Shown here: one piece after another, positions 1 to 64,000 of the stretch | How positions within the stretch are numbered: position 1 is the first letter of the stretch | Layout: the number at the start of each line of letters is the position of its first letter | NCBI RefSeq assembly: GCF_964213995.1 | Contig: NC_135820.1 | Span: 32,426,001 to 32,490,000, forward strand | Direction: 5' to 3' | From: Mustelus asterias | Lineage: Eukaryota | DNA length: 64,000 bases | Made by a program: the position numbers and the translations under genes | Notes under the pieces: generated by a model | Told to the model about the DNA's origin: nothing | The model's database searches: none | Seen by the model: the letters and a program-made list of their open reading frames with translations, nothing else

Positions 1-1398
1 ATATTCAATTTAATCTATACCAAAGCTAAGATAAACATCTCTGGAAGGTTCATATTTTGAGGCCCAGCATAAAATGGCTTCTCAGTATCTTTAAATTTTC
101 AACAGCTATTATTTGATATGATGTTAAGTATAGATTACGTATCCTCACTGTGAAGGTGTCAGTCAATGAGCCTCATACCTCACTGGACCTACCTCACAAT
201 GCACAAATTCAACATCCTATACTAATTAGGCCAATGCGTTATACCTCTGGAGGAAGAGGGGTTTCAGACAGAATAATTTTCTGTGCTTTAGGCAGAACGT
301 ATTGATTAGCCTATTGATTGGTTTTCCCCTCGTCAATATTCTATGATAAATTACACAATTGATATAGTTTTGTTAAATATTCCTGCATATCCCAATCTAC
401 CTTCCACCCTTCTACAAGTTAACTGTGATTTATGTCAGAAATCTTTGTATCAATGGACTTACACGTATCACTTCTTAGTTACTTTTGATTTAATGCCATT
501 TACTTCAACATAAACGACGACCACTTTAGACGAGGATTGAGAATCAAATGGGTGAAAGAGTGATATGATACATTGCAGGAAATCTCTCCAAATACATATT
601 GCCCCTCTGTCTTATTGTAAATCCACCTGGTTCTATTTATTCTTGCTGGACAAAGCTGTAATTAATATTTTTACCAAGTAGACAAGTTGGTCATATTTCC
701 TCTACGTGAAATTTAATGTAAAAATAAACACAAAGATTGGTCTAACATGGACTGAAATTGCTAAAGGACAACTTGTCCTTGTTTGCTCTGAGCGTAGATA
801 ATGTGAGCACAGTATTTGACTGCACCACAGGAGGAGATGGATAGCCTCGTAAGATAGAGGACAGAGGAGAAACTTAATTTCTACCTGGCACAATCTAAGT
901 CGTGGCCTTACTAGAGAAAAATCAATCACCAGACCATGAAAGAGAAGTGCATCAGTAAACTCAGGATTAGCAATGGAGGTTATGATTGACATTGGAAATC
1001 TAGCCTAAAAACGTCCAAATGAATAGTCTACATCTGGCTTGTCCAAAGTAGAGCCTGTGGGCTGGATGCGAATTCTGTGTGGCCTCTGACACCAAAATCC
1101 TGGTCAAAGAGGTGAGTTTCAATGGAAGATTCTTCTTGTAGCTGTTCCTCCATTCACAAGCCAGTCTTCTCTCGCTTATACTTCTGCTAGGAGGACCTCT
1201 GAGCCTATCAGTTACTAATCAGGGAGAGAAACAGTGTCTGATTGGAGGGCTGCCGGGCTCTTGGAAGCGAAGCAATGGCTAGGCGGTGGCCAAGGGAGCC
1301 AGGTATATCTGACCCAGAGAGGACGAGTCTTGTCGGGGCCGGGGAGAGCCAGTTTCATTCAGGAAATGTCATCATTTGTTGTTGTTTGAACGGTATTA

Positions 1399-1515
1399 AA
1401 GACAGAAGAAAGGCACATTTATATAGACTCGTCATGTATTCAAGAGATCCCAAAGACTTCACATCCAATGAAACACTTCTATAAGTTCAGTCACTGGTGT
1501 TACGTAGACAAATGG
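1399..1515 (-). mobile_element. DeuSINE/L2-type 3' tail fragment
   Basis: Minus strand reads ...AGTGACTGAACTTATAGAAGTGTTTCATTGGATGTGAAGTCTTTGGGATCTCTTGAATACATGACGAGTCTATATAAATGTGCCTTTCTT, resembling the tail at 29535-29610. Confidence 0.45.
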
Positions 1516-3874
1516 AAAATTCAGTGTCTGGCAATTACATCAAGGATGCTCTTGTTCCTTGTCATATCTCATCTGGAATTGTACATGGAAACCGTATTTA
1601 TGCCCGTTAATGGAGTTTCTGCTCCACTTGTTGCAAAGTTATGGTGTCATTAATAATCTATATGGTATTCAGGTGTGCTATTGACAAGTCATCATACTTG
1701 GCTTTCTGTGGAGGTGCTTAGCAGGGCCATAAGCAAAACAGTTGAAGTACTTCTGAATCCAATATAGACTGAAATGTCTGTCGAATCTACTTAAGTCCGA
1801 GATTCACTACGCAGAATGGAGTTTTGGAATAGTTTATTGCCACAGTGAAAACCTTGATGAGTTTCAACCGCAGCAATGCATCTATAATTTTGGAGTGTTG
1901 CTTAAAATAGCGCATTGGTCTGTCTACAAAAGTCAAAAGTGAAAGTTACATTTGAATGGATCTGCCAATCATCCCCATGCTTCCAGTTCATAATGAAGCC
2001 TTCACCAAGACTAGCTATCTATTTTTATCCATCCGTCAATCAATTCTGTTCACAGGAGGGAACATCTGAATCATCGGGCAATTAGGTCAAGAGTTGGCTA
2101 ATGGAAAGGAGTCAGATTCAATACATTCTAAAAATGTTGATGCTGGAAAAAGTCAGCATGTCATCCCAACACTTCAAAAAAAATAGAAAATACCTCTGAT
2201 GAAACTCTTATGGATTACAATGCAGCTGCATTTTCCTGCAGGTTACAGTGCCTACACTACATTTTCTCTTCTTCATTATTTGAATTATCGGGTATATATA
2301 ATTATGAGTGAAAGACTATTTTAAGGTAGAAATAGAAGGTTAAGAAGGTTTTCAGATTTTGCAAAGAGACAGGTACTGGCGAGACATGATCAGATCAACA
2401 TTTGATGGATTTGTGTGATCCATTATATCTTTTATGAAATCTAATTACTTTTTTATGTATGGGTCTAGCCTGAAGAAAGCAAGAGCTTTGTTGCTGACAA
2501 CAGCAAAATGCTAGCGGAAGACCCAGTGCCTGCCATCATGATCAGACAAGCCCTGTTCATCCTGTACAGATTCAAACATGATACATCAGACAAATGTGCA
2601 GAAATAATTGAGTAGGCTCATTTTCTTGATGCTCCACTCTTAATGTGAAGTTACTTAATTCAAGTTGTCTGCACATTCTAAATTCAATTTGGCAAAAACG
2701 CTTCATGTACGATCACAATTACTTAATATGGGCTACTGGATAATTAGATTTTTTTCAAGTTAAAACGTTTGAATTAACAGTGGACTATTTTATTTTAATA
2801 TAGATTATATTGTAAGCATATAGGAAACAGCTGCAGGTTTCTATTTCAGCTGGTTGACATTTTCTGCCCATGATCTTTGATATATTTTCACCCCTTTCGG
2901 TTTACTGCTTCATCTAAGCTCACTGTTCTTTCGGGTTATTTTTTCTCTGTTCGTCACTTTCAATATCCCATTGTTTTAGGTGAGATTAGAAAATAAAATG
3001 GCTGTCATAATTCTCTGATCAAATCTACAGAGTCCTAATATGCACTGGACTATGTATAGAATCAAAGAATATGGCCTATCGTGTCTACACCATGTAGATG
3101 GAGAAAGAACTACAACAATGATTTAACAACAATGGCAATAGTGGCTTTAAAATGGCTATTCTGGCTGAGAGTTAAGCATGCTGGGATTTTTGGTCAACTT
3201 ATAATTAAACCAGATGCAGGTCGCAAACTTGCTCTGGGTCAGGTATCTGTTCTGGGATCTGTGATCTGAAGCTTCCTGTGTTGGTCAAATATGGGAAGTT
3301 GTTTACATTGACTCAGACATCGTGGCCTCAAATTTTACTGTCGTTATGTATGGTACATGTCATGTGAAGAAAGTGTAATGGTGTCATTCACAAGTAATTT
3401 CATTGGATGTGCAAGTCATGTGATCCATTTCTGGTTACACAGTTGGCTAGATGACAGGGAAACCTTGGAAGCAAGTGCAGGATTTGTAGATAAAAGACAC
3501 TGCAGTCTTTTGTTTGCTAGCGACAACTCTATAGAGATTAACCATTGTAAGATATGTGAAGATATTTTCCTCTACATCGGAAATATTTCATGGCCAAGGT
3601 TTTTCCTAAACTAGGTAGTATCTATTTTCAGTTAAATAATTAAAGTTAATGTTCTGTTAAGGTTAAGGTTCAGTTAAGAGTTAAAGTTCAGTAAAATAGT
3701 TAGTGAGTTGCAACTGTTTATGTTTTAGTTGATACCGGAAGAGTTAAATAAAGAAAAAAATTGTTGAATGAGTTAAAGAGTCAACTACTGTTCTTGTTTG
3801 TCTCATTAAACTGGAATGCTTGGAAGGTGTTTAAATAAAAAGCGGAATAACAACCGGCTTTCTATATAACCATT

Positions 3875-4670
3875 ATGATTTAGTGCCATTCTCTTGCCTT
3901 TTCTCCATAACCTTGCACATTGTTTCTATTTGAATAATGACCTAATGCTCTCTCTTGAATGCCTCGATTGAACCAGCTTCCATCACACTGCTAGGCAGCG
4001 CATTCCAGACCTTGAATCACTCACTGTGTGAAAAACTATTTTCTCACGTCACATTTGCTTTTTTTTACAATTCACTGTAAATCTGTGCCCTCACTTTCTT
4101 AATCCTTTTACGATTGGGAACAATTTCTCCACAACTACTCTATCTAGTCCCCTCATGATTTTGAATGCCTCTATCTAACCTCTTCTTAGCTTTCTGCTCT
4201 CCAAGGAGAACAGTCCCAACCTCTCAAATCTATCCTCATATTTGAAGTTTCACATCCCGGGGCCCAATCTTGTGAATCTCTTCTGCATGCTCTGCAACGC
4301 ATTCACATCCTTCCTATACTGTGGTGCCCAGAACTGTACACAATATACGCAATACTTAAGTTAAGGTCTAACTAATGTCTTACATAAGTTCAACATAATG
4401 TCCTTGCCCCGGCAATATCCACTCACATTTCATTCAATATCTTTGGATGCATTTCACCCGATCCCAGTGCCTTATCAACTTTAAGTACCGATTGTTTACC
4501 CAACACTTCCTCCTTATCGATTTTGAACCCTTCTGCGGACAGAGTTTTCTCCTCTAACACCATGGCCTGGGTAGCATCTACCTCGTGGGTAAAGACGGAT
4601 ACAAAGTATCGATTTAAAACCTCAGCCATGCCCACCACCGCCATGTGTAAATTCCCTTTTCGGTCCTTAA
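3875..4670 (-). mobile_element. CR1 LINE fragments (ORF2 C-terminus plus mid-ORF2 piece)
   Basis: ORF 4423-4644 (MAEVLNRYFVSVFT...LKVDKALGSGEMHPKILNE) is the CR1 linker before RT. 3875-4410 matches the decayed C-terminus of the CR1 copies at 21.5 and 42 kb. Confidence 0.8.
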
Positions 4671-6263
4671 ACTGGAAGGATGGGATTTCTTAGGAGTTTT
4701 TTTGAAGGTTGGGGAGATGTCGGAAAATTTTCTAAGAGGACGTTATTAATCCAAGAAAATGCGTGACTAACACAATCTCCATTTATTCTGCACAAACAAT
4801 AGAAGAGATATTCGAGCCACAATTCTCATAGTTCCTCAGCCTCCCCTTTAGTAAGGGTGACCACTCCCGTGGCTTTCATTTCAAGTTGTCTCTGAATAGT
4901 TAAATCATGAAAAGAACACCAAGCAATCACAATACAGCAAACCCACTTGGGAACACACTGCAGTAATGTTCAAGTTTGACCAAGACAACATAACCCTGCC
5001 TTTTGTTCAGAATTGCCCAGTGCAATTTGGAAAACAAAACTGTGACATACAAATTCAGAGCTTTACTTAGTTGTTATACTGAGCGAGCTGTTCAGGGAAT
5101 TGATCTGTCTTTCAGGTCAGTGTACAGCAGATGACATAGTTCAACCAAGGATTACTTAGTATATTGAAGTCGGTATAAGTCTCGTTCATATTTTCTATGA
5201 AAGGGAAGAGCGCAGATTTATATTGTAAAGGAATTTGGTGCAAATCTACATGTGCAGATTGTTGATGCTAGGAAAGGGATTAACAACATTTATTCATTTC
5301 AGTGGATCTAATTCCCTTGCATTACATTCACCAAACTGGAATTACTCTGTGGGCATTTGTGTCTTTTGACATAATGAAAAGGTCTACTAATCTCAAAGAT
5401 AAATCATTACACTGAGTAGAATCTGCCAATGAAGGAACACTGGAACAGGAGAGCCTGTTTTGCCCATCCTGTTATTTTGGATTTCATTGAATTCACTCAT
5501 TTCAATAAGAATGTGTTCAAAACTACCATAAAGTCTACAGAACAATTTTGTTAGGTTCATCAAGAATCCTGAAAATGAAACTGGAGTCCACCAAAATAAT
5601 GGAGACTAATTCAGAGTTTTCCTCATATTGTTCCCTGTCTATCAAGATTTGTCACACACTTGTTCAGGGGTGCTTTACATTAATGAAATGCCATTGAGGA
5701 GGAGAAAAAAAAGGGGTAATCCTGACTTTAATGTCTGATATAAATGTCCTGGAAACCCAAACAGCTTCAGATTTTGAAAGCTAGAAGCTGAAAAATTAAC
5801 AGTAAACATACAGAGCTGTATTCTCTCATTTTCAGCAAAGGGAATCATGGACCTCTGGCCTTGAGACAAAGCATCAAGATGGAAAGTAAATAGTGGCACT
5901 TTGGCCCATACAGTTTGCTGGAGTATTTCACCCAAAGGACTGCTTCATATAATGTAAAACTGTGATAAACCATCCAACTCATTCTGAAGCCTGACCCATC
6001 TTCACATGTAAGTAGTCTATCCAACAGAGCCTGTCCCACACTACAGCTTGTTTAATAAAATAATCTCCCATCTGTCTCATAGAACTTCACTGAAGACTTG
6101 ATGACAAGCTGTCATTTCCCAAGCGATGCAAGACTAGAACAGAAAACTGAGCCTTAATTTAGCTTCAATGAGCTAACAACAGAAATCATAAAAAATTGAT
6201 GGTCAGGCAGTGAAAGGGATTTCATTAAGGACATATTCAAAGGAATTTTCTGGCTATCTGTGC

Positions 6264-6434
6264 CGGCAGGATTTTCCGGTCCTGCTGACGTGCAGATCCA
6301 CCGCCGGTTTCTGAGCAGCGTGGGGTGGAATCACTGGGAAATCCCATTAATAGCGTCGGGACTGGAAGATCCCACCACTGGTGAACAGTGCACCACCAAA
6401 AAACACGTGGTCGGGAAGCTAGAGAATCCTGCTC
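6264..6434. mobile_element. Short MITE with Harbinger-like terminal inverted repeats
   Basis: Begins GCAGGATTTTCC and ends GAGAATCCTGC (imperfect TIR). GC-rich island in AT-rich DNA. Confidence 0.55.
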
Positions 6435-7325
6435 ATTATTTCTCCCATTCCACAAAGGCTTTGATACAAGTAAAAGAGCAACACTGAAGAGAATCTCTGA
6501 CAGCTCACAGTAACTGTTCTTCAACTGAAATAAAGATAAAATGCTCTTCCTCAAGAGGAAACCTTTTCAGTGTGGAACACAGGAATAGGAAAATGCATTT
6601 TGACTCTCAAGCCTGTTCTGCCATTCACTGAGATCTTGGTTGACCTGTGATCTAACTCAATATAAGAGTGCCCATATCCCTTAAAACATCTGGATAACAA
6701 AATCTATCCATATTATGTGTAATAATGACAATTAATCTAGCATTAAATTGGCATTTCAGGAAGAGTGGTCCAATTTTTAAATTTGCAGGTGACATCAAAT
6801 TGGTGAGGAATAGTCAATACCAAAGAGGGCTGCAACAAATTACAGGAGGAAATTAATAAACTTTCAGAATGGGCAAATAATTGGCAACTGAAGTTCAACA
6901 CGAATAAATGCAAGGTAACACATTTTGGTAGGAAGAATAGGGAGGTCACTTATTTTGGAAGGCACAAGTTGAGATGGGGAAGTGTGGGGGAACAAAGAAT
7001 CTCGGAGCACAAATGCATCAATCACTAAAAGTTGTGATATAAGTTAGCAAGACTATAAATAAAAGGCAAACCGAACACTTCTTAATGTCTGGAGGGATAG
7101 AATTGAAATGTAGGACAGTTAGACTGAACATGTTTTGAACCTTGGTTAGACTCCATTCAGAGAACTGTATTGTGTGCAGTTCTGGTTGCGTAGTATAGAA
7201 AGGATATAGAGGCACTGGAAAGAGTGTAGGGAATATTCACAAGGATGACAGCAGAAATGATACATGAATCAGGAAAAGGTTAACAGGCTGTGCGTCTCCT
7301 CTACCTGGAAAAAAGACATGACTTA

Positions 7326-8137
7326 GGCAGCAGGGAAGAAGCTGTTCTTCAGTCGGTTGGTTGGTGTCCTCAGACTTTTGTACCTTTTCCCTGATGGAAA
7401 AAGATGGAAGAGAGTATGTCCGGGATGCATGGGGTCCTTGATTATGCTACTGCTTTTCTGAGGTAGCGTGAAGTGTAGACAGTGTCAGTGGGTGGGAGGC
7501 TGGTTTACATCATGGACTGAGCTTTGTTCATGACCCTTTGTAGTTTATTATGTGCGATCTTGGGCAGAGTAGGAGCCATACCAAGCTGTGATACAACCAG
7601 AAAGAATGCCTGGATATGTGAATTGGGAAAAGGTTGACAGGCTGTGTGCATCTCCTCTATCTTGAAAAAAAGGGTGATTTAGGCAGCAGTGAAGAAGCTG
7701 TTCTTCAGTCGATTGGAAGGATCCTGGCTTTTGCATCTTTTTCCTGATGGAAAAGGATGGAAGAGAGTATGTCTGGGGTGCATCTGTAAAAGTTGATGAG
7801 AGTCGTAGCAGACAGACCAAATTTCCTTAGCCTCCTGAGAAAGTAGAGGCGTTAGTGGGCTTTCTTAATGATAGCATTGGCATGGGAGGACCAGGACAGG
7901 TTGTTGATGATCTGGACAGCTAAAAATTTGAAGCTCTCAACCATTTCTACTTAGTCCCCATTGATGTAGGCAGGGGTATGTTCTCCACTATGCTTCCGCT
8001 TCCTGAAGTCGATGACTATCTCCTTCATTTTGTTGACATTGAGGGAGAGATTATTGTCGTTGCAGCAGTTCACCAGATTCTCTATCTCTTTCCTGTTCTC
8101 CGCCTTGTCATTGATTGAGATCCGACACACTACCATG
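7326..8137 (-). mobile_element. Rex1/Babar LINE, inverted 5' part
   Basis: ORFs 7951-8136 (NDNNLSLNVNKMKEIVIDFRK) and 7548-7820 (ILSGCITAWYG) are Rex1/Babar RT C-terminal motifs. Confidence 0.8.
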
Positions 8138-8329
8138 TTCCTGCTGCCATCAGACTTTTGAATGGACCTACCTTCGATCTTTCTCTACATCCTAGCTATG
8201 ACTGTAACACTACATTCCGCACTCTCTCCTTTCCTTCTCTATTTACAGAATGCTTTGTTTGTATAGTGCACAAGAAATGATACTTTTCACTGTATACTAA
8301 TACATGTGACAATAATAAATCAAATCAAA
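8138..8329 (+). mobile_element. Rex1/Babar LINE 3' end
   Basis: TTCCTGCTGCCATCAGACTTTTGAATGGACC...CATGTGACAATAATAAATCAAATCAAA. The same sequence occurs at 28559-28789 and 23131-23280. Confidence 0.8.
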
Positions 8330-9063
8330 AATTAATAGATGCCTTTGAAATGCAGCAAGATTTTGATAAAGCAGAGAAAATCAGAATGTTTTCGCTTGTG
8401 AGGATGAACATAACTAGAGGCCATCAATATAAAATAGTCACCAAGAAATTCAAAAGGGAATTAAGGAGAAATGTTCTCATCCAATGAGTTCTAAAAAATT
8501 GGAACTCGCTACCACAGGGAGTGGTAAGTAAATAGTATAGATGCATTTAAGGGGAACCTTGACCAGCATCTGAAGAAGAAGGGAATAGTTACTTTGATTC
8601 AGCTGAGAAAAGATGGGAGGAAGCTTGAGTGGAGCATAAACACTGGCATATGGACTTGATAGGCCAAATGGCCCGTTTCTGGACAATATATCCTTAAGAC
8701 AGCCAAAGCTATGTAGGGAAGTGAGGCTATGTGTTGACAGGTCACTAGACAACTGTGCAATCAAGTATGTATTTACTCCATTAGCAAATGAGATAAGCAC
8801 ACATCAAAATATCATTAAAGGATTTCTCTGAAAACCAGACTGAAATGCAGGCCAGCTGCATCTCCATCTTGATTTCACGTACATTTGTATATATACACCC
8901 AAATTGTCTTCTAGCAATGTAAATAATTAAATATTTGGCATTTTGTGAACATGTACATAAAGGTACATGGCTCAACTCTTTTGAAACTTGATGCTAAACT
9001 CATCATTTTGATAATTGAATTTTATGGCATAGGCCATAATCTCAAATGCTATAGGGATATCCT

Positions 9064-9343
9064 GGGTGGCACGGTGTAAACAGTGGTCCGATTCTGGCTT
9101 TAGGTAAACGTCTGTGTGGAGTTTGCATGTTCTCCTCGTGTCTGCATGGGTTTCCTCTGGGTGCTCCAGTTTCCTCCCACAGTCCAAAGATGTGCAGGTC
9201 AGGTGGATTAGCCCTGGTAAATGCGTGGGGTTATGGGGATTGGGGAGGAGTTGGAGCTGATTATGATGCTCTTTTAGAGAATTGATACAGACTCAATGGG
9301 CTGAATGGCCTCTTTCTGCACTGTAGGGATTCTATGGTTCTAT
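9064..9343 (+). mobile_element. V-SINE (HE1-like), CR1-type tail
   Basis: Partly deleted tRNA head, V-domain (GGGTTTCCTCTGGGTGCTCCAGTTTCCTCCCACAGTCCAAAGATGTGC), tail GGGCTGAATGGCCTCTTTCTGCACTGTAGGGATTCTATG. Confidence 0.9.
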
Positions 9344-10050
9344 ATGCTGTGGGAATTATACCAATCCCCTATCGTAACACCAGCAGGAAACAGGGTGAAC
9401 TTGCACACAATATTAACTCTTGTGTGCTTGTATGCAGAGTCAGGAACATTCAGATCACTTCAACGCAAATTGTACTAATCTCAGACAGGATAATGATTCT
9501 AATTCTTTCTTTTAGATTTGGCCTCAGAACTATGTTAGATGTTAAGTAAGCATTGTGTCACTATGACTGAATCTATGTATTAGGCCTTACTATGTGCTTA
9601 ATGAAATGGCAATTCAGCTGGACAACAGGCCATTTTTTATTTTTTGCACCTGTACTGCTATCCTATTTTCCAAAGGATTATCCAACAACTTGGTTAAATA
9701 CATTTCAGGATTGCTTAAATTCTTCCTCTACAACTTTGCTGATGAACACCCTTTTAATGTCTGAAGTCTAATCTCCATGTAATGGTTGTGACCTGAGACA
9801 CAGCAACTAGCCTGCGCTTTTCCCCAATTTGTGACTATGCATGCCTTAATTTGTAGACCTAAAAGCCTAGAGTTATCTTGGAGAGGCAATTTGTAAGTGA
9901 TTCTTCAGTTTGTTCATCATTTTTAAAAATCTGATAACATGTTAAAAATATTGCCGGCTTGCTCAGCATTGCATATGGTACATTTTCTATTCTTCACATC
10001 CTTCACTTCAAAAAAATCTCATATTACTTTTCCTATTGCTATTTAAATCG

Positions 10051-11025
10051 AATGGTTATATCACTAGACTAATGGTCCAGAGAACCTGAGTACAAATCCT
10101 GGTAAGAAGTTTAATAACACCAGGCTAAAGTCCAACAGGTTTATTTGGCAGCAAAAGCCACACTTTGCTACCAAATAAACCTGTTGGACTTTAACCTGGT
10201 GTTGTTAAACTTCTTACTGTGTTTACCCCAGTCCAACGCCGACATCTTCACATTACAAATCCTGGGACAGCAGCTAGAGTAATTTATATTGATTTAATTA
10301 AGTAAATCTGGAATAAAATGTAGGATCAGTAATAGCAATTATGCAGCTGTTGATTCCTATGAAAACCCATCTGGTTCACTCATATCCTTTAGGGAAGGAA
10401 ATCTGCTGCCCTCACCTGCTCTGGCCTACATGTGACTCCAGACCCACAGCAATGTGGTTGATTCTCAACTTCACCCTGAAATGGCCTAGCAAGCCACTTA
10501 GCTGTACCAAAACTGTGACAGAAAAGTCAAAATGGAATAAAACCTGGCGACCGCCCAGTGGAAAAATAACGGCCCATTCGACCCTGCAAAATCTTCCTTC
10601 TCAACTTCCGGGGGCTTGTGCTGAAATTGGGAGAGCTGTCCCACAGATGAGTCAATTAAGTGCCTGAAATAGTTACACTCACCAAATGACACCTTACGCT
10701 CAATGTCCGTATCATATCCAATACCCTATTCCCCTGGCAAGGTAGAATCAGTGGAGTGATATATAGTCAGAAAGGAATTACCCCAAGTGTCCTCAGCATT
10801 GACGCCAGGCTCAATAAAGCCATGGAATAAGATCAAACATGGGCAAGGAAAATTCCTACTGATTCCCACCTATTGCCCTCCCTCAGCTGATGAATCAATA
10901 CTCCTTCATGTTGAACACCACATGGAAGAAACACAGAGTAGCAAATGCACAGAACATGCTCTGGTTGGACTTCAATGCCCATCATCAAGAATGGCTCAGT
11001 AGAACCCTTATTGACCTAGCTAGTA
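10051..11025 (+). mobile_element. CR1-group LINE 'family B', 5' part (tRNA-like head, 5'UTR, APE endonuclease)
   Basis: ORF 10787-11002 (KHGQGKFLLIPTYCPPSADESILLHVEHHMEE) is APE-like. The 5'UTR is shared with 61781-62140, 52505-52783 and 36690-36900. Confidence 0.75.
10103..10253. mobile_element. Penelope pLTR-derived hairpin insertion (family 1)
   Basis: Inverted arms of about 50 bp plus a one-sided tail. TSD TACAAATCCTGG at 10091-10102 and 10254-10265. Confidence 0.85.
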
Positions 11026-11034
11026 CTGTGCAAC

Positions 11035-11200
11035 TATTGGCTTGAGAGGCCATTCCAAAGGAATGTTAAGAGTCAACCACATGGTGTGCATCCAAAACAC
11101 ATGTAGGTCAAACTAGGCAAGGATGCAGTTTTCCTCCTCTAAAGGACATGAGTGAACCAGATGCGTTTTTGCGATATTTAGATGGTTTCATGGTCACAAT
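11035..11200 (-). mobile_element. Family B 5'UTR fragment
   Basis: Reverse-complement match to about 10330-10500. Confidence 0.65.
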
Positions 11201-13790
11201 TCCTCACCATTTTCTAAAGTCTTGTGTCTGGAACATGGCTGCTTGCTGTTGCACTGCTAACTTGGCCAGTCCCTGAGGATTGCTGCTCTAAATGGACAGA
11301 TCACAGGTAATTGCAGTGGCCCAATATAATGTTGCGGTCACTCAGAGGCCAGTTGTGACTGTTTGTAATGTTCAGGCTCTGAGCAAATAACAAGCATACC
11401 AACTCAGTTGTACATCTGTGACAAACGTGACACATGAAGCACGTGACACATACCAAATGCACAGACAAGCTGCGCTCAGGCTATTTTGTGCATCCACTGG
11501 TTAGAAAAACATGAGGTGGGGGAGGAGCAGTCGGGACTTTGTATCAAGCAAAGTTTATTTAAGAAAATGGTTAACATGTATGGTAATAAAATTAACAATA
11601 ACTTTTATCAATTATAAACAAAACAAATCAACCACGATAATGTAAAACCCTTAACAAATATATTCAAAGTGTTCCAATCAAACAAAACTTCCCATAGACA
11701 AAATCCTTTTCACAGGTTTAACACAGCAAGGACTAATGCTCATGTGCTACTGCAACTGAGTCCTTTGATTGGAGAATTGAAACCCTGACTTCTCAGCCTT
11801 GTAACTTCTAGCAGCCCTCTGATACACCCAGAACAGTTTAAAGTCAGAATAGCTTCTCAGAACACCAGGGTGAGACTCTGGTCAAGCCACCAACATCAGA
11901 CTTTCTACTCCAGGAAGGCAAGAAGCCTTGATTTCAGCTAACCAGCAGAATTTCCAAAACCAGGAAGAGAGAGAAAAACACTTCTTTTCAGCTTGATGTC
12001 CCTTCTAAAACAAAGGCTGCAGCTAGCCAAACAGAAAATGAAACCTTAAATTCACTAGGAAGACAAGAATCCTGTCCCAAAATACATGACTTGCCAACCA
12101 GTCTTCCTCCTAACACTGCAGGGGCATAGAAAATCCCAGAGTAAAAATAAACAGTCCCATTTAATCCATTGAGTAGCAATAAAAGGACTTCGACAGACCA
12201 ATGAGAGGTGAGGCTGTGAGAGTTGCAGAGAACATGATTTTAAAAGAAATTCTCTTAAAGGTACACTAACAGCATAAATTTATTTTAGCAACTTACTGTA
12301 TCTGTGCATTAATTGCCCATTAAACTCTCCAGTTTAAGTCTAAGCATACCTTTAATGATATGGTAAATGTTAATGGCTTTAAATCAACCTCTCTGGCACT
12401 GAAAATTAACTATCACAAATAAGGAGTTCCACTACTTCAGATTTCAAATTCTTTGGGATCATTCCAAAAATGTCAAATTTGAAATCTAAAATACTTACTT
12501 AATACCCTTTGTGTCTCTTTTCTCTTGCTCGGTTCAATATTTATTTCTCTCCCTTTATTTCTCTTTCTATAGTGGAGTTGACAGTTAGGTTCACCCACTC
12601 TAGTTCACCCTTTATTTTGGTCCTTTCCCTGTTCATTTCTCAATTTCATCCTTCATTGATTAAGGATATAGTTTGTTGGTTGTTCTATTCGCTCAGGTCC
12701 CAGATGCCCTGGGCTATTACTGGCTCACACGCAAAGCAACTTTGAGAAAACTTTTGTTTTTGAGTTGCTTCATGTAGGGGCCAGTCCAACCAATGACAGA
12801 CTGTTAGATGTGTTTCTATGCAAAATATGGTCCATTTTTTAAATGCCCTTGTGAGCATTTCCTTGGGTTGCTAGTACAGATATCTAGGAGGTTAATATTT
12901 AATTCCTGCAGACTATAACACAATTCTTGAAGATTGGTACCCCTTTCCATCATCAGAAGTTAAAATCACCCCCAGAATCTTGTCCTGGTTCCTCCCAGAC
13001 CCTGAAAGCTGTCACCCATTTGATTAAAGTCTGTGTACTGGGCGCTTGCGTTAACCAGACAAGTAGCAGGGTAAATTTGGTTCATATTTTATTTACCAGT
13101 TACTGCAGTACAGGTAGCACTGCAGAGCTGCACTTACAAAAGGTGCTATGATAACGGGTTGTTTTGCAAAGGGATCCTTCTTTGAAGAATGCATGAATGT
13201 TTGGAAGAGAATTTTTGAACCAAATGCTAGGCGAATGCTTTTGCCCTTGCATGAAATATTCAGTAGGAATCAATTGTACTGTCTTAACTATGTCTCTGAG
13301 AACCAGAGGGGATATGTATGATTTCAGGATATATTTAATCAGAATAATAAAGCAGTTTTTTTTATATGAACTTGGCAGCAAATAGCCAAAGGCTCCCCCT
13401 TGGCACCTAGCATGCACTGCTAGCCACACTGCTGACATTTATGCAAGATTAAAGCTACATAGTTTCATATATTAAGGGCTTCATAAACAGAGCTGCACAT
13501 ATCTTCCGCAGTAAAGTGCTAGCAAGCATATTAAATAGGCATTTCCTTCAGCTCAATGCAGACATTATTAGCCAAACAGAATTCAGTGTGGACTCTATGT
13601 ATTACAGAGAATTACATAACTATAAAGCACAGAAACAGGCCATTTGGCTAAATTAGTCCATGCTGCTGCTTATGTTAATCCTGTACCTTCTCCCATCCTA
13701 ACCCGATAAGCACATCCTTCATCCAGTTCTCCTTTGTGTGCTCTCCTAAGACAATTGAGAGTTGTAGAGGACATGCTAAATGCCTCCTAG

Positions 13791-14104
13791 GGGCGGCATG
13801 GTGGCACAGTGGCACTGCTGCCTCACAGCGCCAGGGACCCGGGTTCAATTCCGGCCTCGGGTCACTGTCTGTGTGGGTTTGCAAGTTCTCCCTGTGTCTG
13901 CGTGGGTTTCCTCCGCGTGCTCCGGTTTCCTCTCACAGTCCAAAGATGTGCAGGTTAGGTGCATTGACCATACTAACTTGATCTTAGTGTCAGGGGATTA
14001 GCAGGGTAAATACGTGGGGTTACAGAGATGGGGCCTGGGTGGAATTGTGACCTGTGCAGACTCGATGAGCCGAAAGGCCTCCTTCTGCATTGTAGGGATT
14101 CTAT
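13791..14104 (+). mobile_element. V-SINE (HE1-like), full length, CR1-type tail
   Basis: A-box GTGGCACAGTGG, B-box GGGTTCAATTCC, V-domain and CR1-like tail. Confidence 0.92.
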
Positions 14105-14804
14105 AAGTTGAGGCAGCTTTTGAAAGAATTCATAATGGGATCCTTGGCTTTACTGATAGAGGCATTGGGTTGGATTTGAATTTACCTTACCTGGCCGGAC
14201 CAAAGGGAGGAAAGGTGGCAAGCGGTTGGGGATCGGAATGTGGGATGGGGATGGAGGGATAGGATGAAGGGGGCAGTAGAGGGTTTCAGCCTGTTTTTTG
14301 CTGACAATTAAAAAGAAACTTCACATCATGATACTTGAACTGACCATATCCATTCTCCACAAGCTTTTACATCTACTCCATAAATTCATGACTGCCGCAC
14401 TGTGGGTTATGGACCTTGGAATAATGAAAATTGGGTGTGCTTGAACTGGGTACTAATTTCCAGTGGCCCTGCTGACTTTGGGTTTTCCACCTGTGTGATT
14501 CACACCCTTTCCCCCTGCTAGCAAAATCTGCTAGAAATTATGGCAGGACTTCCGCATCCAGGTCCCACCATTTTGAAACATCTTCAGAGTCGGCTATACT
14601 CTGCAAAAATCTGGCCCCCAGAGTCAGAGGTCTCCCCTAACTCCTCCATTTTTCCTGTGCTTTGTTCACACTGTTTGTCCGTTGATGCAAAATACCCCAA
14701 TGCGGTCCTGTAAAAATCACACATATACGTAACACTCTTGTTGTTCAGGCCTTCTAGGGTGCATTCTCAGTGTTCCATCGGACTCCTGTTCACCTATATA
14801 TTGC

Positions 14805-16075
14805 AGCAACAGCAACAACTTATATTTACATAGCGCCTTTAATGTAATGAGACATCCCAAGGTGCTTCACAGAGGCACCACCGAACAAAATATGTCATCG
14901 AGTTACATAAGGAGAAAATAGGTCGGAGAACCAAAACCTTAATCCAAGAGTTAGGTTTAAGGAATATCTTAAAGGAGGAAGGTGAGGTGGAGAGTTGCCG
15001 AGAGATAATTCCAGACCTTTAGGCCAAGGCAACTGAAAGCATGGCATGATTAAAATTGGGGAGCCTTAAAAGGTCAAAATTAGATGAATGCGAGGGAGGG
15101 GGAAAGTGGCTTATGGGGCTGGAGAAGGTTCCAGAGATAAAGACAGTGCAAGACCATGGAGAAATTTGACAACGGGGATAAACATTTTAAATCAAGTCAT
15201 TGCTTGACCAGGAGCCAATTTAAGTGGGTGAGCAAAGGGGTGATAGGGGAAACGGGACTCGGTGGAAGTTAGGATGTGGGCAGCAGAGTTTTAGATGACT
15301 TCAAATTTTACAGAATATAGAATGTGACAATCAGCCAGGAATGTGAGAGAAAAGCCAATTCTGGAGAAAACAAATGGGAGTTTCAGCAGCAGTGAAGTCA
15401 GATAGTTTTATGGAGGTGAAAATAGGCAGTTTTAGAAATGGTGTGAATATGTGGGCAGAACATCATCCCGGGATCAAATATAACACAAAAATTATGGTTT
15501 AGTCTCAGACATTTGCTCTGCAATGGACATTGGAGCAGGGATGAAAGACAATGGCTTCAGTCTTCCCAATATTCAACTGGAGGAAGTTTATGCCCACTCA
15601 GTCGGAGTTAATGGATAAGCAGCCTGATGGTTTAGCAGCAATGGAGGAGTTGAGGGAGAGAAAGGCGGAGGTCATCAGCATACATCTGAAAACCAAAGTC
15701 AGTTTTCAACAGATGATGTTGCCGAGGGGCAGCATGTAGATGAGAGGTAGGAAGAGATTAATGATAGACCCTTGGGGCAGAACAAAAGTAATTGTGGGTT
15801 CAGGAAAAGAGGCAATTGCGAGTGATATTCTGGATACGATTAGAAGCTAAGAATGGAACCAAGTTACACTTAGCTGGACAACAGTGGAAAGGCAATGGAG
15901 AAGGATGGTATGGTTGGCTGAATCAAAAGGTGCAGACACGTCGAAAAGGATTGCGCAGGAAAGTTTAACTTCATCACAGTCACACAGGAAGTCATTTTTG
16001 ACTTTGGTAAGAGTTATTTCAGTATTGAGGCAGCAGTAGACCACTGATTGGAGGAATTTAAACAGGGTGTTCATG
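14805..16075 (-). mobile_element. L2 LINE, 5'-truncated and decayed
   Basis: ORF 15847-16074 (NTEITLTKVKNDFL...ILFDVSAPFDSANHTILLHCL) matches L2 RT STETAL..VTND..LLDLSAAFDTVDH. The 3' end reads AAAGGCGCTATGTAAATATAAGTTGTTGCTGTTG. Confidence 0.82.
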
Positions 16076-16279
16076 GAAATTAATATTTCAGAGCAACGTT
16101 TAGTTCCAGCTCAGCCAGAACAATCCATCAGCAGTGCAGAGATTTGAATTTAGGATTTGTTTTCACACTTAATTCCTATTTCCTTCAAGCTCTTCATGCT
16201 GTAGGGGTGACTAGCATTTAGGCTACTTCAACCATTTGATCAGAAGCCTCAGATCTGGAGTAGTTTATTGCAACATATT

Positions 16280-16924
16280 GGGCTGAACCTTACTGCCCCT
16301 TGGTGGGGGGGGTAAAGATGGTTACCCCCTCCAAAATTGGGTGCAGGCTCGTGACACCATTCCTGGCACCTCCCCTATACCATTGCAGTTTTACCAGTAG
16401 TGGGTAGATGTTTGGAGATCCATCACCTGTCCATGAGCCAATTGAGACCCTTAATTGGACTTTTAATGGTGCCAAGTGTCCAGCTAACAACAGTACAACA
16501 GGGAGGGATGGAGGCTGGGCAAGATATGGGGGTGGGCCAGTTTCTCCTTTTCAGGTCACTTATGCCAATCGGAAGATCTACTGGAAGGCTCCCCCTATCC
16601 ATGTCTCCTCCCATCAGTGGCTTTGTCCACTCCGGCTCCGGCAAGACCCCAGACTTACCCAGAAATCTGGTCTCCAGTGCAACTCACTTCACTCAATCAC
16701 TGCTGGGACTTTAGACTTGGCCACCTGATTGGCTAGCAGTTGTCAAAAGTGGGGTGTCTTTCCAAATGAGGGCAATGGTTGCCTCCTGAGTCAATTAACA
16801 GCCTAATGTCAATTAAATGACTGCAGAGTGAGCTGGCCAAACCTAAGTGGGCTCATCTTCGAGTTTTATACCGGAGAGCAGAGACTTTACAGCTCCTCCC
16901 AACCCTCGGCATAAAATTCAGCCC
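16280..16924. mobile_element. Non-autonomous TIR element (Harbinger-like)
   Basis: Termini GGGCTGAACCTTA and TAAAATTCAGCCC are imperfect inverted repeats. Confidence 0.55.
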
Positions 16925-16940
16925 ATCTTTAATGATAGTT

Positions 16941-17190
16941 GGAGGTCTTGTGTGCTGTAGGTAGCGTCCCTGCCTCTGAGCCAGAAGCTCTAGGTTCGTG
17001 TCCTACCCCAGGATTTGATGGCCAAAGAAGATGCATTCATAACACGGTCAACAGATTGAGTATCAACATGTAAATCCTTTCAAACACGTCAATAGCCGGT
17101 GGTAAGAGCAGGAGAGACTCCTGGTCAGCATTCTCAGTAGTGCCCGTCAAGCTACAAGCCCCTGGTGATAGACTAGTGATTTGTTCCAGG
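16941..17190 (+). mobile_element. tRNA-headed SINE-like element, distinct from the V-SINE
   Basis: A-box-like TGTGCTGTAGGTAG and B-box GGTTCGTGTCC. The body has no homolog elsewhere in the window. Confidence 0.5.
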
Positions 17191-18437
17191 AGTTGTTAGA
17201 TATGGAAAGTCTGCCTAGTTCAACTCTAGGTGTGGATAGAGAATTGGAATTACTGATAGCTGCTCATTCATGATGCAAAGACTGATTGAGCAAATGGCAT
17301 TGAAACATTTAAGGGGAATGTCAACAAAACTATGGGGCAGACTGGAATAGAAAGATCTGTTGGTAGGTTTTAGGTGGAGTATGAACACTGTTACTGATCT
17401 GTTGGGTCGAATGACCTGTTTCTGCACTGCACATTCCATGAAATTTTATATATTATAAATGCCTCATTTCTAATTTTGAAAGAAATACATTTGTTCAGCT
17501 TTATTTAAGCTGAACAATAAGGTTTTTGAAAATGTTATGAATCATCTGCCACTATCAGATGAAACTTTATCTGATGGTTCTAATATGAGATTTCCACATG
17601 AGTACTCAAGGTGTCTGGGGTCATATCATTCCAATTCCAAAATATGCCTTTATCAGCTTTGTCCATTTAGAATCTGACATCGCCCACTACTCTCTATAAT
17701 ACTTTTCTGATAAGAATGCTACTCTTCTGTCTGATTAACCAGGGAATCAAACTGTTTCGCTGACTATTCCCATTTGAATTTTGTTCCTCCCTCTCCCGGT
17801 GCTTGTGTAACGGTGTGAATCATGTCTCCAGTCTCACATTACAAGTGTTTTCATTACCCTCTGGAATGTATTGGTTTTTAACAACTCAAAACAGGAACAA
17901 GTAGATTATTGATTTGCTGGTAACGTACTGAGTTTCACAACATAAAAGTGACGACAGACTCACTCGTAGCATTTAGTCAGTCACTCAAGCTCAGCTAAGG
18001 CATTACGATCCCACAGTTACACACCTGCACTAAACAAACACACAACCTGCAATAGCCAATTTTTAATCAAAATAACATTGACAAAAAGTAAAAAGAAGCA
18101 TAACAAGGTCTCATTATAAGCTCAAAAAGTTGTAGTGGGTAATGGGAGGGCATGATGTAATGACACTAGTATCTTGGATTTAATGACACACTCTTGTGAT
18201 GGTTTGTCTGTCATAAGCACTTACCACAACCATTTTTTTTTAGTATTTACGAAAGGAATTCAAAATCTCTTTAGAGATCTGCAAACAAGAGCAAGACGCT
18301 GACAAAGAATTCCTTGTCTCTTGCTGAATTATTTAAGCTACTTCAAGTCCATTGTAAATAAGAGCATTTAATTTCCTTCACCATTTGAAGGGCTGTGATT
18401 TCATGCCCTCTTCCAGTCTTAAAGTACAGAAAATCTT

Positions 18438-19463
18438 GGGTGGGATTCTCCCAAAAAATTCGAAGTGCCAAATCTGCGTGAAAACTGGAGTAATTGGTTT
18501 TTTCAGCGGGAGTTTCAAAATGAATCTCCCACACACTGTGCACTGCAGAGTGCACTAACATAAATCACACTGAAAATCAGTGGGCAGGGCCTATTCCTGC
18601 TGGAGAGGCCTGCAGCATAGCGTTGAGCGGGCCCGTGCGCATGCGCCTATCTGTCAGCGCCTGTCTGCCGAACTCCTGATTGCTGGCCAGCTTGATTGCT
18701 GGCCAGCGTAAGTCCCACATCACCAGCTGTTCGACACCCCACAGCCCAATCACTGGCCCCTCGACCATATCTGGGCCTAGCTACGACACCCGCCCCTCCC
18801 CCCACCCCCCTTCACCTCCGGACAGTGCTGACCCACCCCTCTCCCTCCTTCCCCCACCGATCCTGTCTGCAGAGTGGCATCGGGACTCCCCCACCTCTCA
18901 CCAATCATCCCACCAGGCCATGACCCCTGGACCCCGCCTCCATATGCCACAACCCCTTGGCACTGTCCTATACCCGATGGGCAATGTCATGACTCCCCCT
19001 GGGCATTGGCACTTTACACCTTGGACAATGCCATGCAGGACAAGTTGGTACTACAAAGGTGCAATGCCTAGAGGGCAACCTCATGCAACCAACCCTCCAG
19101 GGGGCCCTGGTGGCACCCCCTTCATTCCAGCGGGGACGGGCTGCTAGGTCCCCGAAAGTGAGGAGCTAATGTAATCCTCACTGGAGTGAACCACTCCTAG
19201 TGGGGGGGGGGGGGGGGGGGGGCATTTGTTGGGAGGGAGAGGATAGCGGGCCTAGAGACTTCAGTTCTGGGCCCATTAATCATATTTGTATTATATTAAA
19301 TTCCCCCCCTGCATACCTAATGCAGCTCCATGCCTATTTCCGGTGCGGAGCTGATAGCGCCAGGAATCTGATAGCCCAGTGCGGATCATACTAATCCAGC
19401 CCCTCTGAAATCTCTTGGCCGCTGCATTAATAAATTAGCGCAGCGGGATGGGAGAATCGCCCC
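18438..19463. mobile_element. GC-rich non-autonomous TIR element (Harbinger-like)
   Basis: Termini GGGTGGGATTCTCCCA and TGGGAGAATCGCCCC. Contains a poly-G run at 19202-19222. Confidence 0.65.
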
Positions 19464-21092
19464 TCCCTTATATTGTTTTTTTTCTAAATGACCAACAGCT
19501 CAATTTCTAAAATCAGCCATTTGCTGCTATTGAACCCTTTGAATGATGTGAATAATACAGAGTCAGCACAATGGTCCAATTTACAGCTTTTGAATGAGTT
19601 TAGGGAAATAAGCAACATTATGAACAAGAGCGGATTAAGGATCAAGTTCTTGTACCCATGCTAATCAGCACTTTGGGAGATACTTTTATGCTGCCAACAT
19701 TTGCAACCATGCAACTGTAGAATTTTTAAAAAACACTTTCTGATGTCTGAAGTGCAAAAGGCAGTTCCCAGAAGCAACCCATAAGAGGGGTAGCATTATC
19801 ATGGTCACTTCATCCATATTTTTTTTTACCTGAGACAAGAGATGAGCAGTAGGCACACATCCCTATCTTCAGAGGATGTTTGTTATCTCAGCTGGACATT
19901 GCAATGTCCAATTTTTAGTTGGGAAATAGTCAATGGAGACGCCACATTTGGTCATATGAATTAGCTGATGGTTGGACAGCAACTGCCACTCAGGATCCCA
20001 TCAGCTTTGGATGAAGGTGAACATTCACGTTGGTTCCTCAATTTCAGATCTTTCTCTCTCCTGAAATCTGTGCTTGAAAAAAAATGCTGACTTGGAAAAC
20101 ATGAGTCAATCTCCCCTCAGGGATAGATTACTTGGTTAAGCAGCCTGACAACACTCCAATGCTCCGAACATGGAAAATGTCTGCTTTGGTGAAATACCAG
20201 ATAGATCCATTCTCAGTCAAAGATTGTTACTTTCAGAAGAAGAGAAGAAAATTGAAGAAAGAACACATGATCCCTCTCCCACCACATCACTGCCACACTA
20301 GACTCTCACTTTCACCTCTCCAGGAATGTACCTCTACCTTTCAGCATGCATTGAAAAATGAACTACATTCTGTTCTGAGCCCTGTCAATTATATTTCATC
20401 AGCAGGCGGGTTAGTAATTAGATGTCAGATTTAAAACAACTGACAATAATGCCGGGGCAAGAAAATGAGTTATCATGATTGAAAATTAATTATTTGGAAG
20501 GATGGTAAAGGTAGGTTCAGCAATAATTTTCAAAATGGAAGTGGATATATCCTTAAAATGAAAAAATATTACTGGGCTATGTGGATAAAGCAAGGGACTA
20601 CTTGGGTAGTTCTTTCAAAGAGCTGGCACAGGCATGATGGGCTGAATAGCCTTCCTCTGTGTTGTATGATTGCGACAATTCCCCACCTTTAGTCTTATTA
20701 GATCCTTGGGATGGATTGTGCAAAGCCTCTGACTATCCCTGCAAAGTTACTAATGTACTTAAAACAATATAAATAGCACATTGTATGCAAGGGGGACAGG
20801 AACCACTGACAGTAATTATTCTCAACTCTTTCATGGCACGTGGGTGCCGCTGACTCGGCTAGTGTTTATTGCCCATTCTCATTGCTCTTGAGAAGGTGGT
20901 GCTGCACCACCTTCTTGAATCACTGCATCCCGTGTGGTGTTGACATACCCACAGACTGTTGGGGAAGGAGTTTATTGGGTCCAAATTGGACAAACGATGG
21001 GGTAAAAATCTACCCCACAGGTTTTAGGATTTTGATTTCCATTTGTGTATCTTCTTTTCATTTTTCAAGTAAAGGAGGCCTTCCCGGGAACT

Positions 21093-21282
21093 TGCACAAA
21101 AACAGAAAATGCTGGAAAATCTCAGCAGGTCTGCATCATCTGTGGAGAATAGAGTCAACATTTTGAGACTGGACGATCCTTCATCAGAGCTGAAGGCAAA
21201 GAAAATAGGATGAGATTTAAACTGTAAGGGTGAAGGGGGAATGGGGTTTGTAATTCCAGCATCCGCAGTACTTTGCTTTTAT
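21093..21282. mobile_element. Penelope pLTR-derived insertion (family 2), one arm plus tail
   Basis: Matches 24966-25209. TSD CTTCCCGG(G)GAACT at 21080-21092 and 21283-21296. Decayed hammerhead on the minus strand (GAAA changed to AAAA). Confidence 0.75.
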
Positions 21283-21418
21283 CTTCCCGGGGAACTCCAT
21301 TCCTAAGAACACTGTGCGTGCACTGACACCAGATGGACTTCAGTGGCGGCAGCCCGCCACCACCACAAGGGATGAGAAACAAATGCTGGCTTTACCAGCA
21401 ACATTCACATTCCATTAA

Positions 21419-21960
21419 ATAGAACATAGAACATAGAATAGAACATAGAACAGTACAGCACAGAACAGGCCCTTCGGCCCACGATGTTGTGCCGAGCTTT
21501 ATCTGAAACCAAGATCAAGCTATCCCACTCCCTATCATCCTGGTGTGCTCCATGTGCCTATCCAATAACCGCTTAAATGTTTCTAAAGTGTCTGACTCCA
21601 CTATCACTGCAGGCAGTCCATTCCACACCCCAACCACTCTCTGCGTAAAGAACCTACCTCTGATATCCGTCCTGTATCTCCCACCACGAACCCTATAGTT
21701 ATGCCCCCTTGTAATAGCTCCATCCACCCGAGGAAATAGTCTTTGAACGTTCACTCTATCTATCCCCTTCATCATTTTATACACCTCTATTAAGTCTCCC
21801 CTCAGCCTCCTCCGCTCCAGAGAGAACAGCCCTAGCTCCCTCAACCTTTCCTCATATGACCTACCCTCCAAACCAGGCAGCATCCTGGTAAATCTCCTCT
21901 GCACTCTTTCCAGCGCTTCCACATCCTTCTTATAGTGAGGTGACCAGAACCGCACACAAT
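21419..21960 (-). mobile_element. Young 5'-truncated CR1 LINE
   Basis: Stop-free ORF 21515-21955 (FWSPHYKKDVEALERVQRRFTRMLPG...FFTQRVVGVWNGLP), followed by 3'UTR and a (TTCTA/TTCTATG)n tail. Confidence 0.93.
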
Positions 21961-22639
21961 AAATAATTTTTAAAAATACAGTGCGTGGATCATTACAACC
22001 CTTGCATTTGGTTTTGTACGTATTATTGTCTTAAGTACATGACCAAAATTGGCAAACAACTGTTTTGGCTGCATCATTGCTTTGCTTGTTATATCCAGTT
22101 CATTGACTGGAAATAAAGATGGTTTGGGATTTGCAATGAGAGAACTGAAGTACAACACCGCAGCATGTCATAGGATACATCAATCTGAATTTTCAATCTA
22201 AAATCTTTGCTTTCCCCCAACCCAGTAACTGCTTTATAGAACAGTATTCTGACAAAGTAAATCAGCGGGGGCCAAGGGTTAAAGACGTCTGATGGATATC
22301 AGCGCATTCATCTCAAACAGTGTGATTCAATAACCTGGGGTCTATTTCTAGGCAAGTGCTTTGTTTTCTCCAGCTTATTTTAGCTGAGATTTGCAACTGT
22401 TTAAAATAAATAAATTGAACATTTATAATGTTGCAGAAGCTGGTGCATCAATGGCCTCCTTCATTTGCAAAATGAAAGCAAGCTACACAATGTATATTAA
22501 TAATTCTCAAGGCCAATAATTTAAATCTTAGGAGTATATTCTCAGCTTGCCATGTGAGTGCATGAGCTGCGATTTCAGAAAGGAGAGCGCTTGGAGTTGG
22601 TGCCCTATTCAGATCGGTATGGAATTAGTTTGGGGATAG

Positions 22640-23128
22640 TGAGACAGATAAAGATAATAGGAATCTATTCCAACTGACCGGATGATGTGACGAGTGATGT
22701 CGTTATGGGATCTGCACTGGGGCCTCAGCTTTTCACTATATTTATCATTGGCTTAAAAGAGTGAGCTGTATCTAAGTTTGTTGGTGAGACTAGATTAGGT
22801 GGTGGAGTAAGCTGTGGAGATGAGTGGCAATAGAAAGTTGCAAAGGGATGTTGAAAGATTAGATGATCAGACAAAATGGTGACAGTCAGATCTAAGATAG
22901 GGAAAATATTTTCTAAATGATGAAAAGTGATAAATGTGGCTGAGTAGAGCAATCTGAAAGTTCATGTACAAAAATCACTTAAAACTAGTGATTGAGTACA
23001 TGGCCAGTGGATAGTTGCCTTTATCTCAAGGCAGCCAGGATACAAAGGGATAGATGTCAATTGCCTGGTTACACTGCATCTGAAGTTCTATATAGAGCTG
23101 TAGGCATCACATCTTGGAAAGCATGTAC
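22640..23128 (+). mobile_element. Old CR1 RT fragment
   Basis: VTSDV..GSALGPQLFTIFI and SKFVGETRLGG motifs. Confidence 0.65.
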
Positions 23129-23130
23129 TG

Positions 23131-23280
23131 ATTTGATTTGATTTATTATTGTCACATGTTAGTATACAGTGAAAAGTATTGTTTCTTGCACGCCATACAA
23201 AGCATACCATTCATAGAGAAGTAAAGGAGCAGTTGCAGAATGTAGTGTTGCAATCATAGTTAAGGTGTAGAGAAAGATCT
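23131..23280 (-). mobile_element. Rex1/Babar 3' tail
   Basis: Reverse complement of about 8180-8329 (ATTTGATTTGATTTATTATTGTCACATG). Confidence 0.8.
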
Positions 23281-24584
23281 GAGGTTCTTTTGCCAACCAT
23301 TCTGCAAGCTCATTAATAGCTTTAAGTTGCTGCGGTCATCCTCAGCAGTGATTATGACTGTATCCCTCTCAGTTTGGTATTGTCTGCAATTGTGTTTTTA
23401 ATTTCAAAGTCAAAAGCATTAATATAAATTGTGATCAAATGTGGTGCCAGTACAGATCCTTGTGGGCCCCCACGTTCCACATTTTGCTGCTCTGAATAGC
23501 TACCCTTTATCCCTACTTTCTGCTTTCTTTCTTGCAGCTAGCTAGCTATCCACATTATTAATTGCTTTAAGCAGCAAGCTGAGGGTCTACCCTTAAATCA
23601 CCATTGCATGTTAATTGCTAGAGCAGAGAATCTTGCGGCAAATTAATAAATTACTCATTCCCTCTCGTGACAGATAATAGCTGGACTATGTGATTTTTAC
23701 CACTGTATAGAGGGTGTCTGTGCCTTGTCTGAGTTAGACCTTTTGTTTTCGTCATAAATTAACACAAAATTAAAATAAGCTACGAGGCAAGCTGAATGAG
23801 TAAGTAGTTCTTGGAAGATTGTTTTTTTTAGGAAAAATAGAGACCACCCTTCACAGACACGAATTAGGAAAAGTAATCCTAATTGTGACTTCCTGGAGCA
23901 CTGACTCAGTCACTGAAATCAGAAGCCAGAAATGCGCATCAGAAATGTTGACCTTGTCATGCTGGAGCACAGTCTCAGACTCAAGCCTGACGGTTTTATT
24001 GGAATCCAGTCACAAATTGAAGAAAACTTCTAACAGTCAGCAGAAATATCATAGAAAAGAAAGCTTGGTCACCCTGTACAATTCTCAATGCACCAGGAAC
24101 AACTTGCAAACCATTCTATGCAGAGAGTTGCTTTATTTCTTATTTGAGCACAATTTCTCAGAGGATGATTTGATTCTTTGCTTCGACTATTTTGAAATAT
24201 TTGATATGTGGAAAAGGTTGCTGTGACTCTTTCAAAATAAATCTGAACATTCTCTCCTCTCTTTTATTAAAGCGCTGTTAGGATATTGTTTCATGGACAT
24301 TAAGCTCTTTAGTACACCACTCCTGTCACATAGACAGCAAGGGTGGAATTTTCCAGTCCCGTCAGTGGGTGGGAGTGGAAAATTTGGTGCAAGGCCAAAA
24401 GTCAGATTCCCGCCAGTGGAGAAACAAGTTAGAATTTTCCCCTTACCATTTTCATGGTGGGTTGGCTTTCTCCAGACCCATGTTGGGAACAATATTAGCA
24501 CAAAATGAATACTCATGAAACACCGCTCAGCAGAATCACGTCTCCCGCCCAATTACATGCCAGGCCAAGGGGAAATTAGACTGG

Positions 24585-24823
24585 TGATGCACCAGTTTGT
24601 ATGCAAGAACAAATAGGCTTTTGTTAACAAGAACTTGGAGCCATCCCTGTCGGAGATCTGGTCCGTGCTAAAGGCTAGGGGGAGGAGCCATCGCCTTTAT
24701 ACCCGGACCGGGGGAGGAGTCTTGGGCGGAGCCGGCAGGGATGTGCCACATATACAGATAATAACAGATACTAACTAACAGTGGTTAACCACAACAGATA
24801 ACAGCTAACAGTGGTTTACCACA
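24585..24823 (-). mobile_element. Solo LTR
   Basis: TG...CA termini, 5-bp TSD ACTGG (24580-24584 and 24824-24828), TATAAA on the minus strand near 24697. Confidence 0.8.
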
Positions 24824-24965
24824 ACTGGTCTACATCACAACCAGATATAAGTGATGTGCAGCTGCCCATACTCACTTCACTTGGACTTTTCAAAGCCTAC
24901 CTGCAAAGGCGCTGCTCCAGTTCCTCAGCGATGCCAGAGTTGGCCCACACTGATGGAGATGTATG

Positions 24966-25209
24966 CAACAAAAACAGAAAATGCTGGAAAATCTCAGCAG
25001 GTCTGACAGCAACTGTGGGGAGAGAATAGAGCCAATGTTTCGAGTCTGGATGACCCTTCATCAGGCAGCTCTGATGAAGGGTCATCTCGACTCGAAATGT
25101 TGGCTCTATTCTCTCTCCCCACAGTTGCTGTCAAACCTGCTGAGATTTTCCAGCATTTTCTGTTGTTGTTTCGGATTCCAGCATCTGCAGTATTTTGCTT
25201 TTATCCTAG
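24966..25209. mobile_element. Penelope pLTR-derived hairpin insertion (family 2), complete
   Basis: Inverted arms of about 100 bp plus a roughly 35-40 bp one-sided tail. TSD TGG(A/G)GATGTATG at 24954-24965 and 25210-25221. Confidence 0.85.
25067..25105 (+). ncRNA. Minimal type I hammerhead ribozyme motif (mirror copy on minus strand at about 25030-25068)
   Basis: AGCT-CTGATGA-A-GGGTC-ATCTC-GACTC-GAAA-TG-T-T-GGCT: CUGANGA and GAAA core, stem II GGGUC/GACUC, stem I AGCU/GGCU. The stem III palindrome ACGT appears decayed to ATGT. Confidence 0.65.
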
Positions 25210-25254
25210 TGGGGATGTATGGTGGGTCTGCTCACCATGGCTGCTTCAGGCGTG

Positions 25255-25950
25255 GAGCTGGGCTGGACAGCTCACTGTGGTTGTATGGGGTGTGGAACTG
25301 AGCTGAGCTGCTCACTGTGACTGTCTTGGGTGTTGAGGTGGACAGCTCACTGTGGCTGTCTCAGGTGTTGAGTTGGACAGCTCACCGTGGCTGTCACAGG
25401 TGTTGAGTTGGAGTGGACAGCTCACTGTGGCTTTCTTGGTTGTTGAGTTGGACAGCTCACTGTGGCAGTCTCAGGTGTTGAGTTGGACAGCTCACCTTGG
25501 CTGTCTCAGGTGTTGAGTTGGACAGCTCACCGTGGCTGTCTCGGGTGTTGAGTTGGACAGCTCACTGTGGCTGTCTCAAGTGTTGAATTGGACAGCTCAC
25601 TGTGGCTGTTTCGGGTGTTGAGTTGAAGTGGACTACTCACTGTGGCTGTCTCAGGTGTTGAGGTGGGCTGGACTGCTCACTGTGGCTGTCTCAGGTGTTG
25701 AGGTGGGCTGGACTGCTCACTGTGGCTGTCTCAGGTGTTGAGTTGGACTGCTCACTGTGGCTGTCTAAGCTGTTGAGTTGGACTGCTCACTGTGGCTATC
25801 TCGGATGTTGAGATGGACAGCTCACTGTGGCTGTCTCAGGTGTTGAGTTGGGCTGCTCACTGTGGCTGTCTAAGCTGTTAAGTTGGACTGCTCACTGTGG
25901 CTATCTTGGATGTTGAGGTGGGCAGCTCACTGTGGCTGTCTCGGGTCTTG
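25255..25950. repeat. Minisatellite with a 35-bp unit and some 40-bp variants
   Basis: About 19 head-to-tail copies of TGGACAGCTCACTGTGGCTGTCTCAGGTGTTGAGT. Confidence 0.95.
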
Positions 25951-26306
25951 AGATTCAAGGTTACTGGGGGAGTTGGAGAATCACCAGAGATCGTTCTATT
26001 TGCCACATCATGGAGGCTCCAAGTAGATAGGAGGACCCAAACTCTGACAGGGTGAGGGTCGAATCTGATCTCAATAGAAATACAACACCACCATCTTGAA
26101 TTCCCAAAGTTATGGCACAGTTTACAATTGAAACTGGAAAAGAATCTGCAAGGGAAGGGGCAGAGGCAGTGTGGGAGGAGTCCATGGCTGGACTCAAGGG
26201 CCCTAACAGAGGATATCCTCACACTGCTCAGAGTAACATCATGGGGAGGAGACTGAGCGGATAAAACTCGCCTTTGTGGAGGGACATAGCACTGCCATTC
26301 TCACAC

Positions 26307-26372
26307 CAGTTGTGGCATTTGCTACCAAATAAACCTGTTGGACTTTAACCTGATGTTGTTAGACTTCTTACT
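26307..26372 (+). mobile_element. Penelope pLTR fragment (family 1), single arm
   Basis: Matches about 53881-53946. TSD ATTCTCACAC at 26297-26306 and 26373-26382. Confidence 0.8.
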
Positions 26373-26941
26373 ATTCTCACACGCCACAGGGATGAGTCAC
26401 TGGGTGAGCGCAGTGCTGCCCCCAAGCTTGGTGGCATGAACAGACCGGGTGGAGGCTCGGTGGGTGAACAAAATGAAATTTAACGCCAAACATTCAATAC
26501 AAAATGGTGATTATCTACACTAAATTTTCCTGTACCCACCAAGTGCCTATTGCTTCCTCATCACCCTGACCCTCACACTATGACTAGGTGTATCCCCAGG
26601 ATGCACAACTGAGGTTGAGGTGGCCTGTTGACTTCCATACCCTTTTGCCTGAGATGACCTTGGTGGGCGTTTCCTGGGGGACAGGGACCTTGAGGGTCCA
26701 GGCCTGCTTTCAGACAGCACGGATGTTTGACTGCTTCCTTCGTCAGTGACAGGGTCTGGAGCTGTGTCCGGCAAAGGGAAGGGTGTGTCAGATGGGCCAG
26801 AAACACCGAGCTGGCTGGAGGACCCTGGGTTGTACTCCTGCCAATACCCTTCGGGTTCCCAGGGACCCATATGCTCCTCCATGGAATGGAGTGAGGGGTG
26901 TGCGAGTGGGTCCAGTGATAAACTGGGGGTGCTTCACTTAC

Positions 26942-27183
26942 CTTGGCTGAGTGAAGAAAATCATTCATCATCTTCTGACACTGCTGCCCTGCCCTCTTCT
27001 GGAGTGCGCTTGCACTGACCAGGGCTGGCACTGCATCCCAGAGGACAGGGTGGGGGTTGGCGACCCTGCTGGAAGGCCGTCTCCTGGAGCGGGGGTAGAG
27101 TGTGTCCTGCCTCTGTTCCACTCTATTCACCATTCTAATGAGGGCCCCTCTGAAAAACGTGGTGCAGCCTTCCTGCCTGCCAT
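26942..27183 (-). pseudogene. Harbinger Myb/SANT-like DNA-binding protein exon, frameshifted
   Basis: MAGRKAAPRFSEG, frameshift, then ALIRMVNRVEQRQDTLYP...WDAVPALVSA...QCQKMMNDFLHSAK, followed by the splice donor AAG/GTAAGT. Confidence 0.75.
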
Positions 27184-28558
27184 CCCTGCAATCATTGTGG
27201 AACAAGTGCTGAGGAGCCGTTTATATGGAGCTCCCCAGTGCTTGCAGCAGTTAAGCCATTGTGGGGCAGGTGAATCAGAGGGAACATATTACTGGAGCGG
27301 CGTGAAACTCGGGCATAAAAATTATTATTGATGAGGCATAAGATTCAGCTCAAAATTATGCTGATGCCGTAGGCAAGAATCCTCCTGTTTTTTCGCGCTG
27401 GAACCAGAACGCTGCCATTTTTTGGTAAGATTTCACCCACATATCACTCACCGTGAAGGTCAGGATGTGATCAGCTCATGGAGGGCTCATCCATACTGGC
27501 TTTGCCTTATTGCTTGGAGCCATCTCAGCCTTGATGGTCCACACAGCTGGGCTGCAGAGAGTAATGTGTGTGTTTGGCTGGCCATTTTAAATGGTGCCAG
27601 GAGCTTGGATTCCATTAGGTTGTGGAGGGTTATTGGCTGTCCTGCCATGTGATTTGGAGAGCTACTCACCCATGCATAATGAATGAGCCTCCAAGCATAA
27701 GATTCGGCATGATTTCCCAATCCACCGCCCAGTGGGAAGTTCGCTGCTAATCCCACCCGCCACAGCACTTACTCTCCAGCATGGAAAATTCCTTCCTGAG
27801 TTTTTGAAAGATGGGACAAATATGAAAGATATCACCCAATATCCAAGTACATTTACAGCCCGATGAATTGGATAGCAAGGTCCCTCATTGCTTTTTTCAC
27901 AAGTTCAGTAAAAGTAAAGAAAAATGGAATGATCAAACTTACGCTCTGATTGAGATCAGCAACCTCAACACAGGAACTGAAAACCAATCTAATTACATTC
28001 TAATTGCATTGTCTGATTGATGCCTCTACAGGTGATTTTATTGTTACGTATCTGCGCTCTTGTGTGAAAATGTGCTTGGTTTTCATTAGATGTGTGACTT
28101 TGTTGCTGCTGGAATAGCCAATTATTAATCATTTAAACAGGCAGCGAGATTGAACTGCAGTTTAAAAAAACCAGAGAATGACTCAAAGCGAATTAGTCAA
28201 AACATTTGCAGTCTAGGAACAGGAATCTTCACAAAACTTGAATGAAAAAATTCAGATGAAATTCTAATTTACACAGTATCCCCTCCAGTGTATCAAGCAT
28301 TAATATCAGCAGTGGCCAGTTGAGCTGATTGTTTTCTGTGTTGCAAAATACTCGGTAGAAATTCAACAAATTACAAATGGGCACACACTTCAGGTTCACA
28401 AACAAATGTCTGTGGTCATGATTGTTCATCATGTTTGTGTCAACATTTATCATTGTAAAACATCCACACAACATTGCCAAATTCAACTGTGTTATGCCAA
28501 TTTGTAATGCCAATTTGTCACTATATTGCAAATTAAAAAAACTGCGGTAAATTGCAGT

Positions 28559-28789
28559 AACCGACTCAAGAACAGCTTCTTCCCTGCTGCCATCAGATTT
28601 TTGAATGGACCTACCTTGCATTAAGTTGATCTTTCTCTACACCCTAGCTATAACTGTAACACTACATTCTGCACTGTCTCGTTTCCTTCTCTATGAAAGG
28701 TATGCTTTGTCTGTATAGCGCAGGAAACAATATTTTCCATTGTATGCTAATATGTGTGACAATAATAAATCAAATCAAATCAAATCAAA
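28559..28789 (+). mobile_element. Rex1/Babar 3' end
   Basis: AACCGACTCAAGAACAGCTTCTTCCCTGCTGCC...GTGACAATAATAAA(TCAAA)n. Confidence 0.85.
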
Positions 28790-29194
28790 ATCTTTATTGT
28801 TCAGCATGCACAGGGATTGGGTGGTGCTGCTTAATGAGAAGTGCCAGTTAATGGAGTATTCCATTTCCTAATGGAACACAATGCAATACTTGCAGCATGA
28901 ACTAATACACAAGTTCTCAGGAAGTATTCTTTTTACTTCTAATCTTCAATAGTGTGTTAAAACATAAATTAAACTATAAAATAATACAATATGCAGGTAC
29001 AGGTTCCATCTGGATAATTTCATAATTGCTTCTGGTTGGTAAAGTGACAACTTGAATTAGTAAATAATTCTGATTTGTAGGATACAAGATAACACAAACA
29101 TTACTGTATATTCATCAACCGCCATTTAGTAATGTTTTAGAATATGAATGAAATTGTCGACATTTGTAGGACACACTTATTTAGAATAAGACAG

Positions 29195-29610
29195 CAGAGG
29201 GAAGGAGCATTCTCCCTGGTGTTCTGACAAAAGAGCATCTTTCAACAAACAGCACCAAAACAAATGATTTGATTATTATCAGATTGTTGTTCATGGGGTG
29301 TGTGCTGTTTGCGTTTCCTACATTATAAGAAAAAGTCCAATGACATGCAGGTTAGGTGGATTGGCCATGATAAATTACCCCTTAGTATCCCAAAATATGT
29401 AGGATAGATGGATCACCCATGGTAAATGTTTGGTGTTCTGGGGATAGGGATGGGAGAGGGCCTGGGTAAGATACTCTGTCAGAGAGTTGGTGCATTCAAT
29501 GGGCCGATAGGCCTCCTGGAATGTAGCAACTCTGACTAAGCTTTAAAAGAACTTCGTACAGAGTTTTGGAATATCCTAAGGTTTTGAAAGGTGCCAAATA
29601 TGACTCCTTT
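29195..29610 (+). mobile_element. DeuSINE (SacSINE1-like) fragment interrupted by a V-SINE piece
   Basis: Deu-domain-like GGAGCATTCTCCCTGGTGTTCTGAC...GCGTTTCCTACATTA. The tail resumes at about 29535 (TTTGGAATATCCTAAGGTTTTGAAAGGTGCC). Confidence 0.6.
29335..29530 (+). mobile_element. V-SINE 3' half
   Basis: AGTCCAATGACATGCAGGTTAGGTGGATTGGCCATG...GGGCCGATAGGCCTCC. Confidence 0.75.
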
Positions 29611-30262
29611 TCAGTCACTCATGATAAGTTCGAGGATTACTCCTATGGGTCTGCTGAGCCTCGGAGACAATTGTTTCTTCTACGCCAAGCACAGCTAGCA
29701 GTGCGAGTACCCTTGCAACTTTCCTCTTCCACTCTCCTTCTGCATCCTCCGCCCTTCAAAAGAAAGCGTGCACCCAACTTTCCCTTTCAGCATGAGTTTC
29801 CTTTCTCTCTCAACTCTACACTTTCCACCACCCCTCATAACAAGGAGCAAAGAGAATTAAATAATGCCATTTCCAGGAAATTATTTAATACTATAAATGT
29901 GACCTAAAGGAAAGCAAAAATTGTTGGAAACAACAAGAATGCAACTCACCTCGCATTCTTCCTGCCCAAGAGTTAAAATCAACCACAATGTTTCCATAGA
30001 TTAATTTTGGATTTACCCCTGTTCAAGGGCAGATCACATCCACCTTGAATTGGGCTCAGATTTTTCCAGTAGCAATGCCAGAAAACTGTCAGTGATTCCT
30101 GGAGTCAACACATATGCTGTCAAATGAGCAAATTCAAAAGTTGTTGTCTGTACCTCTATATTTCTCCACAGGATGCATTGTTAAATTTCCCTCCAGGTTG
30201 TAATCAAATGAAAATCAAATGAAAATCCCAGAATTAAGGAAAACTTGCCCTTTTACACTATT

Positions 30263-30337
30263 GCCTGGGTGGGATTGTGGTCGGTGCAGACTCGATGGGC
30301 CGAATGGCCTCCTTCTGCACTGTAGGGTTTCTATGAC
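30263..30337 (+). mobile_element. V-SINE tail only
   Basis: GCCTGGGTGGGATTGTGGTCGGTGCAGACTCGATGGGCCGAATGGCCTCCTTCTGCACTGTAGGG. Confidence 0.8.
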
Positions 30338-32386
30338 TATTGGTCTCACTCTAAAAGCCCTCATCATGCTACAACCCAGTGAATGGGTTTTTAATGCCAT
30401 AGCGCGTTCATAATTTCTGACACTCAAAAACTAATTTTATAATTGTAAAATGTCATTTCTTTAGTATGATTTTAAAAATATCCACATATATTTAAAACAA
30501 TTTTAGAAGAATTGTTTGATATTTCACTTAAATCTTAATCCCATGACTATATACTAATCCTTTTTTTCAATCACTCTGTAACATTTATTTTACAATTGAA
30601 GGATAATCAGTACATTTTAATTGCTTGTTTGTTGACTGTGAGAATACTTCAATCTGATTGGCTGCTTACTCTGCTGGATGAAACCATTTCTGTTGGAATT
30701 GAAGAACACCTTTGAATTGGCCCTAGATTCAAGGAGACATTAGGAAAGGAGAAATCCACACCACAGAAACTGCTAAATCTTTGTGTAGATTATTTTTTGG
30801 TTGGGGAGAGCTTTGACAATTTGCTGCAGGCAGCAAGATTTGGGCTGGAACTGTCTGATCTCACCAGTGGCTGCGATTATCCGGTCCCACTGCTGTGAAT
30901 GAAGATTTGGCTGAGTGCCAAATTCTCCATTCTCACTAGCGGTGGTAGAAGGGTATGCAAGATCGGAGAATTCCAGTCCTGGTCTGTAATTTGCAGCACA
31001 AGGTGCATTGGTCAGACAATCAGGTACAACTGAAGCTAGTAATACAAGAATTCTGCATCCAACTCAGCCCCTTTAAATTTTCAGATAAAACTTCAATTTT
31101 TCTGTTCCCTTATTGCAGTTTCTTTTTTGAGAATCTGGATACACTGTCAGCCTTTGTCTTCACTGAAGACTGAAGAGAGCAAAACTGTCAGCTACACAGC
31201 ACATATCAAACTCTTCAATACTGCTGTGTTCTCAACATTCAGAAACTGTCTTCCTTCAGCATGCAACTGATAGAACAAGGGGTGGAATTTCATGCTCTCC
31301 CTTGTGATGAGATGGCGAGGGGAGGAGTTTTAGTTGTGCGGGAGACTAACGCATGAGGACTCCACTGACCTCCACCCCCTCAATTGTGGCATACAGGATA
31401 CCATTCGATAGATCTTAATGAAGTCTTCATAAATTTTAATTCGGTTAATTATATGTATTAACTACAAGAACTATGTACATATATACGGTAAATGGTTCTG
31501 AGCTATCTCTGTGCTTGCTTGTGCACATGACTCTATCCAACAGTGGACTTCAGGTGCGACTGATGTATTCTCTTACATCACTGTGTGGGTAATATTATAC
31601 TCAGTCACCCCCTCCCCGTCTCCCCTCCCCTCCTGGTAAACCACTTACCTTTGAAACTTCCCTGCAACATTGTCTCTTTAAACCTCCCCTATACGACAGC
31701 TGCTGCTGTAAAAAGAGGGTGTTCCTCACCTCTCTGTGCTCCGGTTACTCCACACTGATGCTGCCGGGAGTGCACATTGCTGTTTCTATCTCACCCAGCC
31801 TGAGGATGGTTGGGCGAGACAGGGGCTGTGCAATTTCAATGATATTAATTTCATTAGGGCGGCAATCCAACAGAGGTTGCTACTTTGAGGAAATAATGGG
31901 TCATTGTCAAACTTTTGATAGCTCATCAGTTGCCTATGCACACAGCAGTGAAGCCAAAGCAGCAAACTTTCACCAATCCCTGCAGGATTTTACTGTGTAC
32001 GAGACACATTTTAACTCTGAAACTCAACCGATCCCAAAATGCCACAATGCTACATAAGGTCATCAGAACAGTTGCTATTGTATGTCATACATAGACAGAT
32101 TTTTCTTTTTCAGAGTAAGGTCATGTTTTGCACAATTGCTTTAGATTTTCTGCATGTGGGCTGGAGTGGGGGTGGTGGAGAGGAGAGGTCTATCACAGAG
32201 ATATTTGTGAGTGTTTCCATCGCATTTCCGGTGATATAACTTTGGCACAGGCAGACCGGCTCTGAAAACTGTCCTAAATACTCAGCTTTTACTGTACTAT
32301 TTACTTCCCAATACACATTGGCAATTTTACTTCCAGGCAGTTAACAGTTGATCGATAAATTTGCCAGTCATGACAAATGTGACACG

Positions 32387-32510
32387 GCTCTGACAAAGAG
32401 TTGTACAGACTCTGATTTCTCTCCTGACAGATGCTGCCAGACCTGCTGAGTATTTCCAGCATTTTCTATTTTTATTTCAGATTTCCAGCATCTGCAGTAT
32501 TTTGCTTTTG
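32387..32510 (+). mobile_element. Penelope pLTR fragment (family 2), decayed
   Basis: CAGATGCTGCCAGACCTGCTGAGTATTTCCAGCATTTTC...CATCTGCAGTATTTTGCTTTT matches 25120-25200. Confidence 0.7.
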
Positions 32511-33474
32511 TGTGACACTTGGTAGTCATGCAGACAATGTCCCACCAACTACCACTGTCAGATTAAACATAGAGCTGAAATGGAATATAGCCATCTCTTT
32601 AAATCCAGAGCACATTCTGTTTTTTTTAATGAATGTTTGAAAGTGAGTAAGTGGTTGTAAACCCATTTATAGGCAAAAACAGTTATAACCTATCCAAACC
32701 TTTCTCTCACAGTTCTGTCCTGGACCCCAGCCCTGCTCCGAAGCCACCCACCCCCAACCTAATCCTGACCTTAGTAAAATTATTGCATTACCTATCATCT
32801 TGGATGTCCATTCTTCTTCATGATGTGAGATAACAACTGGACAGGAGTCACAGCTTTCAACCAAATGATAGGGTTCCCTCATGAATCGAACCTCCTGAGC
32901 ATTAGAGCTCTTCACGCTAACCCCTTGAGCCTTAAGAAAGGACTGGGGTCAATTAATGTTCTGGTGAGATCTGGCCATAGAAAACTCCTTAGCAACATCA
33001 ATAGCCATTGTCCATCAGCAAAAGCCTCCCATATTGGCTCTATTTCAGAAAGTGGAGGGAACACTGGGAAAGAAGGGAAGGCAGCTCTGAGGAACCCAGG
33101 GCTGCTAATATCATTTTCTGTGCCACTTCACTCGCGAGAGACATTCACTATGTTGTATTGTCATGAGTAGAGAGAATGTGCTCCTACATAATGATTGTGT
33201 TCTAGAGGGTCTGTCATGACCCCTGCCATGTCCAATGGAGAACACAGGAAACCCGTGCAACAGAGGTGTGCTCCTCATTCCTGATCCCAGCAAACTTGTT
33301 CAGCAGCCCATATGCTGCTAGAGACTCCTGGGAGACTACAGTCTCAGTCAACCACATTAAATGCAGCTTTCTATTTTTTATAGGTGTCTTCAGCTCCAAT
33401 TAGGGCCATTTATTTCTCTTAGAGTAAGATTTTACAACTCCAGCAGGAAACGGAATAGCTTTGTCCACTTTGTG

Positions 33475-33903
33475 CCCCCCCCCCGCCCCCCCCGCCCATC
33501 CCCCCCCCGCCCATCCCCCCCCCGCCCATCCCCCCCCCCGCCCATCCCCCCCCCGCCCATCCCCCCCCCCCGCCCATCCCCCCCCGCCCATCCCCCCCCC
33601 CCGCCCATCCCCCCCCCGCCCATCCCCCCCCCCGCCCATCCCCCCCCCCGCGCCCGCCCATCCCCCCCCCGCCCAACCCCCCCCCGCGCCCATCCCCCCC
33701 CCGCCCATCCCCCCCCCCATCCCCCCCCGCCCATCCCCCCCCCCATCCCCCCCCCCATCCCCCCCCCGCCCATCCCCCCCCCCCGCCCATCCCCCCCCCC
33801 CGCCCATCCCCCCCCCCCGCCCATCCCCCCCCCCCCCCATCCCCCCCCCCCCCATCCCCCCCCCCCCCCCCATCCCCCCCCATTCCCCCCCCCCCCCCCC
33901 CCA
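33475..33903. repeat. C-rich low-complexity array, roughly (CnGCCCAT)n
   Basis: Long variable C runs separated by GCCCAT or AT. G-runs lie on the minus strand. Confidence 0.95.
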
Positions 33904-34191
33904 CTGACATATTTGAAGGCTTGGGAGCATATAAAATATAGCAGGTGGCCACCCATTCTCAATCTATCTCCCATATTATGGTGGGCATATAAGTCATCAA
34001 ACAGCCTGCCCAGCCTTCAACCTGACCTGGTTCTGCCTTAGTATTTACATCACATTGGGCTGGAGAAGCGGGAGGAGAAGGAAGAAAACTGGCAGATTTC
34101 CTTGCATGGCCCATTGAGAGCACCACCCCACCCCACCCTCCCAACACCGCCATCAAGATGATACCCTTCCCTTGTGCCACCTCCCAGCTTC

Positions 34192-34506
34192 TTTAAGTTT
34201 AAGTTTCAAGTTCATTTATCAGTATCGCAAGTAGGCTTACACTAACACTGCAACAAAGTTACTGTGAAAATCCCCGAGTCACCACAATCCCCTAGTCGCC
34301 TGGTCAGGTATACTGAGGGAGAATTTAGCATGGCCAATGCACCTAACCTGCACATCTTTCGGACTGTGGGAGGAAACCGGAGCACCCGGAGGAAACCCAT
34401 GCAGACACGGGGAGAACATGTAGACTCTGCACATACAGCGATCCAAGCCAGGATTCAAACCTGGGTCCCTGGCGCTATGAGGCAGCAGTGCTAACCACTG
34501 TGCCAT
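34192..34506 (-). mobile_element. V-SINE with alternative (Rex1-like) tail
   Basis: Same head and V-domain as the other copies, but the tail reads GATTTTCACAGTAAC...CTACTTGCGATACTGATAAATGAACTT. Confidence 0.88.
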
Positions 34507-34614
34507 CTATGTTCTAAAACTCAAACTTCCATCCCGCTCCCTCCCCTCACTGGATGTTTCTGATCCCTCCCCAACCAAATTGCCTAGACTTATCTTAAAG
34601 TCCAGTATTCATCT

Positions 34615-36900
34615 TCTGGCTAGACCAGCATTTATTGCCCATTTCTAATTGCCCTTGAGAAGGTGATGGTGAGCTGCCTTCTTGAACCTTTGCAGCCTTG
34701 GAGGTGTACGTACTCCCACAACGCTGTTGGGAAGGAAATTCCAGAATTTTGACCCAATGACAGTGAAAGAACACTGATATATTTCCAAGTCAGGATGATG
34801 AGTGAATTGAAGGGGTAATTCCAGGTGATGATGTTCTGAGGTATCTGCTGCATTTTGTGGTCAGGTGACCCAAGACATCCAGGAATATTGATATTTTCCA
34901 TTAGCATGAATAAAAAAGCTCAAAATGTGGAAGCCAGGTTTAAACCTAAACCTTGCCAGACTCTACAAGTGGCAAACTGCATAGCTGGAACAGATAGCAT
35001 TCAGGCAGCCAGGCCTTGGACAATCAATTTCCCATCAAAACAAGACAAGCCTGGAACTGCTTGGTCAGGTGCAAATGACCAAATTGTTTCCGAATGAACT
35101 GTTGTTTACATCTCCAGTGAACTTGCTTTGTTAGAAGAATGCTATACAGACTTGGTGGCACCCAGCTCAGTAGCAGGCCAGATGTATAATGTGACAGGAT
35201 TGGGCACAGGGCACGGGTTCTTTGAGAAGGGTGTGGAGTGACCAACCTGGAGCCCCCGCTCTCTCTGTTTTTGCACTTTCTTCAACGGCATTTCCAGAGA
35301 GCACCTTCGACTGGCAGCCGAGCAGCACAGCATCTCCAGCTCCTTGTATCTCGCAGCGAGCATTATCAGCCTGACCAGATCCAGAAGACTACCCTGGTGA
35401 GACGAACCAAAGACCGGAACCAGTCCTAGATGAGAGGAAAAGCCCAAATCGACGACTGCATTCGCTGAAACATCAGCCAATGCCATGAGACTGAGGAACA
35501 GCGTGTCTCAGCCTTACTGAATGGGTATTACCAGTCTTTTTAAACAAACATTTCAAATATAGTGATAGGGACCTATGGATAGGATGTAGCGAATCCTCGG
35601 AAGTGCATGTTAGAAGCAGATAGCTAGTGTAGATTTGAGACTGTTTACTTAGAGATTTAAGACTGTCCTGTAAAGAGACTGAAGATTGTTGTGAATGCTT
35701 CAGCCTTTTGCATTGATATGCTGGGCTTCTACATCATTAAGGATGGGGTTATATGTGGAGCCTTCTCCTCCAGTAATCATAGAATCATAGAATGCTACAA
35801 TGCAGAAAGAGTTTGCACTGACAATAACCCCACCCAGGCCCTATCCCCATAACCCCGTAAGTTATTTAGTTGTCCACCACCTTTCACGGCTGGATGTGGT
35901 AGGACTGCGGAACGTAGATCTGATCTGTTGGTTGTGGAATCGCTTAGCTCTGTTATTACTTGCTGCTTCCACTGTTTGGCATGCAAGTAGTCTTGTGTTG
36001 TAGCTTCACTAGGTTGACACCTCATTTTTAGGTGCACCTGTTGTTGCTCCCTCCTGCACTCTTCATTGAACCAGGCTTACTCCCCTGGTTTGGTAGCAAT
36101 GGTAGAGTGGGGGGGATATGCTGGGCCATGAGGTTACAGATTGTGGTTGAGTACAATTCTGCTGCTAATGATCCACAGCATCTCATGGATGTCGGGTCTT
36201 GAGTTTCTAGATCTGTTCGAAGTCTATCCCATTTAACATGGTGGTAGTGCCATACAACATGATGGAGGGTATCCTCTATGTGAATATGGGACTTCATCTC
36301 CACGAGGTCTGCACAGTGGTCATTCCTACCAATATGGACAGATGCACCTGCAGCAGACTGTTTGATAAGGATGAGGCCAAGTATGTTTTTCTCTCTTGTT
36401 TGTTCCCTCACCATCTGCCACAGTCTCAGTCTAGTAGTTATGTCCTTTAGGATCCAGCCAACACGATTGTGGTGGTACTACCGAGCTACTCTTGGTGATG
36501 GACATTGAAGTTCCCCGCCCATATTACATTGTGTGCCCTTGCCACCCTCAGTGCTTCCTCCAAGTGGCGTTCAACATGGAGGTACACTGATTCATCAGCT
36601 GAGGGGGATGGTACATGGTAATGAGCAAGAGCTTTCCTTGGATATTTGACCTGGTGCCATCAGACTTCATTCCTTTGTGTTTTCTTCGTAGCGTTGAATA
36701 TAGCTGGGTGGCTTACTAGGCCATTTCAGAGGGCATTGAAGAGTCAACCACATTGCTGTGGCTCTGGAGTCACAAGAAGGCTAGACCAGGAAATGGTGGC
36801 AGATTTCATTCCTGAAAGGACATTAGTTGGATTTTATGACAATCGATAATCTATTCATAGTCATCAATAGACATAATTCCGGAATTTTTTTAATCTGATG
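34615..36900 (-). mobile_element. Family B LINE, internally deleted and interrupted
   Basis: 3' tail at 34615-34855, APE C-terminus in ORF 36028-36414 (REKNILGLIL...GRNDHCADLVE), 5'UTR at 36690-36900. Confidence 0.7.
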
Positions 36901-37884
36901 AATCAAGAGTTGGACTTCCTGTCCCTGGGGGGGTGAAAGTCCCACACTCACCTTGTTAAGGCTACCCCAGTGCATTACGGCTGTGGAGAAGCCAGATTTA
37001 AAGTCAATAAAATGCTGACTGACCCTTTGACCAGAGTGGGTGAGGAATAAGCCCCCCTATAAAATTCACCCTTTACATTTTTTCTGTGTTTGTGGCCTAT
37101 TCAAGTTAGGATATCGGGTTTCCAGAGGTGAAGCCCTGTACTACAGAATGCAGTGATCATGAAAATTATAAGCACACTACTCATTTTACCAGACTTGAAA
37201 AAAACAGCATTTTAGGCAGTTAGGTTGCCTTTGTTGCAACCTGATTGTGGTGAGAAAGGTTTTATTACAAAGGCTGTCAATTAAAAACAAAGATAGTTAA
37301 TATAAATGGGTTGACATCTTGGTTGAATAAACAGTAGAGAGAGGATTTTGGTATGAATGTGTTAAGCATTTGCAAAACTATATTGCTGCAGGAACAGTGT
37401 ACCATCATGTATTGAAAATGACCTGAGGATTGAAATTTCTGGATGTGATATTTTTAGAGCATCTGGCCTATATCTGACTCATGACCCATGAGAATGCACT
37501 TGTCTTATAACTGTCCTCTGCGGTGCTGTAGCAAGACACTTGGTTGCATTAAACAGTTAAAAAAACAAAACTATAAAACTGAACTGACAACCTGGCATCA
37601 ACTTAGGCACTGGACAAGACAAATGCACTCCCAGCCCAGTCAACCCTGCAAAGACCTCTTTGCCAGCATCTCTGGGCTTTGTGCCAAAATTCAGAGATCT
37701 GTCCTAGAGTCCAGTCAAATAACAGCTTGACGTAGTCATACTCACAAAATCATATCTTGCAGCTAATGTCCCAGACTCCTCGATGACTGTCCCTGGGTAC
37801 ATTCCGAGATGGTGCTACAGTGATATATGGTCAGGAAGTTCTGACCCTGGGAGTCCTCAACATTGAAGTCTCATGGCATCAGGT

Positions 37885-38210
37885 GGGGTGGCACAGTGGC
37901 ACAGTGGTTAGCACTGCTGCCTCATAGCACCAAGAACCTAGGTTCGATTCCCGGCTTGGGCCACTGTCTGTGTAAAATTTGTACATTTTCCCCGTATCTG
38001 CATGGATTTCCTCTGGGTGCTCCAGTTTCCTCCCACAGTTCAAAGATGTGCAAGTTAGGTGGATTGGCCATGCTAAATTGCCCCATAATGTCAGGGGGAC
38101 TAGGTAGGGTAAATGCATGGAATTATGGGGATACAGCCTGGATGGGATTGTGGTCAGTGCAGACTCGATGGGCCAAATGGCCTCCTTCTTCACTGTAGGA
38201 TTCTATGATT
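37885..38210 (+). mobile_element. V-SINE, full length, CR1-type tail
   Basis: A/B boxes, V-domain and tail. Confidence 0.92.
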
Positions 38211-39440
38211 CTTAATCTGTTGATTATCATCACCCACTTTTCCTCAACTGAGTGATCTGTCCTTTCCCATTTTGAACAGCATTTGGAGCAAGGCCTCTGA
38301 ATGTACTGTGAGTGGTGATGCTTCACTGTTCATCACAAAGAGTAGCTCTGTAACACCATGACTGATCATGCAGACTGGGTACTGTAGGACATATTTACAT
38401 GACTAAGTCTGCAGCAGGTGATGACAGAACCAACATGCAAAAAAAAACGATTTACCCTTGTTGTCACCAATCTATCAGTCACAGATATGATTGGCCAGAG
38501 GAGCACTGGTAGGAGTGACCACCACACAGTCCAGATGGAGATGAAGTTCCATCTTCATACTAAGAATGCATGTTGTGTGGCACTATCACCATACTAAATG
38601 AGATGCATTTAACTCAGGTATAGCAGCTCTAAATTGGGCATCTGATGCCCTGTGTGCAAACAGCAACCAAAAAACTGTACTTAACCACAATATGTAACCT
38701 TATAGCAAGCTATATCCCTTACTCTTCCATTACCTTAGTTCAATGAACAGTGTAAGAGAGCATGCCAGGAGCATCACTAGGCATACCTACAAATGATATA
38801 GCAAAGCTACAACATAGGACTACTTGCAGGCTAAGCAGCAGAACAGCTCATTATAGACAAATCTAAGTGATTCCACAACAAATAGATCAAATCAAGCTCT
38901 ACAGTCCTGCAGCATCCTGTTATGAATGGTGGTGGACAATTAAAGTACTAAAGGAAAGAGGAGACTCTATGTTCACCCCATCATCAGTGATGATGGAAAT
39001 CGTGAGTACAAACGGCAAGGTTGAAACATTTGTAACTATTTTACCTTCAGAGTGGATGATTCATCTCGGCCTCCTCTTGAGCACCCCACAATCACAGATG
39101 CCATTCTCCAGCCAGTTAGATTTGCTCCATGTGATATCAAGGAACTGTTGAAACACTGGATACAGCGAAGGCTGTGAGCCCTGCCAACACCCCAGCTGCA
39201 GTGTTGCAGGTTTGTGGTTCAGAATAAACCACCTAGTCCCGAGCCAAACCATTTCAGCTACAACACTGGCATCAACTGAGTGGAAAATTGTCCTGGAATG
39301 TCGTATCCACCGAAAGTAAGATCAATTCAATCTGAACAATTATTCTCAATCATCAGCAAAGTAATGTACAGTGTCATTGACAATGCTATTAATTGATATC
39401 TACTATCCATAAGCTGCTCACATCTGATCAGTTTGGTTTC

Positions 39441-41051
39441 TGTTTCATATATTAGTCTTTTGGCCAAATCAATACAGGGAATATTTCCTCTGACCAAGAG
39501 TAACTCTGGTGAAACTCAGGTAGGTTAATTTAAGCTACTCTATTCACACTATATAAAGTGTATACATGATGGACTATGAGGTACGCACATTTCTCTCGAG
39601 TACAGGCTATTCCATCTGCTCTACAGAGTGTCTAGCACATAACTGGTAACGTCACCGTTGCAGCATGTTTTACATCATTAACTCATTACGAGAACTATTA
39701 ACCTAATTGTATTACACATTTTCCACAAGTATATTTATTATCCTTTCAAGGGACATGGGCCTTGCTGGCAAGGCCAGTATATTATTTTATTCCTTTAGAA
39801 GGCTGTGGTGGGCTGTCTTTTGGAACTGCTGCAATCCATGTGGCGTAGGTACACCCACAGTGCCTGTTAGAGAGGGAACCCTTAAAGTGATCTGTCTTTT
39901 CTTATTGGAAACGCATTGTGTCCCCTGCCGGGAAATCCTGCTGATTTGTGCTATTTTTTTGGCACCGCAACATAAGCAAGATAGCTGCTGTAGGGTTTTC
40001 TGCCCGTTTGGCCATTTTGGCAGGATTTTCAGTGGGCAGGGCTGCTGCCTTTGGGTCTAAGCAATGAGCTGACATGTCTGAGGCCTTGGTGTTTCAGTGG
40101 CTGAAAGGCCAATTTTGCTCCCTATATTAAGCCTGCCTAATGTTTTGAAATACTTAATCAAGTGTGAGGTCGGCTTTTGCTTGTAAAAAAACCTAACAGC
40201 TTTTGCCCTGGACTCTGACAACAATGCGGTCGCAAATAAATTTATCCTTGCAACAACTGGCTAATGTGTGCAGGTGAATAAGAAACTATTTGACGGATTC
40301 CCCTGGTCTTTGGGATGTCTGATTGAATCAAGCTCACTCGACGATGAGGTTTACTTTTGGACTGAAATATGCAGCAAATGCTTTTAGGATAGTTTTGAAC
40401 CCTGTGGAGGTCTCTTCTACCCGTTGTCTCAGGAGGACATCATCAGCAATAGGTCCTACAGCACAGAGAAATGAACTAATCTGGTGGTTCTACACTTTGG
40501 TATGCAAACCCGATGCTGCTTGAAACCTTAGGAAGTTTTTTTCTCACAACTTCCAATATTGGCCTCTCGGTGGATCTTCAAGATTTTCAAACAGCTACAG
40601 AAGGGGTGACAGTTTGACTGGTGCTAACATTGCTACTGATATTCAGCATGCCTCTCTCTTAGATAAGTTTTCAGATTCTTGCTGCTAACAGGTGTTCATC
40701 CACGTTCACGCAATGGGTGTTCTACTGATAGCACCAACCTATCATTAGATTTGTGTCACTACCGCTGCTATCATGTTTCGTATGTTAGTCTTCAGGACTA
40801 ATCTATACATGAAAGGTTTCCCTCTTACCATCAGTAACTCTGGTTTGACTCGGGTAGATAATTTCGAACTACTTTATTTATACCATATATATACTACGCA
40901 CATGTTGAGCTACTAGGGAAGCACATCTCTCATAAGAACGGACTATTCTATCTCCTTTAGAGTCTCTAGCACATGACAGCTTATATTACTGTTACATCAT
41001 GATACACATCACTAATTCATTACCATAACTATGGAGAGTCGTTATACTACA
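39441..41051 (-). mobile_element. Internally deleted Gypsy-type LTR element
   Basis: Diverged direct repeats at 39441-about 39716 and 40774-41051 (TG...CA). TSD GTTTC at 39436-39440 and 41052-41056. PBS-like TGATAGCAGCGGT on the minus strand at 40761-40773. Confidence 0.85.
40195..40480 (-). pseudogene. Mag-type gag relic
   Basis: Manual translation: AVGPIADDVL...AFAAYFSPKVNLIVE*A*FNQTSQRPGESVK*FLIHLHTLASCC...ICDRIVVRV. Confidence 0.75.
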
Positions 41052-41136
41052 GTTTCTGCCAGGGCCACTCAGCTCCTGACCTCATTATAGCCTTGATTCA
41101 AACATGGACGAGTGTGTTCAGACGTAAGGTAGAACT

Positions 41137-42681
41137 GGGCCTGATGGAATCTATCCAAGGCTGCTCAGGGAGACGAGAGATGAAATTGCTGGGCCTCTGA
41201 TGCAAATCTTTGTCTCGTCACTGGACGCAGGTGAGGTCCCAGAGGATTGGAGGATAGCTAATGTGGTCCCGTTATTTAAGAAGGGGAGGAAGGATAACCC
41301 TGGTAATTATAGGCCGGTGAGCTTGACGTCCGTGGTGGGGAAGTTGTTGGAGAAGATTCTTAGAGATAGGATGTATGTGCATTTAGAAAGGAATAAACTC
41401 ATTAACGATAGCCAGCATGGTTTTGTGAGAGGGAGGTCATGCCTCACTAACCTGGTGGAGTTTTTTGAAGAAGTGACCAGAATGGTTGACGAGGGAAGGG
41501 CCGTGGATGTCGTCTATATGGACTTTAAGTAAAGCGTTTGACAAAGTCCCTCATGGTAGGCTGGTGAAAAAGGTTGGATCTCATGGGATAAAAGGGGAGT
41601 TGGCTAGATGGGTGGAGAACTGGCTTGGTCACAGAAGTCAGATGGTGGTAGTGGAAGGGTCTTTTTCCGGCTGGAGGCCTGTGCCTAGTGGTGTTCCACA
41701 GGGCTCTGTATTGGGACCTCTGCTGTTTGTGATTTATATAAACGATCTGGAAGAAGGTGTAACTGGGGTGATCAGTAAGTTTGCGGGTAACACAAAATTG
41801 GCAGGACTTGCAGATAGTGAGGAGCATTGTCAGAAGCTACAGAAGGATATAGATAGGCTGGAAATTTGGGCAAAGAAATGGCAGATGGAGTTCAATCCTG
41901 ATAAATGCCAAGTGATGCATTTTGGTAGAAATAATGTAGGGAGGAGCTATACGATAAATGGCAGAACCATAAAGGGTGTAGATACGCAGAGGGACCTGGG
42001 TGTGCAAGTCCACAGATCCTTGAAGGTGACGTCACAGGTGGAGAAGGTGGTGAAGAAGGCATATGGCATGCTTGCCTTTATAGGACGGGGCATAGAGTAT
42101 AAAAGTTGGGGTCTGATGTTGCAGATGTATAGAACGTTGGTTCGGCCACATTTGGAATACTGCGTCCAGTGCTGGTCGCCACACTACCAGAAGGACGTGG
42201 AGGCTTTGGAGAGAGTACAGAGGAGGTTTACTAGGATGTTGCCTGGTATGGAGGGGCTTAGTTATGAGGAGAGATTGTGTAAACTGGGGTTGTTCTCCCT
42301 GGAAAGACGGAGGATGGGGGGAGACTTAATAGAGGTGTATAAAATTATGAAAGGCATTGATAGGGTGAACGGTGGGAAGCTTTTCCCCAGGTCGGTCGTG
42401 ACGTTCACGAGGAGTCATAGGTTCAAGGTGAAGGGGGGGAAGTTTAACACAGATATCAGAAGGACATATTTTACACAGAGGGTGGTGGGGGCCTGGAATG
42501 CGCTGCCAGGCAAGGTGGTGGAGGCGGACACACTGGGAACGTTTAAGACTTATCTAGATAGCCATATGAACGGAGTGGGAATGGAGGGATACAAAAGAAT
42601 GGTCTAGTTTGGACCGGGGAGCGGCACGGGCTTGGAGAGCCGAAGGGCCTGTTCCTGTGCTGTATTGTTCTTTGTTCTTTG
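41137..42681 (+). mobile_element. Young 5'-truncated CR1 LINE (RT domain)
   Basis: ORFs 41200-41532 and 41486-42607 join through one frameshift at DF(S)KAFD. GVPQGSVLGP is present, catalytic FADD is changed to FAGN, and the element ends in a (TTCTTTG)n tail. Confidence 0.95.
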
Positions 42682-44896
42682 ACTGCTCTGGACACTAAGC
42701 CAGCATTTGACTGAGCATGGCATCAAAGAGCACTAAACAAATTGAGGTTAATTAGAATCATAGAGAAAACTCTCTACTGACTGGAGATGTGCCTCCACAA
42801 AGAGAGTTTGTCGTGCTGTTGGAGGCCAATCAGGACATTGATCCGGGGGTTCCTCAGGGTAGTGTCCTAGGTCCAACCATCTTCAGCTGCTTCATCAATG
42901 ACCTCCCCTCTGTCATAAGATCAGAAGTACAGAATTTTGCTCATGACTATTACCATCACTGAAATGTCCCACAAACAACATTGTGGAGGTCAACATTGAC
43001 CAGAAATTTTACCTGTTGAACTACATAAATGCTGTGGGTTCAAGAGAGCTTAAAGGCCAGGAATTCCATAATGAGTGATCCACCTCCTGACTCTCCAAAG
43101 CATATTCACAATTCACAAGGCACAATTAATGAGCATGTTGGACTACTCTCCACTTTGCTGCACTGAATGAGTGCAGTTCCAACAACACTCAAGAAACTCA
43201 ACACCATCCAGAACAAAGCAGCCTGCAGGCACATGGGAACACAACCACCTGCAAGATCCCCTCCAAGCCACATACAATCTTGACTAGGAACTATATCACC
43301 ATTCCTTCACTGTGACTGGGTCAAAATTCTGGAACTCCATACCTAACAGCACTGTGGTTGTACCCACGCCGTAGGGACTGCAGTGGTTCAAGAAGGTGAC
43401 TCACTAGTATCTTCTCAAAGACAATTTGGGGTGAGCAATAAATACTAACTTGCTAGTGACGCCCATGAACAAGAAGAACATTTGGACAGAAGTAAATCAC
43501 CAAATCAAGAATCAATTCATTAAACCTACAACAATGCTCACAGCATCAGATTTAAAATGTTTGCATACTTGAAGACTTTCCTCCAGGGAATCTTCCATTG
43601 TACAGGACAATTTGCCAAGCATCTCTTTCTTACTACATGAGACGCACATTCAAAGCTGCATCAGAATAACTCAGAGTAAAAGCTGAATAAATCAATGTTG
43701 CATTTCAAATCTCTTTTTAGAAGAGGGGAGTTGGCAAGCTTGTGATTCCTTAACTAATTTGACATCAATTGCACAGATGAGAATGCAGCAGAAAATGGAA
43801 GTAGATTCAATAGTATCAGTCAAAAGATTGATGCTTAAAAACTTGAAAGGAAAACATTAACCAGGCTCTGGAGAAAGAACAAACAATGATTAATTAAATA
43901 GCTCTACTAAGGAGCCAGCATGGGTTCAATGGGCCAAATGGCCTCCTTCAGTGCTGTATTATTCTATGATTCCAATGAATTATCAGTCATAGAAAGAAAC
44001 CATTCTATCCCTCACACTGCGCTGACTGTGGTCTTTATTATAATTTCTTACAACTGCAAAGTCTCTCTTTTCCAAGTGCTGTGCAAAAACTACCACAAGT
44101 TTGTACATGTTTGAAATACAATACCACATAACACCTAATTATTGCATGTCCCATAAACCTTTATCAAGTCCTAATGATACATGCATGCAAGTTCATCCAC
44201 ACATCAATGCACACATTATCCTACTTCACTCATTCTATTTCATTCCAATTCTTAGGTGAGGGTGCACAAATACTTGTCTACTTAAGTAAGTACTACGTGG
44301 CAGAAGCAAATGCAATATCCAGAAATAATAATAGTTTAGTTACATTTAGCCAACTCCTCCTCAGATTCCGGCAACTACAAGACCCATCCAGGCCACAATG
44401 CAATGTATTGCTCAGAATAGTGGAAGCTGGTACAGATTCATGGTTAGAGATTGCATCAACCTTGGTCATGCTCAAGCTTTGACAGCTTACTTCCCCAAAG
44501 GAAAGCAAACATGAAGTAACAAACTGCACAAAAAATCTCTTCAAAGACTAAAACAGTGTAAAAGGCCATCAATAAATCTATCGAGCCACTCACCTATCAA
44601 ACTACCTATTCATTCCTACTCGCCCATCTGTGCCATATGATAAAACAAGCCACATATTTTCAGTTGGGTTATATGGGGAGTTGTTGTGGAAAACTATTCC
44701 ATTCCTAAATGCAAATAATAGGAATTATAAAGTTAAATAAATCAAGCAAGATTTTTCATAATTAAAAAAAAGGTCTGGATTTTGCTGTGGTGGAACTATC
44801 TATGTTTACCCTCATTACTTCATTGAAGCAGCAGCAAGTTCTGGAGTCAGCACATGTGCAGAGTAACACAGAAATCCAGAAGTTTCTTTCAGTAAA

Positions 44897-45233
44897 GGGT
44901 AGCACGGTGGCACAGTGTTAGCACTGCTGCCTCACAGCTCCAGAGACCTGGGTTCGATTCCTGGCTTGGATCACTGTCTGTGTGAAGTTTGCACATTCTC
45001 CCTGTGTCTGCGTGGCTTTCCTCTGAGTGCTCCGGTTTCCTCCCAAAGTCCAAAGATGTGCAGGTCAGGTTGATAGGCCATGCTAAATTGTCTCTTAGTG
45101 TCCGAGGATGTGTAGGTTAGAGGGATTAGTGGGATAAATATGTGGGGTTATGGGGAGAGGGGCCTGGGGTGGGAGTATTGTCAGTGCAGACTTGATGGGC
45201 CGAATGGCCTCCTGTAGGGTTTCTATGATTTCT
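44897..45233 (+). mobile_element. V-SINE, full length, CR1-type tail
   Basis: A/B boxes, V-domain and tail. Confidence 0.92.
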
Positions 45234-45702
45234 CTGATAAGTGAATGCTCCTCCATAGGGTGAGTCGAAGAGGTAGCTACAGAATGCAATCTCCATTAAA
45301 TCATGAACTGATGAAAACTTCCACTCTGGCATTGTTAGTCCTGTTTTAAACACTCTTAAAAAAGTTGAATGAGGTTTAACTGGGTTTTTAATAATGCGCC
45401 AACTTCATAATTATCGTGAAACACCTTCACTCATCTTGAAACACTAATGTTATATTTGTGGAATGTCAAGTTGCTCCATAATGATGAGAAAGCCCACGTA
45501 TTTTTAAAAATACAAAACAACTTAAAAGTTTGTTTATATTATTTTGTTTCAACATATTTTAATGCAGTCATAGTCATTTATTTTGTGATCCGGAAATTTG
45601 AATTAAATGTTAAGAGACTCAGTGCTTTTAGCTTTCTGGTTTGCTGTCTAAGAGAGTCCTTCAATACCCATTGTTTGTTTACTCTGTTTGATCAAAAGAA
45701 TC

Positions 45703-46606
45703 ATAAGAATGAGGAGCAGAAGTCAGCAATTTAGCCCCATGAGCCTGCTCTGCCATTTAATACAATCATGCTGATTTCATCTTGGCCTCAACTCCACTTT
45801 CCTGCCCATTAAACTCTAACTAATTAAAAATCTGTCCACTTCTTCCTTAAATTTACTCAAAGTCCTTGCATCCACCATGCTCTGGGGTAGTGAATTCCAC
45901 AGACTCATGACCCTTCGAGAGAAGTAATTTCTCCCCATCTCTGTTTTAAATCCACTACCCCTTATCATAAAACTATGACTTCTTGTTCTAGATTTCCCTA
46001 CAAGAGGAAATATCCTCTCCACATGCTTTGTTTAATCCCCTTTATCACCTTGTACATCTCAATTAGATCTCCTCTCATTCTTACAAACTCCAGAGAGTTT
46101 AGGTCTAAACTGACCAATCTCTCTTCGTGAGTCAAACCCCACATCTCTGGAATCAATCTAGTGAACCTCCTCTGAACCATCTCCAGTGCAACTACATTCC
46201 TTTTCAAGTAAGGGGACCAAAATTGTATACAATATTTTAAGTGCGGTTTTGCTAATGCTTTGTACTGTAGCAGCAACACTTCACTACTTTTATATTCTAT
46301 TTCTTTAGCAATAAATGCCAAGATTCCATTTGCCTTCCTTTATTAACTGCTGTACCTGCATACTAATTTTCTGTGATTCATGCACAAGGACACCTAGATC
46401 CCTCTGAACCAAAGCACCACAAAGTTTTTCTTCATTTAGATAATAATTTGCCTTTGCATTTTTTTCTGCCAAAATGGATAACCTCACACTTAGCCATGTT
46501 AAACTCCATCTGCCACATTTTACCCCATTCACTTAACCTATCCATATCCATTTGTAAATTTCTTATTTCATCTTTGCAACTTACTATCCCACCTATTTTA
46601 ATGTCA
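45703..46606 (-). mobile_element. Decayed CR1 3' portion
   Basis: ORFs 46432-46788, 46305-46532, 45998-46321 and 45816-46022 tile the CR1 ORF2 C-terminus with frameshifts. Confidence 0.9.
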
Positions 46607-46850
46607 TTTCTGCTACTAAATACCTGGAGATACCCTTGACTTGGCACCAGACTTAAACTGTGGTTGGAAGAGGAGAAGATGAAGGATCTGGGTGGGTAGC
46701 TTACTTTAAGGTCAGTGGACAGCAGTGAGTGCCCTTTCTTCCCAAATAACCACAAATTCCAGGCCATGACATTGCGTTGATGTTTCACTGATGCAGACAG
46801 GTCAGGCAGGGTTCAATTTCAGACTTGCAAATTTGAACCAATGCACCAAA

Positions 46851-47147
46851 GGCATGGTGGCACAGTGGTCAGCACTATTGCCTCACAGGGCCAAACACCC
46901 AGATTCAATTCTGGCCTTGGGTGACTGTGTGGATTTTGTACGTTCTCCCCATGTCTGCATGGGTTTCCTCTGTGTGCTCCGGTTTCATCCCACAGTCCAA
47001 AGAGGTGTAGGTTAGGTCGATTAGCCACGGTAAATGCATGGAGTTATGGGGAGAGGATGGGGCGGGCCTGGATTAGGTGTCTTTTGGCGTGTTGATGCAG
47101 ATTTGATGGGCCAAATGGCCTCTTTCTGCACCATAGAGATTCTATGG
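46851..47147 (+). mobile_element. V-SINE, CR1-type tail
   Basis: A/B boxes, V-domain and tail. Confidence 0.88.
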
Positions 47148-48148
47148 AATTACTCAATTTCTGTTGGGATTGTTTGGGATCTAGGAGATAATTAAGCCGA
47201 TGTTTCTGTTGCTAGTTGTGATCATGTGAGCCTTACTGAGCACTGAGTGGCTAGTGCTTGGTTAAGTACTCTCAGGCACTCACTCTTACCAATGAAGCCA
47301 ATGGTTCAGGAATGGAAAGGTGAAAGGAGAGATACAAAGAAAACTTTCAAGGAAAAAGTAAAAACAGAAAATGTTGGAAATGATCAGCAGCATCTGGGGA
47401 GAGAGAACCGAATTAATTGGTTAAATTTTCAGGCGAGTGTCAGGACCCCAGTGTCAGGACAATGTTAGGAGCCACAACCTATGTTTCTCATCAGAGAACC
47501 CACCAGCGCAACCTTCTTGGAGGTGACCTCCTAATTGGCTACAACCGCATTCATCATCCTACTCAAGTGGAAGTATGTTCCCACAGCAGGAGTCTGAGAG
47601 GTCCCACAACATGCAATGTCCAACAGCCCCACTGGAGGAGGCAAATGCTGCTGAGGCAGAAAGACAATCGCAAGGATGTCTCAACATGGAGGAACTGCCA
47701 TGTGTCTTCTGCGGGTATAAGAATGACAAGGTCCACAGCTGGTAGGGCTAGCGGTGTGGAAGGAGCATGCCCCTCTACAGAATTGACTTCCACTGCCCTG
47801 AAAACCCTGCAGCTCCCTCTTGGGGCATTGAGCCTCTGGCTTTAACAACATCCCCTGTCTGCATTCAGGAAGCTGCCTCAAACAAGCTGGCAGGTTCTGC
47901 ATTCAGCAGTGGGGGGTGTTAATCTGATGATGGGCAACTGCTGTCACTTACGGAAAGTGGCCTCTGAGTGCAAATTTAATCGGTCCCCTAACTCTGTGGA
48001 GCAGGCTTACAGCATTGTTCCCAGGGGGAATAAAAGAGAGGCAGGAACATACCTTGGAGACATTCCCATTGGTTTTCCTCCTATTTACCAGTCACCCAGT
48101 CTCTCAACACACCTTCACAGGGTGCTCCAGGTCTGGGGAACTGTTGTC

Positions 48149-48182
48149 CTGTTGGACTTTAACCTGGTGTTGTTAAACTTCT
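48149..48182 (+). mobile_element. 34-bp Penelope pLTR terminus (family 1)
   Basis: CTGTTGGACTTTAACCTGGTGTTGTTAAACTTCT flanked by AACTGTTGTC (48139-48148) and AACAGTTGTC (48183-48192). Confidence 0.65.
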
Positions 48183-49168
48183 AACAGTTGTCTGCACAGA
48201 TTTGGCCAGAACTGCTGAGAATTTCCAGCATTTTCTGATTTTATTTCAGATTTCTCCCATCCGCAGTGTTTTCAGTATTGAAAGATAAAAGAGTAGTTTG
48301 TCAAAGAACAACATCAAAATGGCTCTGGCAAGTTTGACGTCCAGCCAGTAATCTAATTTTCCTTTTGGAGATCCAAATGAGCAACAATTGCACAAGGAGG
48401 ATTATGTTAATATGGGGAGGTCAGTGGAAATCTCAAGTGACTACTGATTTGCTTTCTTGTTTTGAACACAGCGATAGTCTTAATCCTCAAACCATCTGTT
48501 GCTAGGCTGAGTTCCTGTTTGGCCTATGCACTAGTGATATTTTACAGTTCAGTATTAAAACACCTACAAAGTACTGGCATGAAGCTAAAATACTTAAATG
48601 AGGCTCTCACAGCAGGTAGCAAAAAACAGTCACAGTGGGGGACACAGCTACTCTCCATGAGTCATAACTCCTAATGTTTACCTACCAGAAAATTTCAGCT
48701 TTTATATTTAAATAACCAAATTGAATCATAGCATGTAATAGATTCAATAAATTCGCCAGCAAAGAATGAACGATCTAGCTGGTATAAATAATGTTGAACC
48801 TTATCACATTAAGTAAGGCCTCACTGGAGCCTGGGCCTAGTGACAGGGTTTCTAAAATAGATCCCGCATACACCTGAAACTGCAGGATTTGTGCAGAGTG
48901 AGGCAGATGGATGCATATGCTAAACAATTAATTGGGATAATGCATAAGCAAATGGGTTCTGCACTGGATTATGAAAGACTGAGGTGATAAAGATATTTAG
49001 CTATCGCCTTGTGCTTTTATCTGCTTTCACTAACATTTAAGCATGATTATGTTCAGCCTGCCAAGTTACAATTCCATCGTCCTTTTTTTAATGGAAGTTG
49101 TCCCTTAGATTTAACAATCCAAGTGGGATTGCCAGCTGTGACTATATGTATTCCTGGAGCTTTCTCCT

Positions 49169-49440
49169 TGTGATAACCCTCATGATCTGCATGGGGAATG
49201 ACTAATTGACCTCCCGGTTGGGCTCGTTGACTGTTAGCTCCCTGGGGATTGGTAATTAGCCAACCAGATGGAACTCATATTCAGAGCCCTGTATAAGGCA
49301 AGACCCTTGGAGGGTCCATTAGTCTTTTAGTCGCAGTTGGGATCTGTTGCGTTCACCACAGGCTAGTGGTTATTGTTTATTTTCATTTTGTGCAATAAAA
49401 GCACGGTTTCTTCACAGCCAACACCTGGAGTTATTATACA
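49169..49440 (+). mobile_element. Solo LTR
   Basis: TGTGATAAC...TTATTATACA inverted termini, TATAA near 49292 and AATAAA near 49394. TSD not clean. Confidence 0.65.
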
Positions 49441-51165
49441 CCTCATCACTTGTCCTCACTTGCCTTTAGTAGACCAACACATCCATCTTTGTGACGTATT
49501 TCCTTCTTAAGCCAATTGAAAAGCAGAAAGACTTGTGATCCAATTGGATGATCCTTGACTGCCAGCCAGACTGCCTTATTTTCCCCACCCCTTCTCAATA
49601 CTTTTATAGCTGATAAAGAGAAAAGTTCAAATAAAATGACAAAGGAAAACAATCTTTTTTAATAACCTGATGCTTTTTTTCCTCCAGCAGTGTCCTGGAG
49701 ATTGATCTTCAATTCCTGGGAGAGTCCTGGTGAGTTGGACAAACCTAAATCTCACTTCTACCCTCATTTTGTGAATGGTTGCTTTCAGCTGAATGCATAA
49801 CAATGGTTGATTCACATTCTGTTTGGAATTTAAGGGGAAATTTTGCAGTTGTTTGTATTGGTCGCTTGTGTGCAGGGGGTTGGTAAAGAATCTCAGGAGG
49901 AAGCCTCGTGATTAGAAAAACAAACTGGCCAGTGTCAGCGCAGAGTAAACAGCCATGAATCACTCAAGGACAGCATACCTGAAAGTAGCAAAATCCCTTT
50001 TATTGCCTGCAAAAGCCTGGTTCTGCAATCCCTCTGTTAGCCGAGAACATGAGACAAATATCCTGCAGGCATCAGATTAATTATCCAAATGAATTGGCCA
50101 CGCAAAATTTCTCCCTCCACCTCACTGCATCATTGAAATGTTAGGTAAGCAGGCCGAAACTTAGCCACAAAAAACTAAATCAGCCTTACAATCTGTAGGA
50201 GATAATGGGGAAGGAAAGAGTTAAAAATAATGGCATAGTGGGATTGTTTTCTTCAATCACCTTTCCAATATTTATTATCATTTGGCAAGCTCTTTCTGTG
50301 CGCATGGAAGGCATATTCTTCACCTTGAATTGTATTGTGATTACTTTGCAGATGTTCAAGTGACTCTATTGTATGGAGTTACTGTTTAGTCAGATGACAG
50401 GAAATATGTTATGATCCCGCTTGTCGGAATTTCCATGGGGAATTGTGTCACTTTGTCAGGATTACCATAGAAACACATTAGAATGAAAATTTAAGAGGAG
50501 ATTTTTTTTGACATTTTGACAGATTGCTGTGGAAACACCTTTTTGATTGCATGCAGTTTTGCTCTCGGCTGAATCCAGTAGGGAGTCAGTTTTGGACTAA
50601 ATCCTACAATGTCTGCCCTAAATGTCCAAAGCAACATCCATCCAGTTACACATCAAGCTACTCGACCACGCAAGATGCCAAAAATCACCATAAAACTCTC
50701 AGTCATATATCCAGATTGCATGCCCACGGATATTTATTCTGACACCTCGGCAATTTCAACCCAATTGCCTCTCTCTCTCTCTCACAACACTGTTTGTCTG
50801 GCTTTGTTTTATCAGTAACACAATGGTCCTTGCTTCTGAGTTCCTGCTTCTCTCAATTTCTCAATACCCTCAAGCTCCAAGTAAGCCATCCTAGACATGA
50901 TGCAGAAGTAAAATTGGATACTCCCTGAAAAGAGGCAGGGGGATCATGATTCAGGATTAACCCATGCCTGTTCCTTTTGATGCAGCTATATGCAAATGCT
51001 GCCTGCTCAATATTGTAGCATACAGCCTGATCCAAATGGCGGAGTGGCTACATGCCTCAGCAAGGGGCTCAGGCTCTTGACAGGCAAGCACAATCTAAAG
51101 GGAAGTTGCTTCTTGGTTGCAGCAGGTGCTAGAAAATGCAGGGGAGAGCGTCCAGGTGGATAATA

Positions 51166-51372
51166 GTGACACAGGGCAGAGTGTGTGCTGTAAGGTTACC
51201 CAATACTTCACCAGTAACCTGGGTGCAGGAATTGAACAGGAGGAGAGATGTCCTCCACCACAGACTTCTCCAGAAAGACACTGCAAAGGCAGTGGCAGTA
51301 GATAACATTGCAGTCAATGCCAATGGTGTGGCTCCAAGAACATGGGTGCTGTAACTCCCATAAGTGGTCAAG
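51166..51372 (+). pseudogene. Second Harbinger Myb/SANT-like exon relic
   Basis: ORF 51136-51354 contains QGRVCAVRL...VQELNRRRDVL...IAVNANGVAPRTW, followed by GTGGTCAAG/GTCAGT donor. Same layout as 26942-27183. Confidence 0.6.
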
Positions 51373-51451
51373 GTCAGTGAATTCATCTATAAACGTTAAA
51401 TCATTACTACAGAAAGATCAGCGTCTCACACACACAACTCCATTCACCCCA

Positions 51452-51810
51452 ACCTCTCCACTCACAGCCCAATTCACCTCACCCTCTCCATTCGGAGCCC
51501 AGTTCACCTCACCCTCTCCACTCGGAGCCCAGTTCACCTCACCCTCTCCACTCGGAGCCCAGTTCACCTCACCCTCTCCACTCGGAGTCCAATTCACCTC
51601 ACCCTCTCCACTCGGAGTCCAATTCACCTCACCCTCTCCACTCGGAGTCCAATTCACCTCACCCTCTCCACTCGGAGTCCAATTCACCTCACCCTCTCCA
51701 CTCGGAGCCAAGTTCACCTCACCCTCTCCACTCGGAGCCCAATTCACCTCAGCCTCTCTCAATTCCCCTCAACCTCTCCACTCACAGCTCAATTCACCTC
51801 ACCCTCTTCA
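51452..51810. repeat. Minisatellite with a 30-bp unit
   Basis: About 9 near-perfect copies of TTCACCTCACCCTCTCCACTCGGAG(C/T)CCA(A/G) plus degenerate flanking units. Confidence 0.95.
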
Positions 51811-52432
51811 CACACCTACCAATAATCTCTATTAAGCTTGAATCAAACCTCACATTAATAGTTTCACCTCACTCTGACACACTAAGTATGGTCTGCATCC
51901 TCACACCCACACATGACAGTTTTCACACACTCATAGCTGTTCAACCATGACAGGCACATCGCCCAAACAGATTGTACCACACTGACTGACAATGTTGGTC
52001 TTTCTTGTGGGAAAAGCTGATCACAACCAAAGGGAGTTGCACCTAGCTGCTGGCTGACAGGCACGGCTGCCAATCCATATTCAGATGGCATTGCCAGGAC
52101 TGCTGGAGCTGCCAGCCAATCGGATTGGTTGGCAGCTCCTGAAGGTGAAATGTGCTCCACAGTGAGAGATGGAAGTTCATTGCCAGACCATTTAGTCTGC
52201 ATGCTGCACGTGATGGCCATGGGGTGGGCAGGCTGGCGAGCGGCAAGCTGGCTTCACTACAACCTTGCTTCCGGGGAGTGGGGAGAGGGGAGGGGGGTGG
52301 AATACGGAGGAGGAAGCTGCCTTCCCTCCCGCCTGTCTGCGGTATGTAACCCACTGTCACTCAATCTCTTACTTACTTTGGACATTTTATTTTTGTCCAT
52401 TTTAAAGACATTTTTTATTACCCCATTCTTTT

Positions 52433-52783
52433 CTTTATTCATTTTATGGGACTTGAGTATCACTGGCTGGGCCTACATTTATTGCCTGTCCCTAACTGCC
52501 CCCCATTTCTGAGGGCATTTGGGAAACAACTACATTGCTATGGATCTAGAGTCACATGTAGGCCAGACCAGGTAAGGATGGCAGATTTCCTTCTCTCAAG
52601 GACATTAGTGAACCAGATGGGTTTTTGCAAAAATTGACAATGGTTTCATGGTCATCAGTAGATTTTTAATTCCAGATATTGTTATTGAATTCAAATTTCA
52701 CCATCTGCCATGGTGGGATTTGAACCTGGACCTTGTCCTGGGTCTCTGGATTATGAGTCCAGTGACTACGCCACTGCGTCCCC
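52433..52783 (-). mobile_element. Bipartite SINE made of the family B 5' end fused to the family B 3' tail
   Basis: tRNA-like head (B-box GGTTCAAATCCC at 52715-52726) and 5'UTR to GAAATGG, then directly GGCAGTTAGGGACAGGCAATAAATG. Confidence 0.75.
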
Positions 52784-53774
52784 TTCTCCTAACATTCTAT
52801 CAGTGACGGTGAACTGCTCAAAATAGAAAACTCACCACAGAACTGATTTGCTGATATATTTTGAGAGGCTTTCAGAAGCTAAACCAATTATGGCATCTTT
52901 CTGTTGCTGAGATCAACAGTTGAAATTGTTTTAAAGGATGTGTGATAGGTCTAAGAAATATTTTTCTGCAAGAGTTATGACATATGTATCTTGAATTCAG
53001 ATCTTACAGAGACGTTGCCTGTCTTTGCAATGAGGCAAATTTGATTGGATGGGTGGAATAAACTCACTGCTCATTGTCCTGTATGGAAACCTTTAACTTG
53101 TTCAGGTTGGGCACCAGTGATCTCTTCAAGCCTTGCTGGAAGATTGCTCTTTGGCCTACAGGGCACAACTCAATTAATGAAACTTTACACATGCCCAGCA
53201 GGAATCTAAAATAGCATTGAGAGTCCTAAGTATGCCATCCGACCCTGATTTGGAGAAGTGAACAATATTCTGGCACAGGCCAAAATGGGAGTAGGTCAAT
53301 TAATGACAGCAACACAGGATGTACTTACCTAGTAGTTAGGATCCGACTACCATTTGGGCTGTAAAACCGAGTGAAAGAGGGATGTAAATCAGTCCCAGTC
53401 TGTGGTCATTGTGGACTGCTAATGCACTGTTGTAGAAACATAATAGGGTAGAAAGGCTCAGGTTGGAGAGTCTGGTGCCTTCTTGACTCCCCCAGTGGCT
53501 AGTTGAGGTCCTTTAAAATGTTATCTGTGTTACTGGGAGCAGGGGGCTGGGGATGGGGTGTGGAATCCTCCTTCCTCGTGAAGGGATTCACTGGTGGCAA
53601 GTGCTGACCCAGCTGGAAGACAAGCTCCTGCCCATTATACTGTGCCCTCTCTTCTCTCACCTGGCCTCCTTAACTGGTCATGATGTGGAGATGCCGGCGT
53701 TGGACTGGGGTAAGCACAGTAAGAAGTCTCACAACACCAGGTTAAAGTCCAACAGGTTTATTTGGTAGCAAATA

Positions 53775-53811
53775 CCATAAGCTTTCGAAGCAATGCTCCT
53801 TCGTCAGATGG
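53775..53811 (-). ncRNA. Mirror hammerhead ribozyme motif
   Basis: Same as the plus copy except GCTCC becomes GCTTC, which keeps stem II paired as a G-U wobble. Confidence 0.75.
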
Positions 53812-53852
53812 AGTGGTCTCTGTTCGAGACCTGTTCGAGAACAGAGACCACT

Positions 53853-53889
53853 CCATCTGACGAAGGAGCATTGCTCCGAAAGCTTATGG
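53853..53889 (+). ncRNA. Minimal type I hammerhead ribozyme motif
   Basis: CCAT-CTGACGA-A-GGAGC-ATT-GCTCC-GAAA-GC-T-T-ATGG: intact core, stem I CCAU/AUGG, stem II GGAGC/GCUCC, palindromic AGCU stem III. Confidence 0.78.
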
Positions 53890-56314
53890 TATTTGCTACC
53901 AAATAAACCTGTTGGACTTTAACCTGGTGTTGTGAGACTTCTTACTCTCCTTAACTGGTCCAGGTGACCCCACACCTCCCTTATGTTCTGGGCCTCCAGC
54001 ACTGATTCTCCTCCTTAGGCCTACTGTTGTAATGGCAGTGGTCACCCACTCTTGATGGCACCGCTGGTACTGGATAGCTGCTAACCTCTGCTTTGCTTCA
54101 GATTTCTCCTTGCAGGACCCTTGACTGAAGCCAGCAGAATTTCTGGTTGAGCTTCCCAGATATGGCCGCAAGAAGACTGTCACTCCCAGTGTGGGTTGGC
54201 CCACTGCCGCAACCAGTAAATTCTGCTGATATAAACATTCATTTGACAAACTATTGTAGAACTAAACCATACAGACCTGAACATGCTCAGTTCTAATCAC
54301 TAGTTCATGTAGATTTTTCTGTTTCCAGTCAGTGGAGTTGCTGGGCTCGGGAGTGGGGAGAAAACAGAAATCAGCCACAGTTTTTCACTGCTGATGACTT
54401 GCAAATAACTCATGCTAGATTGTGCAGGTGTAGCTGTCAACTGGGGGCAGGAGCAGCTTGGATGTCTTCCACAGTTGAACTACCTGTTGACAATCACTAT
54501 ATCAGTCGAATGGCCACTTGACCAAGGCATTGGAGTATTATGAAAATATTGCAATAATATTTTGGCATACAGTGACTTTTTGAGAGGGAAAATAGCAGAA
54601 AGAGGAAGGGAATTTTAAAAAGAAATGCACAACTGAGCACAGGTATGCATTTTCAAATCAGGCAATAGCTTAACGAGTATTGGTTTTATTTTGATTCAAA
54701 AAACAAACAACTATTAGGAACACAAGAATCTTGCTGGTGGTAGAGGGAGAAATCTAAAAACTGCAATGTTTGGTTTTGTTCACCTTTATGAATAAGTTCT
54801 CTTGTGTATTTATAGTGATTCTTTACCAGCAGTATTGAAGCTAAATGGGGCACTTTAAGATAATGCGTGCATGACATCACTGCAAGTGACATCATTGACC
54901 GTTTGCGTGGGTAACTGTGCAGAGTGGGTTTGCAGCCTGTACTGAACACATCTCCTTAGTGAAGTTCCTTAGTTCATTGAACTTCCATGGCCTCCTAGCC
55001 TCAACAAGCTGAAGCTCAGATTGTACCTTATTTTAAGAGAGGAAAGCAAGGTAATGCTAAAGAGTCATGGCATACGCAGGTCCTTCCATAGAGAGAAAAT
55101 GGTGGGAGCTTTTCGAGCTGTGGAACCATTTGATGAGGATACAGAGTGATGGAGCTCTTATAAAGAACGGTTTGACTATTTTATACAAACCAACTAGATA
55201 GTAGAGAACATAAAAATTCCTACATTCTTAAGCATAATGGGGGTGTGGGGGGGAAGGACATTTTACCTACTCAGGGGACTGATGCAACTGGCAAAGCCAG
55301 GCACAAAGACATATTGTGGAGATTTTCCAGGGCTACTATTCACAAAAACCTTTTAGTCATTGCAGGAAGTCTAGATTTCATAAGAACAATCAAGAAGATG
55401 GAAAATTGATTGCACAATTTGTGGTTACACTGAAAAGACTGGCAGAGCACTGCCTGTTCAAGGATGTATTAAACGATACAATCTGAGATGGACTGGTCTG
55501 TGGTTTGTGGAGTGAGGCAATTCCCAACTGAAAGCAACCTGACTCAAAGAAAGCCATTGAAGTTGTCATATAAATGGGGCCAACAGCCAAAGAAACTCAG
55601 CAGTTAACTTCACAAGATGTCAAGCAAAACTCAAATGTAAACACTGACTCGTACTTTCCACAGATGTGCAAAGGGAAGACACTTCCCAGCAGATTGTTTG
55701 TGCAAAGATACCATGTGCACAAACTGTGGAAGAAAAGGCCGCAATAAGTGTGCTTGTTCAAAAAAGAAGCTAGCTTTGGGAAAAGTAGTGAAAAGCAAGA
55801 GCTGAATAAAACAGGCAAACAGAACAAAGGAAAAAGTGTCCATGTAGTTCAAACAGGACAAAAGGAGAGAATTGATTCACAGTCTGTGGATGAATTGTCA
55901 TTGAACGTGCTAGCCATTGCTGGTGCTACAAATAGATACTGAGTCACTCCACTGCTGGATGTGCAGGCAGTAAAGATGGAGGTGGACACTGGGGCAGCAG
56001 TCTTGCTGGTGCCAGAAACTGCCTACAAAGAAAAGCTCCAACATATTCCTCTGAGGCTCTTGAAAATAGTGTTGAAAACTTACACTAGAGAAGTGGTTCC
56101 ATTGAAAGGTCATATTGACGTACAATTAAATGTCTAAAGAGCAGATTAGTCCTTATACATAGTCAAAGGAAATTATCTGGTACTAATGGGTAGGACTTAG
56201 TTGGAAAAGATCCAACTAAATTGGGATGAAGTAAACTGAATGAACGATTCAGAATCAGGCCGTACCAAAATCCTGAAGAAGTACACTTTAGTTTTCAACG
56301 GTGAACCGAAAAAA

Positions 56315-56605
56315 AAGTTAAAGTTAAAATTTATTTATTAGTCACAAGTAAGGCTTACATTAACAACGCAATGAAGGCACTGTGAAATTCCGCTGGTCGC
56401 CACACTCCGGCACCTGTTTGGGTCAATGCACCTAACCAGCACTTCTTTCAGACTGTGGGAGGAAACCGGAGCACCCAGAGGAAACCCACGCAGACACGGG
56501 GAGAATGTGCAAATTCTACACGGACAGTGACCCAAGCCAGGAATTGAACCTGGGTCCCTGGCACTGTGAGGCAGCAGTGCTGACCACTGTGCCACCGTGC
56601 AGCCC
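56315..56605 (-). mobile_element. V-SINE with Rex1-like tail, inserted in Gypsy pol
   Basis: Head, V-domain and tail ...CTTACTTGTGACTAATAAATAAA. Confidence 0.9.
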
Positions 56606-57932
56606 ACATGAAGGACATCTCAGTGAAGCATGAAGGACATCTCAGTGAAGTTGAAGCACAAAGAAGGGAATCAGGTGAAATACTTAATGGCAAAATTGGT
56701 ATCTTATGCAATCAGACCAAAAGCAGATGTGGATTTAGAATGACTGGTAAAGACGGGGGTCCTGGAACCTAGCAACATGGGCTACACCCATCGTCCCAAT
56801 AATAAAAAAAGACAGATCCGAATGGATTTGTCGTAACTTCAAATTAACTATTAATCCTGTACTCCATGCAGGACAATACCCTCCACCATTGAATGATTAC
56901 CTGTCACAGGGTTGGTTGGAGGCCAATGCTTTAGCAAGATCGATCTCAGTCAAGCATACTTACAAATGAACAGAGATCAGGATTTAGAACAGTTCCTGAC
57001 GATTGTGACACATAAAGGATTATTTTGATACAGAAGATTACCATTTGGCATCACTTCAGCTCCAGCATTGTTCCAAAGAGCTGTGGACCAAATCTCATGT
57101 GGGTTGAGCAGAGTCCAGTGTTGCCTGGATGACATTCTGGTTACTGATAAAGACAAGGAAGAACATCTGCGCAACCTGGATGCCAAACTACAAAGATTAG
57201 ATGGTTATTGATCAAGAGTACAAAAGGACAAATGTGAATTTTTCCAATCTTCAATCAAATATTTGGGACATGTAATCAATGCCAAGGACTTATCAAAGCT
57301 ATTACCATGGCACCCGCATCACAGAATGTTAATCAACTTTGATCCTTCTTAGGCTCACTAAACTACCAGAGAAGTTTTGTCCCCAATTTGGTGACCATTG
57401 TGAAATGCTTGAATAATCTTCTGTATCAAAATTAAAAAGTGGAAGTGGGTGGGTGGATCAATGTGAGAGAGCATTCATGCAAACCAAGGAGGCGCTTCTC
57501 AAGACAGACATCCTGACACATTTTGATCCAAACCTCACTTTCCAGTTAGGAAGTGACACATCACTTTTAGCTGTTGGGATGATAGTATCCCACATCATGC
57601 CTTCAGGTGAAGAGAAACCTATAGCTTCTGCGTCCAGGACATTGAATAAAGCCGAATGCAATTATATACATGTCGAGAAAGAAGCTTAATGAATTAAATT
57701 TGGGATAAAAAGGTTCTATCAATTCCTGTACATGAGAAAATTTACATTATTGATGGACTATCATCATTAGCAACAATTTTTGGACCACATAGAGGGATTC
57801 CATCACTGGCAGCGAGCAGAATGCAGAGATGGCCATTGCTATTGTCAGCATACACGTATGCTATCAACTATCATCAATCAAGTCTGCATGGTAATGCAAA
57901 TGGACTTTCCTGACTACTCTTACAAACTAGTT

Positions 57933-58252
57933 ATAGAAACCCTACAGCGCAGAAGGAGGCCATTTCAGCCCATCGAGTCTGCACCGACAACAATCACACC
58001 TATGCCCTATCACAGTAACCCCACACAGTTACGCCACTAATCCCTCTAATCTATGCATCCCAGGGCAATTTAACAGGGCCAATGAACCTAATCTGCACAT
58101 TTTTGGACTGTGGGAGTAAACCAAAGCACCCAGAGGAAACCCATGCAGACACGGGGAGAAGGTGCAAACTCCACACAGACAGTGACCCAAGCCTGAAATC
58201 AAACATGGGTCCCTGGAGCTTTGAGGCAGCAATGCTAACCACTGTGCCACCC
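57933..58252 (-). mobile_element. V-SINE with CR1-type tail, inserted in Gypsy pol
   Basis: Head, V-domain and tail ...GGCCTCCTTCTGCGCTGTAGGGTTTCTAT. Confidence 0.9.
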
Positions 58253-59412
58253 ATCGACTTCATCAACAAGTCATTCGAATGGATGCATCTTTTTCAAACA
58301 GGGAGATAATACTCAGTTCACCGCAGGACAAGTGAAGAAGTTCACCCAAAGTGATCCAATACACTTCAAGGAAATGGACACGCTGTTTCGAGGCAAGACC
58401 TCAGTAGTGAGCCCTGATTTGAAGCCGTACTCCACTTGAAGATTTGAATTATCTATACAAACAGGATGTCTCTTTTGGGGGATGAGATTAATCATTCCAC
58501 TGCCATTAAGAAGACAAATATTGAACCAATAACATGAAGGCCATTGTGGCAATGTGAGAATGAAGGTGATAGCTAGGAGCTATTTCTGGTGGCCTGGATT
58601 AGACATTAAAACAGACAAAAAGGGGCAAACGTGTTCATCTTGTGCAAAAGTGGTGGCAAAAATGACCACCATTGGCACCATTGAAATCTTGGGAATGGCC
58701 AGAAGAGGCTTGGAATTGTTTACACATTGACTATGCAAGACTGTTTGAAGGGGGCATGTTTCTTATTATAGTCGATGTTCATTCAAAATGGACAGAAGTT
58801 GCCATCATGAAGTCAAAGTCATCAGAGAAGGTAGTTGAGAGATTGGGAGAAATTTTTAGCAGATTCTGTTTCTCTGAGCAATTGGTGAGTGATGTTTGGC
58901 CACAGTTCATATCTCAAGGACTTGAAAGCTTCTTGTAGGAAAATGGAATACAATATATTAGGTCCACACCATACCGTCCTGCTATGTACAGATTAGCAGA
59001 ACATTCTGTGCAACAATGAAGCACATGTTAAAGAAAACCAGTTGGTAAATGTTTGAGTCAGTTCCTGCTCATGTATGGGAATATTGCTCACTCAACAACA
59101 AATGTTTCTCAGACATTACTGATGATTAAATAAGAATTAGATATAGCATTCAACTTACAATAAACACCCAAGACAAAATAAATCATCCAGAAAAAGCAGA
59201 TCGTATGGCAGAAAAACAAAGTGAAACATCATATCTTCCACCAGGAACAAGAAGTTCTGGCAAGAAACTATACCATAGAAGAAAAATGGGCTCCTACACG
59301 GTCATAGCACAGGCCAGACCTGACCTGTCTCCTACATTGTCCAAACCTGAGACAATGGCATCTGGAGGAGGTGTACAGATCAACTATTGACAAATGTTCA
59401 TCAGAAGCAGAA

Positions 59413-60141
59413 ACCAAAACAGAAAATGCTGGAAAATCTCAGCAGGTCTGACAGCATCTGGGGAGAGAGAATAGAGCCAACATTTTGAGTCGGGATGACC
59501 CTTTCATCAGAATCTCTCTCTCCATAGATGCTGTCAGACTTGCTGAGATTTTAAAGTTTTAAAGTTTATTTATAGCAGCAGGTGGCCACCCATCCCCAAT
59601 CTATCTCCCATATTATGGTGGGCATGTAAGTCATCAAACAGCCTGCCCAGTCTTACACCTAACCTGGTTCTGCCTCAGTATTTACATCACATTGGGCTGG
59701 AGAAGCAGGAGGAAGAGAAAGCCTGGCAGGTTTCCTTGCATGGCCCATTGAGAGCACCAGCGCCCACACCGCCATCAAGATGATACCCTTCTGGCTTCTT
59801 TAAGTTTTAAGTGTATTTATTAGTGTCACAAGTAGGCTTACATTAACCCTGCAATGAAGTTACTGTGAAAATCCCCTTGTCGCCACACTCTGGCGCCTGT
59901 TCGGGTACACTGAGGGAGAAGTTAGCATGGCCAATGCACCTAACCTGAGCACCCGGAGAGAACCTGCACAGACACAGGGAGAACGTGCAGACTCCACACA
60001 CAGTGACCCAAACCGGGAATCAAACCCGGGTCCCTGGCAACAGTGAGTCAGCAGTGCTAACCACTGTGCCACCGTGCCGCTCCAGCAATTTCTGTTTTTG
60101 TTTCAGATTCCAGCAGCCTCAGTAATTTGCTTTTATCTTAG
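59413..60141. mobile_element. Family 2 Penelope hairpin split by a SINE+flank insertion
   Basis: Hairpin parts at 59413-59551 and 60081-60141. TSD C(A/G)TCAGAAGCAGAA at 59399-59412 and 60142-60155. Confidence 0.85.
59798..60080 (-). mobile_element. V-SINE with Rex1-like tail
   Basis: Near-complete head, a deletion of about 30 bp in the V-domain, tail ...CTACTTGTGACACTAATAAATACACTT. Confidence 0.9.
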
Positions 60142-60718
60142 CGTCAGAAGCAGAACCTGCAGAAAGTCCTAATTCAACTGTACCGAGAGATAACCTGGAA
60201 CTTCCTGGAAACCTGACACTAACAGAACTGATTGGGGAAAACAGCACCTCAGTTGCAAATCAAACACCAAGTCAATCTCAAATCATAACCTCGACTCCAA
60301 TTAAAACAACCAGTGACAAGGATGACTTCAAGCCAAAGACACCAAAGATTACAGCAAGAGCTAAAAAGCAGAAGTCAACCATTCAGAGAACGGCAACCTC
60401 CAAATCATTTGACTTACTGACTTGTTAATTGTTTGTTCATGTTATACTTATTTAATGTGTTGGGGATTTTTGAATTAAAAGGGGGAAGAAGTATGCATTT
60501 ATAGTCTTCATAGTGATTCCTTACTAGCAGTATTGAAGCTGAATGGGGCACACTAAGATAATACTTACATGATGTCACCGGAAGTGACGTCATTGGCCGT
60601 TCGCGCAGGTAAATGTGCAGAGCAGGTTTGCAGTTTGCACCAAACACATTTCCTTAATATTGCTCTTTAGTTTGTTGAACATCCATGACCTCCCAGCCTC
60701 AACCCTGCAAACACCATG

Positions 60719-60843
60719 GCCAGAATTCATGCCCTGCTGCCGCTGCAAGCGAGGACAGAGGATTTGGCACGTGGCCAAATGTCTGTTCACTGCAGCGGGA
60801 TCAGAGAATCCCGCTGGCGTGAACAGTCAATAAATTGCGGCCC
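60719..60843. mobile_element. Short MITE
   Basis: Termini GGCCAGAATT and AATTGCGGCCC. Related in reverse orientation to 30841-30980. Confidence 0.5.
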
Positions 60844-61780
60844 ACAAGTTTCTCTCATTCGTAACTATATTTTATATTTCATCAAGTAGGAACATTAATG
60901 CAATCTAGCTCCAGTGATTTGATGAGGTAACAGATTCCCTCCAGCTCTCATTCAGGTATAAATTAATCTACTTTACTTCCAGGAGGACAATTTAAATCAT
61001 TGCCCTTTTGTGTTGGATGAAATTACAGATGCACAACTGCATTAAATTAATTTACGTTGTTTTTAACTGTTCATTAATTGATGGCTCATTGTTGTTGGCC
61101 TTGCACTTCTGCTTTTCTTTTCCCTACAGCAGATAATAAATTATATTTAGCCCACCGGCACTTGGTAATTTGGTTAGTGCAGGAGTTATTACATGAGGAT
61201 GAAAAATCTCTACTTTGCAAAGTGCCAAGGAAAGCGAATTGTAAGATTTTTAACCAAGTTCAAGATTTAGGTGAGATCGCAGGCTGTGGAAGCACAGATC
61301 AAACTGCATCAAAATGCAACCGCAATAAGGGACTGTGTACATCTCAGTCCAATGACTGATTAGAATATGGAACTTGCTACTGCATGGAGTTGGTGAGGTA
61401 AATAGCATTGATACACCTAAGGGGCAGCTAACTAAGTACATGAGGGAGGAAGGAATAGAAAGACATGCAGATAGGCTGAGCGGATTGAAAGAGACAATGG
61501 TATGCACTTGAATGGCCTATTTCTGTGCTGTACATTCTACATAATTCTACACAAAATAAGACTGAGAGTTCGAAGCATGAGGATTGGTAGTCAAATATTC
61601 TCTCATTCCTGCTGATACCAGTTTCAGATGTCTTGAGAGAGAAGCTCAAATACTTCCACTGAATCTCAACATTGGCTTGTAATCTGGCACTCCCCAACAT
61701 CAATAACAAGCAACGAAAAAAAACTTTTTTTTTTAATGTGAATAGCTATGTTTGAGTAGCTCGTGCCAAATCTGTTGGGA

Positions 61781-62998
61781 GAGGAGGTGGTGTAGTGGTA
61801 ATGTCACTGGATCAGCCTAGATTTAATCTCCTGGTGACAAGGATTTGAATCCCACAATGGGTAGCTTGTGGAATTTTAATTCAATTATAAAATCTGGAAT
61901 TTAAAAAAAAGCTAGCTCTAATATTGACCATGAAACTGTTGTCAATTATCGTAAAAACTTATCCAGTTCACTTGTGTCCTTCAGTGAGGGAAATCTGCAA
62001 TCCTTACCTGGTCTGGCCTACATGTGACTCCAGTCCTACTGTTGCATGTTGCATGCTGCAAACTGCTGCAAATTCTAAAAAGAATGTAACTGGACAGACC
62101 TCTTGGCATTGGAAATGAGAATGGCACATCCAAGCCTGCAAAGTTGTCCTTATTCATATTTGGGGGCTTCTGCCAAAATTAGGAGAGCTGTCCCACAAAC
62201 TAATCTTGACAGGGTCACACTTACAGAATCATACCTTACAGATTGATTGGCCGTCATAAATTGCCCCTTAGTGTCAGGGAATTAGAGCGATGAATGCGTG
62301 GGGTTACGGGGATGGGGCCTGGGTGGGATTGTTGTCGATGCAGGCTCAATGCGCTGAATGGCCTCCTTCTGTACTATAGGGATTCTATGATTCTATAATG
62401 AATCCAGACACCATCACTGTCCCTGAGGTGGCGGCAAAGTGGTATACTGTCGGGAGGGAGTTGCTCTGGGAGTCCTCAACATCAACTCCAGACCCCACAA
62501 AGCTTCATGCCATCGGTTCAAACATGTGCAAGGAAACTTCCTTCTGTAACACTCAAGCTGATGAACCAGTACTCTTCCATTTGAACACTACTTGGAGGAA
62601 GCATCGAGTGTGGCAAGGATGCGGAATGTATTGTGGATGGGGACTTCGTGTCCGTCCATCACCAAGAGTGGCTCAGTAGCACCACTACTGACTGAACTGT
62701 CTCTAAAGGACATGACAGCTAGACTGGTTCTGCGGGGGCGGGGGAGTTGTTAAATGAACCAAAAGAGAGAAAAGAAACTAATACTTACCAATCTACTGGT
62801 CACAGATGCATCGATCCATGGTAGTATTAGTAAAAGTGACCACTGCACAGTCCTTGTGGAGACAAAGTCCTGTTTTTATATTGTGAATACTCCCAATGTG
62901 TTGTGTGGCAATACCACTGTGCTGAATGGGATAGATTTTGAACAGATCTAACAACTCAAAATTGAGCATACATGAGGCTCTGTGGGCCACCAGCAGAT
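61781..62998 (+). mobile_element. Family B LINE 5' part with tRNA-like head and APE, containing a V-SINE 3' half at about 62243-62397
   Basis: A-box TGGTGTAGTGG at 61788-61798 and B-box-like GGATTTGAATCCC at 61841-61853. APE motifs IWGLLPKLGELSH, GDF and ILTNL...SKSDHCTVLVE. Confidence 0.8.
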
Positions 62999-63008
62999 AC
63001 ACCAGCAG

Positions 63009-64000
63009 ATCCCGAAGATACACAAGGCAAACACACCCAGCCGTCCCATTGCATCGGGCAATGGGACCCTGTGTGAGAACCTCTCCGGCTATGTCGAGGG
63101 CATCCTGAAACCCATTGTACAAAGAACCCCCAGCTTTTGTCGCGACACTACGGACTTCCTACAGAAACTCAGCACACATGGAGCAGTTGAACCAGGAGCA
63201 CTCGTCACAACGGATGTCTCGGCACTCTACACCAGCATCCCCCACGATAATGGCATTGCTGCAACGGCCTCAGTGCTCAGCGCCGACAACTGCCAGTTTC
63301 CAGATGCAATTTTACAACTCATCCGCTTCATCCTGGACCACAATGTCTTCACCTTCAACAACCAGTTCTTCATCCAGACACACAGAACAGCCATGGGGAC
63401 CAAATTCGCACCTCAATATGCCAACATCTTCATGCACAGGTTCGAACAAGACTTCTTCACCGCACAGGACCTTCAACCGATGCTATACACTAGATACATC
63501 GATGATATTTTCTTCCTTTGGACTCATGGTGAGCAATCCCTGAAACAATTATATGATGACATCAACAAGTTCCATCCCACCATCAGACTCACCATGGACT
63601 ACTCTCTGGAATCGGTTGCATTCTTGGACATCAAGGATGGTTACCTCAGCACCTCACTGTACTGCAAGCCGACGGAAAACCTCACGATGCTCTACTTCTC
63701 CAGCTTCCACCCGAAACACGTTAAAGAAGCCATGCCCTATGGACAAGCCCTCCGTATACACAGGATCTGCTCGGATGAGGAGGATCGCAACAGACACCTC
63801 CAGACGCTGAAAGATGCCCTCATAAGAACAGGATATGGCGCTCGACTCATCGATCGACAGTTCCGACGCGCCACAGTGAAAAGCCGCACCGACCTCAGAA
63901 GAGAAACACGGGACACGGCGGACAGAGTACCCTTCATCGTCCAGTACTTCCCCGGAGCGGAGAAGCTACGGCATCTCCTCCGGAGCCTTCAACATGTCAT
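63009..64000 (+). CDS. Penelope-like (Neptune-type) reverse transcriptase, 5'-truncated, runs off the window
   Basis: Manual translation gives a stop-free frame of about 330 codons: PKIHKANTPSRPIASG...RDTTDFL...DVSALYTSIPH...TAMGTKFAPQYANIFM...RYIDDIFFLW...FLD...SSFHPKHVKEAMPYGQALRIHRICS. It is absent from the ORF track because it has no stop in the window. Confidence 0.9.
   Translation, partial: MPKIHKANTPSRPIASGNGTLCENLSGYVEGILKPIVQRTPSFCRDTTDFLQKLSTHGAVEPGALVTTDVSALYTSIPHDNGIAATASVLSADNCQFPDAILQLIRFILDHNVFTFNNQFFIQTHRTAMGTKFAPQYANIFMHRFEQDFFTAQDLQPMLYTRYIDDIFFLWTHGEQSLKQLYDDINKFHPTIRLTMDYSLESVAFLDIKDGYLSTSLYCKPTENLTMLYFSSFHPKHVKEAMPYGQALRIHRICSDEEDRNRHLQTLKDALIRTGYGARLIDRQFRRATVKSRTDLRRETRDTADRVPFIVQYFPGAEKLRHLLRSLQHV

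Follow-up and report, generated by a model that had tools for sequence, protein, structure and literature searches.

A truncated back-to-back Penelope-like insertion in Mustelus asterias and a possible genomic footprint of its hammerhead ribozyme

Canonical insertions of EN+ Penelope-like elements (PLEs) contain an inverted, 5'-truncated copy and a tail of 30 to 40 bp (PMC8557442, PMC3846280). The pLTRs of metazoan PLEs carry minimal type I hammerhead ribozymes that are described as having low activity in vitro and no evidence of activity in vivo, and pairs of the motif 100 to 700 bp apart on opposite strands were noted as truncated PLEs (PMC4209133). In vitro, a Poseidon enzyme, a predicted dimer, nicks and extends both strands and begins at two sites that flank the tail; no RNA ends are reported at its ribozyme cut, and cleavage was unneeded in vitro (PMC11167929). 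Finally, non-LTR retrozymes of animals are non-coding, carry a type I hammerhead and are derived from or related to PLE ends (PMC7229834; bioRxiv 10.64898/2026.07.22.740005). Here, we describe an insertion at 53666-53960 of the window, which is the whole 64,000-nt stretch of DNA analyzed. The insertion is ordinary and is one of thousands of truncated back-to-back Penelope copies. Both its head-to-head layout with a tail (PMC8557442, PMC3846280) and its opposite-strand motif pair (PMC4209133) are of kinds already known.

The insertion at 53666-53960 is almost certainly a dead, truncated Penelope-like copy (Table 1). It shares with canonical EN+ PLE insertions the head-to-head inverted pLTRs, one-sided tail, short target duplication, 5' truncation and partial tandems, but unlike them the unit has shrunk to two short arms (PMC8557442, PMC3846280). 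As the first-pass annotation had described, the inverted arms are 108 bp each and differ at one position (53788/53876). The arms are separated by a 13-nt center, and the hairpin has a predicted fold energy of -217 kcal/mol (z = -30.6 versus 200 shuffles). The direct repeat CTCCTTAACTGGTC (14 bp, at 53666-53679 and 53947-53960) encloses 267 bp. Thus, the perfect 14-bp duplication, 267-bp insert and 38-bp tail of that annotation hold as letters, but the geometry, judged by the target of the family, favors a duplication of 12 bp, an insert of 269 bp and a tail of 40 nt instead. With CTG-N16-CAG at this insertion, the nicks were probably staggered by 12 nt, and two of the 14 repeated base pairs would then come from the element; the element's own continuation also matches the final 2 to 3 bases of the left repeat. 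Nine of the 13 center bases (53830-53838) are element sequence with one change, and the filler therefore amounts to only 4 bases. One contig in sequencing run X1, from this locus or another, is without those 4 bases.

Table 1. Features of the insertion at 53666-53960, in window positions
Feature	Position	Strand	Remark
Left half of symmetric target (CTG 53661-53663, 2 bases, then duplicated stretch)	53658-53665	+	Reads CTG-N16-CAG
Left target-site duplication, apparently 14 bp, or 12 bp should its last two bases be element derived	53666-53679	+	Empty site in run X5
One-sided tail (38 nt), ends at start codon of element ORF	53680-53717	-	36-nt tail pattern, 3,360 exact genome matches
Left arm: 5'-truncated copy of element 3' end (pLTR), sense on -	53718-53825	-	With tail, 99.3% identical over 145 nt to intact copy L135
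Minimal type I hammerhead with a stem II G-U; cut predicted between 53779 and 53778	53775-53811	-	Predicted from core letters and covariation
Unique junction of 4-nt filler and 9 element-derived nt, coinciding with the natural CTGTT/AACAG inverted repeat of the element	53826-53838	.	
Right arm: the same 3' end, truncated at 5' and lacking the tail, sense on +	53839-53946	+	
Minimal type I hammerhead, predicted cut after 53885	53853-53889	+	Predicted from core letters and covariation
Right target-site duplication and right half of symmetric target (CAG 53961-53963)	53947-53963	+	

The insertion is real and recent, as indicated by an empty site in a relative and by the right junction in a second sample of the window's organism (X3, record 16); the junctions fell outside the coverage of run X4. 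In the related organism, a contig (run X5, record 25) joins 53100-53665 directly to 53947-54500 with a single target copy, and the flanks differ from the window by 44 letters in about 1,120 (about 4%). The empty site and the 99% identity of the arms agree with the young age first assigned to the insertion. A search for a host gene by Pfam covered 300 open frames, of which 150 were from the 212 unmasked frames at 20-63 kb of the window and 150 from the 157 of 1-20 kb plus 40 kb of neighboring sequence. It gave only LTR-retroelement domains, a result that short exons would escape and that leaves room for a long intron. Broken LTR-retroelement pol remnants (RVT_1, RT_RNaseH, Integrase_H2C2 and rve) lie at window 57029-58935.

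The source of the insertion fits an autonomous, Neptune-like Penelope element, as judged from its sequence. In the 3.68 Gb of genome searched, the arms match the 3' end of an intact copy (L135) at 99%, bearing out the origin from a Penelope-like pLTR that the first-pass annotation had drawn from the letters, and the tail runs up to the start codon of a long ORF. When the N-terminal part of that ORF was used as query, 126 places were scored, and a 912/913-codon open frame was present in about 60 by eye. Tandem units of the element are 3,097 bp, and five of its ORFs translated intact (892-893 aa). RVT_1 scored over the cut-off in two full ORFs (Pfam, E 4e-10), and GIY-YIG was matched under the cut-off on a fragment (Pfam, E 0.016) with no match on full ORFs. 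By eye, the C terminus contains VY...YIG, R and Cys/His residues, and a C-x4-C-x2-C precedes the endonuclease region, making it a Cys-rich motif between RT and EN such as is also a feature of Nematis (PMC8557442). A PDB sequence search with the 893-aa ORF gave no match at E up to 1. The family as a whole shows several traits of EN+ PLEs: tandem or partial-tandem pLTR copies, an inverted truncated copy, a tail of 30 to 40 bp and a hammerhead in the pLTR. We note that a sister subfamily (L131, L132, L136-L144) has many full-length copies that are 99.7 to 100% identical to one another, some in tandem, and may still be active. The window itself also contains an older hairpin of the same family, at 10102-10253, in which both arms end 3' of the ribozyme and a 12-bp duplication flanks, and a short arm fragment at 48148-48188 that adjoins another repeat.

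Each strand of the hairpin encodes a candidate hammerhead with a CUGACGA...GAAA core, a 5-bp stem II, a 4-bp stem I and an AGCU palindrome. On the + strand, CUGACGA lies at 53857-53863, stem II at 53865-53877 and GAAA at 53878-53881, with the mirror arrangement on the - strand, and the predicted cut bond is directly after GAAAGCUU. The arms have the core letters expected of a hammerhead (CUGANGA, GAAA, U16.1 and H17), and they have in common with the metazoan PLE motifs a short stem I, an unpaired base 5' of stem II, G10.1-C11.1 and a palindromic 15.2-16.2 (PMC4209133). Across 18 hand-picked related variants, which represent few independent events, stems I and II are paired in 95.9% of cells and double changes occur in 9 cells (stem I, U-A to C-G; stem II, A-U, G-U and G-C). 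The mismatch between the arms changes a stem II G-C to a G-U on the - strand, where pairing is retained as had been predicted. A covariance-model search, which had been suggested as a check, gave no hammerhead match in Rfam at E up to 10 and only hairpin-driven microRNA matches under gathering scores. A motif that lacks the stem III loop would be expected to be missed in this way. The complete minimal type I hammerhead claimed for each arm, palindromic stem III included, is upheld by core letters and stem covariation. Both subfamilies have, 12 to 13 nt 5' of the core, a pyrimidine-rich tract ending in AACAG that resembles a 3' splice site (L135:6319-6345 and L132, at the 3' end of the unit), and in Drosophila Penelope an intron end is reported at helix I (PMC4209133). 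The tract overlaps the natural inverted repeat where the window copy folds.

The structure of the window copy is typical of its family. Copies were picked only by the tail: 90 of the first 100 tail matches listed, all on contig C1 and all with an intact tail, comprised 65 inverted repeats, 19 solo copies, 4 internal inversions and 2 that run off the locus. Thus, the layout of an inverted copy with a short tail, recognized from the single locus, recurs in 65 of the 90. A fixed fold point near the ribozyme, suggested by a first search, was rejected as query bias on the evidence of this tail-only sample. The second arm starts mostly 28 to 37 nt short of the tail end in the 65 inverted repeats, and duplications in the tail-picked copies are 8 to 15 bp with a mode of 12. 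Removal of one duplicate and of eight copies with more than 60 nt between arms left 56 hairpins, of which 55 have distinct centers and 27 have a full ribozyme in both arms. Arms extend from less than 40 to more than 2,000 nt, reaching the UTR and ORF of the element. The center of the window copy has one genome occurrence, even with up to 2 mismatches allowed. One hairpin center, at the cut site, is recurrent, with 160 exact genome copies; among 30 loci examined (L271-L300), the tail is on the left in 22 and on the right in 7, and at least 2 source variants are present. We conclude that the recurrent center arose repeatedly and is a junction hotspot rather than a lineage. In the window copy and in most other copies of this genome the fold is beside the ribozyme, whereas a small and sharp class has it at the cut.

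Most of the sampled insertions occupy a symmetric target, TG-N16-CA, with a probable 12-nt stagger, as read from the flanking letters. In 54 hairpins with a duplication of at least 10 bp, CTG stands just ahead of the duplication in 44 and CAG just past it in 38 (background, 13% per window). TG-N16-CA spans the target in 40 of the 54, compared with 1 to 11 at six other spacings, and is found in 18 of 22, 13 of 20 and 10 of 17 insertions of three other sets (41 of 59 together). The two-fold symmetry of the target suggests a dimer. We note that independent insertions occupy the same or nearly the same target within other abundant repeats (L042, L074 and L120; L059 and L073), which is consistent with a sequence-specific endonuclease.

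Whether the ribozyme acts in vivo was considered from the positions at which arms end, counted back from the base before the start codon such that the core is at -125 and the predicted cut is after -97. Truncation hazard per 100 nt is 0.7 to 1.6 from -83 to -145 versus 0.1 to 0.6 elsewhere (145 arms). In the window's subfamily, among 100 filtered matches listed, read by eye with indel variants set aside, 44 arms end at -95 to -97 and 46 within the ten positions that follow; of 30 loci tallied by script, 17 have their end within 1 nt of the cut and 13 at the seven positions beyond, an excess weaker than that of the sister subfamily. The long arm of the recurrent center ends at -96. In the sister subfamily, the cut is 2 nt further from a shared anchor and the edge shifts correspondingly: among the matches listed, 24 arms were read by eye as ending at the cut, 9 at +1/+2 and 5 further in. 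Genome-wide, 1,160 sister arms end at the predicted cut versus 159 three bases further in, a raw ratio of 7-fold that falls to about 2.7 for junction letters admitted by both filters (19 of 100 and 51 of 100 matches listed, by eye), the filters having required different junction letters. As 1,160 arms of about 50,000 end at the cut, roughly 3 to 5% of templates would be cut. Moreover, when one arm ends at the cut, its partner passes the cut in 1 of 26 hairpins, versus 83 of 112 unselected arms of the other subfamily. We think that the peak of ends reflects ribozyme cleavage in vivo, if with modest confidence, and unlike for the motifs described in PMC4209133, as far as the available text goes, the genomic ends here give indirect evidence of cutting.

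The same excess could instead be made by a reverse transcriptase that pauses at an AAGCUU dimer helix, by a bound protein or by a bias in joining, which together constitute a serious alternative that we nonetheless find somewhat less convincing. A pause at the AAGCUU helix would make a similar edge, hazard is raised across the whole ribozyme region, and junction letters at the cut are strongly T biased, favoring one of the filters. About 95% of arms read through the cut site, with 2 of 100 matches listed ending there. Many arm ends lie 1 to 4 nt short of the cut, and the comparison of 1,160 with 159 is one of inward positions without a clean control on the 3' side. A pause or joining bias, however, would not readily explain why, in two subfamilies that differ in sequence, a 2-nt shift of the cut is matched by a 2-nt shift of the edge or why partner arms almost never pass the cut, and stem I is already unwound by the enzyme when it reaches the cut bond. 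A run-off peak from an Inr-like CCACTCC transcription start was also considered and rejected: ends are spread from -121 to -140 and rise only at the far edge (by eye). After arms that end at the cut (L331-L360 and matches listed), the second letter is T in about three-quarters of 100 matches listed (by eye), perhaps representing untemplated run-off additions. Elsewhere in the window, a solo tail-less family arm at 26310-26380, flanked by a 10-bp repeat, has its start at the predicted cut or no more than a few bases away. A hairpin of a different hammerhead family at 24967-25170, with a CUGAUGA core on both strands, is folded just 5' of the core and offers a natural control for the footprint.

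How the two arms come to lie head to head is suggested by the arms themselves. The median number of letter differences is 1 between arms of one insertion and 4 between arms of different insertions (30 pairs), the latter score including a penalty for short alignments. A longer stem II loop is on both arms in all 5 pairs having such a loop, and arm lengths correlate (rho 0.75), falling within 5 nt of each other in 18 of 56 hairpins (3.1 expected). An origin of the arms from two independent RNAs was ruled out by the concordance of variants; a known variant site distinguishes the two arms in 2 of the 30 pairs (L081 and L103). In 12 of 56 hairpins the tail-less arm exceeds its partner by more than 15 nt, and in L066 and L107 the tail-bearing arm is the tail alone. 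Longer tail-less arms and the in vitro two-start result with Poseidon (PMC11167929) lead us to infer that one sense RNA was primed twice and that the products were then end-joined, and we regard two primings on one RNA as the probable origin.

We propose that a dimeric element enzyme nicks both strands of the symmetric target, 12 bases apart, and that both nicked strands prime cDNAs on one sense RNA. One cDNA would begin at the start codon of the ORF and the other about 36 nt upstream, giving the one-sided tail. Both cDNAs would run toward the 5' end of the RNA and then stop, and the two cDNA ends would be joined via short homologies and templated filler. The hammerhead would have come along with the pLTR as a passenger. 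Within full-length elements it likely cleaves a few percent of the templates, and these would leave arms ending exactly at the cut. Both arms of 53666-53960 pass the cut site, so this copy would derive from uncut RNA. Altogether, 53666-53960 is in all likelihood a single truncated head-to-head insertion of the element 3' end; it was likely primed twice on one RNA by a dimer, and its ribozymes are predicted to be silenced.

Alternatively, the second arm might be made by fold-back, either because one cDNA snaps back or because an antisense RNA primes itself, the latter having been hypothesized in PMC3846280. Arm lengths are often equal, both arms share a variant, and centers are often at short natural inverted repeats with templated filler, as in 53666-53960, all of which fold-back would explain. 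A tail-bearing cDNA cannot, however, yield a tail-less arm longer than itself, and some centers at the cut are perfect loopless palindromes (11 of 100 matches listed, about 7 loci, by eye). Moreover, ends that track the cut in a sense RNA argue against an antisense template, and a symmetric target fits two primers. We therefore consider fold-back unlikely as the general origin of the second arm, although some copies may have arisen in that way.

LINE-1 twin priming is comparable in that both target strands prime on one RNA. A simple internal inversion like that of LINE-1 is found in 4 of 90 copies, but most copies here would start both primings near the 3' end, such that the same stretch is copied twice. 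Poseidon PAc of Anolis carolinensis is alike in its two initiation sites flanking the tail, extension of both strands, predicted dimer and mostly uncut templates (PMC11167929). PAc, however, initiates about 111 to 118 nt inside the ORF, has its cut 26 nt past the start codon and uses an AT-rich target, (PMC11167929), whereas the present family has a tail that stops at the start codon, a cut 97 to 99 nt ahead of that codon and TG-N16-CA as its target. In the available parts of the accounts of canonical EN+ PLE insertions (PMC8557442, PMC3846280), neither TG-N16-CA with a 12-nt stagger nor a pile-up of ends at the cut is described. The literature searched likewise gave no TG-N16-CA consensus, same-RNA double priming or peak of truncations at the cut, although sources beyond it, Repbase among them, may hold some of these.

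The first-pass annotation had also raised an RNA switch, in which a host transcript of the hairpin would cleave itself or not depending on the order of folding. Both cores are intact and the stems covary across subfamilies, in favor of a switch; the covariation, however, mirrors selection on the element and not on the 53666-53960 copy. The arms are head to head, and the antisense arm is transcribed first on both strands. In predictions of stepwise folding, the duplex grows as the sense arm emerges, and freeing stems I and II from the hairpin costs a predicted 62 (+) and 66 (-) kcal/mol. Moreover, there is one ribozyme copy per strand and the minimal type is thought to need two, the two-ribozyme layout arises by default in 27 of 56 hairpins, and the insertion is absent in the relative. 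Both ribozymes are thus predicted to be silenced by the hairpin, and that 53666-53960 acts as a switch or self-cleaving element in a host transcript is very improbable.

Least credible of all is that the hairpin is a non-autonomous, retrozyme-like unit spreading by itself, as was first supposed, for although the copy is young and one family junction recurs 160 times, retrozymes are head-to-tail tandems with two same-strand ribozymes and circles (PMC7229834; bioRxiv 10.64898/2026.07.22.740005), whereas 53666-53960 is a single inverted event with no tandem ribozyme pair on one strand, in a family with no fixed unit at many sites, variable arm lengths and a recurrent junction with the tail on either side; in the comparison of centers that the first-pass annotation had itself named as a refutation, the center of this copy is unique in the genome and 55 of 56 sampled centers are distinct.

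What the insertion means lies in its family. Two questions about PLEs are called open in the available parts of the literature: the origin of the inverted and tail structures (PMC8557442, PMC3846280) and cutting in vivo by minimal hammerheads (PMC4209133, PMC11167929). This genome holds tens of thousands of young copies together with intact, near-identical source elements, and the family yields exact predictions: which target consensus is used, that the stagger is 12 nt, that there are two start sites and that a single bond is cut. Perhaps, and here our confidence is nearly balanced but falls short, the copies are a fossil record of the Penelope cycle, in which a dimer cuts the palindromic TG-N16-CA with a 12-nt stagger and copies one sense RNA from two starts, and in which copies that end at one bond are evidence of cleavage in vivo. 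If true, the arms ending at that bond would record a weak Penelope hammerhead cutting its own RNA in living cells.

Follow-up and report, generated by a model that had tools for sequence, protein, structure and literature searches.

A composite SINE insertion in the shark Mustelus asterias, with flanking DNA probably copied from a neighbouring SINE by repeat-primed repair

How does a SINE come to carry, beyond its own tail, a piece of DNA that adjoins another SINE, followed by a second tail? This question is raised by an insert at 59.6 kb in a 64,000-nt stretch of Mustelus asterias DNA (NCBI RefSeq assembly GCF_964213995.1, contig NC_135820.1, positions 32,426,001 to 32,490,000 of the forward strand; hereafter referred to as the window, in which all positions below are counted). 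An initial annotation had described it as a SINE plus flank that was copied from about 25 kb away and re-capped with a new tail. Read along the minus strand, the insert presents head, body (with A/B-box-like motifs), tail 1, copied flank and tail 2, in this order, and its features are the following:

59552..60080, minus strand: whole composite insert (SINE, tail 1, copied flank and tail 2), excision of which restores the host palindrome intact
60072..60080, minus strand: 9-nt SINE head, also found in most other copies and absent from the copy at 34.5 kb
59822..60080, minus strand: SINE head and body, the putative resident copy (by sequence comparison)
60061..60071 and 60016..60026, minus strand: presumed A box and B box, respectively, named after what we take to be the Pol III consensus
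59868..59871, minus strand: T4 run inside the SINE
59802..59821, minus strand: tail 1, with units ending in CTT like those of the donor tail
59571..59801, minus strand: copied flank of 231 nt, whose counterpart lies behind the SINE at 34.2–34.5 kb
59552..59570, minus strand: tail 2, with units ending in CTTT like those of the 56.3-kb copy, plus ATA at 59571–59573

The body contains a private 30-nt deletion, and no SINE body sequence was found in front of tail 2. The partner locus comprises:

34195..34505, minus strand: donor SINE, beginning at the A box, without a head; tail at 34195–34220
33937..34194, minus strand: donor flank of 258 nt, matching 59571–59801
33933..33936, minus strand: T4 run directly past the end of the homology

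Self-BLAST of the window joined both loci in a single alignment (33940–34505 with 59577–60071, same strand, E 2e-130), and the duplicated DNA is in register with the SINE, as one colinear match runs across SINE, tail and flank (tail 1 ending at 59802 in the insert and at 34195 in the donor). The match between 59571–59797 and 33937–34191, placed identically relative to the SINE, had been annotated before and was confirmed with borders shifted by 3–4 nt, as was the second SINE-type tail that ends the 59.6-kb copy (i.e., tail 2 at 59552–59570). The flank alone aligns at 86% identity over 229–230 columns (E about 1e-76), with 17 mismatches in 225 columns, and its 59-kb copy is 30 nt shorter than that of the donor. 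This copy is the shorter one at every gap in the flank (30 nt in three or four events), the direction of the gaps not being polarisable. Within the 64-kb window the flank has exactly two matches, itself and its partner, and no third copy or fragment was detected (blastn with word size 7; nhmmer --max). No homology extends past the head-side end of the unit (57 of 200 shuffles reached the score there) or past its tail-side end (199 of 200 shuffles, with 32 donor nt used). An assembly artefact is excluded because 54 of 481 columns, besides indels, differ between the two copies, and a larger segmental duplication because there is no homology outside the unit. The composite is thus real: about 250 nt inserted within a SINE, or 529 nt within the host palindrome, with donor and acceptor 25.6 kb apart on the same strand. 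It also has one feature of SINE 3′ transduction, namely the flank of a source copy in register and then a tail.

The host of the insert is a palindromic repeat, of which an intact copy is present elsewhere in the window:

59413..59551, unstranded: left part of the host palindromic repeat, by alignment with the intact copy
60081..60143, unstranded: right part of the host palindromic repeat, by alignment with the intact copy
24964..25209, unstranded: intact copy of the palindrome, serving as empty-site reference

Excising 59552–60080 yields a sequence colinear with 24964–25209 that keeps the four T found there at the insertion point; nothing is deleted and 0–1 nt are duplicated. The clean splitting of a hairpin element, from which the 59.6-kb copy had been called derived, was hereby borne out: since the insert splits the palindromic repeat without loss, the 59.6-kb site is the derived, acceptor site. 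The palindrome at 59413–60143 has its own 12-bp target duplication (59401–59412 and 60144–60155), and the outer ends of the insert are those of a plain SINE insertion. No target duplication could be seen by eye at the SINE copies at 34 and 56 kb, so that target duplication may not be an applicable criterion for this SINE family.

Further members of the palindromic-repeat family lie at 21096–21192, 32410–32509 and 48191–48272, next to those at 24964–25209 and 59413–60143, with the core CTGATGA..GAAA. We take this core to be hammerhead-like and typical of Penelope-like elements, so the host is presumably Penelope-like. No hammerhead model was listed for the host palindromes in Rfam up to E 5; minimal hammerheads do occur in Penelope-like repeats of fishes (PMC4209133). 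The palindrome in turn lies within a probable decayed LTR retrotransposon (54790–60703), delimited by 216-nt direct repeats (54790–55005 and 60485–60703, with 44 mismatches), with Pfam matches to RNase H and integrase and a purine run before the second repeat. Besides the palindrome and the composite, this LTR-type element holds two further SINEs, which amounts to four-level nesting. Its direct repeats differ at 30 of 194 non-CpG sites versus 15 of 219 for the flank copies (p 0.007), indicating that the flank was copied after the LTR-type element had settled, and capture of the flank by this element is excluded on the same grounds. The window is repeat-rich vertebrate DNA. Of its 168 reading frames with a length of at least 72 aa, 150 were scanned against Pfam (the other 18 lying mostly within SINEs), which revealed retroelement domains only.

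At the donor locus, no convincing terminal repeats that would place the donor within a DNA transposon were found among the 25 longest of 82 inverted-repeat pairs. The donor SINE has a private rearrangement at about 34286–34300, where a segment is replaced by a copy of a motif just downstream, which is the scar of a local template switch. About 30 nt past the end of the donor flank lies a C-rich minisatellite of about 430 nt (33475–33903) with CCCCCCCGCCCAT-like units, the minus strand of which could form G-quadruplexes and stall synthesis. Further tandem arrays were observed at 25222–25954 and 51438–51811.

If the composite had been copied from the 34-kb SINE through an RNA, both SINE bodies should be related as parent and daughter. 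The 9 nt of insert head at 60072–60080 have no counterpart at 34.5 kb, so the earlier objection that a donor lacking about 10 nt of head speaks against simple parent–daughter copying holds, and the bodies are not sisters either. If the donor inserted without a head, it cannot be the RNA parent; the 58-kb SINE copy is short at its head in a similar way. For the bodies, a third SINE in the window served as paralogue control:

56314..56605, minus strand: third SINE, alike in tail type and without the flank

Non-CpG distances between the bodies amount to 21/226 (34 kb to 59 kb), 21/223 (34 kb to 56 kb) and 16/200 (59 kb to 56 kb). When the 5′ part was polarised on four other copies, only one non-CpG change was shared by the 34-kb and 59-kb copies, with five private to the former and seven to the latter, and the tree of this part was a star without a supported fork (seven of eight copies, that at 37.9 kb being dropped). 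Over 92 columns of the 3′ part, the odd one out was the 34-kb copy at 11, the 59-kb copy at 2 and the 56-kb copy at 12, and the rearrangement of the donor (34286–34300) is absent from the 59-kb copy. A 25-nt segment and several 3′ bases are common to the 34-kb and 59-kb bodies and missing from the 56-kb copy, so the former two belong to one long form. These comparisons make the two bodies resemble separate members of a single subfamily; the tree of SINE bodies that had been proposed as a sister test, drawn here from copies of the window, paired no two of them with support.

Dating the flank against the body was less informative. Counting all sites, the flank (17/225) is less diverged than the body (37/256; p 0.02), but with CpG masked the difference is not significant (15/219 versus 21/226; p 0.39). 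The best change point lies in the tail (34200) for all sites (permutation p 0.10), while masked sites gave none (p 0.63), and the likelihood ratio of a later copy over the same age comes to 0.7 with masking and 5.3 without it. Divergence therefore does not decide, as a copy made soon after donor insertion would look similar.

Tail 2 consists of CTTT units versus CTT units in tail 1, so the two tails came from different molecules or loci; slippage along one RNA, by which tail 1 would have given rise to tail 2, is disfavoured by the same difference. At the 34-kb locus, neither a second tail at the junction nor any tail-like motif beyond it is present. More simply, tail 2 is probably the resident SINE's own old tail, displaced 250 nt outward by the copied DNA, so that the description of a unit re-capped with a new tail probably reverses the order of events.

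Three SINE copies in the window have this tail type (34.2, 56.3 and 59.8 kb) and at least six have another end. The former (34195–34505, 56314–56605 and 59802–60080) join the common 5′ part to a 3′ end of another, Rex1-like type; they come in a long variant and one shorter by 25 nt. The 5′ 170–190 nt are common to the commoner SINE copies of the window, which have ATTCTATG-type ends that we assume to be HE1-like; "V-SINE" and "HE1-type" are likewise labels that we presume to apply to these SINEs. Searches for tRNA and RNA-family matches to the SINE yielded none (ARAGORN 0; Rfam 0). HE1 is a V-SINE of sharks and rays with HER1 as LINE partner (PMC3747384, PMC4824008) and would be linked to the present SINEs by these 5′ 170–190 nt; unlike HE1, the copies at 34.2, 56.3 and 59.8 kb have another 3′ end that resembles Rex1-like LINE ends, and no description of this tail type was found in the accessible text of the two HE1 sources (PMC3747384, PMC4824008). 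The SINE end and three LINE ends in the window share a TGTGACA..AATAAAT block (shuffle p 0/300, 0.03 and 0.02 for the 59.8-kb copy). The annotation of these SINEs as Rex1-tailed has partial support from this shared block; a CR1-type control against the SINE end also reached p 0.01, and the terminal repeats of the SINE and the three LINEs differ. One of the three LINEs carries PF09004, which we take to be typical of Rex1. No LINE with the exact partner tail was found within the window, and RNA folds of the tail were not better than those of shuffles (z –1.2 to 0.6). A Rex1-like LINE piece at 7700–8335 has its coding part on the minus strand (PF09004) and its 3′ end on the plus strand, an inversion that resembles a twin-priming inversion, and related 3′ ends lie at 23.1–23.3 and 28.6–28.8 kb. 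Directly ahead of the 56.6-kb SINE head, a 22-nt tandem duplication was observed (56607–56650).

The flank itself evolves like neutral non-coding DNA, and its sequence gives no sign of a function for the duplication. Its 17 substitutions fall 7/5/5 over the codon phases (p 0.79) and are mostly non-synonymous in all six frames; there was no Pfam match, and Rfam produced none at the gathering level (only sub-threshold matches, E up to 5). Without codon-phase bias or matches in either database, the flank is excluded as a coding or RNA gene. A bacterial promoter/terminator scan, of no relevance to this DNA, was empty. Word-index protein searches with the flank were both empty, and an exhaustive protein search with a flank frame returned one match among 1.84 billion (an unnamed 1,553-aa record; E 6.6e-5, 31% identity).

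Of the two mechanisms initially offered, ectopic repair between nearby SINEs fits best, and 3′ transduction is weakened by distance, by upstream T4 runs and by the absence of a T at the junction. Our favoured reading, to which we assign a probability of about 0.6, is that a resident SINE broke at its tail and was repaired from the nearby paralogue, whereby about 255 nt of flank were copied and rejoined via ATA. From the observed composite structure, clean host site, ATA overlap and two tail units we infer five steps. An ordinary SINE with a CTTT-type tail would first have inserted into the palindrome, and the DNA would then have broken where the AT-rich tail of this SINE begins, or close by. 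The head-side end would have invaded the same-strand paralogue 25.6 kb off via SINE homology, and synthesis would have passed the donor tail and about 255 nt of flank, presumably overrunning because the short tail on the other end offered little matching sequence, until the new strand could be joined to the old tail through ATA. The inner junction would sit at the very start of the tail because, with a break deeper within it, enough matching sequence would have remained for repair to proceed cleanly. A replication template switch, leaving by SINE homology and returning by microhomology, would give the same product and is counted within the repair reading.

Repair copying would account for the normal outer ends, the insert's own head, the unrelated body, the two tail units, the junction at the tail start and the proximity, and it leaves the T4 run as a coincidence. 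In its favour would be the bodies that do not appear to be sisters, the headless donor, the CTTT versus CTT tails and the plain SINE outer ends; the lower divergence of the flank than of the body points the same way with all sites counted (p 0.02), but not after masking (p 0.39). Against it would be that the homology ends exactly at a T4 run and that the features of the long form are shared by the 34-kb and 59-kb copies, as they would be by parent and daughter.

The junctions bear on both mechanisms. The T4 run noticed at the 33.9-kb locus where the copy ends is indeed found directly past the end of the homology, at 33933–33936. In the window, ATA is followed directly by T4 in 32 of 2,024 cases and has T4 within –2 to +3 nt in 81 of 2,024, which puts the chance of a copy ending exactly at T4 at 1.6–4%. 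This coincidence is the best evidence for an RNA step, as repair does not predict it. Upstream T4 runs are nevertheless present inside the SINE of both copies (34270 and 59871) and again in the donor flank at 34088, so that the run at 33933–33936 is not the first T4 on the transcript, and no T was kept at the inner junction of the insert. There, the last three bases of homology (ATA, 59571–59573), which the donor flank has, are those with which a normal tail begins, giving a 3-nt ATA overlap with an adjoining 3-nt GCT difference and no poly(A). The ATA microhomology is weak, since at 21 of 282 donor positions the closing 3-mer also occurs at the tail start.

Comparable duplications have been described in humans: of 1,136 single-donor inserts in transposons, with 2–9 nt of microhomology, 824 had their donor no more than 5 kb away and another 58 had a more distant one on the same chromosome (Pace et al. 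2009, PMC2671141). Templates for repair thus tend strongly to be local, which counts for the repair reading. The present distance of 25.6 kb exceeds the 5-kb limit of confident repair calls in that study, which argues against repair, and 17 of 29 inspected distant (interchromosomal) cases bore marks of retrotransposition (PMC2671141). The same survey counted 80 inserts in zebrafish, and in its accessible text no shark is included (PMC2671141).

Among the alternatives, the main one, though unlikely, holds that SINE and flank (with or without tail 2) form a multicopy subfamily, or that the flank is part of a SINE-carrying repeat; both copies would then derive from masters at other sites, and their closeness would be due to chance. 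Such a composite would explain the shared subfamily, the star-like bodies and the similar ages of body and flank without any parent–daughter link; some 1e4 copies would give 0.16 copies per 64-kb window of a 4-Gb genome, and the weak protein match (E 6.6e-5, 31% identity) allows the flank to be decayed coding DNA of another element. The 34-kb copy without a second tail at its junction or a tail-like motif beyond speaks against this, as do the lack of a third flank fragment in 64 kb, the 25 longest of 82 inverted-repeat pairs, none of which bounds the donor as terminal repeats, and the flank's lack of Pfam, Rfam or word-index protein matches.

We consider it quite improbable that a tail-dependent (rather than poly(A)) SINE transduced 255 nt by a tail-first template jump, an event that may have founded a longer composite subfamily. 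Spelled out in full, such 3′ transduction is less probable again: Pol III would have read through the donor tail to T4 and the RNA would have been copied into the palindrome, with the reverse transcriptase of the partner LINE starting on the tail of another SINE or LINE RNA (about 22 nt) and jumping, with ATA as the paired bases, to the end of the read-through transcript. The stringent LINE UnaL2 begins reverse transcription at its terminal repeat and depends on the adjoining stem-loop to do so (PMC1636434), a point that counts for the repair reading. The end of the copy exactly before a T4 run (chance 1.6–4%), a 5′ end at the Pol III start, two bodies of the same long form and a masked divergence that fits one age would all suit an RNA intermediate. 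The 25.6-kb proximity is the main argument against it: the chance of random reinsertion within this distance on either side of the source is 0.9–1.7e-5 for genomes that we assume to measure 3–6 Gb, i.e., about 1e-5. Moreover, the donor head would have to be lost later, copying would have to precede nearly any donor-private change (one shared change versus 12 private), and at least one earlier T4 would have to be read through without a terminator U at the junction. SINE transduction is also rare, with none confirmed among 118,489 AluY in the accessible text of Halabian et al. (bioRxiv 10.1101/2024.04.29.591526); the precedents cited there are one Alu-monomer case and AluSx-WaluSat.

Finally, it is very improbable that this is repair capture without a resident SINE, or the leftover of a segmental duplication, in which a palindrome break took up the 34-kb segment by microhomology with tail 2 as filler: Pace et al. 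do describe repeats interrupted by DNA from a nearby donor, chimeric two-donor inserts included (PMC2671141), but capture would require a piece whose start coincides exactly with a SINE head missing from the donor and whose end is a 22-nt tail of the family type, and no homology runs past either end of the unit.

The locus is thus likely a repeat-primed repair duplication, a further example of a known process. In the DDSA model, a break in a repeat is repaired from an ectopic copy and adjoining DNA is duplicated (Fiston-Lavier et al. 2007; PMC3276153, PMC3420103). As in that model, the same repeat is present at donor and acceptor, neighbouring DNA is duplicated, and the two sites are close on the same chromosome, as most DDSA pairs are. 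In contrast, DDSA concerns kilobase-sized Drosophila segmental duplications (mean 3.1 kb), versus about 250 nt next to a vertebrate SINE here, where the SINE's own tail was left as the far end. The duplications of Pace et al. (PMC2671141) resemble the present case in being inserts of 50–619 nt in a transposon with a same-chromosome donor, 2–9 nt of microhomology and no target duplication. With a donor at 25.6 kb, outside their 5-kb criterion, the locus works alike without being filed in that class; one of its junctions is long SINE homology instead of microhomology, and sharks are absent from the accessible text of that survey. To the 3′ transductions of L1 and SVA, and the rare Alu cases (bioRxiv 10.1101/2024.04.29.591526), it is similar in its succession of element, in-register flank and tail, with T4 just past the source copy. 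Unlike in those, the new tail is a family microsatellite that polyadenylation could not add, and source and offspring lie 25.6 kb apart, are not sisters, and the source is headless. In the open-access literature, no report of a repair duplication or transduction was found for shark SINEs, nor a paper on this SINE tail type.

As one old and probably neutral event, the insertion carries small weight. If it was transduction, it would matter more, since SINE transduction is unconfirmed among the 118,489 AluY covered by the accessible text of that study (bioRxiv 10.1101/2024.04.29.591526), and a tail-first jump would offer such SINEs a route to gain modules and move flanking DNA. If it was repair copying, as we favour, the locus would be a clear single case of a SINE pair serving as landing pads for repair, with unique DNA duplicated over 25 kb, and it would mean that an element followed by flank and a second tail can mimic 3′ transduction without an RNA step. 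The genome-wide signature of such repair, which lends itself to testing, would then be SINEs with two tails that enclose DNA whose source adjoins a paralogue close by.
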